Assembly: GCA_949296425.1 (NCBI GenBank)
Contig: CASFPN010000024.1
Coordinates: 7,071-71,070 of the forward strand
Length of the DNA stretch: 64,000 bases
Reading direction: 5' to 3'
DNA from: an uncultured bacterium
Lineage (GTDB): Bacteria > Cyanobacteriota > Vampirovibrionia > Gastranaerophilales > Gastranaerophilaceae
Shown: positions 1 through 64,000 of the stretch, one piece after another
Numbering within the stretch: the stretch's first letter is position 1
Layout of the letters: each line of letters opens with the position of its first letter
The notes under the pieces: generated by a model
What the model saw: the letters and a program-made list of their open reading frames with translations, nothing else
Told to the model about the DNA's origin: nothing
Databases searched by the model: none
Program-made: the position numbers and the translations under genes

Positions 1-256
1 TAGCATTGAATAATCAATCTATTAGGATGTATAATAATGATTTACCTTACTATTGATATAGGTTTGAGAAAGGTCGAATGTAAAAGAACACAGGTTTGAT
101 TATTTTCGGACACTTCCGACCGCCAAAACTCCCACACAAAGCCAACTTTACCGAATAATCTTTTTATTCGTTCAAGTAAAATGTCCCGTAAAAATACAAC
201 AAAAATACAGCCGTGCGCTCACTCACTGAAAAACTAATACAAAAACTAATAAAAAA

Positions 257-330
257 TAGCTGGGGAGAGATTCGAACTCTCGACCTCACGGGTATGAGCC
301 GTGCGCTCTCACCAACTGAGCTACCCAGCC
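257..330 (-). tRNA. tRNA-Met (CAT), probably elongator; CCA not encoded
   Basis: Reverse complement GGCTGGGTAGCTCAGTTGGTGAGAGCGCACGGCTCATACCCGTGAGGTCGAGAGTTCGAATCTCTCCCCAGCTA folds into a cloverleaf. Anticodon stem CACGG/CCGTG, loop CT-CAT-AC, GTTCGA T-loop; G1-type acceptor stem, not the initiator type. Confidence 0.95.
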
Positions 331-448
331 ATTATTTTCACAGTTTTACAACTGTCGTGTTTAATATTCTCATAAAAGTTTTTAAATTTCAAGTATTAAT
401 TTTCAGGACTTATATAGCAAATTCCACTAGTAATCGCTAAAATTGTTA

Positions 449-622
449 CCCCTGAAATAAATTCAGGGCAGACTCTGAACTTGTTTGACTGCTTTTGCCG
501 AATGATTTCGTGCAAAATGTCCCCGGGCAGGGTCTTGCCGGTGGTAAGATTCCAAAACCTCAGGTAGGGACAAAAATCACGTTTCGCCTCCGGCTCAACG
601 GATTTTGCAGCCAGTTCGCGAC
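449..622 (-). ncRNA. Candidate structured RNA or palindromic dispersed element (long interrupted hairpin)
   Basis: Nested minus-strand pairings GAACT/AGTTC, GGCTGC/GCAGTC, GCCGGA/TTCGGC, GTGATTT/AAATCAT, TGTCCC/GGGACA. G-U pairs favour the minus strand. Confidence 0.35.
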
Positions 623-671
623 ATTATGTTTATCTCTTAATAATATTTCGCGAAAACATATATATAACTCC

Positions 672-2030
672 CTAATTTTCAACTTCTTCTAATTTTTGCA
701 TAGCACTTTCCGCATTAAGCAATCTTCCGCAATATACACCGTTTACGTTAAGATCGTCAGAAGTTTCTATTAATAAATCTATAAATTCCTGAGGTTTTAA
801 ATCAGGATTAATACTAAGAAAATCATTATACAATGAACCGACAGAATTACCCCAGCATATACCCCCGTCAGAACCTTCATATTGTATACTTTTACCGTCG
901 CCATGGGCAATAGTCAAATGCTGCATAGGAAAATGCAAAAGTTTGTCTAACCATTTTTTCTTTACATTTTTATAATCATTTTCATCCACCCACGTTGCTA
1001 CACTATAGCTTTGAGGAGAATTTACATCTCCTTTAGCATCTCTGTCCGCACCATTTAACTCTATACCATACAATTGTTCCATATTATTTGAACAAATAAA
1101 TATTCCTTCATCAATTGCTTTTTTACAAAGAGCTATGTTTTCTTCGTAATTAGGATTTTCCGGAGAAAAGCCATAGCCTATTACAATTGTTCTGACTTTT
1201 TTTTCATCCGGTAAATCTTTATTTTTTTCTATAATATCATTTATTGCTTCAGCAAGCTGGTTTGTCTGTATTTTTGGATCCATATCAGTACAGCAATAGT
1301 GAACTATTTCTGCATCCGGAGCTGTTTTATGCATTATAGAAAGCATTGCAGCCGTATGCCAAGACGGCCCTTCCTTTGAATCTATATTAGTTCCGATATC
1401 GGTTGAAGATTGAATTTTATCTTTATACATATCATGAGAACAGTACTTCCCGTCTAATAAAGCAACGGCTCCGTAACCTGTATAACCTTTTTCATGTAAG
1501 CTTTCAATACCGCATCCCATTTTATCCATATTGTGTCTGTATTTTTCAAAAACAGCTCTCTGTTCATCAGACATTGTTGTATAATCATCAATAACCAAAT
1601 TTAAAAGCTGCTCATCAGTAAGCCGAAGTTTTGAGATATCTGCGCCTTTTGCACTTTTTACACCCTGGCTCGGAGCATCCGGAATATCATCATAAGTTTC
1701 TATATTCTTTGTGCACAATGATATACAATTTTGATAATACATAATACCATTTTTTTCATTATACCAGCAAGGCTGTATACCCTGCGAAACAAGTTTGGAG
1801 TGCATTTTATCAAATGAACTTTGAGAAATGTTTTCGCTTTTGTTTTCCTCGCCTTCATGCTCAAGTGTAAGTCCATGCACAACAAAATATTCCAAAGACA
1901 TATCGGGTTGCAACCAGTTTTCCCAAACTGAACCTTTTATATTACTGTTTTTAAGTTCCTGTTCGGAAATCACTGAATCATTATTTGTATCAACCGATTT
2001 AAATATTTTTAATAAAGAATTTATATCCAT
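672..2030 (-). CDS. EF-hand-containing subtilase (S8)-like protein, atypical active site
   Basis: N-terminal DTNNDSVISEQE EF-hand loop; AVALLDG (Asp), WHTAAMLSI (His) and GGICWG at the usual Ser motif. Confidence 0.6.
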   Translation of the reverse strand: MDINSLLKIFKSVDTNNDSVISEQELKNSNIKGSVWENWLQPDMSLEYFVVHGLTLEHEGEENKSENISQSSFDKMHSKLVSQGIQPCWYNEKNGIMYYQNCISLCTKNIETYDDIPDAPSQGVKSAKGADISKLRLTDEQLLNLVIDDYTTMSDEQRAVFEKYRHNMDKMGCGIESLHEKGYTGYGAVALLDGKYCSHDMYKDKIQSSTDIGTNIDSKEGPSWHTAAMLSIMHKTAPDAEIVHYCCTDMDPKIQTNQLAEAINDIIEKNKDLPDEKKVRTIVIGYGFSPENPNYEENIALCKKAIDEGIFICSNNMEQLYGIELNGADRDAKGDVNSPQSYSVATWVDENDYKNVKKKWLDKLLHFPMQHLTIAHGDGKSIQYEGSDGGICWGNSVGSLYNDFLSINPDLKPQEFIDLLIETSDDLNVNGVYCGRLLNAESAMQKLEEVEN

Positions 2031-2056
2031 TATACTACCTATATAATTTTTTTAAT

Positions 2057-2083
2057 TTTACGGAATAATATAAAAAAACTTTA
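2057..2083 (-). promoter_or_regulatory. sigma28-like promoter
   Basis: TAAAGTTT-N11-TCCGTAAA on the minus strand, 27 nt before the ATG at 2030. Confidence 0.5.
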
Positions 2084-2141
2084 ATAAAAAAATGTTTTTC
2101 ATTTATAATGTTAACAAAATTTATTAAAAAAGGTTGTTTTT

Positions 2142-3524
2142 ATGATTACCGACATGACAAAGGGAGACCCTTTAAAACATATACTTTTATTTTCCGTACC
2201 GTTACTTATTGGTAACATTTTCCAGCAATTATATAACATTGCCGATCTTGTGATTGTGGGAAGAACGCTTGGCGTTGAATCCTTCGCGTCCGTCGGTGCT
2301 GTTGCTCCTGTTTTTTTTCTTATAACTTTCATTATTGTCGGTTTAACAAACGGATTTGCCGTTATTACAGGACAAAGATACGGAGCTAAAGATATTGAAG
2401 GTGTCAGAAATTCTGTTGTTGTATCCACAATTTTAAGCACCATTGTAACTCTTGCATTTACCGTGGTATGTTCTTTATTTATTAATCCAATTTTGCACTG
2501 GATGAACATTCCTGATAACATCTATCACAATGCTTTCTGGTATGCCGAAATTATTATACTGGGGTTAATCATTACGACCATGTATAATATGGTTTCAAGT
2601 ATAATCAGGGCTTTAGGGGACAGCAAAACCCCGTTATATTTTCTGATTATTGCATCTATTGCAAACATTATACTGGCTTTGATTTTTATACAGGTATTTC
2701 ACATGGGCGTTCCAGGCTCTGCAATTGCTGTTTTACTTTCGCAGGGGATTTCCGTTTTATTATGTCTGATTTATGTAAGATACAGAATGCCCATTCTCAG
2801 AATCCATAAAAATGAATGGCGTATAAAATTTGACAGTGACTTTTTTAATTCGGCTTATGAACATTTGCGTGTAGGAGTTCCAATGGCCCTTCAGTTTTCT
2901 ATAATCGGAATCAGCGTTCTGGTTATACAAAGCGTATGTAATTCATTCGGATCAAATGTTATTGCCGCGTTCACCGCAGCATTAAGAATTGAACAAATAG
3001 CCACTCTGCCAATGATGTCATTCGGGGTTGCGCTGGCTGCTTATGTCGCACAAAATTTCGGGGCAATTAAATTTAAAAGAATAAGATTAGGGGTTATACA
3101 GACTTCGTTAATAAATATTATTTTAAGTATTATCATGGCTTTTGTAATGAGAATATGGGGAACAGACATTATCGGGGCGTTTATCGGAACTGCAACAAAA
3201 GAAATTATTGATATTGCGCATAAATATTTATTAATCAGCACTATATTTTACTTCTTCCTCGGTCAAATTTTTATTTACAGAAATGCACTTCAAGGTATGG
3301 GTGAAACATTATTCCCGCTTCTGGCCTGTATCGCAGAACTTATTATGAGAATATTTGCCGCTGTTTATCTAGCAATAAAATTCGGTTATACAGGGATATT
3401 CTATGCAGGTCCGATTGCGTGGATAAGTGCTTCGGCAATAATGTTTTTCGGATATTTCGGAAGCATGAAGCATATAATTTATAAAGTAAAAAACAAACTT
3501 CACAACGCTTTATCAAACAATTAA
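2142..3524 (+). CDS. MATE family efflux transporter
   Basis: 460 aa, multiple TM segments; LFSVPLLIGNIFQQLYNIAD..IVG and RALGDSKTPL motifs. Confidence 0.92.
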   Translation: MITDMTKGDPLKHILLFSVPLLIGNIFQQLYNIADLVIVGRTLGVESFASVGAVAPVFFLITFIIVGLTNGFAVITGQRYGAKDIEGVRNSVVVSTILSTIVTLAFTVVCSLFINPILHWMNIPDNIYHNAFWYAEIIILGLIITTMYNMVSSIIRALGDSKTPLYFLIIASIANIILALIFIQVFHMGVPGSAIAVLLSQGISVLLCLIYVRYRMPILRIHKNEWRIKFDSDFFNSAYEHLRVGVPMALQFSIIGISVLVIQSVCNSFGSNVIAAFTAALRIEQIATLPMMSFGVALAAYVAQNFGAIKFKRIRLGVIQTSLINIILSIIMAFVMRIWGTDIIGAFIGTATKEIIDIAHKYLLISTIFYFFLGQIFIYRNALQGMGETLFPLLACIAELIMRIFAAVYLAIKFGYTGIFYAGPIAWISASAIMFFGYFGSMKHIIYKVKNKLHNALSNN

Positions 3525-3644
3525 AATGCATAATTACATAATTGTACTACTTGAAAAATTAAAAGTTTTATGACAAAATTGCAAAAAACAGAGAGTGTTA
3601 CGACGGCTTTGTCTTTTTGTAATTACATCAAAATGGTATTATAA

Positions 3645-4940
<1,296 letters not shown>

Positions 4941-4959
4941 AATCAGAAACTAATATCAC

Positions 4960-5017
4960 ATACAAAAATGCATAGTTGCGTTGTTTATGATGTACACGCG
5001 GTTATGCATTTTTGTAT
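4960..5017 (+). terminator. Long hairpin after eno
   Basis: 15-bp inverted arms ATACAAAAATGCATA (4960-4974) and TATGCATTTTTGTAT (5003-5017). Confidence 0.55.
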
Positions 5018-5121
5018 ATTTATATAACAAACAAATCTCCTCTTTTTGAAGGATTAAAACAGCCTGCCTATAGGTTAAAATATAAATGGGTTAGTAATTA
5101 TCTTATTTAGGAGTGGCTTTT

Positions 5122-5334
5122 ATGGAGGAAATTTTTTATCCGCAAAATAACGGCGAAATCTCAAATTCGATTACCCAAAGCTGGACAGAACAAGCTATTG
5201 AATGCTATTCAATCAAATGCGACTGTTCAAAATGTTCACTCAAAAACGGAAACTATTCTTTCAAATGCCAGATGCCGAAAGTAATTGATATTCTTATCGG
5301 CGCTGTGGGAAAACCTCGCAACAACCCCGCGTAA
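5122..5334 (+). CDS. Small Cys-rich hypothetical protein
   Basis: AGGAG RBS 8 nt before ATG 5122 (track starts at GTG 5113); CYSIKCDCSKC...C pattern; followed by a terminator. Confidence 0.7.
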   Translation: MEEIFYPQNNGEISNSITQSWTEQAIECYSIKCDCSKCSLKNGNYSFKCQMPKVIDILIGAVGKPRNNPA

Positions 5335-5375
5335 TTTACGGCTCCTTTTTATTAAAGAACCATATTTAATTCATG

Positions 5376-5404
5376 GACGGATTTTTTAATCCGTCTTATT
5401 TTTT
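5376..5404 (+). terminator. Intrinsic terminator
   Basis: GACGGATT/AATCCGTC stem followed by a T-rich tail. Confidence 0.7.
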
Positions 5405-5481
5405 ATTACAAGAATTATAACCTTCCAATAATAATGCATTATAATCCCGAATACTTTATTTCCACTGCCTATGCCTGCCAT

Positions 5482-5510
5482 AAAAAAAACGCCGAATGTT
5501 AGGCCGGCGT
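5482..5510 (-). terminator. Intrinsic terminator for the 5822/5584 genes
   Basis: ACGCCG/CGGCGT stem followed by 8 T on the minus strand. Confidence 0.7.
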
Positions 5511-5583
5511 AAATGTATATGTATTGTTATGAATTTTTGCTATCCCAAATCCCGGCAGCTGTTCCTCTTAACAGCAGGGGCTG

Positions 5584-5796
5584 CTATTTTGTAAAACCTT
5601 CATTGTGAAATCTCACAAGTTTTGCAAGGTACCATTCTCTTGCATCTAATTCATCTATTCTGTTTTTAATATCTTCAAGTTCCGCTAACAATGTTGTCAA
5701 ATCTTTGCGCTGCGGAATTTGCGGAGTAAAATGTTCCTCATCTTCGCACCACGAAAGCGGAAAACAATTGTTTTCAAAAAGTTCTTTGTTATTCAT
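5584..5796 (-). CDS. Hypothetical protein (70 aa), C-terminal coiled-coil-like
   Basis: ORF with an AGGAG RBS; no family recognised. Confidence 0.65.
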   Translation of the reverse strand: MNNKELFENNCFPLSWCEDEEHFTPQIPQRKDLTTLLAELEDIKNRIDELDAREWYLAKLVRFHNEGFTK

Positions 5797-5821
5797 TGCA
5801 CACTCCTTAGATTATTTGAAA

Positions 5822-6127
5822 CTATGCATTTTCCTTTTTTTGATACTGTGTAATAAACGAGTGAATCATATCAACTAAATCAAAGTTGCCGTATTTAAAC
5901 GCATAAGGTTTATTTGAATATTCACTTTCGGTGATTCTTTGCAAATCCCTAACCTGACGGTAATCAAGCGAATTAAAGTCAAAGCTTGTCATTTCACCGT
6001 AATCTACCATCAAATCTTCCATATCAGTATAATTTTTTTCATCCATGAGTACACACTCCTTATAAAATCTGTCAACAAAATTTATATCGGCAGGTTTTTT
6101 GAAAAACTTTAGAATTTTTAGAATCAT
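5822..6127 (-). CDS. Hypothetical protein (101 aa)
   Basis: ORF in tandem with the 5584 gene; no family recognised. Confidence 0.6.
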   Translation of the reverse strand: MILKILKFFKKPADINFVDRFYKECVLMDEKNYTDMEDLMVDYGEMTSFDFNSLDYRQVRDLQRITESEYSNKPYAFKYGNFDLVDMIHSFITQYQKKENA

Positions 6128-6222
6128 TGTTACATATTTTTACAAATCATTCGTTTAGAGGTTTGACTTTTTGTTGAAAATCATTAAAATTACAATGAAC
6201 AGGTAGAAATTGAGGGCGTAGT

Positions 6223-6768
6223 ATGGCTAATAATTTACTTGCCGGTGTTTATGCCGGATTAACAAACACATATTCTTATCTTGCATCGCAGTACCCAAAC
6301 GGTCTTACACTGGAAAATCTGACCGAAGCAAGAACAGATTCATCTAATCTCGGGATATTAAACCAGACATTTGCGTCTTATCTGCAAAATAATTTCAGTA
6401 CAATTGACAAAGACGGTGACGGTACTATTACTGCAGAAGAAATGAACAATCTTTCAAACAGAATTTCAACACAGGGACTGACAAAGGCAGAATTAACACA
6501 GCTTTATGCCTCAGGTGCAAGCGGAATTTCCGAAAGCACAATGTCAAAAATTCTTGAGCATTTTGATGAAATGGACACAAACCATGACGGAAGAATAACC
6601 AGTGCTGAAATCTCAGCTTATGATGTAAATTGCGCAAGGATGGAAGTAGAAGACGAATTCAACAACCGCCGTGCAACTGACATGTCAGTATTTTACGGTG
6701 ACTCATCATCTTCATCTGCGGATACTTATAGTCTTTTAAGTTACAAATACAAGTCAAACAAGGATTAA
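6223..6768 (+). CDS. EF-hand calcium-binding protein
   Basis: Two canonical loops, DKDGDGTITAEE and DTNHDGRITSAE. Confidence 0.8.
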   Translation: MANNLLAGVYAGLTNTYSYLASQYPNGLTLENLTEARTDSSNLGILNQTFASYLQNNFSTIDKDGDGTITAEEMNNLSNRISTQGLTKAELTQLYASGASGISESTMSKILEHFDEMDTNHDGRITSAEISAYDVNCARMEVEDEFNNRRATDMSVFYGDSSSSSADTYSLLSYKYKSNKD

Positions 6769-6801
6769 TACACTTTAACTTAGTAACAATATACGGAAAG
6801 G

Positions 6802-6832
6802 AAATGACTCCAACAAAGGGGTCATTTATTTT
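6802..6832 (+). terminator. Intrinsic terminator
   Basis: AAATGACTCC/GGGGTCATTT stem plus T-rich tail. Confidence 0.6.
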
Positions 6833-6886
6833 GACTAATATCATAAATTAATATATTATTATTTAAAAGATATAATGGAGTTAAGT

Positions 6887-7582
6887 ATGAAAAAATATAT
6901 ATTAACAATTATTTGTCTGTTTTTTATAATATCCGGAGCTTTTTCCGTTACAGATGAAGAAATTATTCAGGAACAAAGTATTCAAAACAGAATTAACATA
7001 ACGGGAACCCGTATTTTAAACGCAAATAAAATCGACGAAAGAATTATTTTTATCTATGACAAAGACGCCAAAGATTCCCTGCTGAAAATGGATACTACCG
7101 TAACAAGCAGACAGATTGTAATGTATAAAGAGTATTACAAACACATAGAAGATGAAAATGAACTGGCTGCATATCTTGCAAGAGAAATCTCAAATGCTTC
7201 AAGAACTTTCGATGGAATAGGAAACGGCTGGCTCACTGCGCTTCAAATTAAAGCTGCACCTAAAAAATTCGAATTAGTTGCTGACAAAAGAGCTGTTGAT
7301 TATATGGTTAAAGCTGGGTATAACCCTCTTGCACTTATAACATTTATAAATAAAGCTTATCCACAACACTATCAGGATTTAATCTCAAATAAAAACCTGA
7401 CATCTAAAAGACTTGCACATATTTATGAGTATATTTTTACAAAATACCCGTATTTTCTGGCAAATAATGAATATTTAGAAAATCCGAATTACCAGAATTT
7501 TCTTTTGACTTCAATTAACAACAGAAAATTACTCGAAGAAAAAATCAAAAGCGGTTCAAAGGAAAAGTTAAAATATGAATAA
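6887..7582 (+). CDS. Secreted M48-peptidase-like protein lacking HExxH
   Basis: Signal peptide MKKYILTII; ENELAAYLAREISN in place of LAHExxH; ELVAD..A..YM.KAGYNP.A motif. Confidence 0.7.
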   Translation: MKKYILTIICLFFIISGAFSVTDEEIIQEQSIQNRINITGTRILNANKIDERIIFIYDKDAKDSLLKMDTTVTSRQIVMYKEYYKHIEDENELAAYLAREISNASRTFDGIGNGWLTALQIKAAPKKFELVADKRAVDYMVKAGYNPLALITFINKAYPQHYQDLISNKNLTSKRLAHIYEYIFTKYPYFLANNEYLENPNYQNFLLTSINNRKLLEEKIKSGSKEKLKYE

Positions 7583-8144
7583 GATTATTTTTACTGTTTT
7601 GCTTTTATTTTCAATATCACTCCCGTGTTTTTCGCAAATTGTACAAGATGAATTTGCAGATGCATATTTTAAAAACCTTCAGCCTGAAAAACCGGAACCT
7701 CATTTAAATTACGATTATGAAAGTACGGTAAAAATTCCCATAAAACTTCATATAACAGAAGATATAAAAAATGAAAACCGCATCTTTGAAGGCCAGCCTG
7801 TAACATTTATAGTTGTTAGTGATGTTATCTATAACGGAAACATAATTATCCCGCAAGGTACAACTGTTCCCGCCAGAGTAGAAACCATAATCTCGAGCGG
7901 GATGAACGGAATTCCTGCAAGTATAATCTTCGGAGATTTTAAATTTGAAAATATTGATGCAAATAAAATTGATTACACCTATGAACGCTTCGGACAGGAC
8001 AGGAGTTTATGGGTGTACCCTTTAAAATGGGCGCTTACTATACTGCCTCCGACAGGTTCTTTTACCAATTTTATTAAAGGCGGGCATGCAAAACTGAAAA
8101 AAAATAAAATTATAGAGATAAATTATTATCCTGACTGGATTTAA
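7575..8144 (+). CDS. Secreted hypothetical protein
   Basis: Signal peptide; overlaps the upstream stop codon (operon). Confidence 0.75.
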   Translation: MNKIIFTVLLLFSISLPCFSQIVQDEFADAYFKNLQPEKPEPHLNYDYESTVKIPIKLHITEDIKNENRIFEGQPVTFIVVSDVIYNGNIIIPQGTTVPARVETIISSGMNGIPASIIFGDFKFENIDANKIDYTYERFGQDRSLWVYPLKWALTILPPTGSFTNFIKGGHAKLKKNKIIEINYYPDWI

Positions 8145-8712
8145 AACCTAAAATATGCTCAAAAATTTTCTCGTTATATCTGTTGTCAACGGCACTGAAA
8201 GGCAGAACAATTCCGCCAAATTGTTTTTCAATATTTTTTATTACATTCAAAGTTTTTGATTTCGGTACATAATCCATTTTTGTAACAACGGTAAATATCG
8301 GAAGGTTATAAGCCTCAACCCATTGCCGCATTTGATAATCATTTTTTTGGATTTCATGCCGGCCGTCTATCAGCTGAATTAACGAGGATATCTGCTCCCG
8401 TTCCAAAAGATATTCTTCTAAGTATTTCTGCCACCTGTCCTGTGCTTCTTTAGAAACTTTTGCATAACCGTATCCGGGCAAATCAGCTATCATAAATTTG
8501 TCGGAAAACTGAAAGAAATTTATTAATCGTGTTTTACCGGGCGTATTAGATGTTTTTGCAAGTTTTTTCTGATTAGCAAGCGCGTTAATAAATGAGGACT
8601 TCCCTACATTAGAACGCCCGAGAAGCGGAAACTCGGGCAGTGTGTAAGGCGGACACTGCGACAATTTTTCCGCACTTATTAAAAACTTTGCCTGCATGTA
8701 TTTTGTAGCCAT
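8110..8712 (-). CDS. engB: Ribosome biogenesis GTPase YihA/YsxC
   Basis: GRSNVGKSS, PGKTR, DLPGYG and TKMD G-motifs. Confidence 0.96.
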   Translation of the reverse strand: MATKYMQAKFLISAEKLSQCPPYTLPEFPLLGRSNVGKSSFINALANQKKLAKTSNTPGKTRLINFFQFSDKFMIADLPGYGYAKVSKEAQDRWQKYLEEYLLEREQISSLIQLIDGRHEIQKNDYQMRQWVEAYNLPIFTVVTKMDYVPKSKTLNVIKNIEKQFGGIVLPFSAVDNRYNEKIFEHILGFKSSQDNNLSL

Positions 8713-8740
8713 AAATTTATAATATCATGAAAGTTAACTG

Positions 8741-8968
8741 TTAAAAATTAATATTAGAATCAACAAGTTCACTTATGCTTATATTAAATAACTCAGAAAC
8801 GTGCTTTAGATAAAGGATGGAAGGGTTTGTTAGTCCTCGCTCTATTTTACTGTAGTAACTTTTATCAACATTTAGCTTATTCGCAATATCATCCTGTGAA
8901 AATCCTTTTAAAGATCGCAAAATTTTTAGTTTTAAACCTATTTTTTTAAGGTACGATTTATCATCCAT
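8741..8968 (-). CDS. XRE-family HTH regulator
   Basis: 75 aa, LRSLKGFSQDDIA...YYSKIERG..NPS. Confidence 0.92.
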   Translation of the reverse strand: MDDKSYLKKIGLKLKILRSLKGFSQDDIANKLNVDKSYYSKIERGLTNPSILYLKHVSELFNISISELVDSNINF

Positions 8969-8985
8969 TCCATAATTTTATTAAT

Positions 8986-9014
8986 TTGACAACCAATTAA
9001 CAACAGTTTATAAT
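8986..9014 (+). promoter_or_regulatory. Consensus sigma70 promoter of the pilin-like gene
   Basis: TTGACA (8986-8991), 17-nt spacer, TATAAT (9009-9014). Confidence 0.8.
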
Positions 9015-9059
9015 AATATTAAATAGTTTATAATAATATTAAATAGTTTATAAACTATT
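9005..9059. repeat. 20-bp tandem repeat (2.5 copies) ending in a perfect 18-bp palindrome
   Basis: AGTTTATAATAATATTAAAT x2 plus AGTTTATAA; AATAGTTTATAAACTATT at 9042-9059. Confidence 0.9.
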
Positions 9060-9097
9060 AAAAGCGTTAATAGTATATTTTTTATGGAAATAAGCAA

Positions 9098-9850
9098 ATG
9101 AAAAAACAAGGGTTTACTTTAGCGGAAGTGCTCATTACTTTGGGTATTATTGGTGTTGTAGCTGCATTAACTATTCCGTCTTTAGTTTCCAAGTATAGAA
9201 AACATGTAGTTGAAACTTCTCTAAAAAAATCATATTCCGTTTTATCCCAAATCCTTGAACGCTCAAAGGCTGACAACGGGGATGCTGTTAATTGGGATTG
9301 GAGTTCTTACACAGCCTACCAAAAAGATTCATCAGAACAATTTTTTCAAATATACTTTTACTCGTATATAAATATAACAGGCAGGGCAAAATCTGTTCAA
9401 AGCCCTAATCTATTGGATTATAAAATTTATACATCGGTTGACGATACATCGGGCAGTCCTAATTGGTTTTACTATAATGGCAACATGGCAGACTGGGTTG
9501 AACTTCCTGACGGAAGTGTTGTTTTATTTAATTATCAATACACGGGACTACAAAATTTATACGGCAATTTCACAGTAATTCTTCCGAGTTCTAAAAACAA
9601 AAAGAAATTAATAGTGGGTAAAGATGTTTTCGATTTTTCTTTACGTAATTACGGAAATAATATTGTTGTATCGCCATATAGCTGGCAAGATTGGACATGC
9701 AAAGATATAGATGACAACAAGGAAAATTATTTACGGGCTTGCAAAGGAGAAGTTACAAGCGGTGCAGGTATCAATTCCGGCAACTATTGTACATCAATAA
9801 TTTACTGTAACGGTTGGAAAATTCCTGATGATTATCCGATTAGGCTTTAG
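9098..9850 (+). CDS. Type IV pilin-like protein (short leader)
   Basis: MKKQG|FTLAEVLITLGIIGVVAALTIP N-methylation motif with Glu+5; C-terminal Cys residues. Confidence 0.9.
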   Translation: MKKQGFTLAEVLITLGIIGVVAALTIPSLVSKYRKHVVETSLKKSYSVLSQILERSKADNGDAVNWDWSSYTAYQKDSSEQFFQIYFYSYINITGRAKSVQSPNLLDYKIYTSVDDTSGSPNWFYYNGNMADWVELPDGSVVLFNYQYTGLQNLYGNFTVILPSSKNKKKLIVGKDVFDFSLRNYGNNIVVSPYSWQDWTCKDIDDNKENYLRACKGEVTSGAGINSGNYCTSIIYCNGWKIPDDYPIRL

Positions 9851-10103
9851 TTTTTGCCGTAACTTTTTCTTTCTGCTCTTTTAATTTATTTTTAAACAAA
9901 ACTTTCTGGAAAAGATTGTACATTTTTTCGCTGTTAACAACCGTAATTTGAGTTTTTTTATTCACAAAATCAATATTTACATAGGGTTTGCGGTTAAATA
10001 TATTATTCTCAATACTGACAAGTTGAAACAGCCCTTCAGTTAATACACTGATGGGCTCTCTCAAAAATATTTCAAATGTCTTTCGTATATCGAACTTTTT
10101 CAT
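9840..10103 (-). CDS. Hypothetical protein (87 aa)
   Basis: ORF downstream of the TPR gene; no family recognised. Confidence 0.55.
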   Translation of the reverse strand: MKKFDIRKTFEIFLREPISVLTEGLFQLVSIENNIFNRKPYVNIDFVNKKTQITVVNSEKMYNLFQKVLFKNKLKEQKEKVTAKTKA

Positions 10104-10138
10104 ATCCCGGCCTGATAATTGTTTAAATTGTCAGATAT

Positions 10139-11992
10139 TTATTGAGCCTTTACTTTATATTTTTCAATTTTTTTCATAACTTCAGCTTTATCGGAAGCGT
10201 TAGGATTCATAGCAAGATACTGCTGATAATATTTAACTGCGCCTCTGTAGTTAAGTTCTTTTTCATACGACATAGCTTTGAGTTTTGCAATCTGCGAACT
10301 GTTATGATAAAAGTCTATAGCGCGGTTGCAGTATTCTATAGCCGATGCGTAATTCTTTTCCTGATACTGTCTTTGAGCAATATCAAAGAATTCATTTGAC
10401 TTAATTTCACAAAGATTTATATATTGAATACCGTTTTTGGCAATAACGTTATCCGGATCCTTCATCAAGGCTTTTTGCAGAGCCTGTCTTGCTGTTCTGA
10501 ACTGTTTATTATGAACAAGAATCTCTGCAAGATACAGGTCATCATCAACCGAATTTGAGAAATTAATAGCGTTTTCAAACGTATAAACGGCATCTTTTTC
10601 TCTGCCCATTGCAAGGTAAGCTTCACCCTTAATTACACTGTCCATAAGGTTGTTTCCTGCAGCCTGAATAATATAGTTAAGACTGTCTTTTGCAAGCGGA
10701 GCCTGGTGAACAAGTCTTGCAAGTTTTAATTTTGCAAGATGCAGTTTCAAATCATCAGGACATTGTTCAATTGCCTTATTTACGTAATCATAAGCAAGGT
10801 AAACTTCTTTATTGGTTGTAATACCTTCATTTGACCCTCTTTCTTTGGCCATTTCGTAATAAGTATTTGCAAGACCGATAATTGCTTCATCATTATAATC
10901 AGCATCACCTATAAGTTTTGAATAATAATCAAGCGCCTGATCGTATTTTTTAATATGCAATGCCATATTAGCGATTTTCAAACGACCTTCAGTATAACCC
11001 GGATTAATTGCAATAGCGGTTTTTAACTGTTCCATTGCAAATTCTTCATCCGCACGGTTTTCATAAATTGTAGCAAGGTTAAGATAAGGTCTAGAGTTTT
11101 CAGGTTTAACAATCTGTGCTTTTTTGAAAGAATTAATAGCTGCAGCCTGATTGCCCTGTTTCAAATACAATTCACCCTGTAAAGTCAAAGCCGGAGAAGA
11201 ATTCGGATTAACATGCACGGAATGGTTAACCCATGTCAAAGCTTTAGAATAATTTCCTCTGCGTGTTTCAACCTGAGCCATATGATACCAGGCTGTAGGG
11301 TTATGCGAATTGTATTTCATAGCTTTCAAGAAATAATTTTCGGCAGAATCCAAATTGCCGTTCATCATTTCAACAATACCGATATTATCGTAAGCAGTTG
11401 CAAAGGACGGATTAATTTTCAAAGCCGTATTAAACAAATCCACGGCATCGTTTGTATTGCCGAGTTTTAAAGTGGCAACACCCATAGCATTGTATGCTTC
11501 ATAGTAATTAGTATTTAAATTAACTGCTTCAACAAATTCTCTCAAAGATGCATTAATCAGTTGCCTTGTATTTTTGATATAAGCAACGTCTGAAGATGTT
11601 GTTCTCTGCAGATAAACAAGACCCTGCGCGTAGTGAAGCGTCGGATTTTTAGGGTATTGTTTAAGCAGTTTGTCAAGTTCTTTTTGTGCAGGATCCAATT
11701 TATGCTGTTTTGCCATGGAAACTGTTCTTAAAGCCAGAAGATTAATATCATTCGGCTTCAAATTAAGATTTTCACGAATTTTTGTATCTGCTTCTTCACA
11801 TTGATTGTACTCAATCAGTCTTGCAATTTCGGGATAAATCTGAGTTGCAGATTTGGCAGGTGCAGAAACTGTTTGTTTAGTCGAATTTGCCGTACTTTTT
11901 TGAACCTGTGCCTGAAGTTCTTTTGCGTAAACCTGTGAAGTCATAGCAGCCATAACGACAATAGATGATATCAATAATTTTTTATAATTCAT
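10139..11992 (-). CDS. Secreted tetratricopeptide repeat protein
   Basis: Signal peptide; many TPR units (e.g. AYNAMGVATLKLG...AVDLFNTALKINP). Confidence 0.92.
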   Translation of the reverse strand: MNYKKLLISSIVVMAAMTSQVYAKELQAQVQKSTANSTKQTVSAPAKSATQIYPEIARLIEYNQCEEADTKIRENLNLKPNDINLLALRTVSMAKQHKLDPAQKELDKLLKQYPKNPTLHYAQGLVYLQRTTSSDVAYIKNTRQLINASLREFVEAVNLNTNYYEAYNAMGVATLKLGNTNDAVDLFNTALKINPSFATAYDNIGIVEMMNGNLDSAENYFLKAMKYNSHNPTAWYHMAQVETRRGNYSKALTWVNHSVHVNPNSSPALTLQGELYLKQGNQAAAINSFKKAQIVKPENSRPYLNLATIYENRADEEFAMEQLKTAIAINPGYTEGRLKIANMALHIKKYDQALDYYSKLIGDADYNDEAIIGLANTYYEMAKERGSNEGITTNKEVYLAYDYVNKAIEQCPDDLKLHLAKLKLARLVHQAPLAKDSLNYIIQAAGNNLMDSVIKGEAYLAMGREKDAVYTFENAINFSNSVDDDLYLAEILVHNKQFRTARQALQKALMKDPDNVIAKNGIQYINLCEIKSNEFFDIAQRQYQEKNYASAIEYCNRAIDFYHNSSQIAKLKAMSYEKELNYRGAVKYYQQYLAMNPNASDKAEVMKKIEKYKVKAQ

Positions 11993-12094
11993 GTTTTCTC
12001 CTGCAACCGGTTATAAGTTGACTATTTTAATTATTCTAAAAATATTGTATAATAGTAACTGTAAAAAATCAATAATGTAAACGGTGTAGAAAAG

Positions 12095-13009
12095 ATGGGG
12101 ATTAACACAACTTCAAAACAGGATCTGGAAGATTTCAAATCATACATAATAGCGGAAAAAAACTTTTCCAAACATACTGCAAAGGCATACTGCTCTGATA
12201 TTTTGAGCTTTCTTGTATGGATGGATGAAGAATCATGCGAAGATATTACATTACAAAAAATCAGAGAATATTTACATTTTATTCAAAAATTTAATTACAA
12301 AAAAACAACTCTAGCGCGAAAAATTGCTTCATTAAGAACTTTTTACAAATATCTTTACCGCGAGCGTAAAGTTGACTCAAACCCTGCAATGAGCCTTATT
12401 AACCCTAAGCGCCCAAAATCACTCCCTAAATTTTTAACCCCGGATGAAGTGGAACAAATTTTAAACAATACAAAAATAGAAACACCTGCAGGATATAGAA
12501 ACAGAACTATCCTGGAACTTTTATGGGCAACTGGGATGAGAATTTCCGAACTTGCAGGGTTGAATTTCGGCGACCTGAACCTTGAAAACAACGAAATAAG
12601 AGTTTTGGGAAAAGGTTCAAAAGAACGTATTATCCTTGTAACAGACAGAGCAAAAAATTTTCTTGAACGTTACATTGAAACAGCCAGAGCACTTATTCCT
12701 AAAGGATTTCCTGCTCCGCCAGAAGAGGAAAATTCTCCGGTTTTCATAAATAACACAGGTTATCGCCTGCAGACAAAAACAATAAGAAATGCCATAAACG
12801 ATGTTGTAGAAAAAATAAACCTGCCTAAACACGTCACACCACACGTTTTTCGCCACAGCTTTGCAACGCATTTGATAGAAAACGGAGCAGATTTGAGAGT
12901 TGTTCAGGAACTTTTAGGTCACGCAAGCATTTCAAATACTCAAATTTACACACATGTTTCAACACAGCATTTAAAAGAAGTGTATAATGAAGCACACCCG
13001 AGAGCATAA
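12095..13009 (+). CDS. xerC: Tyrosine recombinase XerC-like
   Basis: GMRISEL, GKGSKER, HVFRHSFATH, LLGH and TQIYTH catalytic residues; no mobile-element genes nearby. The C versus D assignment is tentative. Confidence 0.85.
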   Translation: MGINTTSKQDLEDFKSYIIAEKNFSKHTAKAYCSDILSFLVWMDEESCEDITLQKIREYLHFIQKFNYKKTTLARKIASLRTFYKYLYRERKVDSNPAMSLINPKRPKSLPKFLTPDEVEQILNNTKIETPAGYRNRTILELLWATGMRISELAGLNFGDLNLENNEIRVLGKGSKERIILVTDRAKNFLERYIETARALIPKGFPAPPEEENSPVFINNTGYRLQTKTIRNAINDVVEKINLPKHVTPHVFRHSFATHLIENGADLRVVQELLGHASISNTQIYTHVSTQHLKEVYNEAHPRA

Positions 13010-13015
13010 ATAGAT

Positions 13016-13092
13016 GTCCGAAAGGCAAAAAGACAGGCTGTTTTTAATAAAACGTTTTGCGCACAGAACAGAAACCAGCTTGAGCTTCGGAC
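13016..13092 (+). repeat. Imperfect long hairpin element
   Basis: GTCCGAA (13016-13022) and TTCGGAC (13086-13092) ends, with inner AGGCTG/CAGCTT pairing. Confidence 0.4.
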
Positions 13093-13151
13093 TTCCTGCC
13101 TTCATAAACTTCCCCCTTGCCCAAAATCAAAAAATCAGCTAAACTCATCTT

Positions 13152-13949
13152 ATGGATGAAATTATAGAAAAACTTAAAGAAATCGGACTGAATGAATACC
13201 AGTCAAAGGTTTATACGGCACTTTTGAAAAAATTCCCCGCAACCGGTTATGAAATAAGCAAACTTGCAGCCATTCCGCAGTCAAGAACCTATGATACCCT
13301 GAAAGTTCTTGAAACAATGCATATAGTAATCCCGTCCAACACAAAACCCGTAACCTACACCCCAATCCGTCCGAAAGAATTGACCAAAAGATACAAAAGA
13401 AAGCTCGATTCAACTATTAATTTTCTTGAAAAAAAACTGCCGGATTTAAAAGAAGACAGCTATACAGAACCTGTTTTAACTATTTCAGGAGCCGCAAAAA
13501 TTTACGATAAATTAACGGAAATAGTTAAAAATGCCCGTGATAATATTTTTGTTGCCCTGTGGTCGCATGATTTTAAATACCTTGAAACATATCTTTTAGA
13601 CGCTTACAACAGAGGGCTGGATATTAAAATTGTTAAATATGATAAATTTATCTGCAATTTCGGAACAGTTTTTGAACACTCAACAATTTCATTGCTTGAT
13701 CATTATAAAAACGACAAATTTATCTTCCTGACAGCAGACAACAACGAAGGTATTTTCGGGATTACAAAACCCGCAAAAAATTCACTGCCCGCCGTTACCT
13801 GGACAAAAAATACGGAAATCGTTTTCTTAATCAAAGCTTTCAGCGTTTTCAGCATGTACCTCGTTGATATTGAAAACAACTTCCCTGAACAGCTTCGATA
13901 TTTCTACGGAGCAGGATTAAAAAAACTGCGTGACAAAATTTTACATTAA
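13152..13949 (+). CDS. TrmB-family transcriptional regulator
   Basis: LKEIGLNEYQSKVY.ALL, IPQSRTYDTL wHTH plus C-terminal effector domain. Confidence 0.9.
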   Translation: MDEIIEKLKEIGLNEYQSKVYTALLKKFPATGYEISKLAAIPQSRTYDTLKVLETMHIVIPSNTKPVTYTPIRPKELTKRYKRKLDSTINFLEKKLPDLKEDSYTEPVLTISGAAKIYDKLTEIVKNARDNIFVALWSHDFKYLETYLLDAYNRGLDIKIVKYDKFICNFGTVFEHSTISLLDHYKNDKFIFLTADNNEGIFGITKPAKNSLPAVTWTKNTEIVFLIKAFSVFSMYLVDIENNFPEQLRYFYGAGLKKLRDKILH

Positions 13950-14004
13950 TTTACTTTCAAATATTTCTTGAAAGTTGTATAATTTTTTTTGTAAGGAGAA
14001 AGGG

Positions 14005-14625
14005 ATGTACGGGTATAGTTTTGAATTAATCACAGGTCCTATGAGCTGCGGTAAAACAGAAGAACTTTTACGCAGAATAAGACGGTCAATCATAGCAAAA
14101 AGAAAAGTAAAAGTAATTTCGCCGGATATAGATACACGCTCAAAAGGAGATTATATTGAATCCAGAAACGGACTCTGGCTGGATGCAATAAAGGTAAAAC
14201 ATTCAATCCAGATTATGAATGTTGTAAAACCTGAAGATGAAGTTGTTGCAATAGACGAGCTCCAGTTTTTTGACAGTAATATAGTAAAAGTTATAACAAA
14301 ACTGATGGAAGAAGGCAAAAAAGTTATAGGAACAGGTTTGGAACTTGACTTTAAAGGTGAACCGTTCGGCAGCATGCCCGAGTTAATGTGCATTGCAACA
14401 ACTGTTGATAAATTACATGCAGTTTGTATGAAATGCGGATGTGAAAATGCAACCCGTACACAAAGACTTATTGACGGCAAACCGGCAGATAAAAATTCTC
14501 CGCTTATTATGATAGGAGGGGACGAAACATACGAAGCACGATGCATTAAATGCTACGAGCTTCCTGACGTTGAAAAAGAAAAGAAAAAACACGGATTTAA
14601 ACTGCTTAGTTTTGAAAAAGTTTAA
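14005..14625 (+). CDS. tdk: Thymidine kinase
   Basis: GPMSCGKTEEL P-loop, IDELQF, Zn cysteines and GGDETYEARC; RBS before ATG 14005. Confidence 0.96.
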   Translation: MYGYSFELITGPMSCGKTEELLRRIRRSIIAKRKVKVISPDIDTRSKGDYIESRNGLWLDAIKVKHSIQIMNVVKPEDEVVAIDELQFFDSNIVKVITKLMEEGKKVIGTGLELDFKGEPFGSMPELMCIATTVDKLHAVCMKCGCENATRTQRLIDGKPADKNSPLIMIGGDETYEARCIKCYELPDVEKEKKKHGFKLLSFEKV

Positions 14626-14647
14626 AATGACATCTGTTTAATGACAT

Positions 14648-15427
14648 TTAATCAGTTATTTGCCATTTTTCAAGCATTTTATCCAGTTTTCCAGTTTTTT
14701 TGAGGTGATCCATAATATAATCAACCTGCCCCAAAAGTCTTGCTGATTCGTCATCTTTTCTCAAAACAACAGCATAAGGTTCTTTTGAATATCTTTTTTG
14801 CAACAATTTAACGGATTTATCTTTTATAGTGTAGCGCATAAGGATTGAATCATCCGCTATCATTCCGTCTGCCTGTCTTGCCTTTAAAGCCTTATAAGCC
14901 TCATCATATCCTCTGAAACCCAAAACCGAAATTCCCGGAACATTTGAACGCAAATTTCTTTCACTTGTCGAGCCGAAAACTATTATAAGTTTTTTGTTTT
15001 CAAAATCTCCCAGCCCTGTTGCCTTACTGTCACTGTTAACCATTATCGCCTGACCTGCCGTAAAATAAGGGATTGAAAAATTTAAAATCCGCCGCCTGTT
15101 ATTTGTTATTGACATAGCAGCAACAAGAATATCAACTTCTCCTGAAGCAAGCTTCATAATACGGTTTGAAGCTGTAACAGGAACAAATTCAATTTTTGTT
15201 TCACTTCCTAAAAGAGATTTGGCAATATATCTTGCAAGATCAATATCAAACCCCGCTAAATTACCCTTCTCATCTTTGTACCCGAAAGGCGGAGCATCCG
15301 CACGAACTCCGGCAATAAGTTTATCACGTTTGTAAATTTCTGATAAAACATCCGTTTTTTTCTGTTTTTTCCCGCATCCGCAAAAAACTAAACATAACAG
15401 CAAAATAACTAAAAAAATCTTCTTCAT
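14648..15427 (-). CDS. Polar amino acid ABC transporter substrate-binding lipoprotein
   Basis: Lipobox-like FCGC; GVRADAPPFGY, GFDIDLA, SITNNRR, FSIPYF. Confidence 0.92.
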   Translation of the reverse strand: MKKIFLVILLLCLVFCGCGKKQKKTDVLSEIYKRDKLIAGVRADAPPFGYKDEKGNLAGFDIDLARYIAKSLLGSETKIEFVPVTASNRIMKLASGEVDILVAAMSITNNRRRILNFSIPYFTAGQAIMVNSDSKATGLGDFENKKLIIVFGSTSERNLRSNVPGISVLGFRGYDEAYKALKARQADGMIADDSILMRYTIKDKSVKLLQKRYSKEPYAVVLRKDDESARLLGQVDYIMDHLKKTGKLDKMLEKWQITD

Positions 15428-15624
15428 AATAAAAAATAATAGCGAAATAAATATTTAAAGTCAATTACAAAAAGCCTTGTAAATAATCAAATAGCCCGCG
15501 TGGATAACCGCTTTTGGCAATGTTTCTTACAATAAATAAAGTACATAATCTAGTATTAGTTTGTTTTTTAAAAAAAATATTTTTGGGGTTTTTAGAAAAA
15601 AGCCCGCAACACAAGGAGGTAAAA

Positions 15625-17673
15625 ATGACTATTAAAAAACTGACTGTGGCAGCTGCAATTGCCGTTGGAATAGCAACGTGTTCCTTGAATCAGGCAATGG
15701 CGGCTTGTCCCTGCGCAGCACCGGAAACTCCGGCACCCTGTGCAGAACCCTTACCTGTAGTTACAGGACCGGCTTGTCCGTGTGAAACAACAAAACCTAA
15801 CACATGTACAAAATGCAAAAAAGCAATGCCTGACTGTGACTGCCAAAAACCCGATCCGTGCGAAGATCCTTGTAAAGACCCGTGCGATCCGTGCGAAAAA
15901 AAATCAGACTGCGGATGCCCTGATGAAATAAGCTGCGATGAACCGGCAGAACCGGCTTGCGCTATATGTCCTCAGACAGGCAAACCGGACAGAAAAGATA
16001 TGAAGCAGGTTTACGGTTACCCTAACGCTATTTACGGGACTAACAACTATGTAGGCCAGCCTGCAAACTCTATCTTTTCAACAGATACACCTATTGCAAG
16101 CACTCCAAGGGTACTTTCTTCAAACGTAAACGGTACAACAATATCTTCACAAGGGCAGGTAACAGGTGCAGCAACCGAAATGCCTTGTCTTAACGAAGCT
16201 CCTACCCGTCACAACGGCATTCCTATTGACAGAAACGAACGTTTAATGGACGGCAATAACTGCCCGATAGATTTCCAATCAACAAACTCTATTGATGCAG
16301 TTAGAAAATCTTTTGTACCGTATGAAATTCCTAATCAGATTATGCAGACAACAGGTGCTGCAGCAAACCTCGGCGGATGTCAATTTCCGGACGTCCCAAA
16401 CGGTTTCTGGGCAGCATGCGACATTGATAAATTAGCCATTAATGATGTTGTTGTCGGTTATCCCGACGGATATTTCAAACCAAACAGAAATATTTCACGT
16501 GCGGAATTTGCAACAATATTGGTTAAAGGTTTCAATCTTGACAAATGCGACATGCCCCGCGAAGGTCTTTTCAAAGACGTTCCGAAAAGCAACTGGGCTA
16601 ACGCAGCTATTGCAAAAGCCGTTGATGAAGACCTGTTAAAAGGTTACCCTGACGGCAACTTTAAACCAAACCACCCCGTAACAAGGGTTGAAGCTTTAAC
16701 AACAATTGCAAAAGGCATGACCTGTGACATTGACCAGTGCAAAGCTGACGAAATCTTAAGCAAATACGCAGACGGCGCTTCTATCCCGAACTGGGCAAGA
16801 ATACCGGTTGCTAAATCTCTTGAAAACGGTGCTTTAAAAGATATGCCTAATCCTAATATGATTATGCCTAACAAAGAAGCAAGCCGTGCAGAAGTAGCTT
16901 CAATGATGCAGACTGTTCGTGTAGCATTAGGTTATGATACTAACCCGAAAACTGCTAACAATATATGTCCTGCATGCCCTGTAAACAAAAACGCTTTTGT
17001 TGAACAGGAAGAAATCGTTAAAATCCCTACATTAAAAGTTAAGATGATCGACCAGTTAACGGCAAAATCATCCCACGTAGGACAATACTTCAGAGCAAAT
17101 ACTCTTGAAGACGTAACAATTAACGGTGTAACATATCCTTGCGGTTCAACCGTAACCGGTCAGGTTGTAGAAGTTATCAGACCGTCAGGATGCGACAAAG
17201 GTGCTTTGAAATTGTCATTCACAACAATCAAAAACGGCGACTGCAAAGCCCAGTTACCTAAACAAATTCTTCAGGCACAGGTTAACAAATCAAAACAGGT
17301 TAACCCTGTAGCAAGACTGGTTGAAATGCCGTTCACCCTTGCCGGTTCTTTAGTTGGTGTGGCAGGCAGAACAGTCGGCGGTGTTGTAACAAACCTCGGT
17401 AACGCTGTTGAAAACGTGTCTAATGATGCAGGTTATATGCTAGGTCACGTATTCCAGGGACAATTCGGCGCTGCTGCACGTAACTTAGGCGACGGCTTAT
17501 GGGAAACAGTTAAAGCACCGGTTGACGTTACAAGAACTGCTTTATCAGGTACTATGGGCTTGTTCCAGACTACAGGCGACGAATTTGCTTACCTTGTTGA
17601 CCCGCGCGGATATAAAATCTCCGCTGTAAATCCAAGAGAACACATTACTATTGCATTCGGCTGTTCAGAATAG
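15625..17673 (+). CDS. Cys/Pro-rich S-layer homology (SLH) domain protein
   Basis: AGGAGG RBS before ATG 15625; signal peptide; three SLH repeats (FPDVP..FWA..GYPDG.FKP...SRAE); Cys-rich N-terminus. Confidence 0.88.
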   Translation: MTIKKLTVAAAIAVGIATCSLNQAMAACPCAAPETPAPCAEPLPVVTGPACPCETTKPNTCTKCKKAMPDCDCQKPDPCEDPCKDPCDPCEKKSDCGCPDEISCDEPAEPACAICPQTGKPDRKDMKQVYGYPNAIYGTNNYVGQPANSIFSTDTPIASTPRVLSSNVNGTTISSQGQVTGAATEMPCLNEAPTRHNGIPIDRNERLMDGNNCPIDFQSTNSIDAVRKSFVPYEIPNQIMQTTGAAANLGGCQFPDVPNGFWAACDIDKLAINDVVVGYPDGYFKPNRNISRAEFATILVKGFNLDKCDMPREGLFKDVPKSNWANAAIAKAVDEDLLKGYPDGNFKPNHPVTRVEALTTIAKGMTCDIDQCKADEILSKYADGASIPNWARIPVAKSLENGALKDMPNPNMIMPNKEASRAEVASMMQTVRVALGYDTNPKTANNICPACPVNKNAFVEQEEIVKIPTLKVKMIDQLTAKSSHVGQYFRANTLEDVTINGVTYPCGSTVTGQVVEVIRPSGCDKGALKLSFTTIKNGDCKAQLPKQILQAQVNKSKQVNPVARLVEMPFTLAGSLVGVAGRTVGGVVTNLGNAVENVSNDAGYMLGHVFQGQFGAAARNLGDGLWETVKAPVDVTRTALSGTMGLFQTTGDEFAYLVDPRGYKISAVNPREHITIAFGCSE

Positions 17674-17720
17674 CAAAATGCTAAGCTGACAGACACAGTA
17701 CAATTTATTCGTGGCTTGGG

Positions 17721-17753
17721 GAAACCGATACATAAAAGTATCGGTTTCTTTTT
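17721..17753 (+). terminator. Intrinsic terminator
   Basis: GAAACCGATAC/GTATCGGTTTC stem plus T run. Confidence 0.8.
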
Positions 17754-17774
17754 AAAAAAATTTTTTCTCATGTG

Positions 17775-17803
17775 TTGACAAAAAAAATTTTTTATGTTAT
17801 AAA
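17775..17803 (+). promoter_or_regulatory. Strong sigma70 promoter with extended -10
   Basis: TTGACA-17-TATAAA with TG at -15/-14. Confidence 0.7.
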
Positions 17804-17828
17804 AAGTGTGGGGTAAATGTATATTTAT

Positions 17829-17859
17829 AAGTCTTGTCAAATGACGAGACTTTCTTTTT
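17829..17859 (+). terminator. Terminator-like hairpin about 20 nt after the predicted start site
   Basis: AAGTCTTGTC/GACGAGACTT stem plus TCTTTTT. Confidence 0.6.
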
Positions 17860-17977
17860 CGCTACAAAGTTTTAGGGGGTATAGGTCTTACATATTTTGC
17901 ATATACTGTTTTTGAATCGCGGCATGGCAAACTATTTTATTATTTGTAAACAAAATGTAACAATTGATTCTTTTTGT

Positions 17978-18005
17978 TAAAGTTTTTGATGAAATTTACC
18001 GAGAT
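17978..18005 (+). promoter_or_regulatory. sigma28-like promoter
   Basis: TAAAGTTT-N12-ACCGAGAT upstream of the 18051 gene. Confidence 0.4.
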
Positions 18006-18050
18006 AAAAATTACAAGCAGAGCAATAGTTAATTGGAGGTAAAATTTTAA

Positions 18051-18410
18051 ATGAATTCAAAAACCGAAAACGTTATAGTCACAGACTGTAACACAGTTGC
18101 CAATGGCATTTTACACGACTTAAATGACATTGACAAAATGGAGAGAATGCTTAGTTGTGAATTGAGTTCGGCAGACTTGTTTAAAATTGATTGTGCGATT
18201 TTATCTTCTCTAAGGAACACAACTGACTTTTCAAGAGATTTACTCAAGCAGCTTGAATCAGGCAAATTTGAAACAGTAGCAGTTAAACCGCCGAAATCGT
18301 TTGAAAGCACAATGGCAGATATTCAGCAAAATACTATGATTGACATTACAACACCTCTCCAAAATATGTTTGATGAAATGGCTGATTATGTGACAGAAGC
18401 ATTTGTTTAA
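18051..18410 (+). CDS. Hypothetical protein (119 aa)
   Basis: GGAGG RBS; no family recognised. Confidence 0.75.
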   Translation: MNSKTENVIVTDCNTVANGILHDLNDIDKMERMLSCELSSADLFKIDCAILSSLRNTTDFSRDLLKQLESGKFETVAVKPPKSFESTMADIQQNTMIDITTPLQNMFDEMADYVTEAFV

Positions 18411-18437
18411 AAAATTAAAATTATAGGAGCAAAAATT

Positions 18438-18731
18438 ATGAAAGAACTACGTGACCCCGCATTAGACTTGGAAATTGATTTTTCAAAAATTACACCTGTT
18501 AAGGATGTATGCGAAAATCTTATGTTATCAGAGGAGTTGTTAGAAAAGTACAAAATTGTTATTGACGAAAGCAAAATTGAACAGATTATCGCAGAAATTC
18601 CGGAAGAAAAACGTCACACATTAACTTTTGAAGAAAAACTTGAATATGTAAGAAAAATTCTTTCTTACGATGTGACAGAACCGATTAAAAACTTATTTGA
18701 CGATGTTTTATGTTTCGTAAGCAAACTTTAA
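18438..18731 (+). CDS. Hypothetical protein (97 aa)
   Basis: AGGAG RBS; followed by a terminator. Confidence 0.75.
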   Translation: MKELRDPALDLEIDFSKITPVKDVCENLMLSEELLEKYKIVIDESKIEQIIAEIPEEKRHTLTFEEKLEYVRKILSYDVTEPIKNLFDDVLCFVSKL

Positions 18732-18736
18732 CCAAT

Positions 18737-18770
18737 AAAAATAGGAGCTTTAAAAAGCTCCTATTTTTTT
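18737..18770. terminator. Bidirectional terminator
   Basis: AAAAATAGGAGCTT/AAGCTCCTATTTTT between convergent genes. Confidence 0.85.
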
Positions 18771-18786
18771 GTGCAATTTTGAATTA

Positions 18787-19720
18787 TTACAACCCCAAAA
18801 AATCATGCCAGTAATCACCGTCGCCGTCAGGGTTTTTGTTCATAACAGCATAAGGGGTGCAGCCATAACCGAGATAAATATCCGTACTTTCTTTTGAGGA
18901 CAAGGTACAAATTCTTGTATCATGGTCGCCTTCAGGAACAGGTTTTACATTGTTATCTTCTGTTATTTTAAAGGTATGAATATCATAACCGACTCTGTTC
19001 GGCCCTTTTTTAGGTCCGTTTATATCAACTATAAACCAGTGATAATTACCTATTAAAATACAGGTGCCGTCGTTAAGCATAAAAGCTTTTTCTGCGGAAA
19101 TAGCCCCTCGATGTATGTAACCGGCACCTGTTAAATTCTTCCATCCACTTCCACTAATTCCACATTTAGTGTTAATGTTATCTTTTTCACAAACAGTTCC
19201 AAGCATTATTTTTGCGTACGTTCTTGTTTGATTCATTAGGATTTCTGCTCTCTGAGAAACATCATTATCATATGAAAAATCATCATACGGAGATATTCCT
19301 TGTGCAACGAGCATTCGGGTTGCATTAGAAATACTGGAATATGCTTTTTTCAACTGCGATTCAAAAACCTTAGCACGGTGATGAGAGATTAAAGTAGGCA
19401 GAGTCATGGCTGCTACTACACCTATAATGCCGAGGGTGATTAAAACCTCTGCAAATGTAAACGCAGCTCGATGTTGCCTGTTCGGCAGGGCTACGTGCGT
19501 AGCACCCCTCTCCCTTAATCCCTCTCCCGAGAGAGGGAAAAGATTTACGATACTTGCTTCGCTTCTTTGCCTCTTGACATCTTTGCATCTAACAACGAGA
19601 TCCTGAAACAAGTTCAGAATGACGTAAATAGCTTGACCTCTTGACCTCCTGACATCTTGACCTCCGATTAGCAAGCAAGCCCCCCCCCCCGAAGTTACAT
19701 TTTTTAATAAATTTTTGCAT
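18787..19720 (-). CDS. Type IV pilin-like protein with long leader, frameshifted at a poly-G tract (putative phase-variable, OFF)
   Basis: RBS and ATG at 19720, 19 nt after the der stop; G11 tract from codon 11; body has AA|FTFAEVLITLGIIG and VDINGPKKGPN..G.D motifs; in frame with 10 G. Confidence 0.8.
19597..19623 (-). repeat. REP-like palindrome inside the pilin leader
   Basis: GTCATTCTGAACTTGTTTCAGGATCTC on the minus strand; related copies at 449-488, 29347-29403 and 50984-51050. Confidence 0.75.
19680..19690 (-). repeat. Poly-G tract (11 nt)
   Basis: C at 19680 plus ten C at 19681-19690 on the plus strand. Confidence 0.97.
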
Positions 19721-19738
19721 AATCTACCCCTTTCTTTT

Positions 19739-21070
19739 TTATTTCTTTTCTTTATCTGAACGCTCTCTCACCGAAAGCTTTATCGTAGTACCAAAAAATC
19801 CGAATGCTTCTCTCAATTTATTCTCAATATATCGTTTGTAATGGTCTTTCATTAAATCAGCATTGTTAGCAAAAATTACAATATGCGGCGGCTGAATACC
19901 TGTTTGCGTTACATACATAATTTTAAGCCTTTTACCCTTTGAAGACGCAGGCGGGTTAAGCATATAAGCTTCTTTTATGATTTTATTCAATAATCCTGTT
20001 GAAATTCGTTTTATACATTCGGCGTAAACTCTTTCAGCTTCTGTATATATATTTTGCAGCCTTTGTTTTGTCAGCGCTGATATATAAATTTTGGGAGCGT
20101 ATTCCAAAAACGGAATATCATTCGACAACTTTTTGTTATATTGATTTATCGTATTCGATTTTTTGTCTTCTATCAAATCCCATTTGTTAATCGCTATAAT
20201 CAAACCCTTTCCGGCTTCAGTTATTATTGATGCAATTTTTTTATCCTGATCAGAAATCCCTTCTTTTGCATCAATTACAAGAAGTGCGACATCGCAATCT
20301 CTGATTGAGCGTATAGCTCTGTCTACTGCAAATTTTTCAACCCCCCAATCAACTTTTGATTTTTTTCTTATGCCAGCAGTATCAACAATTACAAATTCTC
20401 TGTTATTGTAAATTATTGTACTGTCTATACTGTCACGGGTTGTACCTGAAATATCAGAAACTATCACTCTGTTTTCGTTTAACAGGGCATTAACTATTGA
20501 TGATTTCCCCGCATTAGGTCTGCCTACAATAGCAATTCTTATTGTTTTATCGTCTTTACGTTCAATATCACGCGAAAAATCTTCTGTAACCAAATCCAGC
20601 AAATCTCCAACTCCGCCGGAACCATGCAATGCAGAAATACCTATAGGATCACCTATTGCCAGCGAATAAAAATCATTCACCATCAATAAAGATTCAGGAT
20701 TGTCGGATTTATTCACGGCAAGAAAAACAGGCTTTCCAGATTGTCTTAAAATATTTGCAATATCATAGTCTACAGGATTCACACCTTCTTTGCCGTCAAC
20801 AATAAAAATTATTTTGTCTGCTTCTTCACAGGCAATTTTTGCCTGATCAAAAATAGAAATCATAATTTCATCTTCATCCCCCGGAACAATTCCGCCTGTG
20901 TCAATAACAGTAAAAATTTTGTTCTGCCATTCAACATCAAAATAAATTCTGTCACGTGTCACTCCCGGCAAATCATCAACAATAGAATTTCTTGAACCCA
21001 CTAAACGGTTTACAAATGTTGATTTGCCGACATTCGGTCGTCCTACTATTGCAACAACAGGTTTTCTCAT
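19739..21070 (-). CDS. der: Ribosome biogenesis GTPase Der/EngA
   Basis: Two GTPase domains (GRPNVGKS, GRPNAGKSS, DTGG, DTAG) plus a KH-like C-terminus; start MRKPVVAIVG at 21070. Confidence 0.97.
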   Translation of the reverse strand: MRKPVVAIVGRPNVGKSTFVNRLVGSRNSIVDDLPGVTRDRIYFDVEWQNKIFTVIDTGGIVPGDEDEIMISIFDQAKIACEEADKIIFIVDGKEGVNPVDYDIANILRQSGKPVFLAVNKSDNPESLLMVNDFYSLAIGDPIGISALHGSGGVGDLLDLVTEDFSRDIERKDDKTIRIAIVGRPNAGKSSIVNALLNENRVIVSDISGTTRDSIDSTIIYNNREFVIVDTAGIRKKSKVDWGVEKFAVDRAIRSIRDCDVALLVIDAKEGISDQDKKIASIITEAGKGLIIAINKWDLIEDKKSNTINQYNKKLSNDIPFLEYAPKIYISALTKQRLQNIYTEAERVYAECIKRISTGLLNKIIKEAYMLNPPASSKGKRLKIMYVTQTGIQPPHIVIFANNADLMKDHYKRYIENKLREAFGFFGTTIKLSVRERSDKEKK

Positions 21071-21170
21071 AAATTTATTATACCATATAAAAAAAGTAAA
21101 AACACTTGAAATTAAAAAAAGTTCAAATATAGCTATTGCTTTTTTAAGCACGATTATTTAAAATATTCTT

Positions 21171-21746
21171 ATGATTGAAAAAGCTAAAAAAGAACTTGAT
21201 AAATTGTTAGAAGGCAACAAAAATTTCGTAAACGGAACACCTTCTGTAAAAAATATGGCAGTTGAAACTTTAAAAAAATTTGCATTTCATCAAGAGCCTT
21301 ATGCCTGTGTTTTGACTTGTTCCGACTCGCGTGTTGTACCTGAAATCATCTTTGACTGCGGAATAGGTGAACTTTTTGTGGTGCGTGTTGCCGGAATGAC
21401 TACAGGACCTAATGTTGTGGAAAGTGTTGAATACGCCGTAAAAAAACTCCGTGTTCCGCTTTTAATACTTTTAGGACACGATGACTGCGGGGTAATGAAA
21501 TATGCAAAAGAACATTATCCCGAGCCGATGAAAGATTTTTCTTCAATTTTGAAATGTGTTTATCCGGTTTTAAACCATAAAGAAGATATAAAGTGTCACA
21601 ATTTTTTCGCTCAGGAACATACAAAATGGGTTAACGATTATTTGATGAAGCATTCGGTTATAATAAATGAAGCCGTTAAAAACGGCTGTCTGGAAATTGT
21701 TAACTGTCATTTTGACCACTCAACAGGACTGGTAAATATCATATAA
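21171..21746 (+). CDS. Beta-class carbonic anhydrase
   Basis: LTCSDSRVVPE.IFD...GELFVVRVAG, EYAV, GHDDCG Zn ligands. Confidence 0.93.
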   Translation: MIEKAKKELDKLLEGNKNFVNGTPSVKNMAVETLKKFAFHQEPYACVLTCSDSRVVPEIIFDCGIGELFVVRVAGMTTGPNVVESVEYAVKKLRVPLLILLGHDDCGVMKYAKEHYPEPMKDFSSILKCVYPVLNHKEDIKCHNFFAQEHTKWVNDYLMKHSVIINEAVKNGCLEIVNCHFDHSTGLVNII

Positions 21747-21772
21747 AAAAGGCGTTTATATAAACGCCTTTT
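21747..21772. terminator. Bidirectional terminator
   Basis: AAAAGGCGTTTA/TAAACGCCTTTT. Confidence 0.8.
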
Positions 21773-21775
21773 CGG

Positions 21776-22057
21776 TTAATTGCAAGAATAGTCATTTCCC
21801 CAGAGTTCATTGTATTTTTCCTGATTTTTTTCATGGTATTTCCGGGATGTACGTCTGTTGATATTTTTTATGTCTTGATTAATCTGTTTTGCAATAAGTA
21901 TCATGCTGTCACGGTTCTTTTTGTAATTAAATTTTCTTTTAACTTCATCTAATTTATGCCTGATAATACCGCTTTTCAAAACAGAAATCACGGCTGCAGT
22001 CATAATACCCGTTACAGCTATAAATTTTAATACTTTTACAAGATGACTTTCTTTCAT
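21776..22057 (-). CDS. Hypothetical protein with one N-terminal TM segment
   Basis: 4-nt overlap with the upstream gene; hydrophobic residues about 8-28. Confidence 0.7.
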   Translation of the reverse strand: MKESHLVKVLKFIAVTGIMTAAVISVLKSGIIRHKLDEVKRKFNYKKNRDSMILIAKQINQDIKNINRRTSRKYHEKNQEKYNELWGNDYSCN

Positions 22058-23355
22058 AACGCTTCCTCGATTTTGACTTTTCCCATTTCTTCGTAATCTT
22101 CAACGGAAACCGTGTTCGGAGCCTGAGCTTTTTCTTCCAACCCGCGTTTTAAAAGTTCGGGCTGTTTTTTGTGAAGCTTGTTGTCGGCGGTTACGATATC
22201 CGCTCCGAGTGAAGATTTAATAAGTCTTATTGTCTGTTCGGTGTAAGCGCCGTCACCGTTTACAATTTCCTGCGCATCATAGCTTGCCCAATCATCAGGA
22301 AGCTTATCTATGGTTGTATAACCTGTTCCGCCGTCAAGACGTTTATCAATTTCATTTTCTAAGATATTAGTAACGTATTCTTTCTGGGATTCAAAGTGAC
22401 ACGGAAGAACAACTTTTGTGCCGATAATTTCTTCAGGATCGCGTTTTTCATGTTTTTTAAGAAGATCAGCCGCGACCTGCAAATGTCCCAATTCAAAGGC
22501 AAGAAACTCTTCCCAAATTTGTTTAAGCTGTTCATCAACTTCATCTTTGTAGCAGTTATAATATGTACAAACTTCTGTAAATTCATGTAAAAGAAGTTTT
22601 TCAAACGGGGTTTCTTCAGGGTCAATTAAAGATTCATACATTGTAACGTGTTCTTCTTCAACATCGCAGATTTCTCCGTAAGTTCTTCTCAAATCGTCAT
22701 TTGCATACATCATGCCGTGTTCTGCGTAAAAATTATGTGTCTGCTGCTCACCCGAAACAAGAGTGTAAATATTTACTTTTGTCTGCGGAGAAGCTGTTTT
22801 TCTGTCATAGTGATCACGAAGTCTTATGCTGTTGTCGTTATGATGATTTTGTGTGGGGCGGCTTATTACAACGTCTGTCATTCCCTGTAAAATATTATCC
22901 GGTAAAATTCCGTCCATCATATAAGCCCACTGGCTGTATCTGTAAAGGTGATCAAAATCTTCAAGAAGCCCGAAATTAAATGTTTCTTTTACATAATCGT
23001 CAGGTTCATTTTGTGCCATCCAGGCTGTCAGGTCAACCGCGACCTGCTCATAACCAAGAGTTGTTTCAAGAACTGTCTGGCAGGCAGGAGTCATCCAGTT
23101 TACTGTAGTTTGCTGCATATCTTCAATTCTGCGTGAAAGTGCAATAATTTTCTTTATCTCAGGGTCAACGCAATTTCTTGCAAAATTGTGTTTGAAGTTC
23201 CATGCTTCAACTTCTATACCGTTCATCAAAATTTGCCGTGTTCTTGAATAGCAGTCAATACTGTGTTTGTCAAACGGTCTTTGTACAATTTTTTGCCAGC
23301 TTCTAAGCTGTTTTTCTACCGGTATACCTTTTTCTTCTAGTGGATTAAATGTCAT
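22054..23355 (-). CDS. Tandem ferritin-like (di-iron) domain protein
   Basis: Repeated ExxH-type motifs EDFDH, EEEH, ELGH; also EVEAWNFKH, GEQQTH. Confidence 0.6.
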   Translation of the reverse strand: MTFNPLEEKGIPVEKQLRSWQKIVQRPFDKHSIDCYSRTRQILMNGIEVEAWNFKHNFARNCVDPEIKKIIALSRRIEDMQQTTVNWMTPACQTVLETTLGYEQVAVDLTAWMAQNEPDDYVKETFNFGLLEDFDHLYRYSQWAYMMDGILPDNILQGMTDVVISRPTQNHHNDNSIRLRDHYDRKTASPQTKVNIYTLVSGEQQTHNFYAEHGMMYANDDLRRTYGEICDVEEEHVTMYESLIDPEETPFEKLLLHEFTEVCTYYNCYKDEVDEQLKQIWEEFLAFELGHLQVAADLLKKHEKRDPEEIIGTKVVLPCHFESQKEYVTNILENEIDKRLDGGTGYTTIDKLPDDWASYDAQEIVNGDGAYTEQTIRLIKSSLGADIVTADNKLHKKQPELLKRGLEEKAQAPNTVSVEDYEEMGKVKIEEAL

Positions 23356-23382
23356 TTTTATTCTCCTTGTATTCTGGAAGAT

Positions 23383-23473
23383 AGGAAGTTAAGATGTTAT
23401 GAAGATAGGCTATTATCGGTGCTTTGCACAAATTTTTAAGCTTACCTTCTTATCTTCTTACCTTCTTATCTTC
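23383..23473. repeat. Short purine/pyrimidine-biased tandem repeats
   Basis: GAAGATAGG x2 and CTTACCTTCTTATCTT x2. Confidence 0.6.
23413..23438 (-). promoter_or_regulatory. Possible sigma28-like promoter
   Basis: TAAAAATT-N10-ACCGATAA; spacer 1 nt short. Confidence 0.35.
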
Positions 23474-23477
23474 ATTA

Positions 23478-24851
23478 TTATTTCTCCAGCGCCCAGGCAA
23501 AAAGTTCGCCTGCACGCCTGTTATATTCTCTCCCGTCATCTTTGGCAAACAAATTTTCCCAGTGGCTGAAAGCTGTACCGTCTGTTGAATATGAAGGGTT
23601 TGTCATCATAAGATGATGGGTATTTGTGTCGTAACGCAGAGGAAACAAATCGTTCATCTGCATAAAACTCGGTAATTTGTCGCTTGCAAGATAATATCCA
23701 AAAAGTGCGGAATTTATACGGTTAAGTTTTTGTTCATAAGACAAACCGCCTTCATTGTTGTCATTGGTAACTTCTACACCAGGTGCATAAATTCTTGAAT
23801 ATTTAAGTTTTTCGGATAAATCTCTTACAACATAAAAATCATCACCTGTGATAAAGTCAGTTCCCGCATTAAGTCCCATATTTATATATCTTGCGAAGTC
23901 ATCGGAACTTTTTTCACCGACAAAACTTATATCAGTTTTACCGGAACGCCTCCTGATTTCATACAGAATATACTGCATCTGCGAATATTCAGGCAAAGCT
24001 CCGACACCTGTATAATTTCCCATGTCATAACCTCCGATATGCTTGGCTGAATCTATAAACATACATTCAAATCCTAAATTCATAAGTTTTACGCATTCTT
24101 GTATGTAAATTTCCTGATGTTCGGGATTTTTCCAGTCAAAAGTTACGTCATCTTTATAAGGTGTTGAAATCTTCATCTGATCTGCAGAAATCACATGCCG
24201 GAAACCGGTTTTTATCCCCCTGAAATGAGCTAAATCTACAAAAGCCTTTAATTGTTCTTCGGGAGAAATTTTATCGACAATTGAATAATCTATAATATTG
24301 TCACTGTAACTTGTGTTTAGACGCAGGCCGTAAATAGAATTTTCTTCTGCAGGTCCTTTTTCATAAGCGTCTCCGTAAATATTCTGCCAGATTTGAGATA
24401 AAATAATACAGTTAGCCCAACTTTTAGCCGACGGCGGAATTGCAGGAAGCAACTTTATACAGCTCAAAATTCCTTTGCAAGTGCATCCGTGATCCATATA
24501 AGCTATTGCCCTGTCATTTATCTCAATGTAATTTGCAAGCCTTCCCCAGTTATCCCCGTAATTTGGAGTTTCTATCTCGTCCGGGAATTTTTCGTAAAAA
24601 ATTCCGCCCTCTGAAAGAGTTGCAATAATTTCCACAGCTTCTTTAACAGACAGCTTTAACAAATCCGCAGGAACAATATTACAAAGCCAGCGTTTTTTGT
24701 ATGCATTGCCTATGCCATGAAAAGCTATGTAATCGGAAAATTCATTACGTTTAAGCTTTGTCTTTTCGCCTAGCGCTTTTAATAATTTGTTTACGGCATT
24801 ATGTTTTTTCATAACATAATTACTTATAAAAAAATCCAAAATAAAATTCAT
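23478..24851 (-). CDS. Divergent GH13 (alpha-amylase family)-like protein
   Basis: GFECMFIDSAKH (cf. GFDGFRIDAAKH), FVGEK, VTNDN catalytic-region analogues. Confidence 0.55.
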   Translation of the reverse strand: MNFILDFFISNYVMKKHNAVNKLLKALGEKTKLKRNEFSDYIAFHGIGNAYKKRWLCNIVPADLLKLSVKEAVEIIATLSEGGIFYEKFPDEIETPNYGDNWGRLANYIEINDRAIAYMDHGCTCKGILSCIKLLPAIPPSAKSWANCIILSQIWQNIYGDAYEKGPAEENSIYGLRLNTSYSDNIIDYSIVDKISPEEQLKAFVDLAHFRGIKTGFRHVISADQMKISTPYKDDVTFDWKNPEHQEIYIQECVKLMNLGFECMFIDSAKHIGGYDMGNYTGVGALPEYSQMQYILYEIRRRSGKTDISFVGEKSSDDFARYINMGLNAGTDFITGDDFYVVRDLSEKLKYSRIYAPGVEVTNDNNEGGLSYEQKLNRINSALFGYYLASDKLPSFMQMNDLFPLRYDTNTHHLMMTNPSYSTDGTAFSHWENLFAKDDGREYNRRAGELFAWALEK

Positions 24852-24979
24852 TCCCTAAAAAGACAATTTAAAGCTATCATTGAAAAATTATCCGTCAAAA
24901 AATAAAAAAAATATTAATAAAATCTATTCAATATATTTTTAGTGCTAATATTTATATTATAAAAAGAAGGGAGTAAATA

Positions 24980-25489
24980 ATGATTAACGAAAAACTTGAA
25001 AAAGCATTTAATGTACAAATTAATAAAGAATTTTATTCGGAATATCTTTATCTTTCAATGCAGGCATACTTTGAAAGGTTAAATCTCAAAGGTTTCGTAA
25101 ACTGGATGTCCGTTCAGGTTCAGGAAGAACGCGCTCATGGTATGGGTATGTTTGACTATTTGAACCAAAGAGGCGGAAATGTTAAACTCGAAGCAATCGA
25201 CAAACCGGAAATTGACTGGAAATCACCGCTTGATTGCTTTGAACATATTTTGAAACACGAAGAATACGTTACAGCTTCAATTAACGAACTTGCGGATGTT
25301 GCGGAAGAAGTTAAAGACCGCGCGGCAATTTCATTCTTAAACTGGTATATTAAAGAACAGGTTGAAGAAGAAGACAACGTAGGACAGGTTCTTGCAACAC
25401 TGAAACTTATAGGCGATGACAAAAAAGCCCTTTTAATGCTTGATAAAGATTTGGCAGCAAGAACATTTGTTCAACCTGTAATAGAATAG
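24980..25489 (+). CDS. ftnA: Non-heme ferritin
   Basis: QINKEFYSEYLYLSM, QEERAH, FEHILKHEEYVT, WYIKEQVEEE. Confidence 0.95.
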   Translation: MINEKLEKAFNVQINKEFYSEYLYLSMQAYFERLNLKGFVNWMSVQVQEERAHGMGMFDYLNQRGGNVKLEAIDKPEIDWKSPLDCFEHILKHEEYVTASINELADVAEEVKDRAAISFLNWYIKEQVEEEDNVGQVLATLKLIGDDKKALLMLDKDLAARTFVQPVIE

Positions 25490-25502
25490 AAGTTAAAAAG
25501 AC

Positions 25503-25534
25503 AGGCTCCCGTTATATCACGAGAGCCTTTTTTT
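25503..25534 (+). terminator. Intrinsic terminator
   Basis: AGGCTCCCGT/ACGAGAGCCT stem plus T run. Confidence 0.7.
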
Positions 25535-25558
25535 GTATAAGAAGGTGTGTAGAAATGC

Positions 25559-26581
25559 TTAATTCCTGTATCCTATCCCTGCCCTGTAACCTGAAATAAA
25601 ATACATAAAAGGTAATGCAGGCTCTATCCACTTAAACCCCGACAAAATTCCCGCAGTTGCAATATCGTCAACATGCAGTGCAATATCCAAGACTTCCGGC
25701 TTTCTCTCACTGTATATTCCATTACCACGGGATTTTTCCCCAAACAAAGGATTTATAGCTTTTTTACTTATATAATTTGCAATATAACTTCCGCCGATAA
25801 TACCTGTTGCTGTAATTCCTGTTAGTATTACTGCAAGTTTTTTCATTGGCGTTAAAGGCTTTATCAATTTTGCCTTCTCAAACTGTTCTGAAAGAAAAAG
25901 GGCTGCACCTGCACCGACATTACATAGAAAAATGTTGGCAAGATACTGGTACAAACCCTCTTTGACCTTATTAGAGGTCCCTTTTCTATTGTTTGTATGT
26001 GTAACTGTGTCTGCAATTATCCCGCCTGCAACTCCGCCTGCTACAGGTATTAATCCCAAAAGAGATAACCGCTTAATTTCAGAAAAAATCTCCCTTGAAT
26101 TAAGATTTTTTTTCTCAGGCAAAATAACACTGAAAAGTTTTTCTTTCTCGGGAGATACAGGAAGTTTGCATTCTAATAATTCTATTTGTTTAATTGAAAG
26201 TTCTTTAAGTCCGGCTGTATGTAATGCCGCCAGAACTTCCCTGTTTTTCACTTTAACTTTTTTAAGAAAAGCTTCAACAGAGTCTGTCTGTAGTTTTTGA
26301 AGTTCAGATAGATGTGTTCTTTCCATTAACCCTTTAAAAATTTTTTTACCACCGATAGACAACCCCCTTGTTCCTAAAAGTGATGCCGCTATCGTTGATG
26401 ATATTACAATTGTATTTTTATAAAATTTTTGTTTTTTATCTTTTGTTGCTTTAGATTTTTTTAAAGAATCATAAATTCCAAACCCGCCTCCTGCACCAAT
26501 AAGCAGTGCCGGCATATTTTTATCTAACTTGTTCAAGACCATCGGTTGATCTATAAATTTTGCGACAGTTGAAATTTTCAT
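25559..26581 (-). CDS. Hypothetical membrane protein, Gly/Ala-rich helices
   Basis: 340-aa ORF with several hydrophobic Gly-rich segments. Confidence 0.75.
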   Translation of the reverse strand: MKISTVAKFIDQPMVLNKLDKNMPALLIGAGGGFGIYDSLKKSKATKDKKQKFYKNTIVISSTIAASLLGTRGLSIGGKKIFKGLMERTHLSELQKLQTDSVEAFLKKVKVKNREVLAALHTAGLKELSIKQIELLECKLPVSPEKEKLFSVILPEKKNLNSREIFSEIKRLSLLGLIPVAGGVAGGIIADTVTHTNNRKGTSNKVKEGLYQYLANIFLCNVGAGAALFLSEQFEKAKLIKPLTPMKKLAVILTGITATGIIGGSYIANYISKKAINPLFGEKSRGNGIYSERKPEVLDIALHVDDIATAGILSGFKWIEPALPFMYFISGYRAGIGYRN

Positions 26582-26912
26582 TTTTTTCTCTATTTGTTAG
26601 TCTTACCTAACTTTAAACTAAAAAAATATTTTTGTCAAGCAAAAAAATTTATGTAAACATTAATGAAAACCAGCTTGAAAAATTAAGGTTTATAAGTTAT
26701 ACTACTTATGTAGTAAAAAGTGTGTGTTACAAAAAGGATTTATGATTTTATAGTTTCTTTAAACAGCAGTCATGCCGTCTAAATGGCGTATTGTTTTTAA
26801 CACAAAGTGTTATAAAATAGTTTAAGGAATGTAAACTCGTATAGTTATATCAGGCAAAAATCATTTGTCAGATGTTTTATATAAACGAAGTGTGTTTAAG
26901 CAGGTGTAAGTT

Positions 26913-28880
26913 TTGAACGAAAATAAAGAAAAAATAACAGAACAAGTAAAACAAAAAGACTTATCTAAAAGCGGAAGTACGACTACAAATCCGCTTTCTA
27001 AAACGCTTAACAAACTTAAAAAGCCTGATTTAAAACATTTAAAATCTGTTGAAGATGAAAATCAGCTAAAAAAAGAAGAGAAAAAAGCCTCCAATCCGAT
27101 TATTGCCGAAACATCAAATATTGTTGCGCGCATAAATAATTTTAATACAAACAAAACTGCTAACAGGATGTACGCGGGCTATATGAACAATGCTGCAAGC
27201 TCCCGCCGCGTTGTTGATTATTCGGAACTTGTATACAGTCTGAATGCCTCACTTCAAGGGAAAACAAGTCTACATGAACTTTTCAATGCCGTTCATAATT
27301 TATTCAGTGAAAAATTAAACAGTGTTTTCACCGTATTCGGGATTGTCCATGAGCAATCAAAATGTATTAATCTGAAACTTTTCAATTCAATGGGAAGTAC
27401 ATATTCCTCAAAACTTTTACTTTCCGATGAAACCAATCCCATTATCCAATGCTTTAACAACGGAAATGTTATTGTACAGGATAATAACAAATTTTTAGAT
27501 ATTCCATATCTGCCGGCTTCATCTGCCTATATTTTTCCTCTGAATTCAATCAATGGACGCCAGGGTGTTATGGTTATCGGAAAAGACTCGCTTGAAAACC
27601 ATATTGGTCTGTTTTCATTTATTGCGAATTATTGTGCTCTTTTTATGCAAAATGTGGAACTTCTTGAGCAGACCAACAAATATGCAAATACTGACACACT
27701 TACAGGACTTTATACACACAGAGGTTTTCAGGAAGTTTTGACGGCAGAGCTGAAAAAAGCCTCGGATAATGAGTCAAATCTTTCTATAATAATGCTTGAT
27801 GTTAATAACATATCAAAAATCAACAGGGAACTGGGCCATGCCAAGGGTGATGAGGTTATCAAACTTCTTGCGGAAAAGGTAAAACAGAATATCCGCAGCA
27901 CCGACAAAGCAGGCCGCTACGGAGGAGATGAAATCGCCATAATTCTGCCTGATACAAGTACGGCCGATGCCAAGTATCTTGCAGAATATATTACCTATTG
28001 TCTGTCATGCTGTTTTGTAGACGATGTCGGGCCTGTCAAAGTTTCCGTCGGAATTGCAACATATCCGGAATGCAGCAAAGATCAGGAAAAACTATTAATA
28101 CTGGCAGAGCAGGCAATGTATATTTCTCAGGCAAAGGGCTATAAGGAAGGAATGTCTGCAATTATAAGTTCTGCTGATTACAACTTCTGGGACGACGAGG
28201 CACTGAATTCATTTGCGGAAGTTGTTGCAAAACGGCACTCACAACTCGGAATTGATTTTGGAGAAGAACTTTTACACAAATTCAATAACGAACAGATTGT
28301 TTCACAAAATCACCTTATGGAACTTGCCAATTCGCTTGCCGGTGCAATTGATGCAAAAGATCCGTATACCAAAGGGCATTCCACCTCCGTTTCAAGATAT
28401 TCGGAAGCTCTTGCGCGCGCAATTAACCTTCCGGAAGAAGAAGTTCAACGAATAAAACTCGGAGCCCTTCTTCATGATGTGGGTAAAATCGGTATACCTG
28501 AAAATGTGCTGAAAAAACCCGGTAAACTTGAAGGCGAAGAATGGGAAATTATGAAGCAGCATCCGGTTATAGGTGCAGAAAAAGTTCTTGCACCCAACGA
28601 TGCGCTGAGAGATTTAATTCCGATTGTCAAATACCATCATGAACACATTGACGGAAGCGGATACCCGGAACAACTTAAAGGTGAAAACATTCCGCTCGCG
28701 GCAAGAATTGTTGCTGTTGCAGATACTTTTCATGCCCTGATATCAGACAGACCTTACCGTAAGGGAATGAGCATTGAAAAGGCCTGTGAAATTTTAAAAG
28801 ACGGTGCAGGCAAACTCTGGGATTCCGATTTGGTACGCCAGTTTATAGCAATTGCTCCGTCGCTGTCAACAAGTGTTTAA
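26913..28880 (+). CDS. GAF-like + GGDEF + HD-GYP c-di-GMP enzyme
   Basis: DTLTGL, RSTD I-site, GGDEI; LLHDVGKIG, HHEHIDGSGYP. Exact start uncertain. Confidence 0.92.
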   Translation: MNENKEKITEQVKQKDLSKSGSTTTNPLSKTLNKLKKPDLKHLKSVEDENQLKKEEKKASNPIIAETSNIVARINNFNTNKTANRMYAGYMNNAASSRRVVDYSELVYSLNASLQGKTSLHELFNAVHNLFSEKLNSVFTVFGIVHEQSKCINLKLFNSMGSTYSSKLLLSDETNPIIQCFNNGNVIVQDNNKFLDIPYLPASSAYIFPLNSINGRQGVMVIGKDSLENHIGLFSFIANYCALFMQNVELLEQTNKYANTDTLTGLYTHRGFQEVLTAELKKASDNESNLSIIMLDVNNISKINRELGHAKGDEVIKLLAEKVKQNIRSTDKAGRYGGDEIAIILPDTSTADAKYLAEYITYCLSCCFVDDVGPVKVSVGIATYPECSKDQEKLLILAEQAMYISQAKGYKEGMSAIISSADYNFWDDEALNSFAEVVAKRHSQLGIDFGEELLHKFNNEQIVSQNHLMELANSLAGAIDAKDPYTKGHSTSVSRYSEALARAINLPEEEVQRIKLGALLHDVGKIGIPENVLKKPGKLEGEEWEIMKQHPVIGAEKVLAPNDALRDLIPIVKYHHEHIDGSGYPEQLKGENIPLAARIVAVADTFHALISDRPYRKGMSIEKACEILKDGAGKLWDSDLVRQFIAIAPSLSTSV

Positions 28881-29011
28881 TTTTTTTAAATCTGACTTCT
28901 CAATTTGGGATTTATGCTTGCATAATTTCAAAAAAAGTGTATAATAATATGAACTAAAGAAATTTTGCAAAAGGTTTCTTTAAAGTACCACTTTAAATCA
29001 GGAGAAGAAAA

Positions 29012-29305
29012 ATGTACCAAGATGAAAAACTTGTTTGTGAAGATTGCGGCGCAGAATTCGTCTTCACGGCAGGTGAACAGGAATTTTACGCAGAAAAAGG
29101 TTTGGTAAACAAACCTAAAAGATGCCCTGAATGCAGAAAAGCACGCAGAAAAAACAACAGAAAACACAGAAAAATGTATGAAGCAGTATGCTCTAAATGC
29201 GGAGCTCAAACACAGGTTCCATTTAAACCTATTCCGGGCAAAGAAGTCTTTTGCAAAGATTGCTTCGTAAAAGAACAGGAAAACGCGGAACAAACAGCTG
29301 AATAG
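29012..29305 (+). CDS. Zinc-ribbon domain protein (two CxxC...CxxC units)
   Basis: LVCEDCGAEFVFTAGEQEFY..KG...PKRCPECR; CSKCG...VPFKP...VFCKDC. Confidence 0.9.
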   Translation: MYQDEKLVCEDCGAEFVFTAGEQEFYAEKGLVNKPKRCPECRKARRKNNRKHRKMYEAVCSKCGAQTQVPFKPIPGKEVFCKDCFVKEQENAEQTAE

Positions 29306-29346
29306 AACAATATAATAGAAAATTTTATAATAAAAAAAACATTCTT

Positions 29347-29403
29347 GTCATTCTGAATTAATTTCAGAATCTCAGTCAAATTTTGAAACACGTTCAGAAT
29401 AAC
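29347..29403. repeat. REP-like palindrome pair
   Basis: GTCATTCTGAATTAATTTCAGAATCTC followed by degenerate inverted copy AAATTTTGAAACACGTTCAGAATAAC. Confidence 0.7.
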
Positions 29404-29464
29404 ATACAAAAATAGTTTTATCTATATTCAAAAACAGACCGGATAAGTTTCCGGTCTGTTTGTT

Positions 29465-29773
29465 TTATACGCCTATGCAGCTGTTTAAATATTCAATTGT
29501 GCTTATTTTTTCATCGTACAAATACTTTATGAAATTTAAATATGCAGCGTTATGTGAGGTTATTACAAGGTTTATTTCAAATCCGTCGGTACAGAAAGGT
29601 TCATAATCATAAACAACATAGCTGTTATATTTACTTTTCCATTCCTTTCTTTCAATACGGCTGTTGTTTTCTTCAATAACATCTTCAAGCCACGCTATAA
29701 TGTCCTTATTCACATTTTTCATTTCCAAGCGATTGTACTTGCTGCAATCATGGCAATCATTTCCCATTAACAT
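29465..29773 (-). CDS. Hypothetical protein (102 aa)
   Basis: GGAG RBS; terminator-like hairpin at about 29433-29465. Confidence 0.7.
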   Translation of the reverse strand: MLMGNDCHDCSKYNRLEMKNVNKDIIAWLEDVIEENNSRIERKEWKSKYNSYVVYDYEPFCTDGFEINLVITSHNAAYLNFIKYLYDEKISTIEYLNSCIGV

Positions 29774-29907
29774 GTTAAATTACTCCACCAAATGTTATAT
29801 GTAAATTTTACATCTTTTTTCACTTAAAAGAATCCCCTTTAGGTATAGTAATAAAATAGTGAAATATGGTGATTTATTATTTTTTTTTAATTGTTTTATT
29901 TAAAATT

Positions 29908-30651
29908 TTATTTACATTTCGTTTTTGTTTTCCACCCGAGACCTGAGCATTTACGATAATCTAAATTTTCATTATACAAAACCCATGCTGTACAGCCATT
30001 ATATTTGTTAGATTTAAAACAAGTAGTTTCAAAAGGGCATGCTGTATCTTCCGGCGTACCATATGGAATAATCCCGTATTTAGTTAAAGCAAATTCGAAA
30101 ATATCAACGCCATATTGATTAGGCCGACGGTTACCGTTTGTATCAACAATTATCCATGCACAAACAGATGCAAGATGTTTTGTATTCCCCCTATTATTTG
30201 TACATTCACCGCTTAACCCCGCAAAACCTAATGCCGTCCCATCATTTAGTACAATCTTTCCGACATCCTGCCTGGTGTCAACATTGCTGCCAGGAGAAAA
30301 ACAACCTTTACTTACTCCGCAATTTTTTACTGTACGCATATATATGGCAAATAAATTTGCGAGATTGACAGAACTTTTTTTCCCTTCTTCAGTCGGAACT
30401 CCTGGAGTTCCTCCATTTGCAGATACAATCCCCCAGTTTGTTGGATCTCCGTATTTAGCGCTAAGCATAAAATACGCCTGTGAAAGAGAAGAATAAACTT
30501 TTTTTAATCTGCTTACAGTATCTTTGTCACTTTTATTTTGAATAAGAGAAGGCATTGTCATAGCAGCAACAATTCCGATAATACCTAATGTTATTAAGAT
30601 TTCTGCAAGAGTAAAGCCACATTTTAGTTTTGCCGGTTTTATAAAATTCAT
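29908..30651 (-). CDS. Type IV pilin-like protein (short leader)
   Basis: KLKCG|FTLAEILITLGIIGIVAAMTMP; VDTNGNRRPNQYGVDIF; Cys-rich C-terminus. Confidence 0.9.
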   Translation of the reverse strand: MNFIKPAKLKCGFTLAEILITLGIIGIVAAMTMPSLIQNKSDKDTVSRLKKVYSSLSQAYFMLSAKYGDPTNWGIVSANGGTPGVPTEEGKKSSVNLANLFAIYMRTVKNCGVSKGCFSPGSNVDTRQDVGKIVLNDGTALGFAGLSGECTNNRGNTKHLASVCAWIIVDTNGNRRPNQYGVDIFEFALTKYGIIPYGTPEDTACPFETTCFKSNKYNGCTAWVLYNENLDYRKCSGLGWKTKTKCK

Positions 30652-30674
30652 TTTTAAAACCCATATAATATTTT

Positions 30675-30733
30675 AATTGTTTTCTACAATATATTTATTG
30701 TTTTTAATAAATAATATATTGTAGAAAACAATT
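30675..30733. repeat. Perfect 21-bp inverted repeat with 17-bp spacer
   Basis: AATTGTTTTCTACAATATATT (30675-30695) and its reverse complement (30713-30733). Confidence 0.92.
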
Positions 30734-30739
30734 TGTCAA
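30711..30739 (-). promoter_or_regulatory. sigma70 promoter of the pilin-like gene
   Basis: TTGACA-17-TATTAT on the minus strand. Confidence 0.7.
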
Positions 30740-30756
30740 GCAAATAAAATTCTGTT

Positions 30757-30987
30757 ATGAATAAAAAAGAAATATTAAAAGAATTCGGACGGAATTTAAA
30801 AGCTGAAAGAAACCGCGCAGGTTTATCTCAAGAACAGTTAGCCGAAAAAATAGGAGTTTCTTACGGTCAGGTAATAGGAACTATTGAAAGAGGAGAAACA
30901 AATACATCTCTCTCTGTAATTATAGCTATAATGAATGCTCTTAATTTGGATTTTGAAGCACTTTTTAACCGAAAAAAATTTTTTTAA
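30757..30987 (+). CDS. XRE-family HTH regulator
   Basis: FGRNLKAERNRAGLSQEQLAEKIG...IGTIERGE.N.S. Confidence 0.92.
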   Translation: MNKKEILKEFGRNLKAERNRAGLSQEQLAEKIGVSYGQVIGTIERGETNTSLSVIIAIMNALNLDFEALFNRKKFF

Positions 30988-31067
30988 ATTTTTTCAATTT
31001 TCTTTATAATTAATTGAAATAAATTCCTGACTTTTATAAAATTAAAAGAAACTTCTGGAGTATTATA

Positions 31068-31781
31068 ATGAACGAAAAACGTATTTTGATTGTTGACGAT
31101 GACGACGAAATCAGAGATTTGCTCGAGTTTGACGTAAGAGCAAGCGGATACTTTGTCGATACTGCGCGTGACGGTATGGAAGGGCTTAACAAAGCATTAA
31201 ATAACAGCTACGATTTGATTGTACTTGACGTTATGATGCCTAAAATGAACGGTTTTGATGTTTGCAAAAATATCAGACAGGCAAAACTTGCAATTCCGAT
31301 TTTAATGCTTACCGCAAAAGGAACAATTGATGACAAAACAGAAGGTTTTGACTGCGGCGCGGATGATTATCTGGTCAAACCGTTTGATATTCAGGAAGTA
31401 CTTTTGAGAATACGGGTACTATTGAGAAGAAATCAAATTTTTGATGAAGACAAATCAGCTCTGTCCGACGAAGTTTTAAACGCCGGCGATATAGAAATAT
31501 TTCCGGAAACCCTTGAAGCCGTAATTGTCAATAAAAAGGTCAAACTCACCCCAACTGAGTTTGAAATTTTGTATTCTTTAATGCAGCACTTTAATCATCC
31601 TGTCACCCTTGCAACTTTGCTGGATGAAGTTTGGGGATATGACAGCAACGAAGATGTAAGAATGCTTAGAGTTCATGTGGGAGGCTTGCGAAACAAAATT
31701 GAACCTGATACCAAACACCCAAGATACTTGCATACCGTGACAAATGTCGGTTACAAATTAACTCCGTTCGGGGAAGGATAA
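31068..31781 (+). CDS. OmpR-family response regulator
   Basis: ILIVDDD, LDVMMP, MLTAK, GADDYLVKPF; wHTH with LTPTEFEIL. Confidence 0.96.
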   Translation: MNEKRILIVDDDDEIRDLLEFDVRASGYFVDTARDGMEGLNKALNNSYDLIVLDVMMPKMNGFDVCKNIRQAKLAIPILMLTAKGTIDDKTEGFDCGADDYLVKPFDIQEVLLRIRVLLRRNQIFDEDKSALSDEVLNAGDIEIFPETLEAVIVNKKVKLTPTEFEILYSLMQHFNHPVTLATLLDEVWGYDSNEDVRMLRVHVGGLRNKIEPDTKHPRYLHTVTNVGYKLTPFGEG

Positions 31782-31784
31782 TTT

Positions 31785-33461
31785 ATGTTTGGCAAACATT
31801 TGAAAATTGTTGAACAAATTGCAATTGTTGTTGTTTTCGCTGTTATTGTTCCTATGACAATAAGCGGTTTTATAATAAACAACATCAACCAGCAGTCAAT
31901 GAGATACCAGCTCAGAGAATCTGCTGTTTTGATAGCAAATATGGTTTCTGACGAAATTGACTTCTTTAATAAAACAATATTAAGCAATCTTGAGCAGGTA
32001 GTATTTTCTTTAGAACATTTACCGACACAGAGAGCAAAAGAACAGTATTTAAAATCAGTAATTAAACAGCTTGATGATTGTGAAAATATCGCAGTTGTAA
32101 ATGAAGAAGAACTTGAAGCAATTGAAAAACGTGACAGACTCAATAACAAGGCTTCAATTTCACTAAAAACGGGAGAAAACCAATATCTTGTGGCGACTTT
32201 TCAACTTGATGCCGTTAAAGATGAACTTTTCAGATCTCTAGCCGATGACAAAAGACAGATTTATGTACTCACGGGCGACGGTGATTTAATCGCTGAACAT
32301 AATTACACTGAAGAAGCTTATAAAAAAACTATTTCTCTCCTGCCTGATAAATTGAAAAAAGATGAACCCGTAATATTCGGGGATGTAAAAAACCAGCCTC
32401 TTGTATATGTTTCAAAAGACGACCCCAAAATTACAATTATCGTAAATACAACAGAAAAAGTTACACAAAAAGCAATCACAAATAACAGCTTAAAAATTAT
32501 TCTGTCCTGTCTTGCTGCAACATTTGCAATTATCTTTGTCGTTGCTCTTTATACATATTACCTTTATATCAATATAAGACAGTTATTTAAAGGAATAATT
32601 GCAATTTCAAAAGGTAATTACGAACGACAGATAAGACTTCTTACAACAGCATTTACACCTCATGAAATAATATTTCTTGCATTTGAATTTAACCGTATGG
32701 CAACTGAAATCCATAAGTCTTATATTCAACTTAAAAAGAATAACGTTGAGTTAAAGGAACTCAACGAATTTCGCTCAAACTTAATTGATACGGTAAGCCA
32801 TGAACTCAGAACCCCTTTAACAAGCATTCAAGGCTACACATCACGGCTTATGCGTCAGGATATAACAATTGACGAAGAAACAAGACAAAAATCTTTAAGA
32901 ATAATAAAAGAACAATCAGAACGCTTGAAACGGCTTATTGATGATTTACTCACCATTCCGGATATCGAAGGAATGCGCCTAAGAACAAATATGGAAGAAG
33001 TTTGGCTGCCTGAAATCCTTGAAGAATCAAGAGTTCTGGTCAAAAATAAAAGAGGAATGGAAATAATTTTCAATCTCTCAGAAGATTTTCCGCTTGTTCT
33101 GGGGGACAAAGACAGACTTCTTCAGGTATTTGTAAACCTTCTTGAAAATGCTGCAAAATACGCTGCAGAAGATTCAAAAATTGTGGTTGATACAGTCATA
33201 CAAGATAACTATGCAAAAATCTTTGTAAAAAATGACTGTGAAGTTATTCCGCCCAAAAAATTGAAGAAACTGTTCGAAAAATTTGTCCGCCTTGACGATA
33301 ACACAACAAGAACAACCAGAGGCACAGGGCTTGGCCTGTTTATTGTAAAAGGTCTTATTGAGGCTATGAACGGCAGTATCGAACTCCGCAGCGATAAAAA
33401 TTGCGGCTTTTGCGTTGAAGTAACATTGCACCTCGCAAACGTTCAAGAGGCCGTAAAATGA
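31785..33461 (+). CDS. Sensor histidine kinase (2 TM, HAMP, HisKA, HATPase)
   Basis: VSHELRTPLTSIQG, QVFVNLLENAAKY, GTGLGL. Confidence 0.94.
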   Translation: MFGKHLKIVEQIAIVVVFAVIVPMTISGFIINNINQQSMRYQLRESAVLIANMVSDEIDFFNKTILSNLEQVVFSLEHLPTQRAKEQYLKSVIKQLDDCENIAVVNEEELEAIEKRDRLNNKASISLKTGENQYLVATFQLDAVKDELFRSLADDKRQIYVLTGDGDLIAEHNYTEEAYKKTISLLPDKLKKDEPVIFGDVKNQPLVYVSKDDPKITIIVNTTEKVTQKAITNNSLKIILSCLAATFAIIFVVALYTYYLYINIRQLFKGIIAISKGNYERQIRLLTTAFTPHEIIFLAFEFNRMATEIHKSYIQLKKNNVELKELNEFRSNLIDTVSHELRTPLTSIQGYTSRLMRQDITIDEETRQKSLRIIKEQSERLKRLIDDLLTIPDIEGMRLRTNMEEVWLPEILEESRVLVKNKRGMEIIFNLSEDFPLVLGDKDRLLQVFVNLLENAAKYAAEDSKIVVDTVIQDNYAKIFVKNDCEVIPPKKLKKLFEKFVRLDDNTTRTTRGTGLGLFIVKGLIEAMNGSIELRSDKNCGFCVEVTLHLANVQEAVK

Positions 33462-33883
33462 AACGCGCTGTTGAACTTGCAAAAAACTCAAAAGGAGAAA
33501 TCCCTGTAGGAGCATTAATAATTAAAGACGGCGAAATTATAGCGGAAACTTTCAACCGGAAAGAAGCAACAAACGATGTAACCGCTCATGCTGAAATCCT
33601 TGCCATACGCGAAGCCGAACAAAAATTAGGCCGCTGGCGTCTTGATGACTGTGAAATGTATGTAACTTTGGAACCCTGTCCCATGTGTGCCTGGGCAATA
33701 GTTTCAGCAAGAATAAAGACTGTATATTTCGGCTCTTATGATAAAAATTACGGAGCTTTAGGCTCTGTTATAGATGTTAGAAAACTTGCCAATTCAAAAA
33801 CAAAAGTTTACGGCGGTATTATGGAAGATGAATGCGACAAAATATTAAATGATTATTTTAAAAATCTCAGAAGTAAACATTAA
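33458..33883 (+). CDS. tadA: tRNA adenosine deaminase
   Basis: EIPVGA, TAHAEILA, TLEPCPMCA. Confidence 0.88.
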   Translation: MKRAVELAKNSKGEIPVGALIIKDGEIIAETFNRKEATNDVTAHAEILAIREAEQKLGRWRLDDCEMYVTLEPCPMCAWAIVSARIKTVYFGSYDKNYGALGSVIDVRKLANSKTKVYGGIMEDECDKILNDYFKNLRSKH

Positions 33884-33888
33884 CATAA

Positions 33889-33913
33889 AAAAAGACCGTT
33901 TAGCGGTCTTTTT
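33889..33913. terminator. Bidirectional terminator
   Basis: AAAAAGACCG/CGGTCTTTTT. Confidence 0.8.
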
Positions 33914-33978
33914 AAAAAACGTATTTTTTCTAAATGTGTGTGAGTAAATATATATTAATAAGATTGGTAAGATTCGAA

Positions 33979-34395
33979 TTATGAGAAGAAAATATCATCA
34001 AGTGTTTTAAATTCCTTAGAATTGAACAAAGCTTCAGCATGATTTTCTGTTTCAATATCAGTAATAACTTTAGAAACCTCGCCTACCGTCTTGCCGATTC
34101 TTTCATAAACAGCTTTTGACGGAACACGGTTTTTGCTTATACCCGCCATTTCAAAGAGTTCTTGTAAATCAGAGGCATCCTCTTTTGAAACAACACCCTG
34201 CGATGAAACAAAATTAATCTTTGCATAGGGCTGTTCAAGCAGTTTTTCGCCTAATTCTTTTGTCTGTCCCTTAGGTGCAGCAGTTTGTAATTCTTCTACT
34301 TCACGCTTTTCCTGTTTTGATGCTCTTAACGCTTCATAATAAGCTTTCAGAGCTGCTAAATCCTGTTGTTTGTTTCCTGTAACTTTTTCTGACAT
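33979..34395 (-). CDS. Hypothetical protein, paralog of the 34553-34969 gene
   Basis: Shared C-terminal pattern ED..L..L...AG....VY.RI...V..V......IETEN.A...F.S.EF..L..F. Confidence 0.8.
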   Translation of the reverse strand: MSEKVTGNKQQDLAALKAYYEALRASKQEKREVEELQTAAPKGQTKELGEKLLEQPYAKINFVSSQGVVSKEDASDLQELFEMAGISKNRVPSKAVYERIGKTVGEVSKVITDIETENHAEALFNSKEFKTLDDIFFS

Positions 34396-34427
34396 TTCCA
34401 CTTCTCCATATTTTACTCACATAATAT

Positions 34428-34455
34428 TTATCGGCACTAACAAAAGAAAACTTTA
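34428..34455 (-). promoter_or_regulatory. sigma28 (FliA/SigD)-type promoter
   Basis: TAAAGTTT-N12-GCCGATAA; both boxes match the consensus exactly. Confidence 0.75.
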
Positions 34456-34495
34456 ATATTTAAGGGCAATTGTTAAGAAAAATTTACAAACAAAA

Positions 34496-34520
34496 TGACC
34501 GGCTAAAATTTAACCGGTCA
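34496..34520 (-). terminator. Intrinsic terminator of the 34553 gene
   Basis: TGACCGG/CCGGTCA stem followed by TTTTGTTT on the minus strand. Confidence 0.7.
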
Positions 34521-34552
34521 CCAAACCTTGTGAGTAAAAATGAATTTTATCT

Positions 34553-34969
34553 TTATACAATTCCAAATAATGCGTTTAATACCGCAAATTCCTGAGAGGC
34601 AAAAAACTGCTGTGCATTATTTTCCGTTTCAATTTCTTCCATAACGGCGCCGACCTGTGAAACTGATTCACTTATTCTGTTATAAACCGGCTGGGTTACG
34701 GAAATATTTTTCAAACCTGCAATTTGTGCAAGAGAGTTTAATTCCTGCATATCTTCCTGAGGAAGTTTTGTAACTCCTTCAACTTCCATTCCTCTAATCT
34801 GGTCAGACTGCTGTTTTGAACCTATACCAAAATTAAATTCTGCCTGAGTAGTTTCTGCTGCCCTTGCCGTTTGTTCCGTTTTTCCTGTCTTGTCTGTTTT
34901 TTCAACGTTTAAAGTATTCCGTCCGAAATAAACATTTTTCATACTGTCGTTTCCGTCAATTCTTGCCAT
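34553..34969 (-). CDS. Hypothetical protein, paralog of the 33979-34395 gene
   Basis: See paralog; GGAG RBS. Confidence 0.8.
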   Translation of the reverse strand: MARIDGNDSMKNVYFGRNTLNVEKTDKTGKTEQTARAAETTQAEFNFGIGSKQQSDQIRGMEVEGVTKLPQEDMQELNSLAQIAGLKNISVTQPVYNRISESVSQVGAVMEEIETENNAQQFFASQEFAVLNALFGIV

Positions 34970-35291
34970 TTCAAATTCTCCGTTTTTTACTCACATTCTC
35001 TTAATCTATTTAATTAATTTTAATAAAATAACAATACTCTGTTCTCTTAAAATTCCTTTAAATTGATTTCCATATTTATATAAAGTATTTTTGTATTTAA
35101 AAATTGCGTGCATGATATATATTTTTTACATATTCCGTAACATTTTGTTACATTATTTGATTTAACCCGAAATAACGGCGTTTTAACTGTTTTTTAAATG
35201 TATACCTTTGGCTAATAGCATTATTACAGCGTTTTGCTAAGATTGTAATAAGGATAGTCGGTCAAAACTTAAATAAAGAAGAAAGAGATTT

Positions 35292-35522
35292 ATGAAAAAG
35301 AAAAAATCCGGATTAACTCCGCGCGAAATAGATGTATTACTGGAAATGGCGCGCGGCAAAAGCAACGAAGTAATCGGGGAAATTCTCTGCATTACAAAAT
35401 ATACGGTTAAAGCACATCTTACTCATATTTATAAAAAATTCGGAGTAAAAAACAGAACAGAAGCCGCAATGAAAGCCCGCGACAAAGGTATTATTCCTCA
35501 TCAAGACTCAGAACAGCCATAA
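35292..35522 (+). CDS. Stand-alone LuxR/GerE-type HTH regulator
   Basis: [21 protein letters not shown]...[21 protein letters not shown]. Confidence 0.88.
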
Positions 35523-37293
35523 AAGCTTCCTGAGGAACTTCAACTCTGCCGATAGATTTCATACGTTTTTTACCTTTCTTTTGTTTTTCAAGAAGCTTTC
35601 GTTTACGAGAAATATCTCCGCCATAACATTTATCAAGAACATTTTTGCGCATGGCTTTTATATTGGTTCTTGCAATGACCCTGCCGCCAATTGCAGCCTG
35701 CACGGGAACTTCAAAAAGCTGACGCGGAATTATATCCTTAAGTTTTGCGGTCAGTTTCTGACCTATATAAAAAGCACTGTCCTCATGACATATAACTGAT
35801 AAAGCATCAACTACTTCGCCCGCAAGCATTATATCAAGCTTAACAAGTTTGGAACGTTTGTAGTCTTTAAATTCGTAATCCATACTTGCATAACCTTTTG
35901 TACGGGATTTAAGCTGATCATAAAAATCCGTAATTACTTCACTCAACGGAATTTCATATTCAAGAGCTGCCCGCACTTTGTCTATGTATGACATGTTAAT
36001 AAATATACCGCGTTTTGTCTGGGCTAAATCCATAAGAGTTCCGACATAATCATTCGGTGCAATAATCTGAACTTTCACGTAAGGTTCTTCAATATACTCA
36101 CGATATTGTGCCGGGGGAAGATTTGCAGGGTTGTCAATTTCAACAACTTCTCCGTTTGTTTTATGGACTTTATAAACAACTGACGGAGCCGTTGTAACAA
36201 GTGAAAGCCCGTATTCACGCTCCAAACGCTCCTGTGCAATTTCCATGTGCAGCATCCCGAGAAAACCGCAGCGAAAACCAAATCCCAAAGCACTTGATGT
36301 TTCAGGTTCAAACGTAATACTGCTGTCATTAAGCTTTAATTTTTCCAGAGCTTCTTTCAAATCAGCATAATCATCATTGTCGACCGGATAAAGTCCTGAA
36401 AATACCATAGGTAAAGCTTCTTTATACCCTGGCAAAGGTTCTTTTGCAGAATTGTCAACGGTTGTAAGAGTATCACCCACGAATCTTGTCAATTCTTTTA
36501 TTGATCCGGCAAAATATCCTACATCACCACATACAAGCTCATTTACCTGAACTCTTGCAGGAGTCTGATACCCCAGTTCCACAACGTCATATTCTTTACC
36601 TGAGGCCATAAATTTAACCTTATCACCAAGCTTAATTTTACCGTCCATAATTTTAAAGAAACAAAGTGTTCCCAAATACTGGTCATACGCACTGTCAAAC
36701 ACAAGTGCCCTTAACGGCTTGTCAGAATTGTCCTCGGGCGGCGGAATTAAATCAACAATAGCCTCCAGAACCCCATCGATTCCTATACCTGCTTTTGCAC
36801 TCACAGGAATTGCAAGAGAAGCGTCAATACCCAGAACTTCTTCTATCTCGTCTTTAACACGTTCGACATCAGCGGAAGGAAGGTCTATTTTGTTTATTAC
36901 AGGAATAATTTCCAAATTCTGCTCGATTGCAAGATACACATTAGCAAGTGTCTGAGCTTCCACTCCCTGGGTAGCATCGACAATAAGCAGTGCACCCTCG
37001 CATGCAGCCAGAGAACGTGAAACTTCATAGGAAAAATCAACATGCCCGGGGGTATCAATTAAATTAAGTTCATATTCTTTTCCGTTTTGAGCTTTATACT
37101 TCATTCGGGCAGAATTGAGCTTAATAGTAATTCCCCGCTCGCGTTCAATATCCATGGAATCCATAATTTGATTTTGCATATCACGTTGTGCTACCGTTCC
37201 GGTTTTTTCAAGCAAACGGTCTGCAAGAGTTGACTTTCCGTGATCAATGTGGGCAATTATACAAAAATTTCTTACGTTTTCTCTGTACTTCAT
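35491..37293 (-). CDS. lepA: Elongation factor 4
   Basis: [49 protein letters not shown]. Confidence 0.99.
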
Positions 37294-37324
37294 AATTTAT
37301 ATTATATGAGAAAAACATTGAACA

Positions 37325-38758
37325 TCAACCCTGAAGATTAACAGGCAGAGTAAACGTAACGGTTGTGGTTTCATTTTGAATACTTTCAAAGTTAATTGTG
37401 CCGCCGTGCGCATCTATTATCTGTTTTGAAATATACAAACCCAAACCAGCATTAACACTTTTTTGCTCCTCACAGTATGTTGTAAATTTGTCAAAAACAT
37501 TGCCAACCTTATTTATATCAAGCCCCACTCCTCGGTTTGTAACGGAAAATATTAAATTATCAGATGCATTTGTAACAACTACTTTTATTTTTTCATTTTT
37601 AAAACTGTATTTTATACCATTAGTCAAAATATTATGAACCACCCGCTTAATTTCATCATAATCAAAATATATATTATCAATGTGTGTTTTATAAGAAACA
37701 TTTATCAAAAGATTTTTCTCAAAAGCAATGTACTTAACTTCATCACAACAATCACAAACCAGCTTTTTAAAGGAGTTTAAGGACTTTGTTATAACAACTT
37801 TTCCGTTATCGCCTTTATATTTTTCAAGAATATTTGCAACAAGATTCTGAAGATATTTTGTGGAATTAATTACATCAGTTAAAATTTCCTTTTGATCGTC
37901 ATTCATGTTATCTCCGTAAAGGCTTGTCATAAGCTTTAAAGCGCCAAGTTCAGCCTGAACAGGCCCTTTCATATCATGTATAACCATCGCGAGATATGAA
38001 TCCTTTGATCTGGAAAGTTTTTCAATGTCATTATGAGACTTTAAAAGGCTGTAAATCTGGGATTGTACTACCTTTACATCAAACGGTTTTTCAATATAAG
38101 CGCATGAGCCGAGATCAAAACTTTTAACCTTATGCTCTCTGTCTGAAAGTGCAGATATAAATATAATCGGTACGTTTGCATTCAATTTTGTCTTTTGAAT
38201 AATTTCGGCAAGCTCAAATCCGGACATTTCAGGCATCATAATATCAAGCAGAAACAAATCCATTTTTTCAACTTCAACAATTTTAGCCGCCTCTTTAGGT
38301 TTTTGAAACACAAAAAGCTTCAACCCCAAATCAGCAAGAGTTTCCTGTAAAAGTTCAGTATTTAAAGGATTATCGTCAACAATCATAACCTTTAAACCTC
38401 TGATTGCCTTATATTTATTTTTCTCGTTCCTTGAAAGCTTAAGGGCAAAATTTTTTTTAATATCATCACCGAAAATTTCTTCCAAAACTTCGTCTTTCAA
38501 AGGATATTGCACAATATTTTTAATACCGCACATATTTGCGGCCATAATATTATCTCTTGATATTTTTTTGCAGGCAAGCCAGATTTCAAGATCAGGGTAT
38601 GACTTGCAGACTTTTTTAATTTTGTTTATATCTTTAAAATCCGTTTTTATAATACAAAGTCTTTTATTTGAAAGACCCTTTACACCTTTAAGCTCTCTAA
38701 CATCATTAACATAAACTACATCTTGACACACTTGTGTAGGAAACGGATTTTTCATCAC
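37325..38758 (-). CDS. Hybrid receiver + histidine kinase
   Basis: MIVDD, LLDIMMP, FISA receiver; IHDMKGP H-box; NILTNGIKY, GLGLYISK. Confidence 0.88.
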   Translation of the reverse strand: MMKNPFPTQVCQDVVYVNDVRELKGVKGLSNKRLCIIKTDFKDINKIKKVCKSYPDLEIWLACKKISRDNIMAANMCGIKNIVQYPLKDEVLEEIFGDDIKKNFALKLSRNEKNKYKAIRGLKVMIVDDNPLNTELLQETLADLGLKLFVFQKPKEAAKIVEVEKMDLFLLDIMMPEMSGFELAEIIQKTKLNANVPIIFISALSDREHKVKSFDLGSCAYIEKPFDVKVVQSQIYSLLKSHNDIEKLSRSKDSYLAMVIHDMKGPVQAELGALKLMTSLYGDNMNDDQKEILTDVINSTKYLQNLVANILEKYKGDNGKVVITKSLNSFKKLVCDCCDEVKYIAFEKNLLINVSYKTHIDNIYFDYDEIKRVVHNILTNGIKYSFKNEKIKVVVTNASDNLIFSVTNRGVGLDINKVGNVFDKFTTYCEEQKSVNAGLGLYISKQIIDAHGGTINFESIQNETTTVTFTLPVNLQG

Positions 38759-38848
38759 AATATGAATATTAATTATAAAAATGTTATAATCAATTACCCT
38801 TATAGGTATATTTTTGATAAAAAATTTTGTTAATGTTAATATTTTATT

Positions 38849-40729
38849 ATGGCAAACACTATCGAAGAATTAGTTACCCAGATTAAAGACCGTCTTGATA
38901 TAGTCGATGTTGTATCCAAAGAAGTCATACTGAAAAAAAGCGGAAGCCACTATTGGGGCTGCTGTCCGTTTCACAAAGAGAAAACTCCCTCTTTTTCGGT
39001 TAACCCCAATTTGGGTTTCTTTAAATGTTTTGGCTGCGGGGCAGGCGGAGATGCGCTTACTTTCATAATGAAAACCCAGAATAAAGAATTTATAGAAGTT
39101 GTAAGAGAACTGGCCGAACAATTCGGGCTTGAAATGCCTAAAAACTTTAAAAGAAGCGAATCTAAAGGGCTGAAAGAACAAATGATTAATGCCTGTACAA
39201 AAGCCGCCCAATTTTACAACCTCAGACTATTAAAAGACAAAGACCCATCCACTGCAAAAGTTTTGGACTATCTGCAAAACAGAGGGATTACAAAAGATAT
39301 TATAGAAAAATTCACCCTTGGCCTTGCCCCGAAATCTTATGAAACATTTTACAGAAAATTTAAAGATGAATTTTCCGAAGAAGTTATGGAAAAAGCCGGA
39401 TTGATAATAAAAAATCGCGAAGGCGACTACATGGACAGGTTCAGAAACCGTGTTATCATACCTATTCAAAACGAATTCGGAGAATATGTAGCCTTTGGTG
39501 CCCGTGCAATTGAAAAAGACCAGCAGCCCAAATACCTCAATTCATCAGATTCTTTGATATATAACAAAAGTAAGCTGCTTTACGGGCTTTATACTGCAAA
39601 AGATGCGATAAAACATGAAGACAGCGTAATTTTGATGGAAGGATATTTTGATGTTATATCCGCTCAGGCTCATGGAATTGAAAATGCTGTGGCTTCCTGC
39701 GGCACCTCTTTGACAGCTGACCATATTAAACTCCTTTCAAGGTACACGCCGTCAAGAAGGATTTATCTGTCATTTGACACAGATGCCGCAGGGCAAAAAG
39801 CCACAAACAGAAATGCTGATCTCATCAAAGAAGCTTTCATGGGACTTGGTAACATAAAACAGTTTGACGAAAGCTATATTTCAACAACAGATGATAAATA
39901 TTCCTGTGAAATTAGAGTAATAGCCCCGCCGGAAGGCAAAGACCCCGATGAATTTATCCGCTCCACAGGTGCCCAAAGCTACAGGGAATACATGAAACAT
40001 GCTCCCCTGCTTCTTGACTTTCAAATTAACAACATAATGAAAGAAAAACCCCGCACACCCGTTGAAAAAACAAAAACAGTCAAAGAAATTATCCCACTTT
40101 TAAAAGAAATTAAAAACGAAATTATTCAATCCGAATACATAAGAATGATCGCAGATACACTTAACATTGATTCAAATGCACTTATGCGCGAAATCAAAAA
40201 GGCACAAAGTTTTGAGCGTGAAAAAAATGAAAATATAGAAAAAATTGTTAAGAAAAATATACCAATTTCAGAAAAAGCGCAAAAAAATTTATTGAGCGTT
40301 TTTCTTGTAACCGACAATCATTTTTCGTTTGAAGAAATCAAACAAATGATGGACGGAACCCCGTTTACGGATCAAACGTTAATAAATGTAAAATCTACAA
40401 TTGACAAATTAACATGTACCGTAAATAATGTGAAAGAATTGATTGAACAGCTATATACAGCGTTCGTCGAAAAACCGGAAGTACAGAATATTATAACAGA
40501 TTTAATAACAACTTCCGAAACTTTTCAAAATCTTGATGATAAGGATTTTATAACGGCAATCAAAGAAAATATAAACAAAATCAATGAATGCCAAAAACGT
40601 AAAGAACAGGAACAAATCAGAAATTTATATAAAAGCGCAAATGATAATGACACAGAAGCCCTTAAAATTCAAATGCAGCTTAGAGATAAGATAAATAACA
40701 GATTAAAATCGGAGAAAATGAATGAGTAA
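38849..40729 (+). CDS. dnaG: DNA primase
   Basis: [19 protein letters not shown] Zn finger; PKYLNS; EGYFDV; FDTDAAG; KDPDE. Confidence 0.98.
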
Positions 40730-41822
40730 AAAAAGACAATCTAACTCCTCTATTGTCAGCATTATGGAAGAAGACAATATTGACCTCAATAATATTGATG
40801 ATGAATCAGTTCTAGCAGCCGAAGCCGATAATGTCAATTATATGAATATGGATATCAGCACCGATAATATCGAAGATATTGTTACGGAAAAAATCGGGAA
40901 AAAGGTTAACCTTGAAGATATCTACATGACAAACAACAACGACGACGAAAACGACAACAGTCTTGAAGTGCCAAAAGGCATAGCCGTAGATGACCCTGTC
41001 AGATTGTACTTAAGAGAAATCGGAAGAATTAAGCTTCTTTCCGCTAACGAAGAAATAGAACTTGCAAGAAAAATACTTGAAGGCGGAACCCCCGGAGCAA
41101 TCGCAAAAAGAAAACTTGTTCAGGCAAATTTGCGCTTAGTTGTCAGTATTGCAAAAAAATACGTCGGCCGCGGAATGCTTTTCTTAGATTTGATTCAGGA
41201 AGGCAACCTGGGTTTAATCCGTGCTGCCGAAAAATTTGACCATGAAAGAGGTTTCAAATTCTCAACTTATGCAACATGGTGGATAAGACAGGCCATTACA
41301 AGAGCAATTGCCGATCAGGCAAGAACAATACGTATACCTGTCCACATGGTTGAAACAATTAACAAACTCAAAAAAGTTACAAGACGTCTTGCTCAGGAAC
41401 TTTCGAGAAAGCCGACCGAAGATGAACTTGCAATTGAAATGAATGTTTCTATCCCGAAACTTCGCGAAATCATTAAAATTGCTCAAGAACCTCTGTCTTT
41501 GGAAACACCTATCGGTAAAGAAGAAGATTCAAGATTAGGCGACTTTATTGAAGACAAAGAAGCTGATGCTCCTATTAAAACCGTTGCATCGGAACTTTTG
41601 AGAGAAGATCTTGCAGAAGTTTTGTGCACTCTCTCACCGAGAGAACGCGATGTTTTAAGACTTCGTTTTGGGATGGATGACGGACGCCAGAGAACGTTAG
41701 AAGAAGTCGGACAATTATTCGGCGTAACACGTGAACGTATCAGGCAAATTGAAGCAAAAGCTTTAAGAAAACTGCGTCACCCCAACCGCAGCAAACGTTT
41801 AAGAGAATACGTAGAATCATAA
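40722..41822 (+). CDS. rpoD: Primary sigma factor
   Basis: [44 protein letters not shown]. Confidence 0.97.
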
Positions 41823-41824
41823 TA

Positions 41825-41855
41825 AAAAAACGCTCCATTTTAAGGAGCGTTTTTT
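41825..41855 (+). terminator. Intrinsic terminator
   Basis: AAAAAACGCTCC/GGAGCGTTTTTT. Confidence 0.85.
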
Positions 41856-41936
41856 ATATAAACCTTTAACAAAATTTTATTAATTATATTTCCTTATTTA
41901 CAAAAAATATACTTTTGTTTATAATCTGTATAGTTT

Positions 41937-42725
41937 ATGATAAAAAAAATGAATATTATTTTTATAACAATACTAATCTGTATAATAACCGTGTGTGTTT
42001 GGTCGGTTTTTATCGAACCAAATATCCTCACGGTAAAGCATATTACAATAAAAGACCCTGCTTTGAAGGGGTTAAAAATCGTTTTTGCAAGTGATTTTCA
42101 TATAAAACCCCATGAAATGTACAGACTCAAACGAACAGTAAGAGCAATAAACAGACAAAATGCGGATATAATTTTACTTGGCGGAGATTACGTAAACGGA
42201 CATAAAAAAGGATCTTCAATGAAGATTGAAAAAATATCCGAACAATTTTCGCATTTACAATCAAAGCTGGGCGTGTATGCTGTGATTGGCAATCATGACG
42301 GCTGGCAGGGCAAAGAAGAAATTATATCGGAACTTGAAAAAAATAATATAAATATCCTTTTCAACAATAATAAATGCTTTGAAAAATTTTGTATAGCCGG
42401 CGTTGATGATATGCAAACAGGCACTCCTGACATAATACAAGCCTTATCAGGAACAAAAAAACCTGTTATACTGTTGTCGCACACACCAGATATAATGACA
42501 GATGTACCGGAGTCGGTAAATCTTACCCTTGCCGGACATCTTCACGGCGGTCAGATTAGACTAAATGAAGCCATTATCACACCGTCAATTTACGGAAAAA
42601 AATACGCCAACGGATTTCTAAACGACGGCGGTAAAAAAGTTTATACAACAAAGGGGCTCGGAACAAGTATTTTACCTGTTAGATTTAATTGTCCTCCAGA
42701 AATAGCCGTAATTACGTTTGACTAA
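41937..42725 (+). CDS. Metallophosphoesterase (YkuE-like)
   Basis: SDFH, GGDY, GNHD, SHTPD and AGHLHGGQ motifs; N-terminal TM. Confidence 0.92.
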   Translation: MIKKMNIIFITILICIITVCVWSVFIEPNILTVKHITIKDPALKGLKIVFASDFHIKPHEMYRLKRTVRAINRQNADIILLGGDYVNGHKKGSSMKIEKISEQFSHLQSKLGVYAVIGNHDGWQGKEEIISELEKNNINILFNNNKCFEKFCIAGVDDMQTGTPDIIQALSGTKKPVILLSHTPDIMTDVPESVNLTLAGHLHGGQIRLNEAIITPSIYGKKYANGFLNDGGKKVYTTKGLGTSILPVRFNCPPEIAVITFD

Positions 42726-42937
42726 TCAAAATCCAAAAGTTCTTTTAAATTAACCCCCAAAACATCTGCAATAATTTTTAACTTTGAAAGAGTAATATCT
42801 GTTTTTGCTGTTTCAACCATTGCTATAGTTGAGCGGGAAATTCCTTCCACATCAAGAAAATCATCCTGTTTTATATTTTTCTCTTTTCTGATTTTTTTCA
42901 AATGTCTGGCAAATTTTTGCAGATATTCATTATCCAT
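42722..42937 (-). CDS. XRE-family HTH regulator
   Basis: Likely start MDNEYLQKF at 42937; LKKIRKEKNIKQ...ISRSTIAMVET...ITLS.L. Confidence 0.85.
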   Translation of the reverse strand: MDNEYLQKFARHLKKIRKEKNIKQDDFLDVEGISRSTIAMVETAKTDITLSKLKIIADVLGVNLKELLDFD

Positions 42938-43084
42938 ATAGTTATTATCAACCATATTGACAGATGTGAAAATCAGCCATATTGACATTTGTTTGCGCAT
43001 ATTTTTAATTTTATTTCCATTTTTTGTTGATTTTTTAAAAATTATATTGTATAATTTATTTGTCGAAAACAAGAGGTTAAAAAT

Positions 43085-43240
43085 ATGGAAAAAAATCAAA
43101 CAAAAGAATTAATGACATCTATTGAAATTACGCGCGAAAGCATTAAAAATTCTATGGATGTAATGATTGAAAGCTACACGGAAGCCTTCTGCAGACTGAA
43201 TTTAATGACTTACATACTGCAAAATGAACAAAAAAAATAA
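43085..43240 (+). CDS. Small hypothetical protein (51 aa), missing from the ORF track
   Basis: AGAGG RBS, TTGATT-17-TATAAT promoter (43027-43055); MEKNQTKELMTSIEITRESIKNSMDVMIESYTEAFCRLNLMTYILQNEQKK. Confidence 0.55.
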   Translation: MEKNQTKELMTSIEITRESIKNSMDVMIESYTEAFCRLNLMTYILQNEQKK

Positions 43241-43407
43241 AAATATTTGCTCATAATGTGGCATTTTTAAAGAATTATGTTATCATAATAATAAAAGTAT
43301 CTTTAAACCGGCTCAAAAAAAATAAGGAAACTTTTTTTGATAAACTACATCTTAATAAATAAGTTGTACAACAAAAAGGTTAAAGGTATGGAGGAAACAA
43401 TTTAAGA

Positions 43408-44631
43408 ATGAGAAACATTATGAAAAAAAGCATTATATTTTTTGGAGCATTTCTGTTCCTTTCAGGCTGGGTTATCAGAGATAACGTGTTTGCATACACT
43501 CCCATCGATTTGTATGACAATGTGTGGAGATTAATAAATACAAAATTTGTTGATCAGTCAAACAACTCACAAAACTGGGCAAAATGGCGCCACAAATATG
43601 ACAATCAGATTAAAACAAATGAAGACGCATATGTAGCTATTAACACAATGGTTGCAAGCTTAAATGACCCTTACACAAAATTTCTCGACCCGAAAGAATT
43701 TGCGGAAGAAACAAGTTCAATCAAAGGTTCATTAAAAGGTATCGGGATTCAAATTGCGGTTAAAGACGGAAAATTAATGGTAATTGCACCTATTGAAGAC
43801 ACTCCGGCTGAAAAAGCAGGATTAAAAGCCGACGATGAAATTCTGGAAATCGACGGAGTCAGTACAAAAGGGATTACCGTTGACAAAGCTGCAGATAAAA
43901 TCAGAGGTAAAGAAGGAACACAGGTTACACTGCTTGTAAAACGTGCGGGTTCGGAACCGAAATCATATACAATTACACGTGAGGAAATTGAAGTAAAATC
44001 AATATCGCAAAAAATTCCGACTGAAAACATAAAAATTCCTGATGACTTATGCTATATCAGACTGAGTTCTTTTATCAGCAGAAACGCAACAACGGAATTC
44101 GGAACAATTTTAAACAACAACAGGGATAAAAAAGGGTTCATTATTGACCTGCGTTCAAACCCGGGCGGACTTTTAACAAACGCTATATATATCTCAGACA
44201 TGTTTCTTGACGGCGGGACAATCGTCAGCACTGTTGACAGAGACGGCTATAAAGAAACCCAGAGAGCAACTGCAGGGGTTTATACAAACAAACCTGTAGT
44301 AGTACTTATAAACAAAGGTTCTGCTTCTGCATCCGAAATCTTTTCAGGTGCAATGAAGGACAACCACAGAGCAATAATTATCGGTGAACAATCGTTCGGT
44401 AAAGGTCTTGTTCAGGAAATAAATAAACTGCCTTATGAATCCGGTATTAATATTACAATCCAAAAATATCTGACTCCGAACGGAACGGATATTAACAAAA
44501 AAGGAATTACTCCGGATATTGAAGTAAAATTAACAGAAGAAGACGTAAAAAATAAAAACGATGTTCAATTGAAAAAAGCAATTGAAGTGTTGAGCAAAAT
44601 GACTAACGGTCAGGAAATTGCAGCTCAATAG
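43408..44631 (+). CDS. ctpA: C-terminal processing protease (S41, PDZ)
   Basis: LNDPYT, GIGI PDZ, DLRSNPGGLL, GSASASEIF, SFGKGLVQ. Confidence 0.93.
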   Translation: MRNIMKKSIIFFGAFLFLSGWVIRDNVFAYTPIDLYDNVWRLINTKFVDQSNNSQNWAKWRHKYDNQIKTNEDAYVAINTMVASLNDPYTKFLDPKEFAEETSSIKGSLKGIGIQIAVKDGKLMVIAPIEDTPAEKAGLKADDEILEIDGVSTKGITVDKAADKIRGKEGTQVTLLVKRAGSEPKSYTITREEIEVKSISQKIPTENIKIPDDLCYIRLSSFISRNATTEFGTILNNNRDKKGFIIDLRSNPGGLLTNAIYISDMFLDGGTIVSTVDRDGYKETQRATAGVYTNKPVVVLINKGSASASEIFSGAMKDNHRAIIIGEQSFGKGLVQEINKLPYESGINITIQKYLTPNGTDINKKGITPDIEVKLTEEDVKNKNDVQLKKAIEVLSKMTNGQEIAAQ

Positions 44632-44646
44632 AAATAAAATATATTA

Positions 44647-44687
44647 ATAAAAAAATACCTGTTTTAATAAAACAGGTATTTTTTTAT
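44647..44687 (+). terminator. Intrinsic terminator
   Basis: ATAAAAAAATACCTGTTTT and its inverted copy. Confidence 0.8.
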
Positions 44688-44701
44688 TGTAAAATATTCT
44701 T

Positions 44702-45211
44702 ATGAACAAAAACATAATCCTTATAGGCATGATGGGCAGCGGGAAAACAACTATCAGTAAAGAGCTTTATAATGAACTGCCTGAATATTCACTTATTGAT
44801 ATTGACAGCGAAATTGAAAAAAGTACGCAAAAAAAGATTTCTGAAATCTTTCTAAAACACGGTGAACCTTTTTTCAGAATGCTTGAAGCTGACAAAATAA
44901 AAAAATTCTGTACCGGAAATAACAAAATAATAAGTGCAGGCGGAGGGGCTTTTGAAAATGAGGATAACCGCAAAATTATGCTTGCAAATGGTGTTGTAAT
45001 TTATCTCAAAGCAACGACCGAAGAAATTTTTAACAGGATTAAAAACGAAACCCACAGGCCGCTTTTAAAACGAAATTTTTCGCTTGAAAAAATTGAAACT
45101 ATAATGAAAAACAGGGAAAAAAACTACAGAAAAGCAAATTACACAATTGACACCACAGGAAAAACTCCCTATAATATCGTCAAAGAAATTCTCGGAGTCA
45201 TAAATGATTGA
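44702..45211 (+). CDS. aroK: Shikimate kinase
   Basis: LIGMMGSGKTT, GEPFFR, GGGA, RPLL. Confidence 0.95.
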   Translation: MNKNIILIGMMGSGKTTISKELYNELPEYSLIDIDSEIEKSTQKKISEIFLKHGEPFFRMLEADKIKKFCTGNNKIISAGGGAFENEDNRKIMLANGVVIYLKATTEEIFNRIKNETHRPLLKRNFSLEKIETIMKNREKNYRKANYTIDTTGKTPYNIVKEILGVIND

Positions 45212-46271
45212 ACTTTGCGTAAATATTAAATCACAAAACAAAAATTATCCGATTTATATAGAAAATCAAAACGCTTTCGCATTAAAAGAAAAACTTATAA
45301 AATTTTTAGAGGGGAAAAATTTTCTTGTTGTAATATCTGAAAAAGTTGAAAAACTTTACGGGAAAGAACTCGGATTTGATAAATCAATAAAATTTATATT
45401 AAAAGACGGGGAAAAAGAAAAAAACTTTAAAAATTACAAAAAAATCCTTGAAAAAGCTTTGAAAATGAAACTTACCCGCCATGACGCAATTGTCGCAATC
45501 GGCGGAGGGGTAGTCGGGGATATAGCAGGTTTTGCGGCTTCCACATATATGAGAGGAATTGAGTATATTCAGGTTCCGACGACTCTTTTAGCCTGTACAG
45601 ACAGTTCTGTAGGTGGAAAAACCGCTATTGATACACAATACGGAAAAAATCTTATCGGAGCTTTTTATCAGCCTGATGCTGTTTTTATCAACCCAAAATT
45701 TCTTAAAACTCTTGATGAAAGGCAGTTTAAAAGCGGATTAGGTGAAGTTGTAAAATATTCTTTTATTGAAAAAAGCTGTAAGTGCGACGAAGATTTGAAT
45801 CTGACAAATTTTTTGAGCGAAAAAACAACAGATATTCTAAACAGGGACGAAAAAACTCTTTCAAAACTCATAGAAATTTGCGTTAAACTGAAAATATCTG
45901 TTGTTGAAAAAGATGAAAAAGAAAGCGGCTTAAGAAAAATTCTGAATTTCGGCCACACATACGGCCATGCTGTTGAAAAAATTACTAATTATAAAAAATA
46001 TACACACGGAGAAGCTGTTGTTGAAGGTATAAAATTTGCATTTAACCTGGCTGTTAAAAGGAATTTGATAGACAAGAATTACAAATTTTTTGCGGATGAT
46101 GTAATAAAAAAATTCAGATTCCGCGAAATTTCACAGTTTAATATGGAAAAAATGGTTGAATTAATGCAAATGGATAAAAAAGCAACATCAAAGAATGTCG
46201 TCTTTATTCTTCCGACAGACTATTCAACCGTAGATGAATTCCAGCTTTCGCCCGATGAAATCATTTGTTAA
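45204..46271 (+). CDS. aroB: 3-dehydroquinate synthase
   Basis: DGEKEK, GGGVVGD, PTTLLA.DSSVGGKT, LNFGHTYGHA, HGEAV. Confidence 0.96.
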   Translation: MIELCVNIKSQNKNYPIYIENQNAFALKEKLIKFLEGKNFLVVISEKVEKLYGKELGFDKSIKFILKDGEKEKNFKNYKKILEKALKMKLTRHDAIVAIGGGVVGDIAGFAASTYMRGIEYIQVPTTLLACTDSSVGGKTAIDTQYGKNLIGAFYQPDAVFINPKFLKTLDERQFKSGLGEVVKYSFIEKSCKCDEDLNLTNFLSEKTTDILNRDEKTLSKLIEICVKLKISVVEKDEKESGLRKILNFGHTYGHAVEKITNYKKYTHGEAVVEGIKFAFNLAVKRNLIDKNYKFFADDVIKKFRFREISQFNMEKMVELMQMDKKATSKNVVFILPTDYSTVDEFQLSPDEIIC

Positions 46272-46275
46272 CTTG

Positions 46276-47105
46276 TTATGGAAGGCTTTCCCAGTAACCT
46301 TTTGTTTCATCATCGGGATTTTTGTCAATAACAGCATAATGAGCACAGCCAAAGCCGTTTGCCGACTGATTTGAATAAATAGAACAAGGATAACCGGCTA
46401 TTTCTGGATATTCTATATTTCCGTTTTCCAATTCATCATCCGTATAATGACGTGTTTGCTCAAACGGTTTAAGAATGTCATTTTCATCTATATAAAAGAA
46501 AAATATATCATGCCCGAGTAGGTTCGGCCTTTTAGCACCGTTTATATCAACTGTGAGAATTATATAATAACCGTTAATTGTTACCTCAAAGCACATACCG
46601 TTTGCAAGTGCTTTTTCAGGCTCGGTACTGCCTGAGTATAAAACATTTGCTTGTGCAGATTTGTTGTAATTCAGTGTTTTATTTTTATAATTGCATTCTC
46701 CAATTACTTTTAGTTTAGAATATTTATAAAATTTTTCGTAAAATTCATCAGCCTTTGGATATTTACCTGTACTTTGATCATATATTGTATAAATTGCTCT
46801 TAAATCTCCGCCTTCTTCTTGACGCAGATTCATAACCCCCTGGCTAAGAATAGAAAAAGCTGCTTTAAAAGCTGTTCCAAGCTGCTTATTTTGAATTTTA
46901 TTTATCAAGACCGGCATTGTCATCGCCGCAACCACACCTATAATACCGAGAGTGATTAAAACTTCAGCTAACGTGAATGCGTATTTACGTTGACAGACCG
47001 GCAGGTCTACGTGCGCAGCATCTCCAGTCTTCCTGCAGTCTTTGCATCCTGCGGAGCCTAAAGTGCCCCCCCCCCGAAGATCTGATTTCCTAATATCTTG
47101 TTCAT
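46276..47105 (-). CDS. Type IV pilin-like protein with long leader, frameshifted at a poly-G tract (putative phase-variable, OFF)
   Basis: AAGGAG RBS and ATG 47105; G10 tract from codon 11 gives MNKILGNQIFGGGAL-stop; 11 G joins YA|FTLAEVLITLGIIG; VDINGAKRPN..G.DIF. Confidence 0.82.
47066..47075 (-). repeat. Poly-G tract (10 nt)
   Basis: Ten C at 47066-47075 on the plus strand. Confidence 0.97.
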
Positions 47106-47130
47106 ATACAGCTCCTTTCTTCGTTTTTTA

Positions 47131-47159
47131 ATTATAACAAAAATTAGGCTAAATTTCAA
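47131..47159 (-). promoter_or_regulatory. sigma70 promoter of the poly-G pilin gene
   Basis: TTGAAA-17-TATAAT with a TG extension. Confidence 0.7.
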
Positions 47160-47208
47160 GTAATTTACTCTGCGATATTAATCCCTTTACTCTTTAAACG
47201 GTTAATTT

Positions 47209-47598
47209 TTAGGATTTCCTCTTAAAAATTCCTGTAAAATTTTTCCAGCATTTGGAGAAAAAGTTTCCTGTTTTTGTTGACCAGTTTTTTACTAATGGTT
47301 TTAATTTTGTTTTAAATTTATAACCTGTAAATACAAGTACACCGGCAGTAATAAGTCCAAAAAGCCACTTTTTCCACGCAGGCGTTTTAACAATATTATC
47401 ATCTTTTGACGGTTTAAATTCATCAACTTTAGGCTGTTCAAACCCGGAAACTCTTGGCGGATTATCATACAGAGGATTAACGGCTCCCGGATTACCAACA
47501 TATCTTGGCGGCTGGCTCAGAACATAAGCAGGCGCATCAAAATCGAGAACTCCGCTTTGTGCCAGTAAATCCAAATTATTTGCCCAACCTATTGACAT
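47209..47598 (-). CDS. Hypothetical protein with a C-terminal TM helix
   Basis: Likely start MSIGWANN (AAAGGTGG RBS); WLFGLITAGVLVF TM followed by a basic tail. Confidence 0.7.
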   Translation of the reverse strand: MSIGWANNLDLLAQSGVLDFDAPAYVLSQPPRYVGNPGAVNPLYDNPPRVSGFEQPKVDEFKPSKDDNIVKTPAWKKWLFGLITAGVLVFTGYKFKTKLKPLVKNWSTKTGNFFSKCWKNFTGIFKRKS

Positions 47599-47691
47599 AG
47601 CACCACCTTTTACCTTTGTACACTTATTTATATAAAAAAATTTTTTACCCAAAAATTGCTTTTTAATCTTTTATTTGTTAAATTTTGTAAT

Positions 47692-49311
47692 ATGAAAGAG
47701 ATTTTAAAAGAAAACAAATACCTTATTATTCTCTGGATATTATGTATTTTAGGGCTTTTGTTTTTTTGCGGACACTACTCAGGAATACTGATTGACTTCG
47801 GGCGGGAAGTTTATTATCCACAAAGAATATTAGACGGCAAAATTTTATATAAAGACCTGTTTAATATCTACGGTCCGCTTGCATACCAGATTAATGCAAT
47901 GTTGTATAAAGCATTGGGGACAAAGCTTTCAACTCTATATGGAGCCGGAGCAATATGTTCTTTATTAACCGTAAGCGGGATTTATTTAATCACACAAAAA
48001 TTCCTGTCAAAATTTTTGAGTTTTGCACTCGGTATTTTCACAATTGCAACAGGCGTCACAACAACAGCTATTTTTAATTTCCATTTTCCGTATTCGTGGG
48101 CTGTTTTATACGGTTTAATTGCGTTTTTGTACTCGCTTTATTTCCTTTTGAATTTTACGGAAAACAAAAAACTTTCACATCTTTACATAAGTTCATTTTT
48201 AGCGGGAATTTGTATTACATGCAAGTATGATTTTCTTTTATACGGGCTGATAGTTTTATTTTTCATAATCAAAGAAAAAAATTACAAAGCATTCTTGAGT
48301 TTTGTTTTTGCTCCGGTAATCAGTTACGGAATTTTATTTATTAAAGGGCTGAGGTTTTCGGATTTAATAAACTTTTTTGCTGTTGTAAAATCAATGGCAA
48401 AAAGTAAAACTTTAATTTATTTTTATCAAAACAGCGGAATTTATTTTCACCCGAAAGCATTGTTGACAGATTTTGTACTTTTTTTGAAATGTGCGGTTCC
48501 GTTTTCTGTAATCCTTTGCGGGGTTTATATTTTTGACAAAAACAAAATTGGTTCAACTGCACTTTCTATTATAGGCTGGCTTTCTTTTTTATGGATTTTT
48601 ACGGGAAACGTAAAAGCAGCATTCGGTTTTTTGCCATTGCTTTTATTAATTTTTGCACTATGCAGTTATAAAAAATTTAACCCTAAACTATTGGTACTTG
48701 TTGTTTCAGCTCTTGCTGCCGGAGCCAAAGTTTTTTGGGTGCTCATTATACAGAGTTACGGAACATATTATATATCAATACTTTTGACTGCATTTTTGGC
48801 GCTTTTGTTTGCGTATATTCCTAACAAACTTGAAAAACCAGCGGGAATTTATCTTATGCTGGCAGGATTATTTATCTTTATTCAAAATTATAATATGCTC
48901 ATAATTTCACAGAATAAAATATCAACAACCAAGGGAACGATTTTTACACAGCAAAATTATGCACAGAGTACAAATCAACTTATTAATTACCTTGAAAAAA
49001 CAAAAGACAGTGTCGTTATTTTCCCCGAGGGAATGACCGTGAACTTTCTTGCCGGTGTAAAATCCGATGATTATTACAACTCGCTGCTTCCTTTGTATAT
49101 TGAAACTTTCGGGGAAGAAAAAATAATTGAACACTACAGAAAAAAACCGCCTGAATACATTATTTTTAATAATCTCAATATGAAAGATTATTATTTCAAA
49201 TACATTTGTCAGGACTATGCACTTAACTTTTGCGGATTTGTAAATAAAAATTACAGTATGGAAAAAGTTATTGACAATGGTTTTAGATATTTAATCTTTA
49301 AACACAAATAA
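47692..49311 (+). CDS. Polytopic membrane glycosyltransferase (GT-C / ArnT-PMT-like)
   Basis: Many TMs; DFGRE..Y, LYKDLFNIYGPL first-loop motif; periplasmic C-terminus. Confidence 0.7.
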   Translation: MKEILKENKYLIILWILCILGLLFFCGHYSGILIDFGREVYYPQRILDGKILYKDLFNIYGPLAYQINAMLYKALGTKLSTLYGAGAICSLLTVSGIYLITQKFLSKFLSFALGIFTIATGVTTTAIFNFHFPYSWAVLYGLIAFLYSLYFLLNFTENKKLSHLYISSFLAGICITCKYDFLLYGLIVLFFIIKEKNYKAFLSFVFAPVISYGILFIKGLRFSDLINFFAVVKSMAKSKTLIYFYQNSGIYFHPKALLTDFVLFLKCAVPFSVILCGVYIFDKNKIGSTALSIIGWLSFLWIFTGNVKAAFGFLPLLLLIFALCSYKKFNPKLLVLVVSALAAGAKVFWVLIIQSYGTYYISILLTAFLALLFAYIPNKLEKPAGIYLMLAGLFIFIQNYNMLIISQNKISTTKGTIFTQQNYAQSTNQLINYLEKTKDSVVIFPEGMTVNFLAGVKSDDYYNSLLPLYIETFGEEKIIEHYRKKPPEYIIFNNLNMKDYYFKYICQDYALNFCGFVNKNYSMEKVIDNGFRYLIFKHK

Positions 49312-49364
49312 TTTTTATGATAGAATAATTTGTGAAGAATCGCAAATTCGCGACAAAACTGCGA

Positions 49365-49392
49365 TCCTTCGCTCCGCTTAAGATGACAGAAT
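49365..49392. repeat. REP-like half element
   Basis: GATCCTTCGCTCCGCTTAAGATGACA resembles the GATCC...TCAGGATGAC end of the family. Confidence 0.45.
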
Positions 49393-49405
49393 GTAAGGAT
49401 TAACA

Positions 49406-50965
49406 ATGGAAAAATACTATATTACAACAGCTATAGATTATGTTAACGGCGCTCCGCATATCGGTCACGCTTATGAAAAAATATTGACTGATATTATTGC
49501 AAGACATTATACCCAAAGATGTGATGATGTTTATTTTCTGACAGGAACTGACGAACACGGAATTAAAATTCAAAAAACCGCAGCCGCTCAAGGAATTACT
49601 CCGAAAGAACTCTGCGATATGAATTCTCAAAAATTTAAAAGTGCCTGGAAAGCTTTAGATATTGATTACACAAAATTTATCAGAACAACGGATGAAGACC
49701 ATGAAAAAATAGTTCAGAAAATATTTGATAAACTATTAAAACAGGGCGATATTTACAAACACTCTTATGAAGGTCTATACTGTCAGGGGTGCGAATGCTT
49801 CTTAAACCCGAAAGATTTAACAGAAGACGGACTCTGCCCTGATCATTTGAAAAAACCTGAAGTTGTTAAAGAAGAAAATTACTTTTTCAGACTTACAAAA
49901 TACAAAGATACTTTAATCAAATACATAAAAGAACATCCCGGATTCATTGTTCCGGAATTCAGAGCAAACGAAGTTTTAAACCAGCTTGAAGATATTCAGG
50001 ACATATCTGTTTCCCGCGCAAAATCAAATGTACAGTGGGGGATTGATGTATTAAGCGACAGCGAGCAGTCAATTTATGTTTGGATTGACGCCCTGTCAAA
50101 TTATATAACAGCACTGGGGTTTGATACGGAAACACCTTGTGAAACTTTCAAAAAATACTGGCCTGCAGATGTTCATGTTATCGGAAAAGATATTTTGAAA
50201 TTCCACAGTATTTACTGGCCTGCATTTTTGATGGCACTTAATCTGCCGCTGCCAAAACACATCTTTGCACACGGCTGGATTACTATTGACGAATCAAAAA
50301 TGTCAAAATCCTTAGGCAACGTAATTTCTCCGACCTCTGTACTTGAAAGTTTCAATCTTGAATATCCCGACGCTTTCAGATATTATATGGCTTCATCTGC
50401 CCCTTGCGGACGCGACGGAAACTATTCTGACGATGATTTTAAAGAAAAAGTTAATGCCCATCTGGCAAACAGCATGGGAAATCTCTTAAACAGAACATTA
50501 TCAATGCTTGTAAAATACTTTGACGGAGAAGTTAAACCTGAATTTAAGGGAGAAAATCCTTTAGCTAAAAAAGCTCTCGGCTCTGTACAAATAGTCAAAA
50601 ACCACTTTGACAATTTTGAAATTGCAGAGGCTTCTCTGGAAATTATATCGCTTGTCGACGCCGCAAACAAATATGTTCAGGACAATGCACCGTGGACATT
50701 AGCTAAAGAAGGCAAAATGACAGAATGCGGACAGGTATTAACAAACGTTCTTGATATTATGTGCATAATCTGTGCGCTTATTTACCCTTACTGTCCGAAT
50801 ATTGCGGCTGATATGACGCGTCAGCTTTCGTTTAATTTAAAAACAAAGCTCGATGATTTAACAGCTGACAATATAAAATGCGGCAAATTAATTTCAAAAG
50901 AAGATATCAAACCGGTATTTTTAAGAGTTGATTCGGAACTGGCTGACAAATCCGTAAAAAAATAA
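49406..50965 (+). CDS. metG: Methionyl-tRNA synthetase (short form)
   Basis: HIGH, LTGTDEHG, YVWIDAL, GKDI, KMSKS; no C-terminal OB domain. Confidence 0.98.
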   Translation: MEKYYITTAIDYVNGAPHIGHAYEKILTDIIARHYTQRCDDVYFLTGTDEHGIKIQKTAAAQGITPKELCDMNSQKFKSAWKALDIDYTKFIRTTDEDHEKIVQKIFDKLLKQGDIYKHSYEGLYCQGCECFLNPKDLTEDGLCPDHLKKPEVVKEENYFFRLTKYKDTLIKYIKEHPGFIVPEFRANEVLNQLEDIQDISVSRAKSNVQWGIDVLSDSEQSIYVWIDALSNYITALGFDTETPCETFKKYWPADVHVIGKDILKFHSIYWPAFLMALNLPLPKHIFAHGWITIDESKMSKSLGNVISPTSVLESFNLEYPDAFRYYMASSAPCGRDGNYSDDDFKEKVNAHLANSMGNLLNRTLSMLVKYFDGEVKPEFKGENPLAKKALGSVQIVKNHFDNFEIAEASLEIISLVDAANKYVQDNAPWTLAKEGKMTECGQVLTNVLDIMCIICALIYPYCPNIAADMTRQLSFNLKTKLDDLTADNIKCGKLISKEDIKPVFLRVDSELADKSVKK

Positions 50966-51085
50966 TAAAAAAAACTCAATTGCGTCATGCTGAATTTATT
51001 TCAGCACCTCTCAACAGAATCCTGAAACTCAGAGGTCAATCGACAGGATGCCTGTATATACGAAAATTGAGTTTTTTTATTATTA
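50963..51085. terminator. Bidirectional terminator stem with a REP-like element in its loop
   Basis: TAATAAAAAAAACTCAATT ... AATTGAGTTTTTTTATTA arms around GTCATGCTGAATTTATTTCAGCACCT. Confidence 0.7.
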
Positions 51086-51086
51086 T

Positions 51087-51473
51087 TTACTCTTCTTCTT
51101 GAGGTTTAATCATACTGCCAACAGCCGCATACATTGCCGCTGAAATTTCCGCAGTTGTAGTAAACGGCCCGTAATCTTTAATAAATTTTGCAACATCAAA
51201 TGTGTTTAAATAATTCTGCAGTGCTGCAGATGAAGCATCTGTCAATCCGCCTACAAATAGAAGATTTTTCAAATAATTTTGAGCTTTCTCTTCAACATCG
51301 GCCTCATCATAAGATGAAGAAGAAAATTCCGTTTTATCATTTTCTTCTTTTTCTTTAACTGAAACGCCGTATTCTTTTGTTTGTTCTTCCTGAGCTTCTT
51401 GCAGTTCTTCATCATCTTCCGCCGCTGCTGCAGCTGATGTGTAAGCTTTTGAATTTACTCCTGTAATTTCCAT
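51087..51473 (-). CDS. Acidic hypothetical protein, paralog of the 51692 gene
   Basis: Shared Q.Y...L...L..YL..FDV.KF.K.......MY.....K motif. Confidence 0.78.
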   Translation of the reverse strand: MEITGVNSKAYTSAAAAAEDDEELQEAQEEQTKEYGVSVKEKEENDKTEFSSSSYDEADVEEKAQNYLKNLLFVGGLTDASSAALQNYLNTFDVAKFIKDYGPFTTTAEISAAMYAAVGSMIKPQEEE

Positions 51474-51509
51474 ATACCTATCCTTTCTGTAAATTATTTT
51501 ACATGTCGT

Positions 51510-51537
51510 ATAACGGACACTTATTAAAAAATCTTTA
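51510..51537 (-). promoter_or_regulatory. sigma28-like promoter
   Basis: TAAAGATT-N12-TCCGTTAT. Confidence 0.5.
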
Positions 51538-51636
51538 GAATTTGTAAAGAGATGTTAATTACTGATATCCGTCCTTCTCTAAGTAAGAATGATAACAATA
51601 AATAGCTTTTAATCTCATTCATTTGGATGATTTAAC

Positions 51637-51663
51637 TAAAGATTTTTTATTTTTATCCGTATA
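51637..51663 (+). promoter_or_regulatory. sigma28-like promoter
   Basis: TAAAGATT-N11-TCCGTATA. Confidence 0.5.
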
Positions 51664-51691
51664 AAATCATGCACAAACTTTGAGGCATCCT

Positions 51692-52060
51692 ATGTTTAAC
51701 AGTGTTAACAACCCTTTCGGAAACAGAACCGTATCTTCTTCAACATCATCAGACAGCCACGGAAGACGGCAAAAAGAAGATCCGAAAGAAGAATTAAAAA
51801 AATATATTGATGAAGATGAACCGGATGAAGTTCTAATCGGCGGACAGCCCATTTTGACAGAAGACGAAGTTTTAGCCATGACACAGCAGTATATTGCTAA
51901 ACTAAAAAACGAGCACGAGAACAATGAAAAAGTTCTAAAAAAACTCGACAAATATCTTGAAAATTTTGACGTCAAAAAATTTATGAAAAAAAATCCGAAT
52001 ATGACAAGTCCTGACTTTTATATGGTTATGTATAACGAAACCGAAAGTCTGGTAAAATAA
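51692..52060 (+). CDS. Hypothetical protein, paralog of the 51087 gene
   Basis: GAGG RBS before ATG 51692; see paralog. Confidence 0.78.
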   Translation: MFNSVNNPFGNRTVSSSTSSDSHGRRQKEDPKEELKKYIDEDEPDEVLIGGQPILTEDEVLAMTQQYIAKLKNEHENNEKVLKKLDKYLENFDVKKFMKKNPNMTSPDFYMVMYNETESLVK

Positions 52061-52108
52061 TAAAAATATCTCCAGTTCAATTAATATCTTTTGTGCTATC
52101 ATGAAATT

Positions 52109-54448
52109 ATGGCAATAAAAGAGTGGATATTTAATAAAACTGACGGACACGAAAAGAGTTTAATTACCAGACTTTTACATTCCAGAGGAATCACATCTGA
52201 TGAAGATATAAAAGAGTTTCTCAATCCTCTCGAGATGAAACTTACCCATCCGAAAGCATTTTCGGATATGGAAAAATGTGTAGAAAGACTTTCCGCCGCA
52301 ATAGACAACAAAGAAAAAATAGTTATCCACGGGGATTTTGACGCCGACGGGGTAACATCAACATCGCTTTTATACAGAACTTTCAAATACTTAGGGGCTG
52401 ATGTAAATTACTTTATCCCTGACAGAGAAAAAGAAGGACACGGGTTTGACACAAAAGCGCTTGTTCAGATTATGACAAAAGTTAAACCTAAAATTATAAT
52501 TTCCTGTGACTGCGGTATATCAGATGTTGATGCTGTTAACTTTTTAAACAGCTTTAAAATAGACGTAATAATAACAGACCACCACGAAGCTCCCGAGGTT
52601 TTGCCGAAAGCTTACGGAATAATTAATCCCAAAGCTCCAAACGCGCTGGATGAAAATTTATCTGCAAAACAAATAAATTCCCTTGCTGCGCTTGCCGGTG
52701 TTGGAGTTGCATTTAAGGTGGCTCAAGCTTTACTTGAAAAGTATAACAAACTTGAATTCATATCAGATATTCTCCCCTACGTTGCCGTCGGAACTGTTGC
52801 CGATGTAGTTCCGCTAATCGGTGAAAATAGGTATTTTGTAACCAGAGGACTAGACTTAATTTCAAACGGAAAACATTGGGGACTTTCAAGATTACTCGAA
52901 AGTGCGGGTTACAAGGGACAAATAACATCCGAACAAATAGCTTTCGGCATTGCTCCCAGAATTAACGCCTCAGGACGTCTTGATACGGTTGATGCTGCAA
53001 TAAAAGTTCTTATATCGGATAACAAGCAGGAAATAGAAATGGCAATTCAGACGCTGAATGAATTTAACAAAATACGTCAAGAGCTTTGCCAGAATATTTT
53101 TGCCCAAGCAGAAGAAATGGTAAAACAGGAAGGAAACAGAAATCCTGCGATTGTCCTTTTTAATAAAGAGTGGCATATAGGTATAATCGGAATTGTAGCT
53201 TCAATGCTTGTTGAAAAGTATTATAAACCCGCATTTTTAATGACATATTCACAAGAAACAAAACAGTACAGATGTTCGGCAAGAAGTATTGAGGGTATAA
53301 ATCTTTATGATGTAATATTTGCCAATGCGGAACTTTTTGACGGGTTTGGCGGACACACCATGGCTGCAGGTCTTGCATTCAGTGAAGAAAAATCTTCATT
53401 TGAAACAGTTAAATCAGCCCTTTGCAAAACAGTTAAAGAAATGTCACAAGGCAAGGATTTGAAACCGTTTATAAATATTGATTTAGAACTTATGCCCGAC
53501 GATATTACACTTGATCTGGTTGATCAAATATCACAACTGGAACCTTTCGGAGCAAATAACCCGAGTCCTGTTTTTGCTCTGAAAAATCTGCAGATAAAAG
53601 AAAAACGCTTGATGGGCGAAAATAAAAATCACCTTCGACTAACCTGTCAGGCTGGAATATCCGAATTTAACTGCATCAGATGGAAAGACGGTGATATATC
53701 GCTTGTAAAAGGCGACCCGCTTGATATTACATTCCACCCGCAAAAAAATGAATATAACGGTGTTACAAGTATTCAATTAATAATTGATGACATTCATTCC
53801 CAATATTTAACAGAAGAAGAAAATCTGCCCAAACAAAAACTTTACGACCACCGTAAAAAAACCGGTATTCTTCCGCAGGTAAATGATTATGTAAAAAATT
53901 CAAAACAAAATATTCTTATTTTTGCGGAAAGCAAGTCGATTCTCGATAAATTAAAACCGTTTGGAGAACTTTTTGCACGTACAATAACACGTGATAATTT
54001 GCGCCCTTGCGATTCTCTAATGTTTTTTGATTATCCTGCCGACAGAGAAACTTTTGATTCAATATTAAACCATACCAGCCCGCTTTCTTTGCATTTTATG
54101 AATTATGACATTAAATATATGGAGGAAGAAGAATTTCTGAAAACAGTATGGGGAATGCTTAAATTTGCCTGTCATAATAACGGCGGAAAGGTAGAACTTC
54201 GCCGGTGCGCAAGTTTCTTAGGAAAATCTTATAGAGTTTTTGAACTGTTATTTTCAATAATGGAAGATACAAATCTTATAAAAATTAAAGAAAAAACAAA
54301 AGACTATTATATTGTTGATTTTACCGGTGAAGGGGATATAACATGCGTACTGCACTCACCTAAATACAGTATTTTAACGGATTTGACAGAAGAATGCGAA
54401 GACTTCCAAAAAACATTAATGGAAGACGATCTTTATACACTGGTTTAA
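52109..54448 (+). CDS. recJ: ssDNA exonuclease RecJ with C-terminal extension
   Basis: GDFDADG, DCG, TDHH (DHH), GTVADVVPL, PRINASGR, GGH.MAAG. Confidence 0.95.
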   Translation: MAIKEWIFNKTDGHEKSLITRLLHSRGITSDEDIKEFLNPLEMKLTHPKAFSDMEKCVERLSAAIDNKEKIVIHGDFDADGVTSTSLLYRTFKYLGADVNYFIPDREKEGHGFDTKALVQIMTKVKPKIIISCDCGISDVDAVNFLNSFKIDVIITDHHEAPEVLPKAYGIINPKAPNALDENLSAKQINSLAALAGVGVAFKVAQALLEKYNKLEFISDILPYVAVGTVADVVPLIGENRYFVTRGLDLISNGKHWGLSRLLESAGYKGQITSEQIAFGIAPRINASGRLDTVDAAIKVLISDNKQEIEMAIQTLNEFNKIRQELCQNIFAQAEEMVKQEGNRNPAIVLFNKEWHIGIIGIVASMLVEKYYKPAFLMTYSQETKQYRCSARSIEGINLYDVIFANAELFDGFGGHTMAAGLAFSEEKSSFETVKSALCKTVKEMSQGKDLKPFINIDLELMPDDITLDLVDQISQLEPFGANNPSPVFALKNLQIKEKRLMGENKNHLRLTCQAGISEFNCIRWKDGDISLVKGDPLDITFHPQKNEYNGVTSIQLIIDDIHSQYLTEEENLPKQKLYDHRKKTGILPQVNDYVKNSKQNILIFAESKSILDKLKPFGELFARTITRDNLRPCDSLMFFDYPADRETFDSILNHTSPLSLHFMNYDIKYMEEEEFLKTVWGMLKFACHNNGGKVELRRCASFLGKSYRVFELLFSIMEDTNLIKIKEKTKDYYIVDFTGEGDITCVLHSPKYSILTDLTEECEDFQKTLMEDDLYTLV

Positions 54449-54469
54449 CAATATATTCGGAGTAAAAAA

Positions 54470-55303
54470 ATGAAAGAGTTTGACAGATTAAATTTTATAA
54501 CGGCCGGAATGCCTTTGAGAACAGGAAAAGGGAGCTACACTGAGGCTTTTAATATTTTAAAAGATATGAACTTAGACGGCATGGAGCTTGAATTTGTTCA
54601 TGGGGTTAGAATGAACAATGACGCAAGGGTCTTTGTAAAAGAGCAGTCAAAAGATTTTGTCATAACAGCTCATGGCCCTTTTTACATTAACCTAAACTCA
54701 AAAGAAGAAGAAAAAATTGAAGCCAGTGTACAGAGAATTATTGATACAGCTTCTGTAGCACAACAAGCCGGAGCTTTCAGTATAACATATCATGCTGCTT
54801 TTTATATGGGCGGCGACAAACAGACGGTTTATAATCAGGTTAAAACTCAGACAAAAAGAATTGTTGATGTTCTGGAACATGAAAAAATCAATGTCTGGGT
54901 TCGTCCGGAAACAACAGGGAAAGCAACACAATGGGGTGATTTGGATGAAATAATCAATCTTTCAAAAGAATTTGAAAAAGTTTTGCCGTGTGTTGATTTT
55001 TCACACCTTCATGCAAGAACAGCTGGTGAATATAACACATACGACGAATTTTCACGTGTCCTTGAAAAAATGGGAAACGAAATCGGTCAGTATGCACTGG
55101 AAAACTTTCACGGACATCTTGCAGGTATTGAATATACGGCAAAAGGGGAACGCCAGCACCTTAATCTTAAAGAATCCGATATGAATTACAAAGATTTGCT
55201 AAAAGCACTGAAAGAATTCAACGTAAAAGGAGCAATTGTCTGCGAAAGCCCGAATATTGAAGATGATTGCAAACTATTGAAAGAATTTTATAACTCGCTG
55301 TAA
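54470..55303 (+). CDS. Endonuclease IV-like TIM-barrel protein
   Basis: TAHGPFYINLNS, RPETTGK, CVDFSHLHAR, FHGH, CESP. Confidence 0.8.
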   Translation: MKEFDRLNFITAGMPLRTGKGSYTEAFNILKDMNLDGMELEFVHGVRMNNDARVFVKEQSKDFVITAHGPFYINLNSKEEEKIEASVQRIIDTASVAQQAGAFSITYHAAFYMGGDKQTVYNQVKTQTKRIVDVLEHEKINVWVRPETTGKATQWGDLDEIINLSKEFEKVLPCVDFSHLHARTAGEYNTYDEFSRVLEKMGNEIGQYALENFHGHLAGIEYTAKGERQHLNLKESDMNYKDLLKALKEFNVKGAIVCESPNIEDDCKLLKEFYNSL

Positions 55304-55385
55304 AATTACATAAGAAGTTTGTAAGTATCAATTTCCAATACATCAGCAATAAAAAGATATAAATGGAAAAACTTTATAGACAGGC

Positions 55386-55415
55386 AAAGACGGATACTTA
55401 TAAGTATCCGTCTTT
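55386..55415. terminator. Perfect 30-bp palindrome between convergent genes
   Basis: AAAGACGGATACTTATAAGTATCCGTCTTT. Confidence 0.75.
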
Positions 55416-55450
55416 AGATATTTTTCTTTTGCCTTTCGTAAAGAAATACC

Positions 55451-56572
55451 TTATCTTATCTGTACTGGCATAATCAGGCAAACATAGTCTTCTTCATTAT
55501 TAGGTTTGAACATTGTTGCAGATAGCGGCGTATTTAAGCCGACTTTTACTTCATCCGAATCAATGTTTTTCAAAGCTTCAAGGACAAATTTGTAATTGAA
55601 CGCAATAGTTAATTCTTCACCTGTATAATCTATATCAATACTTTCTTCGGATTTACCGGAATCAGGTGTGTCTGCTGTCAATTTCAAATTATTATGGCTG
55701 AATTCAAGTTTTACAATACTTGTTTTTTCATTAACCATAATTGAAACACGCTCCAGCGCCGAAATCATCTGCTGAACATTTACAAGAGCTTCTTTTGGGC
55801 TTTCTTTCGGAATAAGCTGATTGTATTTAGGGAACTGGCCTTCCAGAAGTCTTGAAATAGTTGTTGTTCTTTCTGATTTGATTATTATTTTAGATTTTTC
55901 CGTATAAATTTTTACAGAATCTTCATCTATAAATCCGCTCATTTTAATAAATTCGTTCAATGTTTTTGATGGGATAATCAATTGTTTAGAGTGATTATCT
56001 TTGTTGTCAATTGTTTCGCGGACTCTTGCAAGACGGTTTCCGTCAGTTGAGGCAATTTCAAGAACATTACCCGATATATCACAGACAATACCAGATAAAA
56101 GATTACTGGATTCATAACTTGCAGCAGCAAAACCTGCCTGTTTAACGGCTTTTACAAACGGTCTTATTTCTATTTCAAAGCCTTCAGCTTCATTGACCTG
56201 AATATTTGTAAATTCAGGAGGAAATTCGGAAGCTGAAATACCTATGATGTCAAATTTTGAATTCTGGCAGGTTATATTTACAGACGTATGTCCTTCAGCC
56301 ATTTCAAATGTAATAAGCTTATCTCCGAGCTTAGAAACAATTTCATTAAGAGTTTTTGAAGGCAGTGTAATTTTTCCGTCTTCTTCAACCTGTGCATCTA
56401 CAAGGGCGGTTACAGTAAAATCAAGATCTGTTGCAACAAGTTTAATTGTACTTTTATCAATGGTTTCGATTAATATATTCAAAAGTACCGGCTGGAGAGC
56501 TTTTACAGAAGTAGCTCTTTCTACGATTTTTATCCCGTTATATAAATCTTCTTTTTTTACAACAAATTTCAT
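55451..56572 (-). CDS. dnaN: DNA polymerase III beta clamp
   Basis: ATDL, ASTDGNRLA, SRLLEGQFPKY, IAFN.KFVLEAL, LIMPVQIR; RBS before ATG 56572. Confidence 0.97.
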   Translation of the reverse strand: MKFVVKKEDLYNGIKIVERATSVKALQPVLLNILIETIDKSTIKLVATDLDFTVTALVDAQVEEDGKITLPSKTLNEIVSKLGDKLITFEMAEGHTSVNITCQNSKFDIIGISASEFPPEFTNIQVNEAEGFEIEIRPFVKAVKQAGFAAASYESSNLLSGIVCDISGNVLEIASTDGNRLARVRETIDNKDNHSKQLIIPSKTLNEFIKMSGFIDEDSVKIYTEKSKIIIKSERTTTISRLLEGQFPKYNQLIPKESPKEALVNVQQMISALERVSIMVNEKTSIVKLEFSHNNLKLTADTPDSGKSEESIDIDYTGEELTIAFNYKFVLEALKNIDSDEVKVGLNTPLSATMFKPNNEEDYVCLIMPVQIR

Positions 56573-56729
56573 ATCCTTACTCCTTAAATTATCCTCTTGA
56601 TTAGCCATATTATACATTAATAAAAAATCAATTAAAAGAAAAATTAAACAAAAGTTAAGCGTATTTTAACAGTAGTTAGATTAGTAAATGCCACTATATA
56701 ACTTGCAACCGTTTTTTTGAACAAAAATT

Positions 56730-56970
56730 TTCTATTATATATTATATTAATAATTATATATATAAATATAATAGTAATAATAAGCTCGAATTATTTGTAG
56801 AAAACAGGTTGAAACTATGATTATTATTAGGTTTTTATTGTAGATAATTTTGTAGAAAAGATGTATAAAATTTTTTATTTTTGTAGAAAACTATAATATT
56901 TCACAAATTCCGGTAGAAAACTCATGAGTTTTCTACTATTTTCTACAATATTTTCTACTGATTTCTACAA
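56730..56970. other. Probable replication origin (oriC)
   Basis: Cluster of TT(T/A)TCTACA-like boxes, five TAR trios at 56769-56783, AT-rich tract, location upstream of dnaN, apparent GC-skew switch. Confidence 0.65.
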
Positions 56971-58000
56971 AGGAATCCCCGCCGAATTTTAATAAGAATT
57001 CATCAATCAACACGCATGCAATTCTTCCTTCGGCAATAACCGAACATGCTTCAACCGCGCAGGTGTCGGAACGTTCAAAATGAGCTTCGCATTCCTGCAT
57101 TGTTTTTAAATCAACTGTTTTTAAAGGTTTCGGCATTGTCGGAATCGGTTTCATGGATGCCGTAACAACAAGAGGTTCTCCGTTAGTCATTCCGCCTTCT
57201 ATACCTCCGGCATTGTTTGAGTGTCTGACAATTTTTTCCTCTTGAATAAACATTTCATCATGATATTCGCTTCCGTGCATTTTATAGCAATGATGGTTGC
57301 CGATTGAAACAGTTTTTACTGCAGGAATACTCATTACCGCCTGCGCAATTTTTCCGTCAATCATTCTGTCCCAGTGAACATAAGAACCAAGTCCAACAGG
57401 AAGATTTTTAAAAATTATTTCAAATTTTCCGCCTATACTGTCGCCTTCTAATCTTGCTTTATCTATTTCAGAGTGAAAATTTTCAGGATTTTTTTCTTTC
57501 CCGATTTGAAGAATTTTTGAAGAACATTCTATATCAAAATGTTTTAACATTTGTTTCGCAACGGAACCGATGGCAGTTTCAATTGCAGTTTTGCGGGCGC
57601 TGGAACGCTCAAGAATGTTTCTTAAATCTTTTTGGTTGTATTTTATACTCCCTGCATAATCCGCGTGTCCGGGGCGGCATTGAGTGAATGATTTTTCTTC
57701 TGTAAAGTCTTCAGACAGAACGCTCATTATTTTTTGCCAGTTTTCAAAATCCTTGTTTTGGATTACAAGAGTAACCGGCGAACCCAGTGTTTTTCCAAAG
57801 CGTACGCCGGATGTAATTTCAACAGTGTCTGTTTCGATTTTCATTCTGCCGCCGCGGCCGTAACCCTGTTGGCGGCGTTTAAGATCTTCGTTTATTAATT
57901 TTGTATCTATTTCAAACCCTGCAGGTATTCCTTCTATTATTGCGGTTAAGCATTTGCCGTGGCTTTCTCCCGCTGTTAAAAATCTGAATTTATCCAACAT
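56936..58000 (-). CDS. aroC: Chorismate synthase
   Basis: RFLTAGESHG, RPGHAD, RSSARKTA, GGIEGGMTNG, KPIPT, RSD.C. Confidence 0.97.
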   Translation of the reverse strand: MLDKFRFLTAGESHGKCLTAIIEGIPAGFEIDTKLINEDLKRRQQGYGRGGRMKIETDTVEITSGVRFGKTLGSPVTLVIQNKDFENWQKIMSVLSEDFTEEKSFTQCRPGHADYAGSIKYNQKDLRNILERSSARKTAIETAIGSVAKQMLKHFDIECSSKILQIGKEKNPENFHSEIDKARLEGDSIGGKFEIIFKNLPVGLGSYVHWDRMIDGKIAQAVMSIPAVKTVSIGNHHCYKMHGSEYHDEMFIQEEKIVRHSNNAGGIEGGMTNGEPLVVTASMKPIPTMPKPLKTVDLKTMQECEAHFERSDTCAVEACSVIAEGRIACVLIDEFLLKFGGDSFVEISRKYCRK

Positions 58001-58003
58001 AAT

Positions 58004-58486
58004 TTATTTCTTGTTTGCGTATTTCAGAAAAATTTGCTCTTTAGTTTGCATCATTTCTTCTGTTATCTGCCATTTACCGTTAATCTTTTTTACTATCATA
58101 TATGTTTTGAGTTTGTAAGTTTCTCCTTTAGGCTGTCTTAAAGAGCTGACCTTGTATGCTCCGTTGCCGGCAGGTGTTACGGAAATATTAGTGTATGTAT
58201 TTTTGTAGCCTCTTAGTTTAGCTCCTGCCTGTCCGATTTTCATTTGTTTAATATATGTTGCGGTATTTGTATCAACATTAACCAAACCGCCGTCAGGTTT
58301 TACAACCTGCCTGATAATTTTTGCATCTGGTGAATACATTGTTGCAACTGTCGGACTGTATGTATTTGCGGCATTAACATAGCTGTTAAAAAATTTTAAA
58401 GCTTCCTGTGAATCGTCGGCAAAAGCTTTTAACCCTGCCGTAAAAAACATTGTAAATACAAACATTATAGATAATAGTTTTCTCAT
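58004..58486 (-). CDS. Secreted hypothetical protein (possibly NTF2-like)
   Basis: Signal peptide ending AFA; C-terminal KKINGKWQITEE pattern. Confidence 0.7.
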   Translation of the reverse strand: MRKLLSIMFVFTMFFTAGLKAFADDSQEALKFFNSYVNAANTYSPTVATMYSPDAKIIRQVVKPDGGLVNVDTNTATYIKQMKIGQAGAKLRGYKNTYTNISVTPAGNGAYKVSSLRQPKGETYKLKTYMIVKKINGKWQITEEMMQTKEQIFLKYANKK

Positions 58487-58607
58487 TTTTATAATCCTTA
58501 TTTACTCTACACAAAATTATAACGATTAAAATATTATTTTGTTCATTTTAATTATATCATATAAAACCTTGATGTCATTATACAAAATATGTAGTATAAA
58601 ATATTAT

Positions 58608-59468
58608 ATGGATTTGCAAATTTTATCTGAATATCTGGACTATCTTGAGATAGAAAAAGGTCTTGCCGAAAATACTCTGGAGGCATACAGAAGGGATTTG
58701 GAGAATTTTTTTGAATTTTGCGGAAATATTGATATTAAAGATATTCAGCGAAACAGAATAAATTCTTATGTCAGAGAACTTCATGAAAAACATTTTTCCC
58801 CGACAAGTGTGATGAGAAAAATAGCATCAATCCGCGGATTTTTTAAATGGGCGTGTACAAATGAAATACTTCAATCCAATCCTGCTCTTACTCTTGAACA
58901 ACCGAAAGTTCCTCAAAGACTCCCTAAGGTTATGACTATTGAAGAAATCAATAATCTGTTAAATCAGGATTTGACAAAGCTTCACAGGGTAATTGCAGAA
59001 CTTTTATACGGCTGCGGACTCAGGGTTTCGGAGCTTGTTAATTTGAAAATTACGGATTATGATTTAAAAGGCAAATTTCTTGAATGTACCGGCAAAGGTT
59101 CAAAAGACAGAATTGTCCCACTTGGTAAAAAAGCTGTACAGGCGATAAAAAATTATTTGCCTGAAAGGGATTATAACATCCAAAAATATAACCTTAATAC
59201 CCGTCAATTGCTGATAAATGAAAAAGGCAAAAAAGTAAACCGTCAGGAGGTTTATACCTTTATTCATGAACTCGGTAAGAAACTGCATAAATCAATATCT
59301 CCACATACTCTAAGGCATACTTTTGCCACACATTTGCTGGAAAACGGAGCAGATTTAAGAGTTGTACAAGAATTATTGGGTCACAGCAATGTTTCAACAA
59401 CCCAACTTTATACACATGTCAGTAAAAAACGCTTAAAAGAAGTCTATTTTGCAATAAACGGAGCTTAG
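58608..59468 (+). CDS. xerD: Tyrosine recombinase XerD-like
   Basis: EKGLAENTLEAYRRDL, YGCGLRVSEL, GKGSKDR, HTLRHTFATH, LLGH, TQLYTH. Confidence 0.87.
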   Translation: MDLQILSEYLDYLEIEKGLAENTLEAYRRDLENFFEFCGNIDIKDIQRNRINSYVRELHEKHFSPTSVMRKIASIRGFFKWACTNEILQSNPALTLEQPKVPQRLPKVMTIEEINNLLNQDLTKLHRVIAELLYGCGLRVSELVNLKITDYDLKGKFLECTGKGSKDRIVPLGKKAVQAIKNYLPERDYNIQKYNLNTRQLLINEKGKKVNRQEVYTFIHELGKKLHKSISPHTLRHTFATHLLENGADLRVVQELLGHSNVSTTQLYTHVSKKRLKEVYFAINGA

Positions 59469-59685
59469 CTGTTTTAAAATAAAAACAGCGGGAATGAATA
59501 CTTCCCGCTTCCTAAAACAATTTGACAATATTATCAGTTAGTATCTTAAAAGTTGTATTTTTAAGATAAAAACATTCTTTTATATATATTCTATCATGTA
59601 AAAGATATTATGTCAATACCAAATATTATCTTTTGTGTGGTGTAATAATTCTCTTTTGTACTTTAAACTTTACAAAGGAGATGAT

Positions 59686-60003
59686 ATGAACGATTTGAAA
59701 ATCAGTTTTGGTAAACGTGTTAAGGCAATAAGAAAGAAGAAAAATTTTTCTCAGGAAGAATTGGCTGAAAAAATTGAAATAGCCGTTACAAACATGGGGA
59801 AAATAGAACGCGGCGAGAGTTTTGTTACAGCTTCAACTTTGCAAAAACTTGCTGATGTACTCGGTGTTAGAGTATTTGATTTTTTTGTATTTGATACATT
59901 TGTTTCGGTTGATGAAATGAGAGCTGAATTAAATCCTGATAATATGACGGATGAGGAAATAAAACAACTTTACAGGTTTTATAAGCTATTTATAAATGTT
60001 TAA
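59686..60003 (+). CDS. XRE-family HTH regulator (105 aa)
   Basis: AAGGAG RBS; FGKRVKAIRKKKNFSQEELAE...GKIERGE. Confidence 0.9.
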   Translation: MNDLKISFGKRVKAIRKKKNFSQEELAEKIEIAVTNMGKIERGESFVTASTLQKLADVLGVRVFDFFVFDTFVSVDEMRAELNPDNMTDEEIKQLYRFYKLFINV

Positions 60004-60066
60004 TTTTTATGGGACTTTTATAATAATTTGTGATAAGATATTCCGGTGTGATTTAAAGGAGATCTT

Positions 60067-61728
60067 ATGGAAAAATTTTATAAAGCGATAAATTTTGTAA
60101 AAAAACATAATGAATGGTTTATATTACTTGGTTTGGCGATATTTTGCTATTTTATGTTTTTCTTTAATATAGGCAATTACGCGCTTATGGATGTAGATGA
60201 AACACGTTATGTTGCAATGGCGCGTGATATGTTTCACAGTAAAAATTTTCTCACTCTTTATTTAAACGGGGATTATTTTTTTGAAAAACCTCCGCTTTAT
60301 TTTTGGGGAGAATGTTTATCATTTGCGATTTTTGGAAAGGTTAATGAGTTTACGGCACGATTTCCCGTTGCTTTATACGGTTCTTTGTCAGTATTTTTGC
60401 TTTATTTTGTGGGAAGAAAGATTGTTTCAAAAAGATACGGAGTTTTGTCGGCAATAATTTTGGGTTCGACTCTGGAATTTGTAATGCTTGCAAAACTCGC
60501 TATTCTTGACATTGTTGTTACAACCTGTATCGGGTTTTCTTCAATGTTCGGACTAATGACGCAGTTTGTTGAAGATAAGAACAAAAAATATTTCTGGTGG
60601 CTTTTCTATGTTTTTTCAGGGCTTGCTGTCATGGCAAAAGGACTGCCCGGTTTTATTGTTCCGTTTGCGGTTATGTTTTTTGTCACAATTGCTAATAAAA
60701 CATTCAAACAGGTTTTCAGACCACAGTATATTATACCCGGATTTTTACTGTTCTTTTTAATTGTGCTGCCATGGCATTTTATTATGTTTAAGATACATGA
60801 TCCGTTATTTTTTAACGAATATATTATGAAACATCATATTAACAGGTTTTTTTCCTCTAGCCAGATTGACAGAGAACAGCCTTTTTATTTTTATATAATT
60901 ACAATATTATGGGGTCTTGTTCCGTGGATATTTTCCGCTGTATCAGCAGGGATTGCAAAACTTACAAATCTTAAAAAATTCTCTTTAAAGAATTTGGATG
61001 ACCCCCATAAATTTTTATATTTTAACGTAATTGCATTTTTTGTAACGATGTTGTTTTTCTCAGCATCAAGTACAAAACTTATTACGTATATATTGCCTGT
61101 TTACTTTTTTACAGCCTGTATAATGGCATTTTTATGGGAGAATTATTTATTTAAAGGTAGATATCAAAAATCAATAAATATTTCTGTTTATGCCCTCGGG
61201 ATTGTTTGTATTATATCAGGAATTGCGGCATGTTTTATGAAATATTTTTTACCGGTTCAAATTTATGCGGACATGTTGATGATTAAGTGGTTTTGCATAA
61301 TTCTCGTGTGGGTGTTCGGAATTTCAAGCATACTTTGTGCAAAGTTTGACAAAAAATTTGGCGTGTTTGCTTGTTATGTGCTTCTGGTTCTTATTACATC
61401 AGCTTTCGGTACAAAACTTTTTTATAACATGGATTATGAATTCGGGCAGAATGATTTGATGTACTTTGCCAAATATGCAAAGGAGCACAATAAAAAACTT
61501 GTTATTTTGAATGATGAGAGAAAATATTCCGCATTTTACTATTACGGCGGCCATGTATTTTTTATATCGCAGGATGACGAGGCAGAAATGAAAAAGTTCG
61601 GTAAAATGCTTGATGACAGAGATGTTGTTGTTATTATCAGAGAACGCAGGATGCCGAAGGTTGATGAAACACTGGATTTCGATATAATTTTGGACGGAAG
61701 AAAATATTCTCTTATAAAGGTAAAATAA
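60067..61728 (+). CDS. ArnT/PMT-family (GT-C) glycosyltransferase
   Basis: DVDETRY..MAR, YFFEKPPLYFW, EF.ARFP, AVMAKG, KL.TYILP. Confidence 0.88.
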   Translation: MEKFYKAINFVKKHNEWFILLGLAIFCYFMFFFNIGNYALMDVDETRYVAMARDMFHSKNFLTLYLNGDYFFEKPPLYFWGECLSFAIFGKVNEFTARFPVALYGSLSVFLLYFVGRKIVSKRYGVLSAIILGSTLEFVMLAKLAILDIVVTTCIGFSSMFGLMTQFVEDKNKKYFWWLFYVFSGLAVMAKGLPGFIVPFAVMFFVTIANKTFKQVFRPQYIIPGFLLFFLIVLPWHFIMFKIHDPLFFNEYIMKHHINRFFSSSQIDREQPFYFYIITILWGLVPWIFSAVSAGIAKLTNLKKFSLKNLDDPHKFLYFNVIAFFVTMLFFSASSTKLITYILPVYFFTACIMAFLWENYLFKGRYQKSINISVYALGIVCIISGIAACFMKYFLPVQIYADMLMIKWFCIILVWVFGISSILCAKFDKKFGVFACYVLLVLITSAFGTKLFYNMDYEFGQNDLMYFAKYAKEHNKKLVILNDERKYSAFYYYGGHVFFISQDDEAEMKKFGKMLDDRDVVVIIRERRMPKVDETLDFDIILDGRKYSLIKVK

Positions 61729-61729
61729 A

Positions 61730-62266
61730 ATGCTTGCCCGTTACGAAAAATTTCTTGAAAAACTGGATAAACGTCTGGAAAAGTATTTTGATGAGCAGTG
61801 CGAATTCATAAAATGCAAAAGAGGATGTTCGGCATGCTGTGAAGTCGGAGAATATCCTTTTTCCCGTCTGGAAGCGGAATATTTGATGTCAGGCTATATG
61901 AAACTTTCCCCAGATACAAAAAAACAGATAAAAGAGAATATAAAACGCCTAAGAGAAGATAGTCCGAAACTTTATCAGTGTCCGTTTTTAATAAATCATT
62001 TATGTTCTGTTTATAAATACCGAGGGCTGGTGTGCCGAATTCATGGTCTTGCCTGGTATGATGAGGATGAGGAAAGAATAAAACTCCCGTATTGCGTAAA
62101 TCTCGGATTAAATTACGCAAAAGTATTTGACCGCGAAACAGGCGAAGTCTTTTTACAAGATCCTGTTAAGGCACGTTTGCGAATTGACAGTATATTAAGA
62201 AGTCCGCTTGCTGAAGAATATGAACTTGAATGCGGTGAAATAAGACCGTTGATTAAGTGGTTTTAA
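61730..62266 (+). CDS. YkgJ-family cysteine cluster protein
   Basis: CKRGCSACC...CPFL...CSVYKYRGLVCR. Confidence 0.85.
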   Translation: MLARYEKFLEKLDKRLEKYFDEQCEFIKCKRGCSACCEVGEYPFSRLEAEYLMSGYMKLSPDTKKQIKENIKRLREDSPKLYQCPFLINHLCSVYKYRGLVCRIHGLAWYDEDEERIKLPYCVNLGLNYAKVFDRETGEVFLQDPVKARLRIDSILRSPLAEEYELECGEIRPLIKWF

Positions 62267-62284
62267 AAAATATAATGCTCCTAA

Positions 62285-62695
62285 CTATTTGGTGTAAATT
62301 TTTTTTATATCAATATCTGAATTTTTGATATATTCAGTCAATTTAATCATATTATCAAAAATTTTGTCAGAAACAATATGCTCCATTTTGCAGGCGATAT
62401 CAGCAGCTTCGCTCTTATCTGCATTAAGTACGTTTATAAAAAATTCGGCAAGATTTTCATGCTTTTCAAATATTTTTTTTGCAATAATTTCTCCGTCTTT
62501 TGTAAGGGTGATTTCTGAATAAGGCGCGTAGTTTATCAGTTTTTTTTCAGCAAGAACATTTAAAGCTCCTGTAACCGAAGCTTTTTTTACTCCCAGAGCA
62601 GAAGCAATAGGTGTAACTTTTGCATGACCGGTATTTAAAATTTGGTTATAAATTTCTTCAATATAATCTTCCAAGCTGACAGACAGTTTTTCCAT
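62285..62695 (-). CDS. DtxR/MntR-family metal-dependent regulator
   Basis: SLEDYIEEIY, IASALGVKKASVT, ITLT..G, HE.L..F, ACKMEH. Confidence 0.92.
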   Translation of the reverse strand: MEKLSVSLEDYIEEIYNQILNTGHAKVTPIASALGVKKASVTGALNVLAEKKLINYAPYSEITLTKDGEIIAKKIFEKHENLAEFFINVLNADKSEAADIACKMEHIVSDKIFDNMIKLTEYIKNSDIDIKKIYTK

Positions 62696-62696
62696 T

Positions 62697-63335
62697 TTAT
62701 AAACTCCTTACTATATTTATAATTTCGTCTGGCGTGTCAATAATAAAATCTGCCCCTTCAAGATTGCTGCGATCTCTAAATCCCCATGTTACTCCTATAC
62801 ATTTAAGACCGGCATTTTTTGCGGTTTTGACATCAACATCAGAATCCCCTGCGTATATCGTTGAATTTTTGTCTGTTCCGATTTGTTTCATAGCTTTTAA
62901 AACTCCGTCCGGTGCCGGTTTTTTAGGTACATCATCATTTTGGCCGATTGCAACGTCCACTAAATCACCAAAATATTTTTTGCATAGTTCTTTTACTGCT
63001 GAGTCAAATTTATTAGAAACCACGCCGATTTTAAGGTTTTTATCATGCAGTTCTTTCAGTATCTTTAAGATACCATTATAGGGTTTTGTATGGTTGTACA
63101 TATTTTCAGAATAGTTTTTTTTAAACACTTCAAGACATTCTTCAACATTTTTGCAATTTTCAGGAACTGCACGTTCAATAAGTTTTCTGACGCCGTTGCC
63201 GACAAAGCACCTTACTTCTTCAAGCGAACGTTCTGGGTATTTGAATTTGCATAAAGCAAAATTGGTACTCTCTTTCAAGTCTTCAAGAGTGTTTAAAAGT
63301 GTACCATCCAAATCAAAAATAACTGCTTTTATCAT
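62697..63335 (-). CDS. HAD-superfamily hydrolase (phosphoglycolate phosphatase-like)
   Basis: FDLDGTLL, VVSNK, KKPAPD, GDSDVD. Confidence 0.92.
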   Translation of the reverse strand: MIKAVIFDLDGTLLNTLEDLKESTNFALCKFKYPERSLEEVRCFVGNGVRKLIERAVPENCKNVEECLEVFKKNYSENMYNHTKPYNGILKILKELHDKNLKIGVVSNKFDSAVKELCKKYFGDLVDVAIGQNDDVPKKPAPDGVLKAMKQIGTDKNSTIYAGDSDVDVKTAKNAGLKCIGVTWGFRDRSNLEGADFIIDTPDEIINIVRSL

Positions 63336-63362
63336 AAAATGATTTTAGCACAGAAAAACCTG

Positions 63363-64000
63363 TTAAACATTCTTTTTAATCTTCTTCATCAAGAGTAAAA
63401 GAGGAATAACCGCAAGAGTTAACATCCCGAATACTCTGAAAGAATCTATAAATGCCCATAAATTAGCCTGCTCGACAAGTTGGCCGTAAATTGAATATTG
63501 TGCCATATATTGAGCAACCGAATGTTCTGCATATCCAGCAAGCGCGCCGGCTGTTGATTGAACGCGTTCTATAAATGCGGGGTTAAGCTCGCTGGTTTTG
63601 CCGACAAGCATATACTGATGCACCTGTGCAAAACGTGTTAACATTGTAGCTACTAAAGATGTTCCGACAGCGCTGCCTATATTTTTTAATAGGTTTTGTA
63701 TGCCTGTTGCATTTGTCATCTGCTCATTTTTCAAAGTATCGACCGACAAATTCATGATTGGAACCATAGCTAAGCCCATACCCATTCCCATAAAAAAGTT
63801 GGGTATTGCAATGTTCATATTTGAAATCTGTAAATTTAATGTTCCGAAAACAAGAGTTGACCCGCCGATTAATCCAAGTCCTGCCATTACAAGAAATCTG
63901 TTATCTACTCTGTTTGAAAGAGTTGCAGTCATAAGCATTGCAAGCATACTGCCAAAACCTCTCGGCATCATCGTTGCACCGCTTAAAAATGCCGTATAAC
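63363..64000 (-). CDS. DHA2/EmrB-family MFS efflux transporter (3' part; 5' end outside window)
   Basis: GATMMPRG, ATGIQNLLKNIGSAVGTSL; open to the window edge. Confidence 0.88.
   Translation of the reverse strand, partial: YTAFLSGATMMPRGFGSMLAMLMTATLSNRVDNRFLVMAGLGLIGGSTLVFGTLNLQISNMNIAIPNFFMGMGMGLAMVPIMNLSVDTLKNEQMTNATGIQNLLKNIGSAVGTSLVATMLTRFAQVHQYMLVGKTSELNPAFIERVQSTAGALAGYAEHSVAQYMAQYSIYGQLVEQANLWAFIDSFRVFGMLTLAVIPLLLLMKKIKKNV

Follow-up and report, generated by a model that had tools for sequence, protein, structure and literature searches.

A poly-G tract in the leader of a type IV pilin-like gene of an uncultured Gastranaerophilales bacterium as a probable slipped-strand contingency switch

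Background

Can the number of G residues in a homopolymer tract decide whether a pilin-like gene is translated in an uncultured gut bacterium? The question is raised by a locus in a stretch of 64,000 nucleotides (hereafter, the window) from the genome (2.0 Mb, 35% GC) of an uncultured human-gut bacterium of the Gastranaerophilales. In this locus a run of 11 G separates a start codon from a pilin-like reading frame (18787..19674) that is one base off the frame of the ATG. The Gastranaerophilales, non-photosynthetic relatives of the cyanobacteria, are uncultured and common in human and animal guts; to our knowledge, almost nothing is known about how they encounter their hosts. Slippage switches are well known from pathogens. 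Our literature searches for homopolymer switches in Melainabacteria or Gastranaerophilales found no paper and, as far as we could find, such switches are apparently unpublished for the Gastranaerophilales.

Results

Anatomy of the locus

The features of the locus (locus 1) are listed below, with the evidence for each of them in brackets.

19739..21151, minus strand: der (EngA GTPase), directly upstream of the pilin leader (Pfam MMR_HSR1 twice and KH_dom-like, E 6e-61)
19727..19734, minus strand: Shine-Dalgarno-like AAAGGGG, 6 nt 5′ of the ATG (direct sequence reading)
19691..19720, minus strand: ATG (19720-19718) and nine codons, MQKFIKKCNF, leader part 1 (sequence reading)
19680..19690, minus strand: G11 homopolymer, the proposed slippage switch (begins 30 nt after the ATG; G10 or G13 joins both frames)
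19589..19720, minus strand: 43-codon ORF that starts at the ATG with the tract as assembled (OFF) (ORF reading)
19462..19679, minus strand: leader part 2, open in the pilin frame (sequence reading)
18787..19461, minus strand: mature pilin-like protein, 224 aa and stop, N-terminus FTFAEVLITLGIIGVVAAM (Pfam, dN/dS, AF2 model)

The tract reads as C11 on the plus strand (19680-19690). The ATG of the leader follows 18 nt after the stop codon of der (19741-19739). A promoter/terminator scan predicted neither element on the minus strand in the interval from der to the ATG, hence the two genes are likely co-transcribed. Rfam, searched over positions 18600-19900, gave sub-threshold chance matches only. 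Leader part 2 contains a TTG (19674-19672), about four tandem units of 8 nt (19632-19664; the unit is CTTGACCT on the plus strand) and copies of a palindromic repeat.

We followed the frame of the ATG through tracts of different length. Only certain numbers of G connect the start codon to the pilin frame: G7, G10 and G13 give proteins of 309, 310 and 311 aa, respectively, whereas G8, G9, G11 and G12 lead to an early stop, after 43 codons in the case of G11. In the ON form, an 86-aa leader is continuous into FTFAEVLITLGIIG. The original prediction had described the ribosome binding site and ATG (19720) right after the der stop, then MQKFIKKCNF and G11, the end of the assembled frame after 43 codons and the read-through of the 86-aa leader with 10 or 13 G; all of these points were confirmed from the sequence.

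The window contains a second switch (locus 2), with the same arrangement.

46276..47105, minus strand: ribosome binding site, ATG 47105, MNKILGNQIF, G10 at 47075-47066 and pilin-like ORF (sequence reading)

Locus 2 is OFF as sequenced, and G11 would yield 276 aa; the tract is G10 in 7 of 7 clean assemblies. Beside the tract of this locus, a low-coverage contig (L069) ends in G-rich junk.

The pilin-like protein and the genome that encodes it

The mature protein of locus 1 starts with a cleavage/methylation motif and a hydrophobic helix (AA/FTFAEVLITLGIIGVVAAM), with Ala, not Gly, at position -1. The Pfam profile N_methyl scored 20.7 bits for locus 1, just under the cut-off of 21.2, and 23.5 bits for locus 2, for which TIGR02532 scored 20.5 (cut-off 16.3). 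The AF2 model of the mature protein (pLDDT 88, pTM 0.83) consists of a helix (3-53) and a 5-strand sheet, and a Foldseek search of the PDB with this model returned no match at E <0.2. The 86-aa leader of the ON form exceeds the short, positively charged leader (about 5-30 residues) of type IV pilins, and the prepilin leaders known to us are far shorter.

The mature part is intact in all the strains and in three other species, and its dN/dS, calculated against strains and orthologues, is 0.11-0.18. This value indicates purifying selection and, therefore, a functional rather than a decaying gene.

The genome encodes a PilD-like prepilin peptidase (A24_N_bact and Peptidase_A24), a PilB-like ATPase of 669 aa (T2SSE and MshEN) and two T2SSE ATPases that resemble PilT, of which one was scanned with Pfam. 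The mismatch repair genes MutS and MutL are present. We rejected tRNA peculiarities, either an unusual tRNA or a lack of GGG/CCC decoders, as the cause of frameshifting, since the tRNA set is ordinary.

A family of probably switched genes

We counted the G/C runs in the whole genome. Those of at least 10 nt were 85, versus 0.08 expected under an independent-base model, which excludes chance. The counts for lengths from 5 to 12 were 404, 47, 7, 4, 5, 74, 7 and 4, a bimodal distribution with a gap at 7-9. Most of the long runs belong to one family: 66 of the 85 sit in the leaders of pilin-like genes, typically some 28-30 nt from the start codon and mostly with the ribosome binding site and ATG 25-33 nt before the run, and these are 66 of the 88 pilin-like N-termini of the genome. 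The run-less paralogues (about 15) have ordinary leaders of 4-12 aa. The OFF-state ORF of the paralogues has 14-30 codons, mostly 15-17, and the leader length after the run has a family median of 59 codons.

The frame rule was evaluated on 143 loci, obtained by bulk sampling of three species of the genus, with a few loci from others. The run was 10 long and one base short of the pilin frame in 116 of them (81%), precisely in 51/66 loci of the source genome, 26/32 and 28/32 of two other species and 11/13 of further species and metagenome contigs. Ten loci (7%) were in frame, most with a run of 11. Among the pilin-linked runs of the three bulk-sampled genomes, 117 of 130 were exactly 10 long. 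The same offset, in which one more base is needed, occurs in both G-type and C-type leaders; an inversion between the AGCT sites flanking the run was considered as the source of the C-type leaders and dropped, since the inverted repeat is only 4 bp. A sister species had up to 250 matches to a G10 pattern. Searching metagenome contigs for the cassette twice yielded 0 and 9 contigs, a number insufficient for a distribution of lengths.

Translation of these genes requires a start upstream of the run, since no ATG, GTG or TTG is present between the run and the mature N-terminus in 29/66 loci and only 3/66 have a start codon in the first 15 nt past the run. In 40 paralogues with leaders of at least 40 codons, in which the pilin frame is open by the selection criterion, the alternative frames were open in 0 of 80 cases.

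These counts bear on a caveat of the original prediction. A G run can base-pair with the anti-Shine-Dalgarno sequence, and in the locus-1 copy a TTG that is in frame with the pilin follows the run after 5 nt in the window and after 7 nt in four other samples. A start at TTG 19674, with the run as a Shine-Dalgarno-like site, would bypass the switch and give a 295-aa precursor at any tract length. The caveat stands for this copy, but the scarcity of comparable starts in the family makes the TTG look incidental rather than part of a general design. Moreover, a well-spaced ribosome binding site and ATG lie upstream, as in all the paralogues, and the 295-aa product would lack the Lys-rich N-terminus of the other leaders. 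We consider such a bypass improbable.

The flanks of the runs are also conserved. Read on the G strand, the runs share the context TC-G10-CA and then NGCT in both gene orientations, with a species-specific spacing of NGCT (+8 in the source species, +9 and +10 in two others). The homology between paralogues breaks at the run, and the leaders are mosaic. Conserved flanks, species-specific spacing and the break of homology would fit a dedicated DNA-level cassette with the run as its core, kept at exactly 10 by gene conversion, recombination or a recognising protein. In addition or in its place, slippage of the RNA polymerase could decode the one-base-short frames, with about 60 pilins all expressed at a low level. 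We regard this reading, in either form, as possible although rather unlikely.

Natural variation of the tract length

At eight loci of the same species we collected 39 assembly-level observations, of which 32 were G10 and 7 were G11, with no other length. At two sister loci (C42:72628 and C20:37726) G000 and at least one other assembly are identical over about 1-1.3 kb except for one G, and this single G turns ON to OFF. A one-G difference between samples was found at C22:11367 and C41:51574 as well. Public protein sets contain in-frame full-length forms (P0006, P0024, P0026, P0028, P0035, P0065), which are in line with a switch.

The same out-of-frame design comes from contigs with MEGAHIT-style k127/k87 names, from SPAdes NODE names and from other scaffolders, and this agreement of differing programs rules out an assembly slip. 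Poly-G is error-prone on two-colour Illumina machines, and the G-rich end of the L069 contig could be taken as an instance of this. However, the same lengths were obtained from independent samples and assemblers, and an artefact would have to account for 85 runs and for conserved flanks within one gene family, so that a sequencing or assembly artefact at the homopolymer is close to refuted.

The comparison of strains at locus 1, which the original prediction had also suggested, gave a less clean picture. The window and the near-identical ERZ16268292 assembly carry G11+CTTGCTTGC, four other samples carry G10+CACTCGCTTGC and a 96%-identical strain carries G10 with one copy fewer of the 8-nt repeat. 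Both lengths thus occur (G11 in 2 assemblies, G10 in 5), but with adjacent substitutions and indels, and the locus is OFF in 7/7 assemblies. Because the flanks differ too, the G11/G10 difference at locus 1 is one of several clustered changes and not a clean slip. In strain L014 the copy number of the 8-nt repeat differs, and no tract length restores the frame. Relatives of the locus-1 pilin were found in only 3 of 60 genomes of the genus by orthologue search; the orthologues L011 and L012, which represent two other species, likewise carry G10 and fall one base short. The ON/OFF phase variation originally proposed for this gene is supported at the family level, by the clean one-G differences at the sister loci, and less strongly so at locus 1 itself.

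The uniform OFF state and strain L014 are what a decaying pseudogene would show, with the run as the site of the first lesion. Against decay, the mature part is conserved and constrained as described above, and the leader is still open in the pilin frame; we judge this explanation highly improbable.

Discussion

We conclude that the G run is probably a slipped-strand contingency switch in the leader of a type IV pilin-like gene. According to this model, translation would begin at the ATG at 19720, and the number of G would decide whether ribosomes enter the pilin frame. With G11 they would stop after 43 codons (OFF), while G10 or G13 would give the prepilin-like protein of 310 or 311 aa (ON), which the prepilin peptidase would presumably cut before FTFAEV. 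The locus-1 copy is one of about 66 such pilin-like genes in the genome, most species of the genus have comparable numbers, and across the family the usual G10/C10 is OFF and one base more is ON. Since G10/C10 is usually OFF, we propose that, in most cells, the majority of copies are silent and the expressed minority changes. We infer that replication slippage produces the changes, at a high rate and reversibly, with G10 as the mutational mode.

Some observations go against a contingency switch. Tract lengths in known contingency sets are less uniform than here, where G10 dominates, and MutS and MutL are present, unlike in Campylobacter and Helicobacter. The length of the 86-aa leader also speaks against it. 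At locus 1, moreover, 0/7 assemblies are ON and the L014 strain could not be switched by tract length.

In fact, the near-invariable need for one more base would fit programmed recoding equally well. In this case G10/C10 would be the functional length, all the copies would be expressed at a low level, and the missing base would be supplied either by the RNA polymerase, which could add one G/C when slipping on a run that exceeds the RNA-DNA hybrid in length, or by a -1 ribosomal shift on GGG GGG GGG or CCC CCC CCC. The same length and offset in 81% of the 143 loci and in several species, the G10 of both locus-1 orthologues and the presence of G10 at loci 1 and 2 in nearly all samples are in line with it, and poly-A frameshifts of insect endosymbionts are reportedly rescued by transcriptional slippage. 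On the other hand, the consensus differences between G10 and G11 in near-identical populations indicate that the DNA itself switches, and the G11 allele of the window needs -1 and would not be rescued by a mechanism that adds one base. A downstream stimulatory structure is not evident, and the presence of tRNA-Gly(CCC) and tRNA-Pro(GGG) argues against hungry codons. What a population consensus displays is always the mutational mode, and this by itself can account for the uniform G10; the analogous pilus G-tract of Bifidobacterium breve has been attributed to replication slippage (PMC9187656). We consider programmed frameshifting unlikely.

If the contingency switch is confirmed, this genome, with 85 runs in 2 Mb, would have one of the largest homopolymer contingency sets known to us, concentrated on one family of surface-filament proteins. 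The runs would allow a combinatorial and stochastic variation of pilus subunits or adhesins, which would matter for escape from immunity (IgA) or phages and for the choice of niche. The near-perfect rule, G10 for OFF and G11 for ON, would also be a clean natural experiment on the setting of modal repeat length. Annotation is affected as well: gene callers truncate or mis-start most of the switched pilin-like genes.

Comparison with known systems

The pilC1/pilC2 genes of Neisseria gonorrhoeae and N. meningitidis reportedly carry a poly-G in the region coding for the signal peptide. As in our locus, the G run lies a few codons past the start, in the targeting peptide that is cleaved from a pilus-associated protein, and acts on translation, ON or OFF, by frameshift. 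They are, however, one or two tip-adhesin genes with a Sec signal, whereas here there are about 66 paralogues of a pilin-like subunit, with a class III (prepilin) leader often of 40-200 codons and a nearly uniform length of 10.

The opa genes of Neisseria encode outer-membrane proteins and have CTCTT repeats in the region coding for the leader peptide, in 4-12 copies of the gene. They resemble the present family as a dispersed multigene family of surface proteins with a repeat switch in the leader of each copy, most copies OFF and mosaic copies (in opa, through recombination). They differ in that the repeats are pentamers of variable number, the copies are 4-12 and the proteins are not pilins.

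In Buchnera and Blochmannia, conserved poly-A frameshifts are said to be rescued by transcriptional slippage, and there too the same homopolymer frameshift is kept across species. Those are A/T runs in degenerating housekeeping genes of endosymbionts; here we have G/C runs in an expanding family of surface proteins, with G10/G11 polymorphism at the DNA level.

The polyG/polyC loci of Campylobacter jejuni number 11-29 runs per genome with a mode of 9, in varied surface-modification genes and without MutSL, and the modal length (measured for G9) has been attributed to an insertion bias in short runs and a deletion bias in long ones (PMC3401435). Low GC, many G/C runs, a dearth of G5-G8, a sharp mode and single-unit changes are common to the two systems. 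Unlike in C. jejuni, the runs are 85, the mode is 10, nearly all belong to one protein family, MutS/MutL are present and ON is almost always the mode plus one.

In Bifidobacterium breve UCC2003, bbr_0113 and bbr_1889 encode sortase-dependent (LPXTG) pili, at two loci per genome; replication slippage turns these genes ON and OFF, and the ON length is enriched in vivo (PMC9187656). This is also a gut commensal, with the same order of a short upstream ORF carrying start and secretion signal, an intragenic G-tract and then the pilin body. The genes studied here differ in encoding type IV pilin-like proteins, at dozens of loci and with conserved flanks.

Locus 1 and the pilin-like genes of the window

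Besides locus 1, the following features of the window are considered:

19739-21151, - strand: der (Pfam MMR_HSR1 twice and KH_dom-like)
46276-47105, - strand: the second switch, locus 2, with MNKILGNQIF and then G10 at 47075-47066; a product of 276 aa is predicted with G11
9098-9850, + strand: unswitched pilin-like paralogue, leader MKKQG running into FTLAEV, no run
29908-30651, - strand: unswitched pilin-like paralogue, leader MNFIKPAKLKCG running into FTLAEI, no run

At locus 1 an ATG at 19720 (- strand), 18 nt past the end of der and preceded by AAAGGGG, opens ten codons (MQKFIKKCNF) followed by eleven G's (19690-19680), and in the assembled sequence its frame meets a stop after 43 codons. 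The pilin-like frame (18787-19674, - strand; 295 codons) is offset by one base from the ATG frame and has a long leader into AA followed by FTFAEVLITLGIIGVVAAM, a prepilin-type N-terminus for which the Pfam N_methyl score (20.7 bits) is just below the cut-off of 21.2. When we edited the run in silico, G10 gave 310 aa, G13 311 aa and G7 309 aa, and other lengths ended early. Reading and editing of the sequence thus agreed exactly with the original prediction, which had described the ATG, the G11, the 43-codon stop and a 310-aa product with G10. The 86-aa leader exceeds the range known for prepilins. Inside it an 8-nt unit (CTTGACCT, + strand) is repeated in tandem about four times (19632-19664), and this array may be a second hypermutable element.

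The mature part was modelled with confidence by AlphaFold2 (46 homologues; pLDDT 88, pTM 0.83) as a 50-residue N-terminal helix and a five-stranded sheet. Foldseek found no match to this model in the PDB with E <0.2, so the product is a putative pilin, called pilin-like on its N-terminal motif and genomic context and not on its fold. Elsewhere in the window (15514-17673, + strand) a 719-aa Cys/Pro-rich protein has S-layer-homology-type repeats (PF00395 SLH on the identical gene in L014, a 96%-identical strain), which fits the diderm envelope of the lineage.

The run family in the genome and the genus

The window's genome, G000 (2.0 Mb, 46 contigs, 34.7% GC), has 404, 47, 7, 4, 5, 74, 7 and 4 G/C runs of lengths 5 to 12, respectively, and 0.08 runs of ≥10 are expected under an independent-base model. 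The FTLAEVLITLGIIG-type N-terminus occurs in 88 genes. We selected the 66 that have a run of ≥9 ahead of it and no stop in the pilin frame after the run; almost every run ahead of a pilin N-terminus passed this frame criterion. The run reads G in the mRNA of 44 of these genes (G-type) and C in 22 (C-type), and the RBS-ATG is mostly 25-33 nt upstream. About 15 paralogues, with ordinary short leaders and no run, may be constitutive pilus components. Across the genus, 58 of the 60 species scanned have runs of G10 or longer, with 2 to 250 matches per genome.

Some G000 runs (handles give contig:position) are associated with non-pilin genes. The gene at C6:17431, which encodes a protein with a HipA_C kinase domain (E 3e-51), has a G10 run close to its 5' end, and further runs lie ahead of a 398-aa multi-pass membrane protein (C17:36597) and of proteins without a Pfam match; a few non-pilin genes, a toxin-antitoxin-type kinase included, may also be phase-variable. 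Contig ends of G000 frequently lie at a run cassette or up to about 1.5 kb from one (e.g. C1:878, C3:149, C5:149, C17:172, C29:197, C42:80557). The probable cause is that the leader module after the run, 150 nt long, is a dispersed repeat (90-98% identity), and the pilin repertoire of G000 is therefore likely under-assembled.

Reading frame and translation start

We considered a locus as ON if the start ATG was in frame with the pilin body, as OFF if it was out of frame, and as one short if one further base was needed. Precisely, 57 of the 66 runs in G000 have a length of exactly 10 and 51 are both 10 and one short; seven loci are in frame, three of them with G11. The same state, 10 and one short, was found at 26/32 and 28/32 loci in regions from two other species, with one in-frame G11 in each, and at 11 of 13 loci drawn from additional species and from metagenome contigs that are unrelated, with one in-frame C11. 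When all loci are pooled, 116/143 (81%) follow the rule and 10/143 (7%) are ON. Locus 2 is G10 in all seven clean assemblies of the species and OFF wherever seen.

No ATG, GTG or TTG lies between the run and the mature N-terminus in 29 of the 66 G000 leaders. In 40 leaders of at least 40 codons none of 80 alternative frames was open (mean 6.2 stops), and two orthologous leaders gave a dN/dS of 0.54 in the pilin frame and >2.5 in both other frames. Judging from these start-poor leaders, closed alternative frames and substitution ratios, translation must start upstream of the run. At locus 1, a TTG in the pilin frame 5-7 nt downstream of the run could be a start with the G run as ribosome-binding site, bypassing the switch. 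This caveat of the original prediction holds as far as the TTG is present, but the arrangement is peculiar to the locus 1 copy, since only 3/66 leaders have a start codon ≤15 nt past the run.

The need for one further base is common to G-type, C-type, short and long leaders, and is not explained by classical slippage. A programmed event, for example a base added by RNA polymerase where the run exceeds the RNA-DNA hybrid in length or a -1 shift of the ribosome, predicts exactly this uniformity across leader types; we consider it improbable, and classical slipped-strand phase variation is the most economical reading of the family.

Run-length differences between populations

Run lengths were compared across other public assemblies with identical neighbouring housekeeping proteins. 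The 39 assembly-level observations at eight loci, from which one low-coverage contig end of G-rich junk was left out, comprised 32 G10 and 7 G11 and no other length. The excluded end (L069, BRZ_IN NODE_18164, coverage 3.6; …GGGGGGGTGTGTTCATCGGGGGGG…G13) adjoins the locus 2 run and is the kind of sequencing or assembly error that poly-G typically causes, a warning on low-coverage contigs.

At C42:72628 the run is G11 (ON, 281 aa) in G000 and a Brazilian sample and G10 in two other samples, and at C20:37726 it is G11 in G000 versus G10 in another sample; at both loci at least one other assembly matches G000 over about 1-1.3 kb in everything but a single G. C22:11367 is G11 once versus G10 twice, and C41:51574 is G10 seven times and G11 once. 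Compared with G000 C22:11337-12266, the public sequences L072 and L073 not only lack one G but also differ in the repeat part of the leader, where one has 40 nt inserted and the other 53 nt deleted; the net changes including the missing G are multiples of 3 (+39, -54), which may be a coincidence or a repeat assembly effect. The assembly ERZ16268292 is 100% identical to G000 across locus 1 and C23:23107 and has the same locus 2 tract and flanks, yet its run has a different length, by one G, at each of the two G11 loci examined, an indication that switching is fast.

Every sample has G10 at C23:23107, where the frame is toggled by CCC (OFF) versus CCCC (ON) just ahead of the run, a polymorphism between samples (2 ON, 4 OFF). 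C42:63262 and C14:1547 have ON alleles of length 10 whose frame derives from a flanking change (one additional base or the loss of 2 nt next to the run). Since the run is still 10 in these ON alleles, its length tends to 10 whether the gene is ON or OFF. In-frame full-length forms are present in public protein sets (e.g. MKVLRFIKQLGGGG...).

Locus 1 has G10 followed by CACTCGCTTGC, the canonical one-short state, in four samples with identical der, and G11 followed by CTTGCTTGC, one base too many, in the window and ERZ16268292. The two alleles differ by a small cluster of changes inside a 5' half diverged by 2-7%, and their 3' 400 nt are identical, a pattern more like a conversion patch than a simple slip. 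L014 has G10, but its 8-nt array is one unit shorter than the window's; the resulting 2-base frame shift leaves the allele OFF at every run length edited in silico. Orthologues in two other species are G10 and one short, and that of a third species (59% identity) is in frame, with C11 in a C-type leader. Although none of seven assemblies of the species has an ON allele at locus 1, the mature part is intact everywhere seen (dN/dS 0.11-0.18); it is therefore a working gene, either silent in most cells or read by another route.

Flanks of the run and mosaic paralogues

TC...CA flanks were found on the G strand in either gene orientation, at 34/44 G-type and 16/22 C-type genes of G000 (in the window, 19676-19693 and 47061-47078). 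On the same strand NGCT follows the run at +8 in the G000 species, and at +9 and +10 in G031 and G032, two other species of the genus; the spacing is equal in both gene orientations within G000 and G032, and at seven C-type loci of G031 it is scattered over +8 to +10. Because the two orientations encode unrelated peptides around the run, the motif is a DNA-level feature that, like the mosaic paralogues described next, classical slippage does not explain.

In 98 paralogue pairs the first 120 nt past the run are ≥88% identical and the bodies are at background similarity; the 30 nt ahead of the run are 68% alike in these pairs, and ungapped homology from the 3' side mostly stops 0-8 nt into the 5' side. 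Conversely, bodies 90-99% identical can have unrelated leaders, even of opposite run type (e.g. C4:17690, C10, versus C38:14840, G10). Recombination or gene conversion bounded at the run would account for the flank motif, the mosaics and perhaps the uniform length. Further shuffled leader/body paralogues in G000 are C15:22962, C27:26479 and C27:31884.

Comparison with known switches

G000 has MutS, MutS2 and MutL, so its tracts would be mutable despite mismatch repair, as tracts are in Neisseria. Its pilus machinery includes a PilD-like peptidase, a PilB-like ATPase and two PilT-like ATPases. Searches of the literature for homopolymer switches in Melainabacteria or Gastranaerophilales yielded no paper. 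The runs of C. jejuni have a mode of 9, with few G5-G8 tracts; its G8 tracts mostly gain bases and its G11 tracts mostly lose them, biases to which the authors attribute the mode (PMC3401435). This sharp mode is a documented precedent for the uniform G10 described here, and a metagenome consensus, being the population mode, should look even sharper than isolates. With the ON length one base longer than the mode, any given gene would be ON in a small and transient fraction of the cells, and a single cell would express a few of the roughly 60 switched genes. In Bifidobacterium breve a short signal-peptide ORF is joined to a pilin body via a G-tract, by replication slippage according to the authors, and the ON length was enriched in mice (PMC9187656). 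The pilin-like switches resemble these B. breve and Campylobacter systems, as well as pilC and opa, and are remarkable for their scale, their uniformity, the rule that one further base is needed, the flank motif and the mosaic paralogues.

Follow-up and report, generated by a model that had tools for sequence, protein, structure and literature searches.

A poly-G tract was reportedly found in 1991 by Jonsson et al. in the region of the Neisseria gene pilC that codes for the signal or leader peptide. The opa genes of Neisseria have repeat tracts in their leader-coding region (PMC3960869). These CTCTT repeats resemble the system analyzed here in that the slippage tract lies in the cleaved-leader part of dispersed surface-protein paralogs and in that each locus toggles alone and yields combinatorial expression, as we propose for the present genes. 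The opa loci number about 11, compared with about 75 tracts in the present genome and up to 165 in a relative, and Neisseria has at most 54 putative phase-variable loci per genome (PMC5953494). Unlike in Neisseria, the tract here is a homopolymer of one sharp modal length that belongs to the same DNA element in both gene orientations, shows strict leading-strand polarity and would gate type IV pilin-like proteins with very long leaders.

In Bifidobacterium breve UCC2003 a G11/G12 tract lies between the ORF of a signal peptide and an LPXTG ORF and is subject to replication slippage (PMC9187656). This organism is also a gut commensal, and its G tract interrupts a pilin-precursor gene just after the part for the secretion signal, slippage at the DNA level yielding ON and OFF cells; it has two such loci, of sortase pilins, whereas dozens of loci, of prepilin-type proteins, are found here. 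A leading/lagging-strand effect was speculated upon in that study, which contains no family-wide module (PMC9187656). The sequence-only reading of our locus knew of no description of a 5' module conserved across a dispersed pilin family; the design has precedents in opa, pilC and B. breve, and it is the family-wide module that goes beyond the B. breve report.

Many intragenic G/C tracts are also present in Campylobacter jejuni, whose genome, like the present one, is AT-rich, measures about 2 Mb and shows a modal tract length. C. jejuni is not known to have MutS/MutL mismatch repair and its modal length tends to be ON, whereas the present genome has MutS and MutL and its modal length is OFF. 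The C. jejuni tracts lie in unrelated genes and have no shared flanks, unlike the tracts described here. Strain NCTC11168 has 29 loci (PMC4965091), and the modal length is 9, with an insertion bias at G8-G9 and a deletion bias at G10-G11 (PMC3401435).

No paper on phase variation or homopolymer tracts in Gastranaerophilales or Melainabacteria was found in our literature search. What is distinct here is the scale, the single module in both orientations, the default-OFF modal length and the leading-strand polarity, the last of which is new. We consider that the G10 tract described below is probably a phase-variation switch driven by replication slippage, with a modal length that is OFF by default.

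Anatomy of the 47105 locus

The gene lies on the minus strand of the window, the whole stretch of 64,000 nucleotides, from an uncultured gut bacterium of the Gastranaerophilales, that was analyzed, and all of its features are given on that strand. A sigma-70-type promoter-like site (47131..47159; TTGAAA-17-TATAAT with TG before the -10) is near-consensus, with 11 of 12 matches, and a Shine-Dalgarno sequence AAGGAG (47112..47117), read from the sequence, stands 6 nt before the ATG at 47105-47103. The ATG opens MNKILGNQIF (10 codons), after which come the G10 tract (47066..47075), with TTC before it, CAC after it and conserved flanks, and then GCA CTT TAG, the stop being at 47060-47058. At this length the start codon commands only a mini-ORF, MNKILGNQIFGGGAL plus the stop TAG (47058..47105). 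The remaining prepilin leader, ..TLGSAGCKDCRKTGDAAHVDLPVCQRKYA (46978..47065), is open in the +1 frame alone, and is continued by the predicted mature pilin-like protein, FTLAEVLITLGIIG... to ...YWESLP, of 233 aa plus stop (46276..46977). Frame modelling gives 15 aa with G10 and a 276-aa ORF with G11 (or G8), made up of a 43-residue leader ending ...QRKYA and the 233-residue pilin-like protein, so that a one-unit change in the tract separates the truncated from the full-length product. The switch would sit in the stretch for the leader peptide, which is to be cleaved off. Translation starting at ATG 47105 would halt after 15 codons as long as the tract has 10 G (OFF), and the gain of one G would join the start to the leader and the pilin-like protein (ON).

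From the stop that lies upstream, at 47130, as far as a GTG at 46935 within the hydrophobic helix, the pilin frame contains no ATG, GTG or TTG. An alternative start in that frame was considered and rejected, ATT 47094 and CTG 47004 alone being present and neither having a ribosome-binding site. An exact look-up of the 219-aa ORF started by the GTG gave no match, the called product (P0001) beginning four residues later, and the 276-aa ON product is absent from a collection of 5.8 billion proteins. The idea that the GC-rich leader contains a riboswitch or some other known RNA was rejected, as an Rfam scan of the window returned one tRNA and nothing else.

The window contains a second tract-bearing pilin-like gene on the minus strand (18787..19722; ATG at 19722-19720), with a long leader and FTFAEVLITLGIIG, whose tract (19680..19690, minus strand) is G11 in the present allele and would be in frame as G10 or G13. 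Both tracts begin 30 nt after their own ATG, right after TTC. Apart from this G10 (47066-47075) and this G11 (19680-19690), no G/C run in the 64 kb reaches a length of 8, and shuffles of the window give 0.17 such runs. In other strains (L093-L100) the 19720 locus has the canonical TTC-G10-CACTCG and needs 11, while the present genome has a rearranged G11-CTTG allele (19665-19690) that is one base shorter than G10-CACTCG. A C-terminal motif, GC..YA..NPD..YW, is common to both tract genes and missing from the short-leader pilin-like genes at 9113 and 30615.

These results bear out what the sequence-only reading had said of the locus: the promoter, AAGGAG, ATG, ten codons, ten G and quick stop; the 43-aa leader and 276 aa obtained with 11 or 8 G; the lack of an in-frame ATG, GTG or TTG from the tract to the hydrophobic helix; the equal tract position in the 19720 gene; the uniqueness of the two runs in the window; and the C-terminal type that sets the tract genes apart from the two short-leader pilins.

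A palindrome, GCTACGCACGTAGC (coding for ATHVA), was observed in the leaders at window positions 46990-47020 and 19485-19505, and it recurs in the leaders of homologues P0003, P0016 and P0019. The leaders of homologues also contain tandem units of about 20 residues that repeat the cleavage-site region (AFTLAE-GATHVA..RR-AAFTLAEV).

The product as a type IV pilin-like protein

The N_methyl family (PF07963) matched the product with 23.6 bits, against a gathering cut-off of 21.2, when ten leader residues were included. The mature end reads F-T-L-A-E, with Glu at +5, while residue -1 of the cleavage site is Ala (Ala-Phe) instead of the usual Gly; in the paralogs this residue is G, A, S or V. The leaders of the tract genes, with 43-170 residues, are long for prepilins. 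An AlphaFold2 model based on 44 homologues (pLDDT 91.4) has a 53-residue N-terminal helix (residues 4-56) followed by a beta-rich head of mixed helices and six strands. Foldseek found no PDB match to the model with E < 0.6, the head resembling no solved pilin nor any other solved structure. Homologues of the product number more than 7,600, and one of them bears the name Candidatus Gastranaerophilales at its source. The genome also encodes a prepilin peptidase (Peptidase_A24 match at C20:20668-21057, 35.5 bits), and the precursor would presumably be cleaved at Ala|Phe. Because the tract codes for Gly4 or Pro4 in a segment that the prepilin peptidase would remove, a change in its length would leave the mature protein unaffected.

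Tract-bearing genes across the genome

The genome (G000; 2.0 Mb, 34.7% GC, 46 contigs) contains 2817, 394, 46, 7, 4, 5, 73, 7 and 4 G/C runs of lengths 4 to 12, respectively, a spectrum that decays in the ordinary way to length 7 and then shows an isolated spike at 10, with lengths 7-9 nearly absent. The prediction that many more paralogs would be found was exceeded, as at least 83 pilin-like ORFs were counted, and in 53 the leader contains a G/C tract. The core of the tract region, TTC-G10-CA(C/A)T(C/T)C..AGCT, is one DNA element that occurs in both gene orientations, and the tract, which lies within the leader, codes for GGGG where the gene reads the G strand and for PPPP where it reads the C strand. 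Its distance from the ATG ranges between 18 and 69 nt, and all three codon phases occur. The same module, TTC-G10-CA at about 30 nt after the ATG, would gate about 60 of the pilin-like genes here and thousands in the genus as a whole.

Frame states were modelled for the 59 tract-bearing genes that have a clear ribosome-binding site and ATG, which provides the table of tract length and frame that the sequence-only reading had called for. Forty-four of them (about 75%) have G10 or C10 and need exactly +1, five need -1 and eight are in frame, three of these last being G11 and three or four having regained the frame through flank indels of 1-2 nt (for example C14:1547, which is without CA). The median ON length of the genes needing +1 is 308 aa and that of the OFF peptide 17 aa, and the OFF copies hold intact downstream frames of 250-600 aa. 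In a genome of 35% GC the maintenance of these frames suggests purifying selection, which we count in favor of a switch.

The alternative in which the genes are decaying pseudogenes, each frameshift being an inactivating mutation that became fixed in a family with redundant members, would account for most copies being out of frame in every assembly and for the few that are short or have extra indels (C15:99642, C16:108141, C44:109300). It is, in our judgment, highly improbable, since it has to explain how a single base, at one and the same position and with the same direction of shift, disrupted 44 genes that kept frames of 250-600 aa, why the pattern is kept in 55 of 60 species, and why in-frame alleles of the same loci exist in other samples. 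The expectation that OFF copies would not be decaying thus held, with intact frames of median 308 aa, and a slippage switch remains the preferred reading of the frame states.

Some irregular tracts were also observed. One pilin-like gene has two tracts, a G10 after the start (C44:75900) and, 127 nt further on in the leader, a G11 (C44:76027); C42:63262 has an extra C beside the tract; and at the locus C17:17279 three samples (L057, L059, L061) have G10-ACTTC, with the flanking C missing. Indels therefore strike the bases flanking the tract as well as the run itself, as seen at C14:1547, C42:63262, C17:17279 and the 19720 locus.

Alleles of the same locus in different samples

Because a look-up based on the OFF product favors OFF alleles, the search for alleles was repeated with aroB and other neighbor genes as keys instead of the pilin gene. 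All 12 reliable assemblies have G10 at the 47105 locus, and they come from at least four studies and represent several SNP haplotypes; a further contig end at this locus (L037), of low coverage and consisting of poly-G debris, was left out of the 12. Three sister loci are G11, and in frame, in the present genome and G10 in most other metagenome assemblies of the species: C22:11367 is G10 in two other assemblies, C42:72628 is G11 also in ERZ24773392 and G10 in two others, and C20:37726 is G10 in six other assemblies. Two further loci that are OFF here have G10 in every assembly compared. Alleles of 10 and 11 at the same locus therefore exist in nature; ON alleles are the minority, and which loci are ON differs from one population to another. 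Over 1,550 nt, ERZ16268292 matches the window without a single difference, and so it appears to belong to the strain of the present genome; the two nevertheless disagree in tract length (G10 and G11) at two loci, a mismatch that hints at heterogeneity within one population.

We infer from these observations that switching occurs within populations and, given G10 in 12 of 12 assemblies at the 47105 locus, it is from the sister loci that switching there is deduced. The idea of independent toggling of each copy is supported by three sister loci with G10 and G11 alleles, but not by the 47105 locus, which is uniform. Two scans of JGI metagenome contigs, one for the 47105 locus and one for a generic type-1 module, gave no match.

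The allele data also bear on whether the tracts are artefacts of sequencing or assembly, the true tracts being longer or in frame and poly-G handling yielding 10. Poly-G is difficult for Illumina chemistry, as the debris at the L037 contig end illustrates, and many contigs end at or near tracts; yet the same length was obtained in MEGAHIT-type, SPAdes-type, scaffolded and Logan assemblies from at least 10 samples, and the same pattern in a single-contig genome of 1.87 Mb (G044). Moreover, identically flanked G11 alleles exist within the same assemblies, the frame-compensating flank indels agree with the called lengths, the other genes of the window are intact, and an artefact would not track the replication strand. 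We give this explanation very little credit, even taking into account one species (G053) that has G11 and G12 and no G10, and we continue to read the tract lengths as real.

At C20:37726, the comparison with L047-L052 revealed an identical promoter, ATG and tract followed by a different downstream leader (for example CTAGAGATAAGTCAAG vs CTAGGCCTAGGATCAG), the leaders looking as though they had been swapped with those of other paralogs. This pattern suggests that paralogs have exchanged sequence at the conserved leader module, by recombination or by gene conversion.

Distribution in the genus and the order

Across 60 species of the genus, C-Gn-C was found 165, 2464, 161 and 51 times for n = 9, 10, 11 and 12, respectively, with G9 and G11 equally frequent and G10 making up 87% of the tracts, an apparent peak that is sharpened by consensus assembly, which reports the mode of the population. 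G10 tracts are present in 55 of the 60 species and number as many as 165 in one genome. Among 201 genomes drawn from the order, the tracts are concentrated in the present genus and occur also in a few genera of the same family, while the other nine families in that draw have no tracts, with one single exception. Two tract-free species of the genus have 3 and 11 pilin-like matches, with short canonical leaders, and the tract-bearing species have far more such matches than these.

In the closed relative G044 (a single contig of 1,867,336 bp) 19 G10 tracts need +1, two G11 are in frame and five G9 need -1, which amounts to the same ON phase. A different picture was observed in G053 (10 contigs; 49 pilin-like matches), whose tracts are G11 and G12, with no G10 (loci L106 and L112) and one G12 in frame; either this species has another modal length or its assembly technology miscounted homopolymers.

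Polarity of the tracts and direction of replication

The 75 C-flanked tracts of G9-12 in the present genome are distributed over 28 contigs, and in all 28 the tracts of a contig lie on one strand, which is the G-rich strand in 27. Contig C43 provides a clear case, with six minus-strand and two plus-strand pilin-like genes and the G run on the plus strand in all of them. Composition alone was rejected as the source of this polarity: G/C runs of 4-9 have strand ratios of 0.3-2.5 and no consistent direction. In the closed genome G044, 35 of 36 tracts are on the leading strand, with plus-strand tracts extending from 1.358 Mb through position 0 to 0.239 Mb and minus-strand tracts from 0.257 to 1.074 Mb; where the tracts change strand, which happens at about 0.25 Mb and again somewhere between 1.07 and 1.36 Mb, the GC skew switches sign as well, and dnaN is at 1.198 Mb. 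The sole tract on the wrong strand (G044:C1:653876), a G9, lies inside a patch of 20 kb where the GC skew is inverted, possibly the trace of a recent local inversion. At most one strand flip was found per large contig in G012 and G064, and at most one per listed contig in G041, G042, G043, G100 and G165.

In the window, dnaN (minus strand) is at 55829-56572 and the cumulative GC skew has its minimum at about 50-58 kb, which places both window tracts to the left of the origin; their G runs are on the leading strand of leftward replication. We also observed that the position of dnaN adjoining the skew minimum is consistent with an origin that the sequence-only reading had proposed at 56.7-57.0 kb. 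Since the G run is on the leading strand, genes codirectional with the fork carry a sense G10 and head-on genes a sense C10. The polarity is independent of gene direction and points to a link of the mechanism with replication rather than with transcription or translation.

This result bears on the possibility that the tracts are sites of programmed recoding, in which G10 or C10 would be a fixed functional state and some transcripts or ribosomes would slip by one, either through transcriptional slippage or through -1 ribosomal frameshifting on G GGG GGG or C CCC CCC, with all genes expressed constitutively at a low level and the G11 alleles being up-mutants. Such an explanation would suit the uniformity of the system, namely a length of 10 needing +1 in about three quarters of the loci and prevailing across the 60 species, the unvarying state of the 47105 locus in 12 assemblies and the conserved tract flanks; ten nucleotides is, moreover, about the length of the RNA:DNA hybrid in transcription. 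We nevertheless regard it as rather unlikely. The polarity of the tracts tracks replication, whichever way the genes are transcribed and translated, neither the spacing from the ATG nor the phase of the tract is constant, the RNA 3' of the 47105 tract has a fold no different from that of shuffles (z = -1.19) and hence no structure beyond composition, and G11 alleles and frame-restoring flank indels are present as DNA. The signature of programmed -1 frameshifting, a slippery heptamer in fixed phase with a stimulatory structure, was not found, and neither was that of transcriptional slippage (at least 9 A or T, with transcribed-strand polarity), the run being of G/C and following replication. 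Insertions arising during transcription in E. coli and in Buchnera were found in A/T runs alone and not in G/C runs (PMC5574713). The polarity, together with the occurrence of sense G10 and C10 and the variable phase, therefore favors a process at the DNA level over frameshifting or transcriptional slippage.

The proposed slippage, its limits and its possible significance

We propose that DNA replication would be the process that sets and changes the tract length. Ten would be the modal, resting and OFF length, and 11 would be reached by +1 and lost quickly, with a few loci at 11 in each population. A modal OFF state with a few loci at 11 would make the family a large and mostly silent repertoire of surface filaments that cells sample stochastically. 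We infer that the default-OFF state would be maintained through a bias of insertions and deletions around length 10, and variation of adhesins or of phage receptors would be a possible adaptive role.

Passive slippage alone fails to explain that 87% of tracts are at exactly 10, that the DNA sequence of the TTC and CA flanks is conserved in both orientations and that G9 and G11 are equally frequent; the switch reading does not account, either, for the absolute polarity or for the persistence of the tracts at 10 in the presence of MutS and MutL. Loss of mismatch repair was ruled out as the cause of the instability, MutS, MutS2 and MutL all being encoded in the genome, and MutS and MutL should damp slippage, which counts against the switch reading. 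Given these features, a dedicated or lineage-specific mechanism may be at work, and G10 may be decoded with some leakiness. In one such mechanism, the tracts would be substrates of a replication-coupled and sequence-specific setting of length, in which the leading-strand TTC-G10-CA is recognized and about 100 loci per genome are held at 10, and the move to 11 would be directed or regulated, by means of a dedicated factor or of a replisome or mismatch repair peculiar to the lineage. We consider this unlikely and retain replication slippage as the probable basis of the switch.

If this is true, the genus would have the largest repeat-driven phase-variable repertoire per genome known to us, with 27-165 tracts in about 2 Mb, in a common, uncultured lineage of the human and animal gut that is related to cyanobacteria. 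It suggests that stochastic variation of surface filaments, for instance as a defense against phages or IgA, is found in commensals as it is in pathogens. By their strict polarity, sharp modal length and shared flanks, the tracts also offer a direct test of how replication asymmetry sets the rate and the direction of homopolymer slippage. Annotation pipelines call the tract genes truncated or hypothetical, and the pilin repertoire is therefore systematically under-reported.

Tracts outside the pilin-like genes

Sites at which a T run is followed by a G run were observed at C17:56210, C23:9101 and C44:88479 (T5G12, T8G12 and T9G9, respectively). They lack the pilin-leader context and are a different kind of homopolymer site, possibly associated with promoters or terminators. 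In the closed relative, an element present in six copies outside pilin genes (G044:C1 at 94238, 134218, 139657, 513957, 525425 and 1620336) reads GGAACGGCACGTTCC..TC-G10-CAATAGTCTAAAAC and has the same G10 with the same replication polarity.
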